Shown here: piece after piece, positions 1 through 64,000 of the stretch
Layout: every line of letters begins with the position of its first letter
How positions within the stretch are numbered: the first letter of the stretch is position 1
NCBI RefSeq assembly: GCF_031769215.1
Contig: NW_026782426.1
Location: forward strand, 186,001-250,000
DNA from: Ylistrum balloti
Taxonomy: Eukaryota
Direction: 5' to 3'
DNA: 64,000 bases
Made by a program: the position numbers and the translations under genes
Notes under the pieces: model-generated
Told to the model about the DNA's origin: nothing
The model's input: the letters and a program-made list of their open reading frames with translations, nothing else
Databases searched by the model: none

Positions 1-12932: not shown

Positions 12933-13456
12933 AGGAGAAATTAACATTTTTATGATTTAATTTTCAGTACAAATTTTTACAATTTAATTTTACATACATT
13001 TTTTTTTCAATGCACTCCATCGATATCTCTCTCAAAAATATTTTGCTGTACGAGTCATACGTTGTGAAGATGATTTGAAAGTGTCATTCATTGATTCAGA
13101 TTTATAAATCAAATACCATAGAATTATAGTAAATGTAATAAGACACTTTAATGAGTTGAGTCTGACTTGTTACACCATACATGTTGACCACAGAGTATCA
13201 AACAATTGAGTGAGAGAAATGAAAGAACAACGTTTCAAATTATCTATTTTTCAAAAGTGAAAAAAATGTACCATTTAAAATGTTTCTTCTCTTTTACAAA
13301 ACTTTAACCAAACGTTATTATAGTTAGTAACATAGGGTCACGTATGTCTTAGGCAAGTAAATACCCTACCTCCACTTTGTGTGAAACATGTAATCCTTTT
13401 ACACAAACAGGCATGTCTTTCATTGGTCATGCCACATTGAACACACCTACCTGCAC

Positions 13457-13775
13457 GAACAAGCCCAAAGCAATAGATTTTAAACAAATTCTGTTATTCT
13501 TAATTTTGCGCGTAGTCTTGTGCAGTCGTTCATCTAGTTATAGATATTTGTTAATGTTTGACGGAAATTAATTAGTAGATTATTATAATGCATAGGTAAA
13601 GATCGATCGTGTGCTTAATTAGTTTCCCTGTCGGTGCCTCGTAATTTGCTTTTCACTCATCTCGATTTCTCTGTCACCGCGTGTGAGTGTTGTCGTCTGC
13701 GATTGTCGTAGTAACAAAATGGCGGACATTAAACGTTCGGTGGCTGAGACCGGTAACCAGGTGAAAATAACACAG
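13457..13775 (+). promoter_or_regulatory. Putative CpG-rich promoter and first (leader) exon of gene B; YY1-type motif AAAATGGCGG; 19-codon frame MADIKRSVAETGNQVKITQ from 13719
   Basis: CpG-rich in an AT-rich background. CAAAATGGCGG at 13715-13725 and perfect donor CAG|GTAAGT at 13776. Conserved in the duplicate at 63060-63117. Linkage to gene B is inferred, not shown. Confidence 0.55.
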
Positions 13776-13974
13776 GTAAGTCGTTTTTGAATGGAATGTT
13801 TTTACTGAGCTATCACCAGAATATAGAGTTTAGGAAAGGTGTGATGTAATTTATAGACTAGATTGTCACGAAGGTATAAATTGACAGTTACTCGAGCGGT
13901 AGTGTGCTTCTTGGATATTTGACAAGTGTTTTCGTGTTATTTACGGTTACAACAGATATAACGGTTTCCTATAG

Positions 13975-14038
13975 GTACTGAAGGATAAGGATTACTGTTG
14001 ACAGGTGTGATGGACAATGTCACGATTAACAAATACAG
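13975..14038 (+). other. Putative second leader exon (64 nt)
   Basis: TTTCCTATAG| acceptor and CAG|GTATGA donor. Same 64-nt segment at 63316-63379; identity between the copies drops after the donor. Confidence 0.4.
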
Positions 14039-15799
14039 GTATGATAAAACTCGGTTAATTACTAAAAATAGGTAAATATTAGAAATCAGTTATATTCATA
14101 GTATTTTTGATGAAGATCATATAAAATCTTTAAAGAGGTTATCGATATATTATAGATTTATTAATTAGGAGACATGTTCTGAATGTATCTCTATTATATA
14201 TGATCTGTACACCAAGTAGTACCTAGGTAATATAGAATGACATTTTTGTCAGAATTACATATAGGTTAAACGAGTACCTGTTCTATACGAAAACACGATA
14301 TATCTTTAGCCCTGTATACGTACATGATAATATGCGTTTGTCAAACAAGAAGCCTGAAGAGGTATGTGCAAACAGTCGTGATGTAATGCAAAGTTATTTT
14401 TAAGAAATTTGAATACAATACAGATCTGTTAAAAACAGTGTCGCTGAAAAGGTAACCATAGGCCTAATTGTTATTTGTTTAAAAGTCTTCATCCGTTGAT
14501 TTAAATAGTTTGTGTGGGTCTCCTTAAAATGGAGATAATTTCAGTAGGAATCCTGACAAGCACTGGCTGATCTAACTTAATGGTGTATTGTAGCACAGAG
14601 CTTTTAAATCAAGTAATTGTAATCTTTATAGAAGGAAATAACATTGTTGGAAGTGATTAAGAAAAACCAAACATTTTTGTTGTTTGGCACTTGAAATGAA
14701 TGAAGCAATTTAATCTGTTTTGATTGATGTTGTTTATATAAATTTAGTTAGTAGCCATTTAAATAAGTTAACCATGAAATATGAGATAATCTTTTAATAC
14801 ATTCCAAAATCTAATCCCCAAACACACCAAATCTGACTCTTATTGAGGGTACAGTTGACTTACAGAAAAACTAAAGCAATATTTGTTTGTAATCTAGTGG
14901 TATGTAAGTAAATTAGTGAGCTCAAGTCCTTAATATTCTGTCTTCTATCAACATTCTTTTATATATTGATCATGCTTTGAACGACATTCATCAACTCCAC
15001 ATCAATAAGAATGTTCCTAGAACATTAGAATAATTTCAGCATATGGTTCACTTATCATGGCTCACCATGACTTGATGATTGTCAATTTATGGTTACCAAG
15101 AACTCATTTCAATGTCTTTCAAAGCTATTATTAACATCAAAATATCTCTCCTGTTGTCAGTTTGGACAGGTGAAATTAGTAGGAATGCTCCCAGCCAAAC
15201 CATTTCAATATAGTGCATGGGGAAATCAGGAAATGAAAGGTCACAAGGTCATAGATTTTTATACAAATTATTAGGTAAATACACAAGTGTATATGTTGTC
15301 CACTTTCTGCTGGGATTACGATTTTAATATGTCATTGAACTTATTTTCTGTTGATTCAATAATTTACACAAGTATTTCATTCTGTTTAGCATATAACAAG
15401 ACAAACCTGTTATGATAGTCTGAGCCACGCAAATATCTTTGAATCAATTAAGCTAGATCTATGGAGAATTTCCACAAATAATATCAAATGTTTGTTTAAA
15501 TGATAAGTTAATTGAGGTGTGCAATTTCCATAACAACATAAGTAGATGATTTTGCACAAAATATTTTTCAAAAGCATACTTTGAAATCTTTACTTTGTGC
15601 AGAATATTCTTTAAGCTTTATTAGAGTTAGTAAACCCCAAAACTTACCTATGGGTGACTACACATTTTATTCTAATGATTAAAAGGCACTGTTTATAGGG
15701 TTTCATACTTACTATGAAGTAAGGATGTGCTTTACAAGCATGGCTATTTTTGTTTCACTTATCATTCGTATACATGTAAATCATGTATACAAAGCGCAC

Positions 15800-17515
15800 A
15801 ACCTCCATACTGTCAGTTTGAGACCAAGCCAAACCTTCATACTGTCAGTTTGAGACCAATCCAAACCTTCATACTGTCAGTTTGAAACCAAAGCCCAACC
15901 TCCATACTGTCAGTTTGAGACTAAGCAAAACCTCCTTACTGTCAGTTTGAGACCAAACAAAACCTAAATACTGTCAGTTTGAGACCAAAGCCCAACCTCC
16001 ATACTGTCAGTTTGAGACTAAGCAAAACCTCCATACTGTCAGTTTGAGACCAAACAAAACCTAAATACTGTCAGTTTGAGACCAAAGCCCAACCTTCATA
16101 CTGTCAGTTTGAGACCAAGGCCAACCTCCTTACTGTCAGTTTGAGACCAAGCCAAACCTTCATACTGTCAGTTTGAGACCAAGCCAAACCTTCATACTGT
16201 CAGTTTGAAACCAAAGCCCAACCTCCATACTGTCAGTTTGAGACTAAGCAAAACCCCCATACTGTCAGTTTGAGACCAAACAAAACCTAAATACTGTAAG
16301 TTTGAGACCAAAGCCCAACCTTCATACTGTCAGTTTGAGACCAAGGCCAACCTCCTTACTGTCAGTTTGAGACCAAAGCCCAACCTCCATACTGTCAGTT
16401 TGAAACTAAGCAAAACCTCCATACTGTCAGCTTGAGACCAAAGCCCAACCTTCATACTGTCAGTTTGAGACCAAAGCCCAACCTTCATACTGTCAGTTTG
16501 AGACTAAAGCCCAACTTCCATACTGTCAGTTTGAGACCAAAGCCCAACCTCCATACTGTCAGTTTTAGACCAAGCAAAACCTCCATACTGTTAGTTTGAG
16601 ACTAAGCAAAACCTCCATACTGTCAGTTTGAGACCAAACAAAACCTCCATACTGTCGGCTTGAGACCAAAGCCCAACCTTCATACTGTCAGTTTCAGACC
16701 AAAGCCCAACCTTCATACTGTCAGTTTGAGACCAAGGCCAACCTCCTTACTGTCAGTTTGAGACCAAGCCAAACCTTCATACTGTCAGTTTGAGACCAAG
16801 CCCAACCTTCATACTGTCAGTTTGAGACCAAGGCCAACCTCCTTACTGTCAGTTTGAGACCAAAGCCCAACCTCCATACTGTCAGTTTGAAACTAAGCAA
16901 AACCTCCATACTGTCAGTTTCAGACCAAAGCCCAACCTTCATACTGTCAGTTTGAGACTAAAGCCCAACTTCCATACTGTCAGTTTGAGACTAAAGCCCA
17001 ACCTCCATACTGTCAGTTTTAGACCAAGCAAAACCTCCATACTGTTAGTTTGAGACTAAGCAAAACCTCCATACTGTCAGTTTGAGACCAAACAAAACCT
17101 CCATACTGTCGGCTTGAGACCAAAGCCCAACCTTCATACTGTCAGTTTGAGACCAAAGCCCAACCTTCATACTGTCAGTTTGAGACCAAAGCCCAACCTC
17201 CATACTGTCAGTTTGAGACCAAAGCCCAACTTCCATACTGTCAGTTTCAGACCAAAGCCCAACCTTCATGCTGTCAGTTTGAGACCAAAGCCCAACTTCC
17301 ATACTGTCAGTTTGAGACCAAAGCCCAACCTCCATACTGTCAGTTTTAGATCAAGCAAAACCTCCATACTGTCAGTTTGAGACCAAAGCCCAACCTTCAT
17401 ACTGTCAGTTTGAGACCAAAGCCCAACCTCCATACTGACAGTTTGAGACCAAGTCCAACTTCCATACCATCAGTTTCAGACCAAGTCCATTCTCCATACT
17501 GTCAGTTTGAGATTA
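15800..17515. repeat. 32/33-bp minisatellite, about 52 copies
   Basis: Unit CATACTGTCAGTTTGAGACCAAAGCCCAACCT(C/T). It generates the spurious RPKPNLHTVSL ORFs. Confidence 0.95.
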
Positions 17516-17600
17516 CCATGTCTTACTACAGAACAAAGTCAAAGCCCAACATGAGGTAGAACTTGTTGATTCTATCCTGTCATTGTCCCAGCACTATAGC

Positions 17601-18292
17601 TTAATGTGGCTTCCTTAAGGTGTTAGTGGTTTCTCTTCTCTAATGGGTTATTTGTCAATGGATGACTGGAAACTGACCACACTCTCTTAATGTGGCTTCC
17701 TTAAGCTGTTAGTGGTTTCTCTTCTCTAATGGGTTATTTGTCAATGGATGACTGGAAACTGACCACACTCTCTTAATGTGGCTTCCTTAAGTTGTTAGTG
17801 GTTTCTCTTCTCTAATGGGTTATTTGTCAATGGATGACTGGAAACTGACCACACTCTCTTAATGTGGCTTCCTTAAGCTGTTAGTGGTTTCTCTTCTCTA
17901 ATGGGTTATTTGTCAATGGATGACTGGAAACTGACCACACTCTCTTAATGTGGCTTCCTTAAGTTGTTAGTGGTTTCTCTTCTCTAATGGGTTATTTGTC
18001 AATGGATGACTGGAAACTGACCACACTCTCTTAATGTGGCTTCCTTAAGCTGTTAGTGGTTTCTCTTCTCTAGTGGGTTATTTGTCAATGGATGACTGGA
18101 AACTGACCACACTCTCTTAATGTGGCTTCCTTAAGGTGTTAGTGGTTTCTCTTCTCTAATGGGTTATTTGTCAATGGATGACTGGAAACTGACCACACTC
18201 TCTTAATGTGGCTTCCTTAAGCTGTTCGTGGTTTCTCTTCTCTAATGGGTTATTTGTCAATGGATGACTGGAAACTGACCACACTCTCTTAA
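17601..18292. repeat. 86-bp tandem repeat, 8 near-identical copies
   Basis: Unit starts TTAATGTGGC at 17601, 17687, 17773, 17859, 17945, 18031, 18117 and 18203. Confidence 0.95.
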
Positions 18293-19964
18293 TATGGTTT
18301 TCCTGTTAATTTGTATTTGTTTGAAAATAATGGAAAAACACATCAGAATAACTTCATATCTTTTTAGTTTGCATATAATGTCATGGAGCTCTGTTAATAT
18401 GATTTTCCTGTTAATTTGTTCCTGTTTGAAAATAATGGAAAAAACACATCAGAATAACTTCATATCTTTTTAGTTTGCATATAATATCATGGAGCTCTGC
18501 GAAAAGCTGATGATGTATTACCTACTGGCATGTATTAATAGGAAAATGTGCATGTTGACAAAATGATTTCTCAATTAAAACCTCAATTGAATCATTATGA
18601 CATATTGCTATTAATCTCTTTGTATAGGGTTGGTGATCTTCGCCAAATCAACTGTTAAATCAACATAATTAGTTGTAACTTCCATCTTTCAAAGCTTCTC
18701 AGTTTGCATTATCTACACTGAAATTTCACGATATTTTTACCCGACCAAATATTTTTTACCACAAATTTGACAGTCACACACTTCTTTCCAGGGTGATTCT
18801 TTAAGCCAAGTTTCAGTTATGAATCATCTTTCTGAAAATGTTTGACTAAAAGTTTTACTCATCAAGCTAACAATGCATGAAGAACAGAAAAAAATATTAC
18901 TCCAAGCAGTGTAATCAATGAAAGAATAAAATGTGGTATAATGGTCCATATCTGATATCCCGGAGGACAGAACTGACAATCTGAACAGCTTTTATTCACA
19001 GAACAATGATATAAATAATGAACTGCAAGTTTTAGTGCTTTTTCCAAAGAGTGGCTAGGAAATGGTTTCAGATTATTGGATTACTGTTGTTGAAAAAGGA
19101 ATAAAAAAATAAACAAATGCTGACAATGTTTGGAAGCTTAACACTCATAATCGATTATTCAGAACTAAAAACAATATTTAGAATATGAGAAGTAAAACAT
19201 TTTGTTTTATTAGTTTGAGGGATGGTTTTTTGCAGAATCAGCTTGTCTGTCCATCAGTCCGTAGACAAAATTTATATGACTAATCTGCAAATGTGCATTT
19301 ACTCATTTTCAGTTAATTTTCTTAAAATTGAATTTACAGTACGAAATAGAGTTTTACCCCTGAAGTGATTTTGCATTTCAACACCATTTTAGAGAGTTAT
19401 GCCCCTTTTCTGTGGAAAATGAATACAGTATTGTCCTGCTGTCATTTGCTCAATTTCCATTGGTTTATTTTTAACATTTTGTTATATGGTGCCATAAGAA
19501 GCTGTGCCACTAAGGAAGATTTTGTATATTTGTTCTATTGAAGGGATTTCATGCCTCTTTATTTTGTGAAACTGATGCTATGTATGCATTCACTCATTAT
19601 TAAATGCATTTGTTTTTGAAATAGAAAGTCTTTTCCGTTCTGACCCCTTTCTACAACTGTAATGTGTTGTGTTTCTAGACTTGTTTCCCTCTTACAACTA
19701 CTCTAACTAATTTGTTTTATACCATGCAGCCCATGCCTGCCAACTTTTCAAAATTCTCATGGATTTTGAGATTATATTTTGTCATACATGTAGTGTCCTA
19801 TCCATATCATACTGTATAAATAATTGATAATTGTGATCATGCATTGTGCAACCATCCAGAATGTACTCCAGCATGGGGATAGAGTTCCCTGAAAAATATA
19901 TTGATTCAAAGGCCAGTTCAATGCTTCCTCCACTTCTGGCATTTTTTTCTGTTTTTGTTTTTGG

Positions 19965-20256
19965 TTTTTAGGTCATCTGACCGAAGGCTCTGATGATGTA
20001 TTGCGATCGCCTTTTGTCCAGCAGTTGTCATAAACATTTTCAACTTCTTCTCAAGTTCTACATGTCTCATTGAGCTGAAACTTACCTGAAATGATTGTGA
20101 CATGATCTTGACCAAAGTTTATTATTAATTTCGGGTTGGTCCGAAATCCAACATGGCCACCATCTTGAAAACACATTTTTGACTTCTTCTCAAGTTCAAA
20201 ATTTGAAATCTTGCATTTTTTGTCAGATGACCGTTAAGGCCCATGGGCCTCTTGTT
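19965..20256 (+). mobile_element. Non-autonomous interspersed repeat, Helentron-associated (HINE-like); same family as 55838-56301 and about 40800-41128
   Basis: Starts TTTTTAGGTCATCTGA and ends CAGATGACCGTTAAGGCCCATGGGCCTCTTGTT (subterminal inverted repeat plus 3' palindrome). Internal sequence is shared with 55838-56301. Confidence 0.7.
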
Positions 20257-22993
20257 CTAATTTTGTCTTGTTTTATAAGCAGAAAAAATGCAGATTCTTA
20301 GCTAAGGACAATTCAGGAGTATCCAATTTTAAAGAAAATTATGACTTAATTTTCCTGAGCTATAAAAAAATAGGTTACTTCAAATTCAGGTTTTAAAATC
20401 CCTGACATTAGAGAAGTGTTTCGAAAAGATCCATTTTGTCTCATTTAAATTCATTGTTTCTGCAGAGTTGATTTATTATTAACAGATCTGAAGTGCAGTT
20501 TTTGTCCACTCTCGCCAGAAATGTAGGGAATTCCATGACTAAACCATAAGAGATTCTCTATTCCTTCAAAGCTAGACAGGTCTAGCACAGATTTCTTTTT
20601 GAGCTTGATGGTATTATTACACGACATGAGATAAAGCTTCTGTCTGGCTAGATGTTGTACAATACAGATACAAATCACTTATAATGAATCGATACAACCA
20701 GAGTACTTCTCAGCTCAGCTACATCATACCTTAATGATTTTTTCCTTAACAATATATACACTACGAGTACATTTATTATTTGCGTTTTGTTGTTGTACAC
20801 AGGAACTCATAAACACTATTAGAGTTGTATCAGGATGGATAAAAAACAGGTTATTGTTGTGTTTACATCTTTTAAGATCAAATCACAGCAGTACTGGGTA
20901 GAAGACATGTGCTTATCTAATATTAGAAAGCGTCTTCACAGTGATGTTAAATATGGCTTTCAAAAAACTGGTAACCATTGTTTGATTCCGATCGCAGCTC
21001 TCTACATGAGTTTCCTGGTTCACTTCACAATCTTTATTCACCGTTTGATCGTTTTATGGAGCAATATAATTTTTATGATCCGAAGATTGCAAATATGCAT
21101 CATGTACAATGTATTTGAAACAGGTACAAGGTGTTTGAAACGGGTGCAAAGTTTTTGAAAAAACACAAAACATAAAATGTGCTGAAGTCCAGATAAAGAC
21201 TGAATCTATCAACTTTTTATGTGTGTCTGGAGTCAATAAATAATTAGGGGATAGTGTCCTTGTTTTTATATATATACATGTACTACGAGTTCGATAATGA
21301 ATTTTGGTTTTAACATGAGATGATGTTAAGCTATGTCCACTTTCAAGTCAAGTTGTCCATAAATTTTGGTCAAGATGTAGGTCAAGGCATATAAAAAGAC
21401 TTAAAATATATCTCTGCATGGGATATCTGTCTATTAATCATTGCTTATACTGATTCCTAATGTACGTACCTGAAACTTATGTCTATTTCTGAATGCCAAA
21501 GGTATTTATTCACTGAAGTAGATATATACTAGTAAAACAAGACATTGACAATTAGTGATGTAGACTGACAACGCATTTCCATTCAAATGAAGATTGGGAT
21601 TTATGTATCATTTTGTATAGAATTATCAGGTAAAGGTAGGAGACAATACTATGTGATGTATAATTTTATTTAGTTAAAGCCGAAGCCTTCCCCCGGGAGA
21701 AACCGGTCGGCATTAAAAAAAAAGTAATAAAGCACCGTTAACAGAGTACGTCAGGTCGTGTTGTGATTGCACCTCCCTGTTCATTTGATTTAGTTGTGAT
21801 GGTATAACTGCAGTTAATCGTTGATTTGAGAACATAACTGACTCTGTGACTGTAGGCCTAGCTGTTAAGCTTTACTCGGCAGGAAATTGGAATATATCAC
21901 TAAGATAACCATCATCATACTCTTCACTTCACATTTTGATGACACATTTGAGCATGTTGTTTTCATAAATTTCTTGAATGTCTTGGTTGATCAGCTTCAA
22001 CAAAATAAATAGCTGCCATATTTGGAATCTTGTCAGGATTATCTCCATGGCAACGACTTAGCAATTCATGAGTATATTTTTAAAACATGAAAAATTAGCC
22101 AATAAAATGTGTCACATAACCTTTATTTTAGAATATCAATCCATACAGACAACTATAGAAAGTCAATAGAATGTCAAAATAATCTGAATTATGTTTAAGT
22201 GAAATTTAATAGGGTAGGTTTGTGCTTTGTTCCATGTTCTATACCAAGGTCTGTGAAAAGTCTTGATTACTTGAGATAATTTGTATACTTTTCTGCTCCA
22301 TGACAATGAAGTCTGTGAAATGAAGTGATGAAAAATAATTTTGGATTATGTAAATTTGTGGCTAATATTATTAAGGAATGATGTCATGTAGAGAAATATT
22401 AAAGAGTATTGTTTTTTTTTCTATTTTATTGTTCAGTTGGCAGACATAACTGCTGAATCTATTACTGTTGCACATAAAACCATGAAATGATGTGTCTGCC
22501 TCTCATCAATAGTTGTGGCTTGGGGATGATGATTGGTATTTGCAGATACAATACCTTATGTGTAGGTGACGAGGCTAGTTTACGACTATTCCTAACCAAT
22601 TCTTCGATAAACATAGCTGTCTATCACACAATTTGTCAATATCAAGGGTCAACCTAATGCATGTAGTTTGGGCTAGTTTTGGTGTAATATGAGATGTTGA
22701 CTGCATTGTCTATGAATTAGGTCCTGTCATGGAATTTTGTAGAAATCAGACATAAAATGATCCAGTCAAAATGGTTTTTAAGGCCGAAGGTTAAAAAAAA
22801 TATCAGCACTTACTTACGGCTGTCAAGATGCCTGCTTGTTTTTCAAGATTATCTTTTAAGTCAGCTTGTACAAATCCTCTCCAAGGTCATACAGTTAGAG
22901 TGAATCATTATACTTGGCCTGACTATCTCATACTGGCAGCTTGGAAAGAAATTTAATGGAGTAAACTATATTCCTTTCTATTTCATTTGATCA

Positions 22994-23393
22994 TGTAACC
23001 CTGGAAAAATACAAGCCGCAATATACCACTCGGCTAGAGAGAACTTCTCTTTAGCTCGATTGGTTGAGCGTCAGACTAGTAAGCCAGGGGTTCGATTCCT
23101 AGCGGAGGCATTGAGATGAAAAATGACCTCTGTTACATTGGCTCCCATGTAGTGACCAGTGAATAGTACTTAGCCATGCCCCACCGGCATCGCTGTAACC
23201 CCATGGAAACTTGAGGACGAGTTATCTCCTGGAGGGGGAGTATGTAACCCTGGTAAAATGCTAGCGGCAATATACCACTCGTCTAGAAAGAACTTCTCTT
23301 TAGATCGATTGGTTGAGCGTAAGACTAGTAAGCCAGGGGTCACGGGTTCGATTCCAAGTGGAGGCATTGAGATGAAAAGTGACTTCTGTTACA
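22994..23393 (+). mobile_element. Complete miniature LTR retrotransposon (TRIM) with tRNA-Thr-like sequence in each LTR (Helenus-type)
   Basis: LTR1 22994-23137 and LTR2 23243-23393, both TGTAAC...GTTACA. PBS-like TGGCTCCC at 23139, PPT GGAGGGGGAG at 23231-23240, 4-bp TSD ATCA (22990-93 and 23394-97). A box TAGCTCGATTGG and B box GGTTCGATTCC within the LTR. Confidence 0.9.
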
Positions 23394-23879
23394 ATCATAT
23401 TATGGAATATCTACAATTGGTGATGGCTGGGGCCCATCATGAGTCCCTGACGGAGCCCCTACAAGAATTCAAGCCCTGAAAGAGGTTGTCAGTAATGTTA
23501 CAGAACCCTTGGATTTTAAAGATCACTTCTTGTTCATATCTGTCTTTTTATCATGACTGAAGCAGATTTATACAACTAACATTACAACTGCAGTAATATT
23601 GTTATACAATAATTACATTCAATTACAAATTTAAAACCCACTGTAGTCAATCACACAGGTAAGGCTATGTTATTTCCTGTGGAGGTGATATGTACTAGTC
23701 ACCACCAGTTTCTATTATAATGCATTGAGATGACATTGTAGTGTTCCTGCAGGTTTCAACACAATATCTTTAATTATAGATTAGTATTGTATGTCACTGT
23801 TTTTATGCTTGGGCATGCCTTCACACCGGCCAACAATGGTATTGTAACAAGGAGCATTTTTTAATTGATATGCATGGTA

Positions 23880-24760
23880 TCATCTAGTGCAGTAGAACCT
23901 AGTATTATTTAATTGATACCATCGAGTGCAGTATAACCTAGCATTATTTAATTGGTACCATCTACTGCAGTATAACCTAGCATTATTTAATTGGTACCAT
24001 CTACTGCAGTATAACCTAGTATTATTTAATTGGTGCCATCTACTGCACTATAACCTGGCATTATTTAACTGAAATGCATGGTATCATCTACTGCAGTATA
24101 ACCTAGCATTATTTAATTGGTACCATCTACTGCAGTTTAACCTAGCATTATTTAATTGGTACCATCTACTGCAGTATAACCTAGCATTATTTAATTGAAA
24201 TGCATGGTATCATCTATTGCAGTTTAACCTAGCATTATTTAATTGGTACCATCTACTGCAGTATAACCTAGCATTATTTAATTGGTGCCATCTACTGCAG
24301 TATAACCTGGCATTATTCAATTGATACCATCTACTGCAGTATAACCTAGCATTATTTAATTGGTGCCATCTACTGCAGTATAACCTAGCATTATTTAATT
24401 GGTGCCATCTACTGCAGTATAACCTTGCATTATTTAAATGGTACCATCTACTGCAGTATAACCTGGCATTATTTAATTGGTACCATCTACTGCAGTATAA
24501 CCCGGCATTATTTAATTGGTGCCATCTACTGCAGTATAACCTAGCATTATTTAATTGGTGCCATCTACTGCAGTATAACCTAGCATTATTTAATTGGTGC
24601 CATCTACTGCAGTATAACCTAGTATTATTTAATTGGTGCCATCTACTGCAGTATAACCTAGCATTATTTAAATGGTACCATCTACTGCAGTATAACCTAG
24701 CATTATTTAATTGGTACCATCTACTGCAGTATAACCTTGCATTATTTAATTGGTGCTATA
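23880..24760. repeat. 39-bp minisatellite, about 22 copies
   Basis: Unit GGTACCATCTACTGCAGTATAACCTAGCATTATTTAATT; offset 39 (23953 to 23992). Confidence 0.95.
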
Positions 24761-25699
24761 TCACAACAGTATAATGCTTGCCAAGACTGTTTGAGTCAAT
24801 AGTTGACAAGTTGCTGCAACACTGGTCATTACTCCGAACTTTCAAAAATTCAAAACCTCAAGTTTCTAATTTTGTTTTATAATTAATGCAGCACATGAAT
24901 CATGAAGTGTCTGTGACTAATGTAGCTATTTATTCTATTAGGCTCATATCCATGCTATAATCAAAAGTTTATATTGAAAGGAAAAATTCACAATATTTTC
25001 AAGGCAGAGGATTAAAGAAAAACATTCATTGATAATCCTTCTAAGTCAATTATACAAGCTGTTGTGATTATTAAATTGTCATTGTAAAAGTAGATTTTCA
25101 ATTTCAATGTTAATAAGCAGAAGTTAATTATATGTAAACATTATTGGTTATTTGGTATTTGAGTCTGTATGAAGTGAGTGAAAAGAGATGTGTGTAATTT
25201 AAATGTCTACCATGATAGTCAATGGGCCCTCCTACTTCACTGTGTTTACTCTCTGTCAAAATCCAGATCAAAGTTTTAGATTGAAAACTATGGCTAGAGA
25301 TTATGGGCAAATACACTTCATCAAAGTTTGGACATATTTTCTCTGCAATTGGGCTATGTTATTTTGTTTCTATGGTAACCAATTTTTTTAAACAAACATA
25401 TTCTGTCATGATAGCGAAGCATTTCCTTTTTGAGATGACATGTTTATGCGTTGCTATGGTGATTTTTCTGCAAGGGCGAAAATGCTCCATCACAAGGATA
25501 TGCGATATTTAAAGATTCTCATGACAAAGTATACTCAGTCCTTTTATGTTTACCTACATAATTAATTTAAATTGATTTTGATGTGATTTTTGTAGCTGAT
25601 TAATTAATAAATAATGGAGGATGGAAAATAGATCTTGTAGAGTTCCTTACTAACAAAACATAAAAGAATCACACCTCCAGTACAAGAGAGTTTTGTGTC

Positions 25700-26900
25700 T
25701 TCATGCTTCAGCTTTCTTTATACAGCCATCATCAGGTCCTTTATTCCTATGTTATTTCTGTAATCAATTTGAGATTTTTTTCAAGTAAAACCAATTTTCA
25801 TGATGTAATACTAACCATAACTAAGTGTATAAATACAGTACCTTCACCCATCTTTGTAACCAAGAAAGAAACCCTACAGTTCTATGGGAGAACCTGAAGC
25901 TGAGTGGGTGGGAAAGCCAGTCCAGCCTTGAAGCCAGGAATAGCGAGTTGTGCATTGCTCATCACAGTGGAAACAGACAATTCTGAAAGGAAGTCTGTAA
26001 CCCTGAGACCTGAACGTGGAAGAACAGGCCCGGCATTAAGGCAGCCCCAACCAACAGCAACACCAGGTGTGCTGGGATCACTGAAGGGATCAGTGACCAG
26101 CAGCTGGAAGTCCCTTCCCAAAGACAAAACCAAAGGTTTAATGGAAAGTTTGGCCAAATCAACCCTGGACTGCACTGAGCCAGGGTCAAGCTGTCCCTCC
26201 CCTACTCCAGGGAGGTCTTGGACAAGAGGGACCAAGGCAGGTCAGGCTAAATCATCGATCGGCTCAGAGCCGGAGACTGAGCTTTCTTCTCCTGCTGAAA
26301 GAAAAAGAGTAATCTTACTTACAGCAATAAGAAGATTGCTGGGAAGACTGGGACATCTTGATTTGAGACTCGCCATGAGAACAAAGTTCACACGGGCAAG
26401 ACTCACTGCAAGACTGTCAAAGGGACAAGTGTCATGATGGTCCCATTCTCCAAAGATATGGAAACAGCCATGGGCGGTACCCTGTCATAATTCCACCCGT
26501 GACATACAACAACTAAAAATTTGTAAATAAGTGCATAAAGTTTTGAACAAAAATAAATTAAAACTGCAAAAACAAGCAACGGAAACAAAGGGAAACATAT
26601 ACAAAGCTACAAATGGCAAAAAGCCAAAAACAAGGCTGAAATACAAACAAAAACATTGACGGTAAACTGTAATGGAGGACCACGCTGCACATTACTCAGA
26701 CAGCAAATGGTTAAAAATTGGCAAAACAACAAACAAAAAAATCCTAAGCAAATGTGAATAAAGGGCAGATGGGCATAGGAATGCAAACTGAGACAAAAAC
26801 AATTCTCAAAAACCAACAGAGTGGCTGACAGGCAAGAAAATGAGAGCACTCATCTGACACACATCAGCCATCAGTAGCGCCTTAAAGGAAAGAGGAAGAG
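25700..26900 (-). mobile_element. Possible degenerate 5' fragment of a DIRS-like element (gag/ORF1 N-terminal Cys/His finger)
   Basis: GC-richer island. Minus strand with one frameshift reads GCFHIFGEWDHHDTCP...CSESCPCELCS, then Ser/Pro-rich sequence. This resembles my recollection of DIRS ORF1 N-termini; no RT motif is recognisable. Confidence 0.35.
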
Positions 26901-29699
26901 AGATCACTTTATGTCTCTGTTGTAATGGCTCATGGGACTGTAGGAAGGACAGGATTTTTTAATACTTTGTTTTTGGGCTACAAAGTCATTGTAGGTACTG
27001 TATTTGCATACTAAACTTTTATGGTAATTATTTCTATAATTAAATATACCCTTACAGAAATCAGAGGACTAACAACTCTATTTCTAGTAGGTTATACTTA
27101 AATGCCTTATGATTGCAAAGGTCAAAGGTGAAGAGTCAAGTTTACTGTAATTGAAAATTGTACCCCTGCTGGATTCTTTAAAATCATGTTTATCCTGTAA
27201 TAAGCCTTGGGAGCAAAACAAGATATTAAGTACCAACACAAGATTTCTTTATTCATCTCAGACACACAAAGTGTGTAATTAGAGGTCAATACAATCTTTG
27301 CCTTTTAAATTTTAGGTTACATCATTACTGACGTAATATTACATGTTCTTATTGCATACATTGATGTCACTAATTACCATGTATTACGGTGGTAAGTATA
27401 CATTAAGTATAGATAATTATAGTAGTGTCACAGGCTATTAACAACATGTTAAATAATACCAACAATATCATAGCATATCAGATATTTTTTGTACAAATTA
27501 ACTTACATTTACTAATAGATTTTTATTAAAAAAAGTAAACGTACCTTTCATTTTACGATGATTTGGTTTCGTGTAAAAATGCAATAGAATAAATTCACGG
27601 CTTAATTATACTACATTAACACTATTACAGACATTGAAATAATCGTATTCATCTCCAATACCCGCACTACACAATGGGTATATGAGGAAACCATTACATT
27701 GCAGAGGTGGGCTTGATATTACAGAATTAGAATCAAATAGCATTTGTTGGTTATTCTATTGATCCGAGAGTATTTACGCTTATAAGCAGGCATGGACTCA
27801 TGACAAGATATTTTACATACCACCTGTATTTTAGTTTTTTTTCCTGCTCGGTTTAAAGAGAAATTTCCCCTAGACCTTGAGTCTCTGTACATTGTAATTT
27901 AAGTGCAATTATATCTACTGACCCAATGATGCTTTATCATGATCAAGCATTTTATGCCAGTGTAGTCTGAAAAGGATTGGCATGTTAAACTCTGTTCATA
28001 CAGTTTAGTATATTCTCAATTTTTAATCATTAAAATATCTAGCTTATAAATACATTTGACGGTAACAAAGATATTCTATTTGTGCTATTTTTAGTTTTAC
28101 TGTGTAATTTTGGCATTGAGACAATATTGAAGAAAAGTTAGTTAGCTTTAAAAACATTACAAAAGATTTTGATGCAATAAAGTCTGTAGTAAGTTTGAAA
28201 CAATGAATTGTGATACACAGAAATTATGCAATAACCAAAAGTATTTTAAACATCTCTTTTAGAAAACATCACTGAACATTGAAATACGTTAGAATAAAAT
28301 TATGAATTTAATGATCTGTAAGCTTTAAACCCAAAAATAGAGTAAAAATGACACAAAAACGAAAACTACAGCTTGAAACATAACAGAAGAACTGGATGGA
28401 ATTTTAACAATTATTAAAAATTATTAAACAGCTCATTACACACAAAATTGAACATCCTTTACTTGTTTATATTTACATTTTCAAGCTGAAAATATATTTC
28501 AACAATTTGGAAGAGCTCGGATTTTAAGTGTTCATAAAAGATTCAAATAATTGAAACTCAGTAACTAAATACTGCTGATGAAGATTATAATGGTAAAATG
28601 TTTGTACATTTTCAAAATGCTTTTAAAATATTTAAATTAAATTGTTTTTGTTTACATATATTAAGCTGAAGCGACTTTGTGGAATAGACGTCGCAGAACT
28701 TTGGTATTCATTTAACAAAAATAAAAGGCTTTTATTCTAGGTACTAGGTATTAGATTTCACATTATGAACAACCTTCTGTTCCTGGTTGGTGGAATATTT
28801 TAAACATGGTATTTCTTTACTGAATTAAATGTACTCATGCATATTCATGTATGTTACTATAAAACATGTAACTGTTTACATGTAACCTGGAGTAGGAGGA
28901 AGAGATCAGGCACAACCATGTGGTGAATTACTGTTTTAACTATGAAGAATTAAGAGTGTTTTTACATTTGTGATTGGATGCTTAATGAAGTTAATACGTC
29001 TTCAAAGCCTGCTAAGGTAGGACAACAATGTTTCAGCTTTGAGTGTCAGTAATCAAAAGTGTCTCATTCTTATTCTCAGGTTTACATAAAGATCAATGTT
29101 AAATCATAGTTAAATTTTCATTATATACCTCACCTGGCACCAGGTTGGCTTATGGCATATGGCATATTTACTGCAGCACCCATATTGCCCATCCATTTGT
29201 CAACTTCTTGTACTAATTGTTACTAGAAGTGAATGACTGAACAGATTTTGACAAAAATTTGGTCAGAAACATCCTTCAGTGAAGGAGAACAAATTTTGTA
29301 TAAATGTTAGATCTCTGCCCACTAGGGTGGGAGGGAAGGGGCCCAATATGGGAAAAAGAGCAAATTCTTGAAAATAATAAATCTTAGGGACATGCATATT
29401 GTGACAGCAAGACATGAAAAAAAAATCTTGACTTTGGAAATGGTCATTACTTGGTTTGGTCATTAATAGATAGATAATTACTTGTACCTGTGATTTCAAC
29501 ACTAAACAAAGTTGATTAGACATAGAATGAAAACAAGTGTTTGTGTATGTAACAGGATTAAATCTAGGTTAAATGGATAGGTAAGCGTATGATACAGCAT
29601 AACGTGTCTGATATCATAGAAATCTATACAACAAAGAGTGCACAAATTTAAGGCAGGTTTTTTTTTTCATGATCCCCAAAAATTTTTCTGGAGAGCAAG

Positions 29700-30040
29700 T
29701 AGTCCCCATCTTGTCTGTCCATCCTCTGTCTTTCCTTCAACCCTTTCATAAGCATAATTTTGCCTACAATAAGCAAAAATCGTGAAACTTTGTGTATACA
29801 TTAGTCATACTAAGGCAATGTGCATTGTACCAAATTTAGTGCCCTCGACCCTAAACAGAGTTATTGCCCTTTGTTAAAATTCAATAAAGTCGTTTTAGAG
29901 AGCATTCATATGTTTCATTTATACTCTTTGTTTCAAGAGCATAACTTTGCTTGTATTTAAAATAGGATATTGAAACTTGATTTACATATTGATCATACTA
30001 AGATGATGTGCAATGTTCAGAATTCAAGGCTTGCAACCCC
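29700..30040 (+). mobile_element. HINE-like non-autonomous repeat; same family as 49525-50108
   Basis: Shares CTGTCCATC microsatellite-like start, CAGAGTTATTGCCCTTTGTTAAA and TTTTAGAGAGCATTCAT.TGTTTCATTTATACTC with the 49.5-50.1 kb copy. Confidence 0.6.
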
Positions 30041-30758
30041 CTTAATTACCTGGTACAGATTTCTTTTTCATCAATATGCACTATATTACCGTAATATCTA
30101 GTAATATCTGATAAATAAGCCTTATAATGGCTGGTAAAGAGGCAGCCTTTTTTCATGGTTTCAGATTCAGTATGAACATCAGCTATAAGGAATTCTCCGA
30201 CATCAATTAATGACACAAAGTGTTTGGCTGCTTATTAATCAAAAAAAAATTCAAATTCTTTGAATGAGATTCCAATGATACTGTTATAGAAAAATATGGT
30301 CTTCATATTTTCTTTTTTTTTCAAATTTTCAATTTTTTCCTCAATACAATATACAATTAATGATGGGGATAGCTCATCCACATTTTCATACTTTATATAC
30401 CTACATATCCATACATTTGCATACTCATTTCCATATGTGACATAAGGATATAATTAATTATACCCGCATGTCTACAAAAATACCTATCACTTGATGCCAG
30501 ACATTCAATATGTTGATACACTTGTCACATTTCCTCCTTACAATAATAATGATAGTAATAATAACAGACTTTATTTAATGAGAATTTAAGAACCTGTTTA
30601 GCCAAGGCTAATCTTCCAAAAGATCCTCATTATAAAACATGGTGCAAGTAAAAAATACAGAATTGTTCACAAATTAATAAGATTTTCATACATTGATCAC
30701 AGATACATAATTAAGAATATCATAGAATACACAAAAGTTTGTGCCTGTGCCCCACCAA

Positions 30759-30909
30759 TCTAACAGAGGTCATTTTTCATCTCAATGCCTCCACTAGGAA
30801 TCGAACCCCGGACCCCTGGCTTACTAGTCTTACGCTCAACCAATCGAGCTAAAAAGAAGTTCTCTCTAGCCGAGCAGTATGTTGTGGCTTGCATTTTACC
30901 AGGGTAACA
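30759..30909 (-). mobile_element. Solo-LTR-like copy (151 bp) of the tRNA-containing TRIM
   Basis: Reverse complement aligns end to end with LTR2 (23243-23393), with intact A and B boxes. Flanks CCAA/CATA do not form an exact TSD. Confidence 0.85.
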
Positions 30910-31559
30910 CATATCCTTGCATATAAACAATAGTATATACAAGTCTATCCATGTACCATAGGAAAACATTTGACATTCAGTCATATACACATGTTGAGTA
31001 TTTCAATAGTAACCACATTTTAATGGTAAATTATTTCAATAGTAACCATATTTTAATAGTTAACATATTTCAATTTTAATAACATTTTAATGGTAAATAT
31101 TTCAATAATAACCAAATTTTAATGGTGAAATTTTTTAATAGTGACCATGTTTTTAACTGAAAACACATTGCAATAATAACCTCATTTTAATGGTTAACAT
31201 ATTTCAAAAGTAATTATATCATAATGGTAACAATATTATATTGATTATCATGTCTTAATTGCCTCCAATAATTTATTCTATTGGTATTGATATTTTAATG
31301 GGTATCAGATATGTTGGTGATAATCATATTTTGACAGAAACCTTTTAGTAATTATAGTTTTCATTTCTATTTTCAGGTACAGTGACATTCCAAGAATTCT
31401 TTTAAAATGATGAATGATAACATTTAACCAATTTTCGGAACGTAAACAGGAGACACTTTTTTACTGTTAAAGAGGGAACTATCAATTTCTGTGGTTGTGT
31501 TTGCAGAAACTTACAATATTGTGCTGAAGTTTATGAAACATTTTTCTATGAATTATAAC

Positions 31560-31632
31560 ATGGAGTTCTCCACACAGTGCCTTCTCTCAGCAGTTCTTTC
31601 ACTTCTCATCATCAGCACAGTTAATTCTCAGG
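31560..31632 (+). CDS. Gene B signal-peptide exon MEFSTQCLLSAVLSLLIISTVNSQ
   Basis: Hydrophobic core with a small-residue cleavage site; phase-1 donor G|GTGAGT; upstream acceptor TTTTCAG at 31377. Confidence 0.85.
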
Positions 31633-34600
31633 GTGAGTATTGCACATTTGAATTTTCATGTCATGTATGTGTATATAAACGATAGGGTCACATGCATTTG
31701 TTACATTTTTATATGCCCGTCGAAAGATGGACATATTATGGTATGGCCCTGTCCGTCCGTCCGTCCAGCATCCGGCGTTAACTTTTATTTGTCCGGAGAT
31801 CTCCTCCTGCATTTGTTAGCCGATCTTTATGAGACTTGGTAGGCTTAATCACCATGATATGAAATTGTTTCTTACTGAACGGGGTTTTGATTTGGTGATT
31901 TGAACAAGAGTTATGGCCCTTTGTTTATTTCACTATAGAAATCTTGTCCGGAGATCTCCTTCAACATTTTTCAGCCGATCTTTATGAAACTTGGTAGGCT
32001 TAATCACCATGATATGAAATTGTGTTTTCCTGAACGGGGTTTTGATTAGACGATTTGAATAAGAGTTATGCCCCTTTTCTGTTTTGGATATTCACGGGTG
32101 TATTTTGTTCCGCTTTGCAGTACTCTTGTTGATACATTATGGACTTCATACAAAAAATCCATCTCAAAAATATTAACATCCTGTTGGTGTCAGACTCCAT
32201 TTAATGACATCATAGTAATGTTGTTGACACTGAAATTTGCTATCAATAGTTTCTGTGAAATCATTTTAGACATTACACATCATTTAAGATGTAACACAGC
32301 ATTTGATTGGTCAATCAACATTGATTTAATGCTGTTGGCAAAGTTTGGCAAATTAGGCCAACTTTCATATGATTTTGAATTACACATTTAAAAGGCTGAC
32401 ACTTAATGAAATTGATTATTATCACTTTACCTGTTTGAAATATTAAGTCAGATTTTAGTCAGAAATGTTAAAATTCTGATAGGAAGAAGATTAGTTTGCT
32501 TGAAATTTTGTAAGAATCCAGTCGAACACAGATTCAGATGAAAAAAGTCTGGTTGGTTTCTATGAGAAAAGTTTGCCTTAGAATTATGCCCTTTGGTAGC
32601 TAGTCCACTGATGATATGCTAAAAGTCAATGTTTTCCAGTGGTTTCAGTTTTTGAGGATATGATAGGATGAAGAAATAAGAGTATGTGATTTTTTTAAAT
32701 CGATCATACTGCTGTTAATCTGTAAAACTTGTTCTGTTTTGAGATGAAATCTCAATTGACCTGTTGTGATTGTCATTTGTCTGGCGTCATCCGGCATCTG
32801 TCATATGTCTTAAACAATTTACATTTTCAACTTCTTCTCAATAACCAAAAGGTCAAGGGTCATGAGAATGGACCAGTAGCATGCTGGAATGAAGAGCTAC
32901 CAATAAATGACCTTGACCTTCATTCAAGGTCACAGGGGTCAAATATGCTAGACTACAATAACAGACAGTGTTATCAGTTCAATTGAAAAGTATGCCTTCA
33001 AACTTAGAAGCAGTAAAACATTTGTAAGTATTCGTCTTTCTGTTCTGTTCTGTTTGCCCCTATGCTGGAACTAATGGACAGGTTGCTCACCTGGCCTGGT
33101 GAACTTATGGTCTATTGCAGCATCTGTTGTCTGTCTGTCCTTAGTTTTCAGACAAACTGCGATCAATCATAAACAATTGAATAGATTTTGTCCAAAATCC
33201 CCCAAATATCGGGATGAGGGGACCCAATTTTGTATAAATGGTGGTTTTGACTTCGAGCTAAAACAAATATCAAATTTTGGTATTTGAATATTTGAATATT
33301 AATGCTGAAAATTATGTACATGTGCATATATTTAACTAGACACCTGTGTTACATGACTAATTGATATTGCTTTATTTAACTTTTAAAAGGAAAAAAATGT
33401 TGGAAATTTCATATTTGATTTCAATGAATCATATCTTCGATTTGAACATGTCTGTAAAATCTGAAGAGCAAAGACCCAAGTTGCATTGTACATTGGAGGT
33501 CTTTTGGCACTTGTAGCCAGCTGTGATTTTCTTTGCTAGCTATGCTTTTCTTTGCCAGCTATGCTATTATAGGAATTATTTGATTTCGACCAATATTTAA
33601 GTGAAGCTTTATCACGTAATTGATCTAAAGGGGACTTGATTTTGTGTAAAAATGGTGGTCTCTGACTCCCATGGGGCATAAGGGTCATGCCCCAATAGGG
33701 GAAAAGAGCTAATGATTTGAAGAAACCTTCCTCTATAGAAATGGATCTGTCTCAAGGGTGAAGGAGAATCAATTTTGTATAAACTTTGGTTGTCGGCCCC
33801 CTGAGGCAGGAGGGGCAGGGCTCTGCTAGAGAAATAGAGCAAATTTTTCAAAATTGGTCTGAAACATCTTTGGGTGATTTAGACTCCTCAGATTATGTAA
33901 AAAATGATGGATCAAGCAATTGTGTCCATGCAACCAAACTAGGTGATTGATACAGGAACTAGAAGATGTATGAAAATTTGGTTACAGGACTTTTTAAAAA
34001 TCACAACGTTGAAAGAGATGATCTCATTTCAAAATTAGCAAATTTTGATTCTTCATCTTTTTATTTTTACAACAGCTGCACCAGGTACTCCTGCTGTCAC
34101 TGGCTTCCCTAACAACGCAATTGTTGGTGAACTAATCACAGCAACATGTACATCAGTAGGAGGCAACCCTGACCCAACAATGTCGTGGTACCAGAATTCA
34201 ACAGTAAAGCAAAACACTTACACTCTAGAGGTAATACTGGGTCCTCTACAGGTAAAACCATGTACAGGTAGACAAATCATACTTTGTCATCAACAGGTAA
34301 ACCCTGTACAGGTACACAAGTCATACTCTGTCATCAACAGGTAAACCCATGTACAGGTACACAAGTCATACTCTGTCATCAACAGGTAAATCCTGTACAG
34401 GTACACAAATCATACTCTGTCATCAACAGGTAAATCCTGTACAGGTACACAAGTCATACTCTGTCATCTACAGGTAAACCCTGTACAGGTACACAAATCA
34501 TACTCTGTCATCAACAGGTAAACCCTGTACAGGTCCACAAATCATACTCTGTCATCAACAGGTAAACCCTGTACAGGTACACAAATCATACTCTGTCATC

Positions 34601-37600
34601 TACAGGTAAACCCGTGTACAGGTACACAAATCATACTCTGTCATCTACAGGTAAACCCTGTACAGGTACACAAATCATACTCTGTCATCTACAGGTAAAC
34701 CCTGAACAGGTCCACTAATCATACTCTGCCATCAACAGGTCAACCCTGTACAGGTACACAATCATACTCTGTCATCAACAGGTAAACCCATGTACAGGTT
34801 AAAATGTGTTTTGGTAGACAAATAATACTAGGCCGTGAATAGATAAAAACATACAGGTTTAGTAAATGTTATCATTCCAATTCTTTACTAGGACAGGACT
34901 ACCAGGATTTTAATTTTGTCAATGAAGTTTTAGTGCTTTATATATCCTTTTGAATCTTTTCTTCATTAGAACTAGTTCATTGAAATTGTATAAACTGATG
35001 TATTTATTAATTTAACAAGATTTTATAAACTCTTGTAATGAGTTGTTCACTCATCTAGTGAGTCAAATTTTGTAAACTATTGAAGTGTTTGATTCTCTAA
35101 ATTCCTGAAATGTTAGTTATCTATTGTAAATATATGTAACATACTTTGATTTTTTTTGTGACAACAGGTTTCAGGCAATGTAAGGACAACAATGAGTAAT
35201 TACAGCTTCATTGTGATACGGGCTCATGAAAACACTGATTTTTACTGCAGAGCAGGGAATAACCAAGCTAATGTGACTACACTTAAACGTTTCAGTGCTG
35301 TCTATGGTATGTGTTTTCATGTCGTATTAATTTACTTGAGTTCAACTTGTAAATATTGATTATTTTAATGTAAACCTGAAGGTTAAATGAATAAAAAAAT
35401 CCCAAAATTGAAAACACCATGTTATGCGAGATGAGTATAATATATATATAAGATCATAAATTGATAACAAAACTTTCAAAGGAAATGAAAAGTCAATTAG
35501 CAGATATCACGTTTGATTTTTAGCTGAACTGGTCCAAAAGATCCTGATCTTTGACAGTCTTGATTGTCTGTCTATCAATATTGCTAAGGATTCTTTCCAA
35601 AATTTGGTATGAAGCATTTATAGGGGGAAGGGAATCAATTTTGTATAAACAGTGGGGCTCAGCAATTAAGAGCGAGAGGGACAGGACCCAATAAGGGAAA
35701 TAGAGCAAAGATTCTTCTGTAGGAATGACAGGATTTTTTTCCCAGTTTGGTCTGAAGCATCCTTGATTGAAGGAAAATCTATTTTGTATAAAATGTGCAT
35801 CTGGTCCCCCTGGGGCTGAAGGAGCTCTGCTCAAGAAGAGAAATACATAAAAATCTTAAAAACCTTCTATAGTAATGTCATGGGTTCTTTCCCAATTTGG
35901 TCTTAAGCCTCCAGGTGTGAGGGGAAATCAGTTTTATATAAATGTTAGGGGTCTGCCCACCTGAGGCAGAAGGGTTGGCCCCAATGCAGGAAATAGAACA
36001 AATTCTGTTAAATCCTCCTTCTTTGGAAATAATAGAATTTTTTCCAAATTTGATCTGAAGCATCTTTGGGTAAAGGGGGACTAATGTATCAATTAAGGGT
36101 CTGACCCCTTGGAATCAAATGGGTGAGGTCAAGTAGGTGTGACAGAGAAATAGAAAGGATATCTGTCTTCTTCCAATTTTGGTCTGCAGTATCATTGGAT
36201 TGTGGGGATTTGATTTTGTTTAAATCAAAGGTCTGACTTCTTTGCAAAAATGGTTATAATCTTTTCAATTAATTTCAATTTGGCTCAAGCAATGGTGAGT
36301 GATACTGGTCCCATGGGCCTCTTGTTGATGTTTCCTAGAAAATTACTTCAGGCCGCTCATTTTAATAAAATTCTGAATCATAAAAATGAATAGATGTTTA
36401 TTTGGTTTCATTTAGCATCCCAATGTACACATAATGTCCTGTTATGCGAAGATAAAATATTGCATCTAGGTTGTATATAATATTCCAAGGATATGCTGAG
36501 TTTTCCAAGGATTTTCTGAGAATATAATGTGGAGGATCAAGTCTTGACTCATCAAGACATTCCTTGATTTATAATTACTCAATCTTGACTAATTCAGACT
36601 TCTCTGGATTTAACTATCCTGACTAATTCAGACTTAAATGACAATAAGAGAGTCAACATCCATTCTGGATTTTTTTCTGGATATCCCTAGACATCTTGCT
36701 CCAATACTGTCCTGGATTAAATTCTGGGTATCTCTAGATATCCTAATCCACTACTGACCTGAGCTATCCAGACTTAAATGAAATAAGAGATACAACATCC
36801 ATACTGTCCTGGATTAAATTCTGGATATCTCTAGACTAACACAAATGATAATTATGGATAATCCAGGGATATCCATGCATTTTTTCGCAGGGGTATTAGG
36901 TCAAGGGAGATAAATCTAGATAACATAACACTGCTTTGGCTAATATGGCCATAATATACATTAAAAACATTTAAATTCTTTATGAAAAGCAAATACTGAC
37001 ATTATCTTTTACAATGAACTAGTCTTACTGCCAGTAATTCATAAATTTATCATTTTCCAAAAAAATATACTTGTATCAAGCAATTTTCTTGTTATCATAA
37101 TATAGATTTTTATATTGATAATGAAAATGGTCTTACTGAACTTAACAGCTTTCAGATGTTCTCCAATGTGCTGTGTATTTCTCAATTTTCCTTGGTATTT
37201 CTTCTTATTATTATTATTTTCTTCTTATTAGTACCATGAATATGAAGCAAACCAACTTGAATTACCAGCGCAGCATTTATGTAGCTTAAAATTGATAAAA
37301 TCAATCTATTCAATAGTCCCAACTTTTTTGTATTTCATATTGAAAATGAATGATTGAAAGCAATTTACATTGATATTTTAAAATACTGATGGAGAGATCT
37401 CTCCAACATCGGCATCTTTGAGTTTTGAAAAAAAAATTCAAATGATGCCACTTGTTTTACATATTATATCCAAGTGAACAGGATTGAAAATATTTCCACT
37501 TTAAAAAAGCAATACATAGTATTTCAAATACAGTACTAGGAAGTATTAATGTCAATTTTGAGGATTTTCATCATCATCATAGGAGGGCACTAAGATCTCT

Positions 37601-40600
37601 GTGGGATGTCTTGTTAACTGGGAATGGCTAACTCAGATTTGTCATATTCTATGGAGTCAACTTCATTACATGACTATGGATATGCTCTTGTATCTTATAT
37701 CTGAATATCAACACATTAAGTGAAATCCTGTTCCCAAGATTAAATTGAGTCCGAGATTTCTACAGAAGGTTCCAGATGATAGGTTAATTTCATATTTTCT
37801 TGACATTTTCACAGTTACTCCTGGAAATCCAACCTTGACTGGCTCGGCGACCTTATCTGCAGGGACATCAAACACTTGGCACTGCCAGACTGTAGGAGGT
37901 TACCCTGCACCTGGTATTGCTTGGTATTTTGGAGGTGTGGTTGTCACCGCAGACCTCAGCAATGTTACTACATCACAGAGTACATATACTGTAGATAGCT
38001 GGTATACCCGTACAGTTCAGGCAGTGGACAACGCCAAGCTGTTGGAATGTAGAGTCAGCCATCCACAGACACTAACCACACCTAAGATTACTACCAAAAC
38101 CCTCACTGTGTATTGTAAGTATCAACTATCACTAAAACTCTCACTGTGTATTTTAAGTATAGACTATCACTAAAACTCTCACTGTGTATTTTAACTATAG
38201 ATTACCACTTAAACTATCAACATGTATTGTCTTATCTCTATAAATGTTTCAATTTTATCACTTTCACAGTAAAACTACATGAATTTGAGAAAATTGATTT
38301 GATATTGATGTTAACTAAGTTGGAAAAAACAAGCTTTTGAGCAAAGTTGTATCCAATTATCAGTTTTAGGTCATCTAGTTCAGAGGATAAGTAAGCTTAA
38401 ATGTCACACTATGATATTGAGGACCATTAACATTTTTACCAAAAAATAACTGCTTCTGCTTCTATGCAACCCAACTTTGCTTGTTTTATTCCACCAGCGG
38501 CACCAACCGTTGCCATTGCACCAGACCAAAGTAATGTACTGACTGGGAATAACCTAACACTTACATGTTCGGTTACAAGTTCTCTGGCGAATTACATTGT
38601 CACCTGGTACAAAGAAGGTAGTAGTACAGCCTTGACCTCTGGATCTAATTACGTAGTAACTGGAAACACTGTCACCATATTGAATGCAGCATCAGCTCTT
38701 GCTGGAAACTACTACTGCACAGCAACCAACTCAGCTGGAACCTCATCAAATAGCAATAACGTGAACGTTGTCCTCTACAGTGAGTGATGTTAATTTTCAT
38801 CTCATGTTTCAACCTCTGCCATATCATGTTGGGGAGAATATAGTGTAACCCATGTCTGTCCAATCCCAAATCTATATCATCTGTTGGGAAGAATATAGTG
38901 TAACCCATGTCTGTCCAATCCCAAATCTATATCATCTGTTGGGGAGAATATAGTGTAACCATGTCTGTCCAATCCCAAATCTATATCATCTGTTGGGGAG
39001 AATATAGTGTAACCCATGTCTGTCCAATCCCAAATCTATATCATCTGTTGGGGAGAATGTAGTGTAACCCATGTCTGTCCAATCCCAAATCTATATCATC
39101 TGTTGGGGAGAATATAGTGTAACCCATGTCTGTCCAATCCCAAATCTATATCATCTGTTGGGGAGAATATAGTGTAACCCATGTCTGTCCAATCCCAAAT
39201 CTATATCATCTGTTGGGGAGAATATAGTGTAACCCATGTCTGTCCAATCCCAAATCTATATCATCTGTTTGGGAGAATATAGTGTAACCCATGTCTGTCC
39301 AATCCCAAATCTATATCATCTGTTGGGGAGAATATAGTGTAACCATGTCTGTCCAATCCCAAATCTATATCATCTGTTTGGGAGAATATAGTGTAACCCA
39401 TGTCTGTCCAATCCCAAATCTATATCATCTGTTGGGGAGAATATAGTGTAACCATGTCTGTCCAATCCCAAATCTATATCATCTGTTGGGGAGAATATAG
39501 TGTAACCATGTCTGTCCAATCCCAAATCTATATCATCTGTTGGGGAGAATATAGTGTAACCCATGTCTGTCCAATCCCAAATCTATATCATCTGTTTGGG
39601 AGAATATAGTGTAACCCATGTCTGTCCAATCCCAAATCTATATCATCTGTTTGGGAGAATATAGTGTAACCCATGTCTGTCCAATCCCAAATCTATATCA
39701 TCTGTTTGGGAGAATATAGTGTAACCCATGTCTGTCCAATCCCAAATCTATATCATCTGTTGGGAAGAATATAGTGTAACCCATGTCTGTCCAATCCCAA
39801 ATCTATATCATCTGTGGGGGAGAATGTAGTGTAACCCATGTCTGTCCAATCCCAAATCTATATCATCTGTTGGGGAGAATATAGTGTAACCATGTCTGTC
39901 CAATCCCAAATCTATATCATCTGTTGGGAAGAATATAGTGTAACCCATGTCTGTCCAATCCCAAATCTATATCATCTGTTGGGAAGAATATAGTGTAACC
40001 CATGTCTGTCCAATCCCAAATCGATATCATCTGTGGGAGGGAATATAGTGTAACCCATGTTAAGACAAGAGCTTCAACATGTGCAAGAAAACATTGTTTT
40101 ATAATTCCTTTTGTGTATGAAATGTAGCTATAAATGATCTTAGCTATAAACAATTAAAATGACATGAAAAACTGAACAGGTAACTATTATTTGCATATTT
40201 CTTGTCCATTGAGTATTATTATTAAGATCAATTACTGTTACAGCTATTCCGACAAATGCTGTCATCACCCCGACCAGTATAACTGTGGAGCAGGGTCAAT
40301 CCTTTTCAGTATCCTGTGCAGCCACTGCTTCACCACTCAACAGTCTAAGCTACTCCTGGGAATTTGGTAGCTCCGTCCTATCAACCAACTCTGAGCTAAA
40401 TGTGACCAATGTCCAGAAAGAGGACAGCGGGTCATATATATGTACAGCCACAAATTTGTATGGCAATACCACGGAGCCTGTAACCGTTGATGTCCAATGT
40501 AAGGATGGAGTATCTAGCATAATAACCTCTTCAGAAACATTATAAATTTACCTTCTCTTTAATTATCAGCTTGTAAAAAGGAGTTGTTGTAATCACTTAC

Positions 40601-43600
40601 CAATCTCTATACATATATTCTATAAGATCATTCCTTTTCATTCAGTTTTATTTTCATTTCTTTCATAACTCTGCAAATTCATATACTGTACATCTTTTTT
40701 GTTTACAAAATGATAAACAGTTAAATGGTTTCCATCATTCTTACCCACAGTGAGAGGATGACCATTATCTATTATATTTTGTCCCTCATTTCAACTTCAC
40801 AAGTTCCACAAGTGGGATTCACTTAAAATGTGACTAAATGATCCCGACTTGGTATTTTGACCAGGTATTGTTATTTTTTGGGTCATTTCAAAATTCAATA
40901 TGGCTGTCATGGCTACCATCTTGAAAAACAAATTTCAACTTCTTTTCAATTCTACTGGTGCCTTGGAACTGAAATTTTGTTGGAATTTTTAGAAACTGAA
41001 ATCAAGAGTATTTTCTGCCTGTCTTGTTAGACATTTTTGAACTGTTTAATACCTCTTCCTACTACTCCTACTGTTTATATATAGGTCTTTAAAGTCCGAT
41101 GAGCGTTAAGGCCCATGGGTCTCATGTTACAATACTGGATTTTGTGATTAGTATCTATCAACAAAATAAAATACCATCCAAATACTAGAAATATCTTTCT
41201 GAAAATTGTTTTAAAAGACAGTCCCCCTGAAAATATGCAAAATCACAATACTTAAATGTAATTAATAGTAGATGGGATATACCGTTGATATGAAGCCAAT
41301 CTGGATGGAAGCTAAATAGAATATCACCCATTTGGTTTACATAGAAATTAACAGGAAACTGACAGCAGAATAGCAATATAGTGTAATATATATATCTTTT
41401 AGGCCAACGATATGGCCTGTATGCCATATTTATTACATTTCTGCCAGTGAAATATAGAGAAATATTTCATTGATAAAAAGTGTTATTAGTGAAAAATAAC
41501 ACTTTTGCAGACATAAGTCAATGAAACACAAATGTTTTTTTTTTTCTTTTTAAATGAACTTTATGTTGTTGCATACTGTGAAGTTATAATGAGTGTTTGT
41601 GAAAAAGCCTAGTCAGCTTTCAAGTTTTATGTCTGTTCTAAACATACCAGTAATTTGGCTATTTTGCTTGTTAAAATGTAATAGATAGAATATCCTGTGT
41701 CTAATATTTCTATGTACTTGTAAAAGATACTAAAATCTTAAGACACACTTGTGAAATCTATTTGTTAAGACTGTTAGACACTATTATTTATCTTCCAAAT
41801 AAGCCTTGGTGTACATAGACTCTGAATCAACATACCACACAATTAGACTAAGCTAGGCTTACTTACAGGCTTTGATTTATTATGTGATAAATAGTTTATA
41901 ACTTTGTCAACAATTGTAGAGACAGGCCCTATTACTAGATAAAAACACTTTTTAACTGTCAACAATGTTAGAGATAAGCCTTATTACTAGATAAATACAC
42001 TTTATAACTTTGTCAACAGAGATAAGCCTTATTACTAGATAAAAACACTTTATAACTTTGTCAACAGAGATAAGCCTTATTACTAGATAAATACACTTTA
42101 TAACTTTGTCAAGAGATAAGCCTTATTACTAGATAAATACACTTTATAACTTTGTCAACAGAGATAAGCCTTATTACTAGATAAAAACACTATAACTTTG
42201 TCAATAAGGATAGAGATAAGTCCTATTACTTGATAAATATACTTTATAACTTTTTCAACAATGATAGAGATTTGACAGAGTCTCGATCATCAAACACTAT
42301 TGGTTAGCCAGGAGGTTGTCTACACTTTAAGATATCAACATTGTTCTGAATAGAGGGATCAGTTGATTACTCTTGTTATCTGATATTATTTTCATTAATG
42401 AAACATATTATCAACATGCTTTCTTTAGATGCACCAGAGAGCACTGTGACTGATCCATCTGTGACAGCAACTGTTGGTACCAATTACCCATTGTCATGTG
42501 ACACTGATGCAAATCCTGAGGCCTCTAGCTTTGTCTGGTACGAAGGAAGCACCTTGCTCAGTATCACTGAAAAGGAGAATTCTGTATCGGTGAGTTGATA
42601 AATAAAAATGTTGTTTAAAAAGCTAAGCTTGTACAGGAACTCTGAACAGGTCAGTATAATTACTGACAATTTTGGTACAGGCATTAGGTTAACATGAACT
42701 TGCCTGAAAAGCAATTTTGAGAAGTTTTGAAAAAATTGTATTTTATACACAACCAAAACGCATAGACAACAGTTTACCTGTTTATTACAATGCAACAGAT
42801 GACAGCATAAAAAGGAAAAACTAATCTTTGGCATATCAGGGGCTACTCACACTAACTATATATATATACACCAATACGATTCAAGTGTGCACTATACTGG
42901 ATAGCTTTCAGTTCTTGCAATAAAAGGCCACAGAAATAAAATAAACTCTTGGCAATATATTTCAAAGTACGCCCGATGTCTCTTGAGGGATTCAAGACAG
43001 GTCAAGCGTAAGAAATACATTACTTAAGTATAAGAAGCTTTTAAGCGATTTAAAAGCTAAGAATATCATGAGCGATTCAAGAAAACCAGACTTGAGCAAT
43101 TTAAGAGCTGGTATAATAGAACTCTTGAATGATTCAAGAGAAATCAGACTCCAGTGATATAAGAGCTGGCGAGACAGCACTCTTGAGCGATTCATGAATA
43201 ATCAGACTTAAGTGACTCATAGCTGGAATGACAAACTACCAAGCAATTCAAGAGGCTAGTGAATCTAACTATAAATGAAAATTTGATTCAAACACAGTTG
43301 ATAAGCAATTAGAAACAAGACATATAAGACTTATATCTAAAAAGTACTGGGGGGAAAATTCCCCAGGAATTAAGATCCAACATGGAAGGAAACTAGGAAT
43401 ATAAAATTACTAGAGAGTGCGTGCCACCAATACTAATGATCATAATTGAAAGTAACGTAGATGCACTATACACAGGTAAAATCCCAAGAATGCCTTTAGT
43501 AATAAAGATCATAAAATAGATGAACCGTGTACATACAAAATTAGTTGAACAACAACATATTCCATTGTGCATCAGAAATAACTGCAGGATCAGTATGGAT

Positions 43601-46600
43601 ATAACAAGTAGAGGACCATCTACCTAAAGTTTGAATGACATCCGCATCACCAGCTGTCGCTGCTGATGTAGCAGTGCCAATCCGGAAAGAATGACCATAA
43701 AAAAATTGATGATCCACGCCTATACGTTTCAACGTTTCTTTTAACAAAGAAATAAAAGTCTGACGCATTAAAGGTTTAAGATCAAGGTCAATGGTATTGT
43801 CCACGAACAGAGGAGATACAGGGGGTGGCTCCTTGATGAAAAAGAGTGGTCAGAAAAGTGTTCATAGTAGATTCTGGAGTTAAGAGATGGTTCTCAAATA
43901 GTTTTAATGATTACTCCTTTCCAAAAGGATCAGTTTTAGAAAAACGCAAACACAAGTTAAACTGAGACTTGTCCGGCAACACAGTAATGTCTCCGATACA
44001 AATGAAGGTGTTGTCCTTAAAGGTGTGACAAGTAAATTCACCACACCTTAGAAAACTGTAAAAAGCACTATTAAAGACACACTGCAGCATGAGGTCTGTA
44101 AAGGGCTCAAAGATCCCATACTTGCCAGTAATCGCATTGCACATTTTTAATAAAACATCACAAGTAATATGAAACGTTTGTGTGTATGCACAACAGAGGA
44201 TTTCTGGATTGCACGCAAAATATAAGATAAACGAAGAGTTCCGACCAAAGGGTCTCCCAAATTGGAACGAATGTAGTGAAAACATAACCCTGCCAGGTAA
44301 AGTTTAAATGCGTCAAATTTGAGTCTCAAGGCATGCTGACAGTGGGTAACAAACCGGATAAGGAGGTCCTCACAAACAGTCGGAAACAATTGAGCCCTGA
44401 GCGGTAAGTAGCCATAGTCCTTTTGCTCACGGCTTCATTCCACAGATTGTTGACTTAAGAGTTTAACTCATCATCAAAGCAGACATAGGAAAACACGGAA
44501 TTGGGAAGACATCTGCCTCAGGCACCAGCTGCCTGAAGTGTTGCATCTGAAAGTGAGAAATAGCATCAGCTATATATTATTCTGTTGTCCAGGAATGTGA
44601 ACAGCATGAACCACAAAGTTATTGATCGCAGAATTCAATATAAGTCTACGCATGAGACGCATAATGCTTTTAACTTTAAAACAACCTTTGGCAATAATTT
44701 CCACCATAGAAGAATTGTATTCTTTTCCTGTGCCACAAGTGGTCCCATAAAATACAAGCCATGACAATGAGGTTCAGTTCGAAAAGAGCCATAGATGCGT
44801 CTTTGAGTTTTAGGCAGGAAGGAGAAACCCCCTGAAACCACTTGTTGCGGTATATTCCACCAAACCCATGTAGAGTAGCATCTGTATAAAGGTACAAATC
44901 AGCTGATGACGTGACTTGGTCATCCAAGAAGAAGGAAACACCATTCCATTCCTTTAAAAACAAAGACCACATAGCTAAATCAGCTCTGCACTCTACTCTG
45001 TCAGCTTAACATAGTGATGTAATTTAATCACTGTGGCTGATAGGGTGATTAAATGGGAAACAAATTAACGACCTGGCTTTGCGCATCAACTCGCAAAATT
45101 CATATGGCATAGTAAGCTTAAAAGTTCCTTTTTAGTGCAAGATTTCTTGTGTTTGAAAGAATCTAGGATAAGACAAATCCTCTCAATTTTATCCAAGGGT
45201 AATCACGTCTCACTGGAATGTGAATCAAGAAACACTCCAAGATACTCCAACCCAGTACAAGGGTCATCTCTCTTATGAGCACCTATGGGGATGTTCAGGT
45301 TATGAAAAATAGCGAGAAAACGTTCCATCTGAGCAGTAACGTCTGACCACTAAGAAATCGCCCAAAAGGTGAAGTATGTGATTGATGTTTTAATTTGTTC
45401 GCGCTATCCAACAAATAGCTCAAAACAAGGTATCAAACAACTTTGAGCTAGAACGGCTTCCAAACAAAAGTCTAGTGAAAAAAATAAAACTTCCTATTCC
45501 ACTGAATGCCATGATACGACCACAGTTCTGGTTTAATAGGCAGCAACTTAAATGCGTCAGTAATGTCTGTTTTCATTAACCAAGCATCCAAGCCCAAGTT
45601 TTTTATAATGCGACAGCATTGTCAATAGTGACACATTTTAACGAACACATGATTTTGTCAATAAGGCTATTAAGACTAGGGTTCAGGTCATCTTCGTGCA
45701 GGGCAGACAAATCCACGATGTGGCGCTTCTTTTCTTAATACTTATGCTCCGCCAACCCAATGGGATTAATCCTATACTTTGTGAAAGGTATGTTGTCAAA
45801 TGGGCCAATAAGAGCCTTTTCGAAGCTCTTTGTCAACTAATTCTGTTACACAGTTTGGGTCATCCAAAGCTGACTTGAGGTTTTTGCAGATAATGGAATT
45901 GATGGCAAGGGTTGGAAACCTGTATTGAAACCATGAGTTAATCCATGAAGGAGATGGTTAACAAAATGTTTGTCAGGATGATGAATGAGTTACAATCTTA
46001 AAGCCTTGATATTAATAGTAGTAGTAGCAGTGAAAGGAACGTCAAAGATACGCCCTGGTTATCTTTTTCTTCATAGGTGGCTTCATTGACTCTAAAGGGC
46101 AGACTTGCTTGGAATGACCACCCCCCTCCTTACAGTTCAAACAAATGTGCAGGAAAAAGCATGGAGATATGCTGCAGAAAAAGAACTATTAAAATTATTG
46201 CAAATCTTGCATCTTTCATGGAAAAACCTTGAGGCACCCTTTAAAATCTAATGATGAAGAACCTTGATTTCTGTTGTTGTTTATCTTAACATTCTTGGAG
46301 AAATAGCCAGAAGTGTGACGTGTTTGCCGCAAAGACTAGGACAGAAACTGGTTGTGTAGAGTGTACTGCCAAATCCTTCACGTGACTAGGGTTTTGAGTT
46401 TGCAATGATGTTGCAAAAAAAAAAAAAAAAAAGAGTACTGGATATTGTCATGCACTGACCATTCTATAGCAGGGTTTTCCATAATTTTGTTAGTAGTAGG
46501 CTGTGTAATGAAAGTAGGAGGCTGGCCTGCCATGTACATGTAGTCGTGTACGGAACATTATTACGAAACTGGATTGGTGTAGACGGCCAAATGATCAAAG

Positions 46601-49600
46601 TAGCTGGTCAAATTGGCTGGTGACCGGCTCTTATGGAAAACCCAGTTATAGGAACATTATTGTATCGCAATTGGGCTGCTGCTCTCATGGAAAATTATTT
46701 ATGATATAAAAGCCAGCGGATTGGTACCGAGTGGCCATGTCCACAATATTGTGCTCATACAAGTCCAATTCAATATGTCGCGAAGGAAGGGCTGAGCAAA
46801 GGACCTGTTTGTACACCCCAAAGGCAAAAATAAATTCACTGAAGGCAAGCGACTTCGTAAGCCGAGAGTCAGGCTTTTCAGAAGTATGGCAACTAGGATC
46901 GCTTTGACCACTAAATTTTGGAATAAGCAAGGCCGCAAGATTCACATCACGCCCTGTTATAATTTGCTGGCGGAGGGAGGGAGAAATCGTCTTTACTAAT
47001 GGCACGGACTTATATACATGTGTATACAAGTCCGTGCTAATGGTAAGGACTCCGCTGCAAATCCAAACCAAACACTCTCACCATGCGATGTCATCAGAAA
47101 ACAGCCGTGTCCAGCGTGTACTCTTGATGTGAAGATGGGAGTTACTACACTGTTTCTGTCGTTGTTGGTAGTGGAGTTGACCTATCAAAGAGTTGGAAGT
47201 AAGCTGACTCGCTACCTTCCGCCGCCGCTGGAGACGTATACAGCCTCGTACCTATTCTAGAAGAATTGAAATGGTTTACTAGTCTCAAATAACTTTCTTG
47301 TTACGTAGCGACGCTGTCTGCTAAACTAGACACCGCACGATACAAATGGCTGTTACTGTCTGTATTAATCCCTTTGGCGAAGATGTCGGCGCCATGTTGG
47401 CCCGTTGCACTATGGGACCGCGCACCTGCTCTACCGACACTTTGCACACGGCCCGTAGAATTTCTAGCGTCCCTCAACTTTTTAGCGAGAGCAATGCGCT
47501 TGTCGCTTGTTTTGAACACAATTCCTCGCGATTTAAGTTTTTCTTTTAAACGTGAAAGCGTCAAATTTTCCAGAAGCTCAGGATCGTATGGCGCAGCATA
47601 AACAAACACAAGTCTTAATATAGCTCAAACACCCACGCAAGTCACGGCCTATTTCACACATGTTAACACACATGAATGGTATCCGTTGGTATGAGTCAGC
47701 TCATAAGTTGCGGAGAGGCAAAATACGAAAACATAACACACAGGCAAGTTTGGGCAGCAACACAATATAGAGTGACATCAAAATGGCGATAAATAGACCG
47801 TATAAAGGTAAAGTTCGAAAAACGACGACAGAGACGTGATATATACGTCTCTGATATTTGATATATATTTGTGTATAAAATTACTGTTGTGTCGTAAGAT
47901 GAGATAGGTTATTAGCAACATTACAAAACCTGTGAACAAAGGCGACCAAGAAAAAATCACACTCAAAGACACCGTGAAAATCGAAGATTGCGATGATTAG
48001 TGTCAGTACGCAAAATACTGCAGTGATGTAAAAAAAACGTAGATCGTAGGGTAGAAAAGATGAAGATATTAGTCACAAACAAACACCACCATCATTCATC
48101 AGAAAACAATATTGGAGTTTGAAACTGCAATACATCATACCCCTCTAGGGGTAAATGTTGATTGGTCAATAATCTCAAAATTCCCCTAATTAGCATATCA
48201 ACGTAAACACGGCTTCATTAGATAGACTTACACTGGCCCTGACAAAACAAACCCCTATATTAGCAAAGTTTTCAAGTACCATGTATCCATAAATGTTACA
48301 TGAATCAAAATGATTTCAAACACAATATAGATAATCAAAATGTCAATTTATCACCTTCTGTTTGTTATTTGTGTAGGTTGTGTCAGGTGATACAACATAC
48401 ACCTGTCAGGCAAGCAACACAGTGGGCCAGTCAGGAGATATTGTTTTTACTATTACCGGTACAGGAGCAGACGATGGAGGCACACCTGGTTTGTACATAT
48501 TTCTTCACCTGTACCTCAGTTAAAGATATGAATATTTTTGTAACATTTTATGTTTTCATGACTTTTTCAGACTTATGTTAATTTTCAAAATATCATTAGA
48601 ATTAATAGACACATCAATTTGCCCTTTCAGAAATTACATACATCTGCGTGTATGTAAAATTTATAGAATTTATAATTTGGCTGGTATATTTTAAGGATGA
48701 AGCCTGACAAAGTTTGTGGAAAGAAATTTCTTGGACTTATATTCAAGGTCACAGGGGTCATATTTCTTAAAACTTAAATGATTTTCTTATCATGAACTAA
48801 AAGACCCAGAGGCATGATATTTGGCTAGTATGTTCCTTTGATATAACACATCAAAGTTTGTGGAAGTAAATGACCTTGTCATATAATCAAGGTCAGAAGG
48901 GTCAAAATTGCTGATATATATACCAGGTGAGCACTACAAGCACATTGAGCCTCTTGTTTAAATTAGTTGGTTAATTTTGTCTGTATAATGTCAGCAAGTG
49001 AACTTAATCTCTGTAAGTAGTCCAGACTTAAACAAAGCCTATGACATTACTGTAACTGTATTGAAATCCTTTGAATTTTCAGATACAGGAGCGTCTACTG
49101 GAGACACAGGGACAGGCCTGTCTGTTGGAGTCATTGTTGCTATTGTCTTGGGCATCCTCCTCATCCTTTTCATTATCATCCTCATCATTGTCTGCTGTAT
49201 TTGCTCGGGTATGTGTCCCACTCAAGTGAACAACTTCCTCCCTATTGGTGAAGTACATTTTATTTGCTTTTATAAGGTACACTCTCCCAGTCCCTAGGGA
49301 TACTTTGTATGTAGGCCTTATATAGTAATAGTACCATCATTCTTTAATACAATATACCACATGTGACATTTTCAGAGCACTTTTACAATCACAGGACCTG
49401 TTTTCTCAATTATCCACATACCTGGAGATTCAAAATTCAGCTTTTCCTAATGATATTTATTTTAGTGTCCAACTAGTTATTGACTATACTATAAAGGAAG
49501 ATCCATGGGGTAAACCGGAATCAACTCTTCTGTCTGTCTGCCAGTTTTCTGTCCATCTGTCCCTTAGTGTCCAGAGCATAATTTTGCCTATAGAGTTACA

Positions 49601-52600
49601 CAAGGATAGTAAAATTTGGTGTATACATAAGTCTTACTAGGGGATGTATATCAAATTCAGGGACTTTGACACCTCAGGTACTGAGTTACTCCCCAGTGTT
49701 AAAATTTTGTGTTTGTAGTTTCATACTGAAACAATGTGCAGTGTACCATATTCAGGATCCACAACCCTTGTATTACAGAGTTATTGCCCTTTGTTAAAGT
49801 TTTGTGTCTGAAGCATTACTTTGCCTGCATTTAAACTAGGATATTGAAATGTGATGTATACATTAGTCATACAAAAGCAAGGTGCAGTGTTGCAAAATCA
49901 GGGCCAATGACCCTCAGTTATGGAGGTATTGCCCTTCATTTTGTGTCCAAAGATTAGCATTGAAACTAGGATCATGAAACTTAGTGTATACATTAGTCAT
50001 AATAAGAGAATGTGCAGAAATTCAGGGCCTACAACCCCATATTTACAGAATTATTGCCCTTTGTTAAAATTTTAGAGAGCATTCATCTGTTTCATTTATA
50101 CTCTTGTAAATGGGAGCAATGAAAGAAACAACTCCTGACATTTACCACTCACAATGTTATTAACTGTATTTATAAAAATTTGTTTTGTAGTAAAACAATT
50201 GTAATACTTGTGTTACAGGAAGCTGTAGAAAGAAGGAGAAGAAGAAGAAGGGACGTGTTACTCCTAAAGCCCAGCCAGTTGCGAAACCTCCAATGCGACA
50301 GCCTGCATATGTGGAAAACTACTCCACTCCCCGAAACAAACCAAGACCTAACAGGTACTGTCTTATTCCTCTACTTAACACCCCAATCTACTGAGAAACC
50401 AGTAGGATAGACTGTCTATAGAGACACCTACCACATCCTCTGACACAAACCCAGACCTTATAGCTGCTGTATACACTTCTAAACCCCTAAGTCTACTGAG
50501 AAATTTGAAGAACAACCTGCCTATATAGACACCTACAAACCCAAACCTACAGGTATTATATAATTATACCCCTAATCACCAGTCTACTGAGAAACTTGTA
50601 GAACAACCTGTCTATATAGATATCTACAAACCCAAACCTACAGGTATTATATAATTACACCCCTAATCACCAGTCTGCTGAGAAACTTGTAGAACAACCA
50701 GTCTATATAGATATCTACAAACCACAACCTACAGGTATTATATAATTATACCCCTAATCACCAGTCTACTGAGAAACTTGTAGAACAACCTGTCTATATA
50801 GATATCTACAAACCCAAACCTACAGGTATTATATAATTATACCCCTAATCACCAGTCTGCTGAGAAAAAATTTAGAACAACCTGCCTATATAGACACCTA
50901 CAAACTCAAACCTACAGGTATTATATATTATACCCCTGATCACCAGTCTGCTGAGAAACATTTAGAACAACCCAAGTTTTACAGTAAGTTGCTATATTAT
51001 TACTCTCCTAAACTCTAGCCTGCCAATATGCTTACATATCTAACCTCTGATATCAGTATTTGTGATGTGTAATATCAGTTAGGATATCACTTAGTCCTGG
51101 AAATGATGATAAAGGATATCCAGATTTAAATGCATTTGTTTGATGTGGAAATAATTATGTGTCATTACTTTTTGGTTAAGGAGAACTCAATCTGTCTGTC
51201 AGATTATATTTGTAAAATTTATTTTGTGTTGCAGTTTCAATCCCTCTATCATATCTCGTAAGCATGTTGATGTGGATATGGAGAGTACAGATGGATATGG
51301 TTATGGTATTGTGTATGGTGATGGCTACCCAGCTGACACACATAGGTAAACACACATAGCATTTATCTGAAAACAACGGATTTGTCAAAAAACAAAAGTA
51401 GCAAACGTTAATGTTCTATTTGTAATCTCATTTTAGCATCTTTCAATCTGAAAATATTGCACTAAAATGTGATTGCACCAAATTATGTAAGTTTACAGTA
51501 AGGAGCTCTTGAATAGCATGAAAGTGTTTACATTTTATATCACTGTATACAACCATGTACAGGGTTATATACTGTTAAAACGGCAGCCAATGAAGATTGT
51601 GGGATATCAAATACTCAGTAAATATTTTTACAGTGAATCAAAACCTTGGAAAATGTTTGTAATAATTTACAGACATGCATGAAGTTTCTGTCAGATAATT
51701 AAGTATAGGCAGATTTCTGATAAATTCACAGTCAATAGGTAAGCTGCAATTTGTATTTTGTAGGAGTACAACTTCTCGTTTCGTCCTGAGGGCACCACCT
51801 ACTGCAGTGGAGAGTGAGGATGGAACAATCATGTATGTTACACAGATTTTCACGAGAGTTACTAAAAATGCAATAGGTCCTTGTCCATCCTGATACAGTA
51901 TCTTTTGTGATTAAGTAGTAATAGTTATCAGTGAATGCTACTCAGCCCAGAACCTGACCTTTGGTGAGAATTTGGGGTCTTAAGGTACTTGGTGTGAAAG
52001 AAAAAGAAACTGGCCTTGAAAAAGCAGTTCCTCTTTAATTGAAAAAAAATATTACGGATCTGCCACTAAGTGGCAGTGGTGTATGCCCCAGAGTGGTTGC
52101 TTTGTAAGTTTGTCCAACCAAAACACTTTTATATCCTTTTCATAACTTTATAACTTATCACAGTAGAGCAATGAAGATGGGTTCTCTACTTCATTTGTTT
52201 TTTCCTCTCATTGGTCAAGGTCTGAAACTGAGAATTTCTCATTGTACCCTATATGATGAATTACAGAAAGTTGTTTCCACTTAATAATCATGTTATGTTT
52301 TGCCATAACAGCAGGGCTCTTACAGACGGTATCCATCTCCATCTAATATAGTTCGCAAACATTTTTTTTCAAAGTTCTATTGTAAGTAATATATTTAGAT
52401 AGATTTTTGTTAATTGTTTGGACATGAGTGTTCATTTTCTTTCCTGCAGCTCTGTATATGATGACAGCAACCGACTTGTGTCCAAACGTAAACGGCCTGT
52501 CCACTTAACAAAGGAACATACATATGATGAACTGGAGCAGATACGCCGCAGAGAGCGACGACGACGTAAAAAGAAGCGCCATCATAAACGCGAAGCAGGA

Positions 52601-52792
52601 GAAGGAGAAGAAAGCCCACCAAGGAAAGAGAGAAAGGACAAAGAGGAAACTGAACATCGTGATAGCAGCCCTAGAAGGAGAGAAAAAAGGGATGAATCAA
52701 AGCGTAGGAGATCAAGGAGGGAACGAAGGGAAGAGACAGAAGAATTTGGGGAACATGGTTATATAAGTGAGGGAAGTCCTGATCGTAGTTGA
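31560..52792 (+). CDS. Gene B: IgSF type I membrane receptor, 716 aa (signal peptide, 5 Ig domains, TM, CCICSGSC, polybasic tail); nephrin/Kirrel/Siglec-like architecture
   Basis: Exons 31560-31632, 34076-34230, 35168-35306, 37815-38114, 38498-38779, 40244-40498, 42429-42589, 48377-48488, 49083-49208, 50219-50354, 51764-51832 and 52450-52792. All introns are GT-AG with matching phases; total 2151 nt = 716 aa plus stop. Each Ig domain has the C...W...(Y)xC signature. Confidence 0.85.
31705..32075 (+). mobile_element. HINE/DINE-like element with (GTCC)n microsatellite and two internal repeats of about 150 bp
   Basis: TTTTTATATGCCCGTCG start, GTCCGTCCGTCCGTCC, duplicated TTGTCCGGAGATCTCC...AAGAGTTATG unit. 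Confidence 0.7.
34076..35306 (+). CDS. Gene B Ig1 (C2/CD80-like), split over exons 34076-34230 and 35168-35306
   Basis: APGTPAVTG..ATCTSVGGNPDPTMSWYQN..|VSGNVRTTMSNYSF..DFYCRAGN; phase-0 internal intron. Confidence 0.85.
34233..34798. repeat. 44-bp minisatellite, about 13 copies, starting at the 5' splice site of the first Ig1 exon
   Basis: Unit ACAGGTAAACCCTGTACAGGTACACAAATCATACTCTGTCATC(A/T); offset 44 (34441 to 34485). Confidence 0.95.
35620..36326 (+). mobile_element. HINE-like element with degenerate internal repeats of about 150 bp; related pieces at about 29220-29480 and 33560-33900
   Basis: Repeated GGTCTGAAGCATC / TTTTGTATAAA / AATAGAGCAAA motifs; ends GGTGAGTGATACTGGTCCCATGGGCCTCTTGTT. 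Confidence 0.6.
37815..38114 (+). CDS. Gene B Ig2 exon (C2/CD80-like)
   Basis: TPGNPTL..WHCQTVGGYPAPGIAWYF..DNAKLLECRVSHP..LTVY; phase 1-1; T|GTAAGT donor. Confidence 0.9.
38097..38212. repeat. 38-bp triplication spanning the Ig2 exon-intron junction
   Basis: AAAACCCTCACTGTGTATT|GTAAGTATCAACTATCACT followed by two copies in which GTAAG is TTAAG or TTAAC. Confidence 0.85.
38498..38779 (+). CDS. Gene B Ig3 exon (I-set-like)
   Basis: APTVAI..GNNLTLTCSV..VTWYKEG..VTILNAASALAGNYYCTATNSAG; phase 1-1. Confidence 0.9.
38820..40060. repeat. 55-bp minisatellite, about 22 highly homogeneous copies
   Basis: Unit ATATCATCTGTTGGGGAGAATATAGTGTAACCCATGTCTGTCCAATCCCAAATCT. Confidence 0.95.
40244..40498 (+). 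CDS. Gene B Ig4 exon (I/C2-set)
   Basis: VEQGQSFSVSCAA..YSWEF..LNVTNVQKEDSGSYICTATNLYG; phase 1-1. Confidence 0.9.
41890..42270. repeat. About 48-bp tandem repeat, about 8 copies
   Basis: Unit GAGATAAGCCTTATTACTAGATAAAAACACTTTATAACTTTGTCAACA. Confidence 0.85.
42429..48488 (+). CDS. Gene B Ig5, split over exons 42429-42589 and 48377-48488
   Basis: YAPES..LSCDTDANPEASSFVWYEG..|VVSGDTTYTCQASNTVG; phase-0 intron containing the DIRS/Ngaro element. An alternative donor at 48459 is possible. Confidence 0.75.
43541..47609 (-). mobile_element. Degenerate DIRS-order (Ngaro-like) tyrosine-recombinase retrotransposon: gag - RT/RNase H - YR
   Basis: ORF1: ISPSLRQQIITGRDVNLAALLIP, FSEFIFAFGVYK, ELDLYE. 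RT: RINPIG, KKRHIVDLSA, MKTDITDAFKLLP, LLFGSRSS, HLLGDF. RNase H: LYTDATLHGFGG, ALFEL, HIPGQQNNIADAIS. YR: AFYSFLRCGEFT, RFSKTDPFG, HSFRIGTAT, IQTLGRWSS. Many stops and frameshifts. Confidence 0.9.
49083..49208 (+). CDS. Gene B transmembrane exon
   Basis: GLSVGVIVAIVLGILLILFIIILIIVCCICS; TTTTCAG| acceptor and G|GTATGT donor. Confidence 0.9.
49525..50108 (+). mobile_element. HINE-like element with several internal degenerate repeats; family shared with 29700-30040
   Basis: (CTGT)n start, repeated GTGTATACATTAGTCATA and GAGTTATTGCCCTTTGTTAAA, terminal AGAGAGCATTCATCTGTTTCATTTATACTCTTGT. Confidence 0.65.
50219..50354 (+). CDS. Gene B juxtamembrane cytoplasmic exon GSCRKKEKKKKGRVTPKAQPVAKPPMRQPAYVENYSTPRNKPRPN
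   Basis: Phase 1-2; positive-inside basic patch after the TM; AG|GTACTG donor. Confidence 0.8.
50387..50983 (+). repeat. 91-bp (first unit 105-bp) minisatellite derived from the 3' end and donor of exon 50219-50354; 7 unit starts
   Basis: Unit starts TCT(A/G)CTGAGAAA at 50387, 50492, 50583, 50674, 50765, 50856 and 50947. The unit translates QPAYIDTYKPKPT versus QPAYVENY..KPRPN in the exon. Confidence 0.85.
51764..51832 (+). CDS. Gene B small cytoplasmic exon (69 nt, phase 2-2) STTSRFVLRAPPTAVESEDGTI
   Basis: TTTTGTAG| acceptor and AT|GTATGT donor; positional and sequence counterpart of gene A exon 974-1051. Confidence 0.7.
52450..52792 (+). CDS. Gene B terminal exon, Arg/Lys/Glu-rich tail
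   Basis: TTCCTGCAG| acceptor, phase 2; SVYDDSNR..TYDELEQIRRRERRRRKKKRHHKRE..GSPDRS*. Confidence 0.85.
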
Positions 52793-54915
52793 GATGACCT
52801 AGTCTATGGCAACTAGTGGTGCCTCCCATGAGGATTTTAGGAATATTTCTTATACTTTGAATGTGGTTTTGGGAGAATTATCTAGGGAGACAAATTATGT
52901 TATATATTTTATAGTGCCCAGAAACTAAAGCTGAGGTAGTAAAATGTGATAAGCTGTGATAATACTAGAAAGTATGAGACTACTATGTCTACCTTTGTAA
53001 ATAAGGAAAATTCTTGTAAATATCATCATAAAGATTCTTAAACTGCTGAATTCCTGCACTCCCTCCTCTGTTGTCTAGTGTACTGCTTAAGTTTTTATTG
53101 CTCTAGATTTTAAACATTATTTGTCCTATATTTTGACCTGCTACAGTCCACTTTTGTTGTGCATCATTCACCATAAACATGACATTTTTAACGACCCCTG
53201 GTAAAGTCCTGAATTAGTTTTAATAAAATTTTCAGAAACCTTCCATGACAAAATTTTGAATTAAATGGTCTACACTGCATACGGTGCCAAAAAAGGTCAA
53301 ATTGACTCAAATTCTACACCCTGTACAACAAAATTTCAAATTCGAAATTCTTATTCTCATCACACAGAAATGGTAGTCAAATACTCTTTGAATACCTTTT
53401 TGAGGATAATTTCAAATTCAAACGTGGTTAGAATCCATAAAATGATGGAACAGCAGATGATACTGTACATACACATTTGTGTTATGTGTACGCTGTAGTC
53501 AGCTGACTTTGTTAACTGTGCTACTAGAACAATGACATCATGGTTACTCAGGTGACCATATACATCAAATTTGTAGTCTGGAAGTCATTTACTGTAAACT
53601 TCTTAAAAAATTCTTTTGGCCAATATTAATAGGTTTTATGTTATGGTGATTTATTGAATGATGAACTTAGTTGATGTTATAGTGTTTAAAAAAACTTGTT
53701 TTTCTTTATTCTTTTTACACTCTACAATATTGGGTATTAATCATTAATTTGCCACATCTGTATCAACACTGAAGTTAGATTATTCTGTTACACATATTGC
53801 AAATAGCAAGATATTGTGCTATTGTAAAATTAAAGTAAAAAACTACAGCAACTAGACCAATGTTAAACAGGTGTTTATTCTTAAGTGTTGTTGATTGTTA
53901 TGCTGAGCTTTGCTTCATTCTTAATTCTATATAGATATCAGATGCTGTATAATGTTGTGATACTGGATTATCATAGGTCACACGAGGCGTAATTCTCATT
54001 ACTTATTAGTATCTAATTATCAAATTATGATAGTGCTATGAAATATGTATAGAAATCAAATCCTCATATTTTACTATAATGAAAATATTAGTAGTTCAAG
54101 TTAAATTTATCATTTAATAATCGATGATATTCTTATAAATAATTGCAATATTTTTGCCATTTTACTTCATTATAATTTTCATTGTCTTTCAGAGTATGAG
54201 AGTCTCAAATCTTGAAGACAGAGATTATTTTTCAATGTCTACCTGTTGTATTTGTTATAATCAAATATATCTATCAATCAAAACTGCTGTACTATATAAC
54301 CTTGACAGTTCATGTAAACAGATATTATCCTGTGTAATTAGAAAGATATCTTACAATTTCATTAATAATTTTATGTTAAGGTAGCTGTCTGTTGTATTAG
54401 TTTTATTTGTAATGTTTGCAACAACCAGCAAGTTATTAACCTACTGTAACAAATTTTAGCATATATCATCACTTTTTTGCAAATTTCTACAATGATGAAT
54501 TTGTGCAACCAAAATAATAACTATATGTCACAGATAGAGACTCCAATCAGCACAATTATATTTCAACACAATACATTGAGTGCAAGAAGTGCTAATACCG
54601 GTATATGATCACTGCTAAAATGTTCACAGTATCTTACAGTGCATTGAAGATGTATCAAAGTTTAAATTAGCTTTAAATGTTTATACATCTAATTACTATT
54701 GATTATATTTTCAGTGTTTCGATATATGGACATTACTTTTAAAATTCTTAATCTAGAAGAATGACAATAGATAGGTAGTTTTTTGGGGTTTTTTTAAACT
54801 TAGGTGTAACTCAATATCTTTGAATAATACTTTGGAATTTCTTCTTTAAATCCAGAACTTTACATAATTTATAAAAAAGAAGTTATGTTCTTAATTTGTT
54901 CAAGAGAATTAAATT

Positions 54916-55200
54916 AAATAATTTGTGAAAAAAAAAACTTAAAGTTTTTGTTGTCAGGTGACTGTTAAGGAACATATGGGCCTCTTGTTTAATTAAGGTG
55001 TAACAACAGTCTTTGAATAATACTCCAGAATTTCTTCTTTAAATCCAAACCTTTAAATAATTTGTGAAAAAAAAAACTTAAAGTTTTTGTTGTCAGGTGA
55101 CCGTTAAGGAACATATGGGCCTCTTGTTTAATTAAGGTGTAACAACAGTCTTTGAATAATACTCCAGAATTTCTTCTTTAAATCCAAACCTTTAAATAAT
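54916..55200. repeat. Direct duplication of about 139 bp containing a HINE-type 3' end
   Basis: AAATAATTTGTGAAAA...CAGGTGAC(T/C)GTTAAGGAACATATGGGCCTCTTGTTT...AAACCTTT occurs twice in tandem. Confidence 0.85.
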
Positions 55201-55837
55201 TTGTGAAAAAAAAACTTACTATGCAATGTTTGGAGTTACATTGTTCTACAAACTATGTATTGTGTTTTTAATTTGTTCAAGAGAATAAGAACTCTGTGCT
55301 GTATCTTCAAAAGCTATAAGGGATAGTCTGAATATGTCATAGAGATGTTTACCAGAAATTAGATCTTCTGCAGTGGATTAGTTTCCTACAATACATTATA
55401 CATATTTTACTATGAACTGGTAGTTCCTGATGTGATATTAACTTCAGCTTGTTGGATTGTACTGGGAACAATTCCAAGATTTTCTCTAGAAAGAAAACCT
55501 CTATTGTACAAAGTATATCAACCAGAAAGGGTCTAACAAAAATGCCTAGCTGTGTATGAGGTAAGTTGTGCCCAGTCCCTTAATACACTCTGAGAGAAAT
55601 ACTCACATATGGAAGTTTTCTGCCTGAACATGCTTTTGTTACATTGACTAGATTCTACATACAGAGTATCTTTGTGCTGTACAAAGATGGGAATTTTTTT
55701 TTACAACAAGACTCGGCGCATTCCCTTTGCAGTCTAAGTGCCATTTGCTGTGTGTGATATGTTGGTATATACATTTGATTTGAGAGGACACGGACTTGTA
55801 TATTATCTATATTTAAGTCCGTGGAGAGGATATGTAA

Positions 55838-56301
55838 TTTTTAGGTCATCTGACCCGAATGGTCTGATGACATATTGCAATCGCCTTTTGTCCGGTGTCT
55901 GGCGTCCGTCGAAAACATTTTCAACTTCTTCTCAAGTTCTACATGTCTCATTGAGCTGAAATTTACCTGAAATGATCGTGACATGGTCTGACCAAAGTTT
56001 GTTAATTTCGGGTTGGTCTGAAATTACATTTTCGACTTCTTCTCAACTTGCATGAAATGATCATGACCAAAGTTTGTTACTTCAAACATCTTCTGAATAA
56101 CCAGAACACCCAGGGTGATGATATTTGGCCTGTAGCATCCTGGGATGAAGGTTTACGAAGTTTGTTGAAATGAATAACCTTAACCCACTTTCAAGGTGGT
56201 GGCTGAGTGCCCATGATTCTTAAATCCAGGTGAAATAAGTTCAAAATTTGAAATCTTGTATTTTATGGCAGATGACCGTTAAGGCCCATGGGCCTCTTGT
56301 T
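55838..56301 (+). mobile_element. HINE-like element, family of 19965-20256
   Basis: TTTTTAGGTCATCTGACCCG ... CAGATGACCGTTAAGGCCCATGGGCCTCTTGTT. Confidence 0.7.
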
Positions 56302-58198
56302 TTCATTTCTGTCAGTCAAACTTGTGATGCTTCAGCAGTCATTCACAATAGGTTGATTTTAGGTGCTACGCAAAGAAAAAGTGATATTTGTTAACTTTGC
56401 AGTGTGTGGAATATCCATAGAAATGATTAATCTCCAGCAGATGATTAAGCTAGTATTTACGGGGATACGTTCTGTGTACATTCTACACTGTTTGAGTGCC
56501 ATTAGACTTTTATTCAAGTTAAATAACATTTTAACTCTTTATTTTGTTCTGCACATGAAGGGAAAACGATTTTAGTGATGTTGGCTATTTTCTTACAAAT
56601 TTTGATATCTAATGACGATAGCGTCTCTATCTAAAAATAGATATGATCTTCTTTTTTTCTGTTGAGAAATTGTTCGCTTTCCGTCCAGTTTGAATCATTT
56701 GTAATAAAATGTTTGTTGTTTTTAAGCAAGTTATTGTTGATGAAGTTAAACTGTGTAACTTTTACCAAATATTTCTATTGAATCTCCGTCCATTTGAATC
56801 ATATACATGTGTTATATGTTGATTATTTAAATGATTTTAATGGTGTTGTTACACTCAATATGATTGGACAGAAAATATACATTTTATGTATCAGCTGCTT
56901 TGATTGGATTGACTGGACAAACAAGGAAAAATCATGTATTGCTCATCTACAGTATTATGATGTTCATGTACTGAATCTCATTACTGGAAGTTCATTTAAA
57001 CTGTGTATGTTTCTCCTAATATTTCTCCTGGTGAAATATATGTATGTTTTATAGGACATCAGAATCAAGTTTCCTTGTACCTTTATTCAAAGTGTATTGA
57101 ACATTTTTTCTGGTAAACATTAAATTATTTTATAACTTTGTCTTATTAATTTTTTTGTTATTCCATGGTCATTGAAGATTCAACATTAAACATTTATTTC
57201 TGCAAGTTTTGATTTGTTCCTAGAAGTTTCAGATGTGAAAAAGAAGAAATTTACCTTCCTTTTTGTCACATTACAAACTGTTTTCTTGATGCTAGGAATG
57301 TTTAATAGGCGGAAATAGTGATTTTTTGCAGTTTTGAAAACCATGATGTCGCCAAAAATGTCAAAATTTGCCATGTTAAAAATTTTGTTTACCATTATAA
57401 TTTAAATAAAAATTAGCTTAAATATGTGTTTCACCAACAGGTAAAATTTGAGAAGAATTGAAAACCGGGAAAATGGTTTTTGAGCTTCTTCAATGCAGCT
57501 TGTGTAAAATTTTGGATTTGAGGAAAGTGTCTCCAGTTGGCAAAAAAGGGGATAATTCACAGGATAATTACATAACTATTTGACCATTTTTAGGTGTATG
57601 TTGTGTTTTTTAATTAACATTACAAATTCACAACAAAGAAATACTTAATATTATCTTCAGATATGTTTCTTATATCGCTATTTTTTGGTCTTTATTTTCT
57701 ATTATTTTTAAAATAGTTTTGTTTTCTTCTGCATTGATTTAAACAACAAAATTCCTCTAATTGCAAATATTGGTAGAGAAAAGAAGACAATTACATATGA
57801 ACAAATGCAGCATAACAATGACATATACGCTCTCCATATGTCTGTTTACATTGTACATGTGTTGTCAATGGTGATCTTGAATAGGAACTGTAATTATAAT
57901 ATTACAGTGTTACATATATTGTACTAGAATTGTCTCAATATATGGTAGTAATATAGCAACACATTTGTGTAAAACCTACTGATTTATCTTCTTGAGCCTT
58001 CATGTATTAATCAAATGAGTAGATAAAGGTCACAAAGGACACCCTTGCAATATCCCAATTTTGATAATTAACATGTTATATATAATATTTAGTTTGAAAT
58101 GTCATAACCTTAAGTAAAGCCTACAACAAAAGGCATAGTCATCTTCTGTAATTCAATATAATGCATTTTATGCAGAAGCACCATTAAATGACAAAAAC

Positions 58199-60210
58199 AT
58201 GACTTGTGTTAGACCAGGATTCACATTTTGTGTAAGGTATATTCCCAAAACAAAAAAGATCTTCCGTAAGGTTGTTAACTATGAGTGGCTTTGTAGACTC
58301 CTTTCAGAAGATGGTATCAACCAATCAAAGATTAATGATGCAGTCATTTGTTTCAAATGCTTTAAGCGTTATGAGAGAAAACGAGCAGCAATTCCTGTCA
58401 GAGATATCCAAACAGATCCTTCAGAAATACCAGAGCCTGATGATTTTTGTACAACTGAATATCAAGTTCTATCTGTGGATGATGTGTTATATGGTGCAAG
58501 CTCCCACAGGCGATGCACAGTTTGTTTGCAGTATGTATCCTGCTATCTATCACCACTACCTCACTCTGCTTGTCTTACTCTCTTTCGGAAATTCAAACTT
58601 TGGTGTCCAGTTGACTCCTGCGTATGCTCAAATCATCTTGTAGGCAATGAGTTGCATCCTGATCTAGAAGTTAATATGGACAATCGTACTCCATTAAAGG
58701 AACACCTCTCTGGGAAAGCCGAACCTATCATTAATGATCTTTTGGAGCTGGCAAGCACAGTAAAGGTTGGTGTGGACAAACCCAGGCTAGACTTTGCTTC
58801 TCTTTCTGATGAGGACTGTAAGGCATGGACAGGTTGGTCACTTGACGACATAAATAAGATGCATGAGTTAAGTGCCAACAATATCACTAACCCAAAATGT
58901 ACTTCAACAGTCAATGCATTAATTATGTTTTGGGTTAAACTTAAAACAAATGTATCTTGGCTACAGCTGGGTGCACTGTATTGTATCAGCAAAGCTGAAG
59001 TTTCCAAAACATTCCACATGATTACTTCAGCACTGATCAAGCGTATTGCATCCAAATATCTTGGTATAGGAAGTATAACCAGGGATGAAGCGATTTCACA
59101 CAACACCTCTTTTACAGAAGCCTTCTATGGCAACAAAGTTTCAGTCATATTGGATGGAACGTATATATACGTCCAGAAAAGCAGTGATCACGAATTGCAA
59201 AGGTCTTCATGTTGTGGCCCAAAAAAAAGAGGAACTATTTAAAATTTATGAGTTTTGTCCTTCCCGACGGTTATGTTCTTGACACAAACGATGCCAAGAT
59301 CACAAAAAAGATTTTTGAGTCTGTTGAAAACTTGAATGTATGGCTACACGATAGCGATAATATTATAGTTGACAGAGGGTTAAGGGGCGTTCTTGACCTT
59401 ATCAAGTCATCTGGTTTAGAATCCCATATGCCTTCTTATTTGCAATCCGGGATGTCACAGCATGATGCAGAAACAGCAAATAAGGACAGACTATGCACAA
59501 AAACACGCTGGGTCGTCGAAAGTTATCATAAATGATTCAAGCAATGGCGACTGTTTAAAGAGCAGCTCTCTTCCAATTATTTCATCGAGATAATTGAGCA
59601 GCTTGTTGGCATTACTACTGCCTGTCTGAATGCTATCCGTGACCCGATTTACAACCCATCTGCTGCCCATGAAGCCAAAGATCGGCAACTAGCAAACAGA
59701 ATGTTGGCCAGGCTCTCCTTGAAGAATTCTTTGGCTGGTAGAGTACTCAAAGAGCGCTATTTAAGTCGAAGGGCAAGATCAGAATGGCAGAAATTATGCT
59801 GTGCTGATATAGCATTTCCAGAGCTCGATATGGAGTACCTAGAAACAGCAACATGTGGTGCCTATCAAATCAAACAGGCTTCAGGGTACATTGCAGAACA
59901 CAAAGTCCTGACTGATGATGGTGGTTTCCAGGTATGGATGTACCAGCACGCTGATGGCCTCATCCAAGGACAAATACGTTCACGTAACAAATCCCAGACG
60001 AAGTACAACGTTTGGATAGCATTCGATGCAGACAACAAGGATGACCATATCACTGGTCATTATTGTTAGTGTCCAGCAGGCAAGCGCACAGTGGGTATGT
60101 GCTGCCACATCGCAAGTATACTCTACTATCTTAGTCACCTTTCCCGCCAAACAAAGGCAATACCTTTACAGCCACAGACAAAGAAATTCAAACAAGCTTT
60201 GTTCAACTGA
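58199..60210 (+). pseudogene. Harbinger/ISL2EU-related (DDE_Tnp_4-type) transposase with N-terminal Cys motifs and C-terminal SWIM finger, disrupted
   Basis: VILDGTYIYVQKS (D1), NDAKI, IIVDRGLR (D2), TKTRWVVES (E), then C*CPAGKRTVGMCCHIASILYYL (SWIM CxC..CxH). One frameshift in the A-run at about 59221-59229 and stops at 59533 and 60067. Confidence 0.8.
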
Positions 60211-61392
60211 AGCTGCATGTTGTTGTTGACAAACAAATGCCAGTAAAATTGAGTACTTTACATGGCACATGGCTTATCGCATCTTTAATAAGTGACGTTT
60301 ACTAAAATGTTCGTGAACATATAAAGAACTCCTATTCATTAGTGCTATACTTACTAATAAATAAACAGTTGCAATGCTAGTATGCAAGGAAATACAAATT
60401 AAGAATAACAAATTGATCCTCCGGATAGATCTATGACCATGAAACCCCAAAAAATACATAATTTTCCTGTTCCCAAACCAGGCAGGTTGATGGGTGAAGA
60501 CCAGATAACTAATCAGTTATACACATATATTGATGACTTTGCTTATTTTAGTTATTTACAAAAATATTATACATACATCTATTTTATTTTAATGTAGCAC
60601 ATTTAATATCTTTCGTGAATACTTTACATTATTGCATTATAATTGTGTATTACCAGGTGTATGGCATTTTCCATGTCAAATAACATTAATTAATTATAAT
60701 TATCTTTATTAATTATTACATGTTCATGTTTGTTATGTCATATTCACATCAAACCTAATTATTTTCAAGTTAGCTTAGATTTTAAGTTATATTTAAATGA
60801 CATTAACAATATCTGACCTCACTTTTGTATCTACGCAGTACCTGCTGATTGAGAGGGGATGGGGATGTTCATAATGCTATAAAACCATTTTCCCGGATTT
60901 TATTTTTTTCAATATTAAGTATGTGTACAGAGGATATGTATAACCTATTTTTAAAATGGTTTCAATTGGTGAACAAAGGTAATGCCATATTGATTTGATG
61001 TCTTAAACTTGAGATTTGCGGAATTCAAAATTAGCTACTTTTTCACCCTGAAGTTGACATGTGCGTAAAGTTATCACTCCAAACGGAACATTATTGATGT
61101 TGACGTAGAGAAACAATTATCTAAGAGTAAAATATTTTCCAAAATGTAGGAAAGATTTATCTTAAAGGCACTTAATGAAATATGTAGTGTGACGATGTGA
61201 ATTTCAGGCCCCTTGGGCCTTTTGCATATCACAACTGGAAAAAGAAAGACATATTCAGGTATGTTTTAAGGTACTCTAAAATACTGCAAAGTTTTAAAAA
61301 AATCGGAAAGTGGGTGGTTTTGGAAACCCCACCTTTAATGGAATTATATAGTAAATGTAATAATACATTTTAATGCACCAACTGAGTCTGAC

Positions 61393-61636
61393 TATAACTA
61401 TAAACTTTATTTATTTTACAACAATTGCGAAACAAGTTATGTCAGCTTATACTAATCACTCTTGTTGGCCCGGATGTAAGCGCGCGAGGGGTCTTATTGT
61501 GGGAGGAAACCGGAGTACCCGGGGAAGACCCACGTGATCGGGCAGGTGACCCTTATCTTTTCACGTCCGTGACAGGAGTTGAACCCCGGACAGCAAGGTG
61601 AAAGGCGAGTGCTCTACCACTGCGCCACCCGACCAC
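61393..61636 (-). mobile_element. tRNA-derived SINE with the GGGTACTCCGGTTTCCTCCCACA core motif (V/Meta-type SINE cores)
   Basis: Minus strand: A box TGGCGCAGTGG, B box GGTTCAACTCC, core GTGGGTCTTCCCCGGGTACTCCGGTTTCCTCCCACA, AT-rich tail. Absent from duplicate copy 1. Confidence 0.9.
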
Positions 61637-61700
61637 ACCATTCATGTTGACCATGGTGTATCAAACAATTGGTTGAGCGAAATGAAAGAACAACGTTTCA

Positions 61701-62504
61701 TTTATTTATTTAGGATTTATTTAGGATGCATGTCCATATCAATATTTAACAATACATAGCTGTGTTCATATTACTTCTGGTTGCAATGTTCAAATAAGGT
61801 GACTGTAGTAGCATTTATAACATGTTGGGACAAGCTGTTCGACAAATTTACAGTTCGTTGACTGAAGAAAATGATTTATAATGTCCAAAGGAGAATGTTT
61901 TTCATAAAGTTTTAGAGAATGCCCTCTTGTTGTGGTTGTGGTACTCATCTCAAATTTTCAGTACCTCTCTTATATATATTGTTAAAAACTTCGAAAGTGT
62001 TTATCATGTCTCCTCTCATCCTTCGATGTTCCAGAGTTGGAAGATCCAGTCTTTTCAAACGTTCTTCATATTATAAATTAATTCTTGAACCCGTGTAATA
62101 ATTTTGTAGCCCTCCTTTGATGTTTTTCAGTATTATGAATGTCATAGACTTGGTGTGGATTCCATACACTCAACGCATATTCAAACTGGGATAGTACCGG
62201 AGTTTTTAAAAACAATTTAAACATGGTCTCATCTAACTATACTAAAGTTTGTCGGATTAATTTCGCCTTTCTATTTGGCTTGTTAACAATTCCTTGTATG
62301 TGAGCCTGAAAGTTTAAATGAATGTCAATAATCACTCTGAGGTCTTTCCCATTGGTTTAAACTCCTAATGGTTTCTTTTCTCCTTCAACTCCACACATGA
62401 ACAAAATTCTCTTTTCCTTTGGTTTAAAAGATAAAATTTTACACTTATCTGGACAAAATTTCAACAGACATATATTCGCCCAAGTTTGAAACTTTTTCAA
62501 GTGG
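61701..62504 (-). mobile_element. 5'-truncated CR1-clade LINE fragment
   Basis: Minus strand reads FEYALSVWNPH..EKHQRRATK..YEERLKRLDLPTLEHRRMRGDMINTF, with a (TAAA)n-like tail. TTTATT lies at both ends; absent from duplicate copy 1. Confidence 0.85.
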
Positions 62505-62796
62505 TTTATTTTTCATACTTGGAAGAGAATGTGTCATTTAAAAATGTTTCTTCTGTTTTGAAAAATTTGAATTAATTGCCAAAAAATCAGGTCGCCGTTA
62601 AAAAATGGGAAAAGGAAAAAAACCCGTTATTTAGAGATCCTAGCATAGGATTTTAACAGCTATGGCTTAGGTAAGTGTATAACCTAGCTCCCCTTTGTGT
62701 GGAACAGTGGTGTAGTTACCGAGACCCACTTTTACACCTTTTACACAAATAGGCATTACCTTCATTGGTCACGCCACATTGAGCACACATACCAGT

Positions 62797-63116
62797 TTAA
62801 CAAGCCCAAAGCAATAGATTTTAAACAAAATCTGTTATTCTTAATTTTGCGCGTAGTCTTGTCCAGTCGTTCATCTAGTTATAGATATTTGTTAATGTTT
62901 GACGGAAATTAATTAGTAGATTATTATAATGCATAGGTAAAGATCGATCGTGTGCCTAATTAGTTTCCCTGTCGGTGCCTCATTATTTGCTTATAACTCA
63001 TCTCGATTTCTCTGTCACCGCGTGCGAGTGTTGTCGTCTGCGATTGTCGTAGTAACAAAATGGCGGACATTAAACGTTCGGTGGCTGAGACCGGTAACCA
63101 GGTGAAAATGACACAG
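62797..63116 (+). promoter_or_regulatory. Putative promoter and first leader exon, copy 2
   Basis: About 97% identical by eye to 13457-13775; AAAATGGCGG and CAG|GTAAGT are conserved. Confidence 0.55.
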
Positions 63117-64000
63117 GTAAGTCGTTTTTGAATGGAATATTTTTACTGAGCTATCACCAGAATATAGAGTTTAGGAAAGGTGTGATGTAATTTATAGACT
63201 AGATTGTCACGAAGGTATAAATTGACAGTTACTCGAGCGGTAGTGTGCTTCTTGGATATTTGACAAGTGTTCTCGTGTTATTTACTGTTACAACAGATAT
63301 AACGGTTTCCTATAGGTACTGAAGGATAAGGATTACTGTTGACAGGTGTGATGGATAATGACACGATTAGCAAATACAGGTATTATAAAACTCTTAATTA
63401 CCAAAAAAAGGTAAAAAGTAGAAATCAGTTATCTTCATAAAATAGTATTTTTGATAAAGATATTATATAAATCTTTATTGAGATTATCAATATATTATAG
63501 ATTTATTAATTTGCAAGCGTAATGAGAAGTTATTGTTCAGAAAATTGAATACAATATGTATCTTAAAAAACAGGATAAGAAAGTAAGCTTGATTGTTATT
63601 CTGTTTAAAAAGTCTAAATCCATTGAATTAAATAGTTTGTAGGTCAGGTTGACCTTAAAATGGAGGTCATGTCTAAAAGAACCCAAACAAGTATTGTATG
63701 ATCTAACTTAATGGTTTATTGTAGCACAGAGCTTTTAAATCAAGTAATTGTAATCTTTATAGAAGGAAATAACATTGTTGGAAGTGATTAAGAAAAAACA
63801 AACATTTTTGTTGTTTGGCACTTGAAATGAATGAAGCAGTTTAATCTGTATTTAATCCGTAAATGCTGTTAATATAAATTTAATAAAAAAAAACATTTAA
63901 ATAAGTCGTTAACCATAAAATATGAGATAATTTTTTGATACATTCCAAATTCTAATCCCCAAACGCACCAATTCTGACTCTTATTCGGGATACAGTTGAC

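Follow-up and report, generated by a model that had tools for sequence, protein, structure and literature searches.

TRIMs whose LTRs carry a tRNA-derived segment were named Helenus, with scallops included among their hosts (Kojima 2024, PMC10886601). The same paper lists 51 Helenus families from pteriomorph bivalves, several of them tRNA-Thr-like, gives 4-bp duplications for the animal families, which it regards as Gypsy-dependent, and states that tRNA finders fail on most Helenus families. The published scallop families are Helenus-1_PeMa of Pecten maximus, Helenus-2_ArIr of Argopecten irradians and Helenus-3_MiYe and Helenus-1_MiYe of Mizuhopecten yessoensis. Their LTRs start with TGTAACCCTGG... 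and contain an upstream hairpin, a palindrome and a tRNA-Thr(AGT)-like part with the loop CTAGTAA; their PBS reads TTGGCGCCCA(T/C)GTAGGGAC and the interior ends in ...GGAGGGGGAGTA. All of these parts are found in the family described here.

Other known elements share some of this design. [quoted passage not shown] Pol III transcription of Cassandra was shown by experiment, whereas the promoter here is a putative one. Retrozymes are also small non-coding LTR elements that depend on Gypsy and carry a structured RNA module unrelated to the LTR of the helper; this module is a hammerhead ribozyme in retrozymes and is tRNA-like here. The tRNA-derived SINEs (SINE2) resemble the element in their tRNA-derived head with boxes A and B, their shortness and their abundance, but they lack LTRs, a PBS and a PPT, carry a LINE-type or A-rich tail, rely on LINE enzymes for their movement and make duplications of variable length.

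The window is the whole stretch of DNA that was analysed (64,000 nucleotides). The element occupies 22994-23393 on the + strand and consists of an LTR of 144 bp, an interior of 105 bp and an LTR of 151 bp, 400 bp in total. Its features are listed below.

22990-22993, + strand: left copy of the target-site duplication, ATCA (4 bp)
22994-23137, + strand: 5' LTR, 144 bp, TGTAAC...GTTACA
23031-23058, + strand: imperfect palindrome (..GGCTAGAGAGAA-C-TTCTCTTTAGC..) with its centre at the first tRNA-like base
23045-23110, + strand: tRNA-Thr(AGT)-like segment of the 5' LTR, with box A at 23052-23063, loop CTAGTAA at 23076-23082 and box B at 23089-23099
23138-23242, + strand: non-coding interior of 105 bp; most family copies have 104 bp
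23139-23156, + strand: primer-binding site, decayed, 16/18 complementary to the tRNA-Lys(UUU) 3' end plus CCA
23231-23240, + strand: polypurine tract GGAGGGGGAG, with TA between it and the 3' LTR
23243-23393, + strand: 3' LTR, 151 bp, the full family length
23294-23366, + strand: tRNA-Thr(AGT)-like segment of the 3' LTR, with box A mutated (TAGATCGATTGG, 23301-23312) and box B intact at 23345-23355
23394-23397, + strand: right copy of the target-site duplication, ATCA

Both LTRs start with TGTAAC and end with GTTACA. Their global alignment contained 132 matches, 12 mismatches and one 7-base gap, the 7 bases being absent from the 5' LTR between the equivalents of the anticodon arm and the T arm. 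An earlier note on this DNA had described paired LTRs with these ends, about 12 substitutions and a 7-bp deletion apart, flanked by the duplication ATCA; the coordinates and the LTR alignment confirmed the layout, and ATCA was present on both sides. The interior begins with T plus TGGCTCCCATGTAGTGAC (23139-23156) and ends with the polypurine tract plus TA, and no open reading frame of at least 90 amino acids overlaps the element. The tRNA-like part has 66 nt in the 5' LTR and 73 nt in the 3' LTR, with the loop CTAGTAA and box B (GGTTCGATTCC) in both and with box A reading TAGCTCGATTGG in the 5' LTR. With 12 substitutions and a deletion between its LTRs, the window copy is old and belongs to the oldest copies sampled. 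It is probably no longer mobile, since two substitutions in the PBS, the 7-bp deletion in the 5' LTR and about 8% divergence between the LTRs have accumulated. Taken as a whole, the element is very likely an old, mutated insertion of a Helenus-type TRIM of the scallop lineage, with the life cycle proposed below.

The family was searched for in the window's own genome (648.5 Mb). This search gave 2152 first-look candidates, and the 43 relatives that were scored all covered the full 400 bases at 89-93% identity, most of them being 405-406 bp long. The full family form is 151 + 104 + 151 = 406 bp, and the family has on the order of a thousand copies. Because of the 2152 candidates and the 43 full-length relatives at 89-93% identity, a chance origin of the layout is excluded. 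When parts of the element were used in BLAST, LTR-interior-LTR was found at every locus among the 30 fetched. All 29 copies examined had this arrangement with TG..CA ends, some with a further interior-LTR. Target-site duplications of 4 bp were perfect in 25 of 28 independent copies, contained one mismatch in two and were missing in one.

Each repeat contains a tRNA-like part with boxes A and B, as would be expected if the locus consisted of two adjacent tRNA-derived SINEs or tRNA pseudogenes, or had arisen by local tandem duplication, rather than being an LTR element. This reading has practically no probability left and can be regarded as refuted: dozens of unrelated loci have the 255-bp unit spacing, a PBS and PPT, TG..CA ends and duplications of 4 bp, no SINE-type tail (A-rich or LINE-like) was present among the copies examined, and one insertion, described below, has a precise empty site. 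The uniform LTR-interior-LTR structure of the 29 copies also sets the element apart from the class of tRNA-derived SINEs. Rfam scans detected no 5S match in the element, which separates it from Cassandra, and no match of the hammerhead family in the LTRs at E values up to 10, which separates it from retrozymes. In annotation, the copies, on the order of a thousand, are best masked under a single LTR element rather than as tRNA-like fragments.

With a total length well under 1.5 kb, the element has the size of a TRIM, and it shows a tRNA-derived LTR segment with boxes, a PBS and a PPT, a 4-bp duplication and homology to Helenus. The homology to the published consensus sequences was assessed with word look-ups and by-eye comparison. 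Words of 11-19 nt from the LTR start, the anticodon region, the PBS and the PPT recur in Helenus-1_PeMa, Helenus-2_ArIr, Helenus-1_MiYe and Helenus-3_MiYe, and by eye a young copy is about 90% like Helenus-1_PeMa, Helenus-2_ArIr and Helenus-3_MiYe over the first ~120 nt of the LTR and aligns with them along the interior too. The sizes agree as well, with 151/104/406 bp for LTR, interior and total here and 151-160/105-115/417-425 bp in the published scallop families, and the duplications are of 4 bp in both. The shared words, the by-eye alignment and the agreeing sizes place the element in the known scallop Helenus lineage. Its interior resembles those of Helenus PeMa and MiYe-3; the LTR tail after the tRNA-like part is like that of Helenus-1_MiYe and unlike those of PeMa, ArIr and MiYe-3. 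Since young copies are only ~85-90% like any printed consensus (by eye), they apparently form a species-specific family from a scallop outside the three of Kojima 2024.

The name Helenus, which the earlier note had suggested, is correct as judged by words and by-eye alignment, and the other genomic copies retained the paired LTRs and 4-bp duplications on which that reading depended and carried no SINE tails. The suggestion that the family itself may be new was overstated, as clearly homologous scallop families had been published. What is new relative to the published class and scallop lineage is the primer, the activity, the helper candidates and the LTR palindrome.

Tandem LTR-interior-LTR-interior-LTR forms were observed at three places: L014/L017 (G000:C653:117843-118503), L026 (C181:295498-296158) and C173:151089-151752. 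Perfect 4-bp duplications flanked both of the two that were examined. Copies L019 and L027 (G000:C31:942900-943305 and 944969-945374) are separated by 2 kb, their flanks are identical and both have the duplication TTGT; they are a local segmental duplication including the element and not two insertions. Other Helenus families are present in the same genome, represented by L085 (G000:C593:64000-65400, - strand), L086-L089 and L067 (G000:C271:824716-827738). One of the families resembles Helenus-2_MiYe (palindrome core GGGGGAATTTCCC), and another, with about 50 pattern matches, resembles Helenus-3_ArIr (core GGAGCATGCTTC).

The LTR pairs of family copies differed by 0-12 mismatches, and those of L007 and L009 were identical over 151/151 bases. 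To the L007 copy and its flanks, contigs of four public runs (X1-X4) were placed. In run X2, a single contig joined L007 positions 1496 and 1907 and thereby revealed a precise empty site, in which the element (406 bp) was absent and only one of its two 4-bp duplication copies was kept. Contigs of X1 and X3 ran from both flanks into the element (filled site), and those of X4 ended exactly at both element boundaries. Because the site is empty in X2 and filled in X1 and X3, the L007 insertion is polymorphic between individuals, and the family moved recently and is currently mobile. Summed contig depth relative to the L007 flanks was roughly 1000x for the interior and 3800x for the LTR; these values are not a copy number, and they fit a family of about a thousand copies with extra LTRs. 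Being currently mobile, the family is a usable system for asking if an LTR element can be driven through Pol III by the relic of a tRNA.

The reference tRNAs for the LTR segment were the genome's own genes, collected with Rfam RF00005 and typed with ARAGORN. The LTR was best aligned to tRNA-Thr genes with scores of 45-48, compared with 14 ± 2 for shuffles; the window LTR scored 45 against the genome's own tRNA-Thr(AGT), and the anticodon loop was the same. Of 59 LTRs, 43 had an intact box A, 45 an intact box B and 50 an intact loop. ARAGORN at default settings called no tRNA in the window or in young LTRs, and only at 80% thresholds did it report a cloverleaf, at LTR positions 51-123, with inconsistent anticodon calls. 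The Rfam tRNA model gave no match at E values up to 10, also when one LTR of 151 nt was scanned alone. As neither ARAGORN (default) nor Rfam called a tRNA, the stems are broken. The alignments show that the LTR segment is derived from tRNA-Thr, and it has kept boxes A and B but not the cloverleaf, in line with the tRNA-Thr(AGT)-like segment with unpaired stems noticed at first sight. As both programs call nothing at the element, the expected misannotation as tRNA pseudogenes did not occur with them. Clusters of tRNA genes were also recorded in the genome (L031-L060, e.g. G000:C706:243206-262596, C1175:1786-34342 and C498:775155-801122).

The family PBS was the 18-mer TGGCGCCCATGTAGGGAC in 21 copies, with one further copy carrying C at the tenth base, and in 22/29 copies the 18-mer was perfectly complementary to the genome's tRNA-Lys(UUU) plus CCA. 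In L007-type copies, the match to tRNA-Lys(UUU) extended to 21 nt. The tRNA-Lys(TTT) genes end in two variants, ...GAGTCCCTACATGGGCG (8 loci; this variant is also given as ...CATGGGCG) and ...CGTGGGCG (5 loci), which differ by a compensated acceptor-stem pair, T6-A67 or C6-G67. These two gene variants explain the T/C difference between the PBS of PeMa/ArIr and that of MiYe. The same PBS was aligned to Aplysia tRNA-Lys(CTT) with a one-base gap in Kojima 2024 (PMC10886601); the ungapped match is better than the gapped one, and host tRNA-Lys(UUU) is the predicted primer.

Priming of reverse transcription by tRNA-Asp had been proposed in the earlier note from an 8-nt match, and the window copy does read TGGCTCCC. 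This match is created by a G-to-T change private to the window copy: the corresponding position lies within TGGCGCC in 24/29 copies, is part of CpG-decay variants in four and is T only in the window copy. Since the family 18-mer is, as described, perfectly complementary to tRNA-Lys(UUU) plus CCA and published relatives share the PBS, the tRNA-Asp primer is refuted at the family level and has a negligible probability; its revival would need young copies with TGGCTCCCC....

The sense strand of the LTR was predicted to fold into a rod of -58.3 kcal/mol (z -5.0), whose core is an imperfect palindrome. The 3' arm of this palindrome is formed by the 5' strand of the tRNA acceptor and the start of box A, and the 5' arm by the sequence upstream. 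It was located in three Helenus families of the genome as follows.

Window 23031-23058: palindrome in the element of the window
L009:1538-1565: palindrome in copy L009
L085:1122-1149, - strand: palindrome in L085
L089, about 1484-1507: palindrome in L089

In good copies of the three families, the best palindrome of the LTR was at this place, with arms of 14, 17 and 12 pairs. With G.T pairs allowed, arms of these lengths were reached by 2/200, 0/200 and 13/200 shuffles, respectively; when A.C was allowed instead of G.T, the arms were shorter. In decayed copies, the best palindrome was not at the expected place. As the place was found in good copies and not in decayed ones, the evidence for the palindrome is moderate. 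An inverted duplication of the whole tRNA 5' half was considered and rejected, only the inner ~20-nt arms being significant (23 vs 12.8 ± 2.2) and the outer part not.

The same palindrome design was seen by eye in published LTRs of oysters, pen shells, pearl oysters, mussels, scallops, the coelacanth and cyprinids. Between published families, the outer arms GAGCTAG / TTTAGCTC are conserved (by eye), and the core of 10-13 nt varies yet is self-complementary, as in GGGTTAACCC, GGGAATTTCCC, AGAGAA-C-TTCTCT, GAAGTACTTC, GGAGCATGCTTC, GGCTGCAGTC and GGGAATATTCCC. The pairs of the palindrome that are not Watson-Crick are nearly all G.T on the sense strand, as counted by eye in the published families. 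LTR-11_DR and other Helenus of ostariophysan fish and LTR1/2_LCh of the coelacanth have 4-bp duplications and, by eye, the same LTR design as the element here, with a hairpin, a self-complementary core of 10-12 nt, TTTAGC and the tRNA-like part. They differ from it in their interiors (43 bp in cyprinids), in the letters of the palindrome core and in their primers, tRNA-His in the fish Helenus and tRNA-Lys(CTT) in the coelacanth. The words palindrome, hairpin and inverted repeat do not occur in the text of Kojima 2024 (PMC10886601).

We tentatively suggest, at somewhat less than even chances, that the palindrome is a selected sense-strand hairpin, acting in RNA or in plus-strand DNA, and is common to the Helenus of bivalves, the coelacanth and ostariophysan fish. 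If so, these animal Helenus families would share one origin instead of having many, and the hairpin would mark the start and end of the genomic RNA and join the ends for strand transfer when R is very short. Of all the findings, only the conserved, covarying palindrome could bring something new to what is known of how such elements work.

Sites that share the PBS outside the TRIM were searched for with a pattern in which the PBS was required and the next bases of the TRIM were excluded. This gave 22 non-TRIM sites in about nine families, and two families of candidate helpers were extended (L083 and L084).

G000:C569:1133400-1142377, - strand, and C1371:27936-30958: Ty3/Gypsy family L073/L082/L083, LTR about 846 bp
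G000:C103:704267-713200: second Gypsy family L063/L065/L084, PBS in the C variant, gag and pol split over several frames in this copy

In L073/L082/L083, CTGTTACA is followed by T and the PBS exactly as in the TRIM, and the junction of PPT and LTR is GAGTA|TGTAGC, compared with GAGTA|TGTAAC in the TRIM. The frames of L083 are uninterrupted; they encode a 381-aa Gag with a PNMA domain and a 1445-aa Pol whose domains run PR-RT-RNaseH-INT, as in Ty3/Gypsy. At L073 the end of another pol precedes the 5' LTR, so the arrangement there is tandem. In the L063/L065/L084 family, the LTR starts with TGTAACCTGGGTTAAAT (TGTAACCCTGGTAAAAT in the TRIM), and its end GTGTTACA is followed by AA and the PBS. The Pol proteins of the two Gypsy families are 45% identical.

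When the LTR and interior of the TRIM were compared with the PBS-sharing elements by BLAST, no homology beyond the PBS was detected except in L067, which was rejected as a helper; it is a decayed relative of the main family with an LTR 69% identical. The TRIM and the candidate helpers resemble each other only in the PBS, the spacer, the end of the PPT and 6-12 bases at the termini, and several Gypsy families share the PBS. The two Ty3/Gypsy families are candidate helpers and no more than that. The search for an autonomous element with matching termini and PBS, which the earlier note had proposed, thus yielded two candidates, and these support the Gypsy dependence of animal Helenus put forward in Kojima 2024.

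The conserved boxes, the size of the element and the asymmetry of T-runs between the sense and antisense strands suggest that the tRNA-like part of the LTR may function as a Pol III promoter. On the sense strand, TTTT was certain in only 1/25 elements; one other copy was flagged but seems to be in the wrong orientation. A-runs, equivalent to T-runs of the antisense strand, were present in 24/25. The window element has no TTTT on its sense strand. The absence of TTTT is not significant by itself, as 37% of composition-matched shuffles also had none. The first TTTT on the sense strand of the 3' flank was at a median distance of ~100 nt, and at 120 nt in the window copy.

According to the proposed life cycle, boxes A and B in the 5' LTR would serve TFIIIC and Pol III, and transcription would begin close to the first tRNA-like base. 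Because the sense strand contains no run of four T, transcription would pass through the interior and the 3' LTR and stop at the first T-run of the flank, at the median ~100 nt on. The RNA would be packaged by the Gag of a Ty3/Gypsy helper, the minus strand would be primed by tRNA-Lys(UUU) at the PBS and the plus strand by the PPT, and the integrase of the helper would recognise the TGTAAC/GTTACA ends, insert the DNA and make the 4-bp duplication.

The TRIM could also move in this way with RNA supplied by Pol II or by read-through from a neighbouring gene. The tRNA-like part would then have been retained for a role other than that of a promoter, for instance in RNA structure, in packaging or in defining the ends. 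In keeping with this, the cloverleaf is gone and yet the sense LTR folds into the very stable rod described above, box A is overlapped by the covarying palindrome, and no Pol III terminator (T-run) lies inside the LTR or elsewhere within the element. Such a source of the RNA is nevertheless unlikely, considering that boxes A and B are the best-kept parts across all bivalve families while the stems decay, that 406 bp is a length suited to Pol III, and that T-runs are avoided on the sense strand only. The analogous Cassandra elements, which are transcribed from their own 5S promoter, likewise point to Pol III as the probable polymerase here.

The window contains a further LTR of the same family at 30761-30909 on the - strand, 89% like the 3' LTR of the element. 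Of the interior, only TTGG follows this LTR, whose ends are altered (GTTAGA) and whose 4-bp flanks do not match; the copy is a solo or truncated one. The window also has an unusual abundance of minisatellite arrays, with periods from 32 to 112 bp (23875-24754, 9082-11812, 15790-17512, 17600-18297, 34234-34799, 38827-40060 and many other places), and an array of 22 units of 39 bp lies 480 bp downstream of the element.
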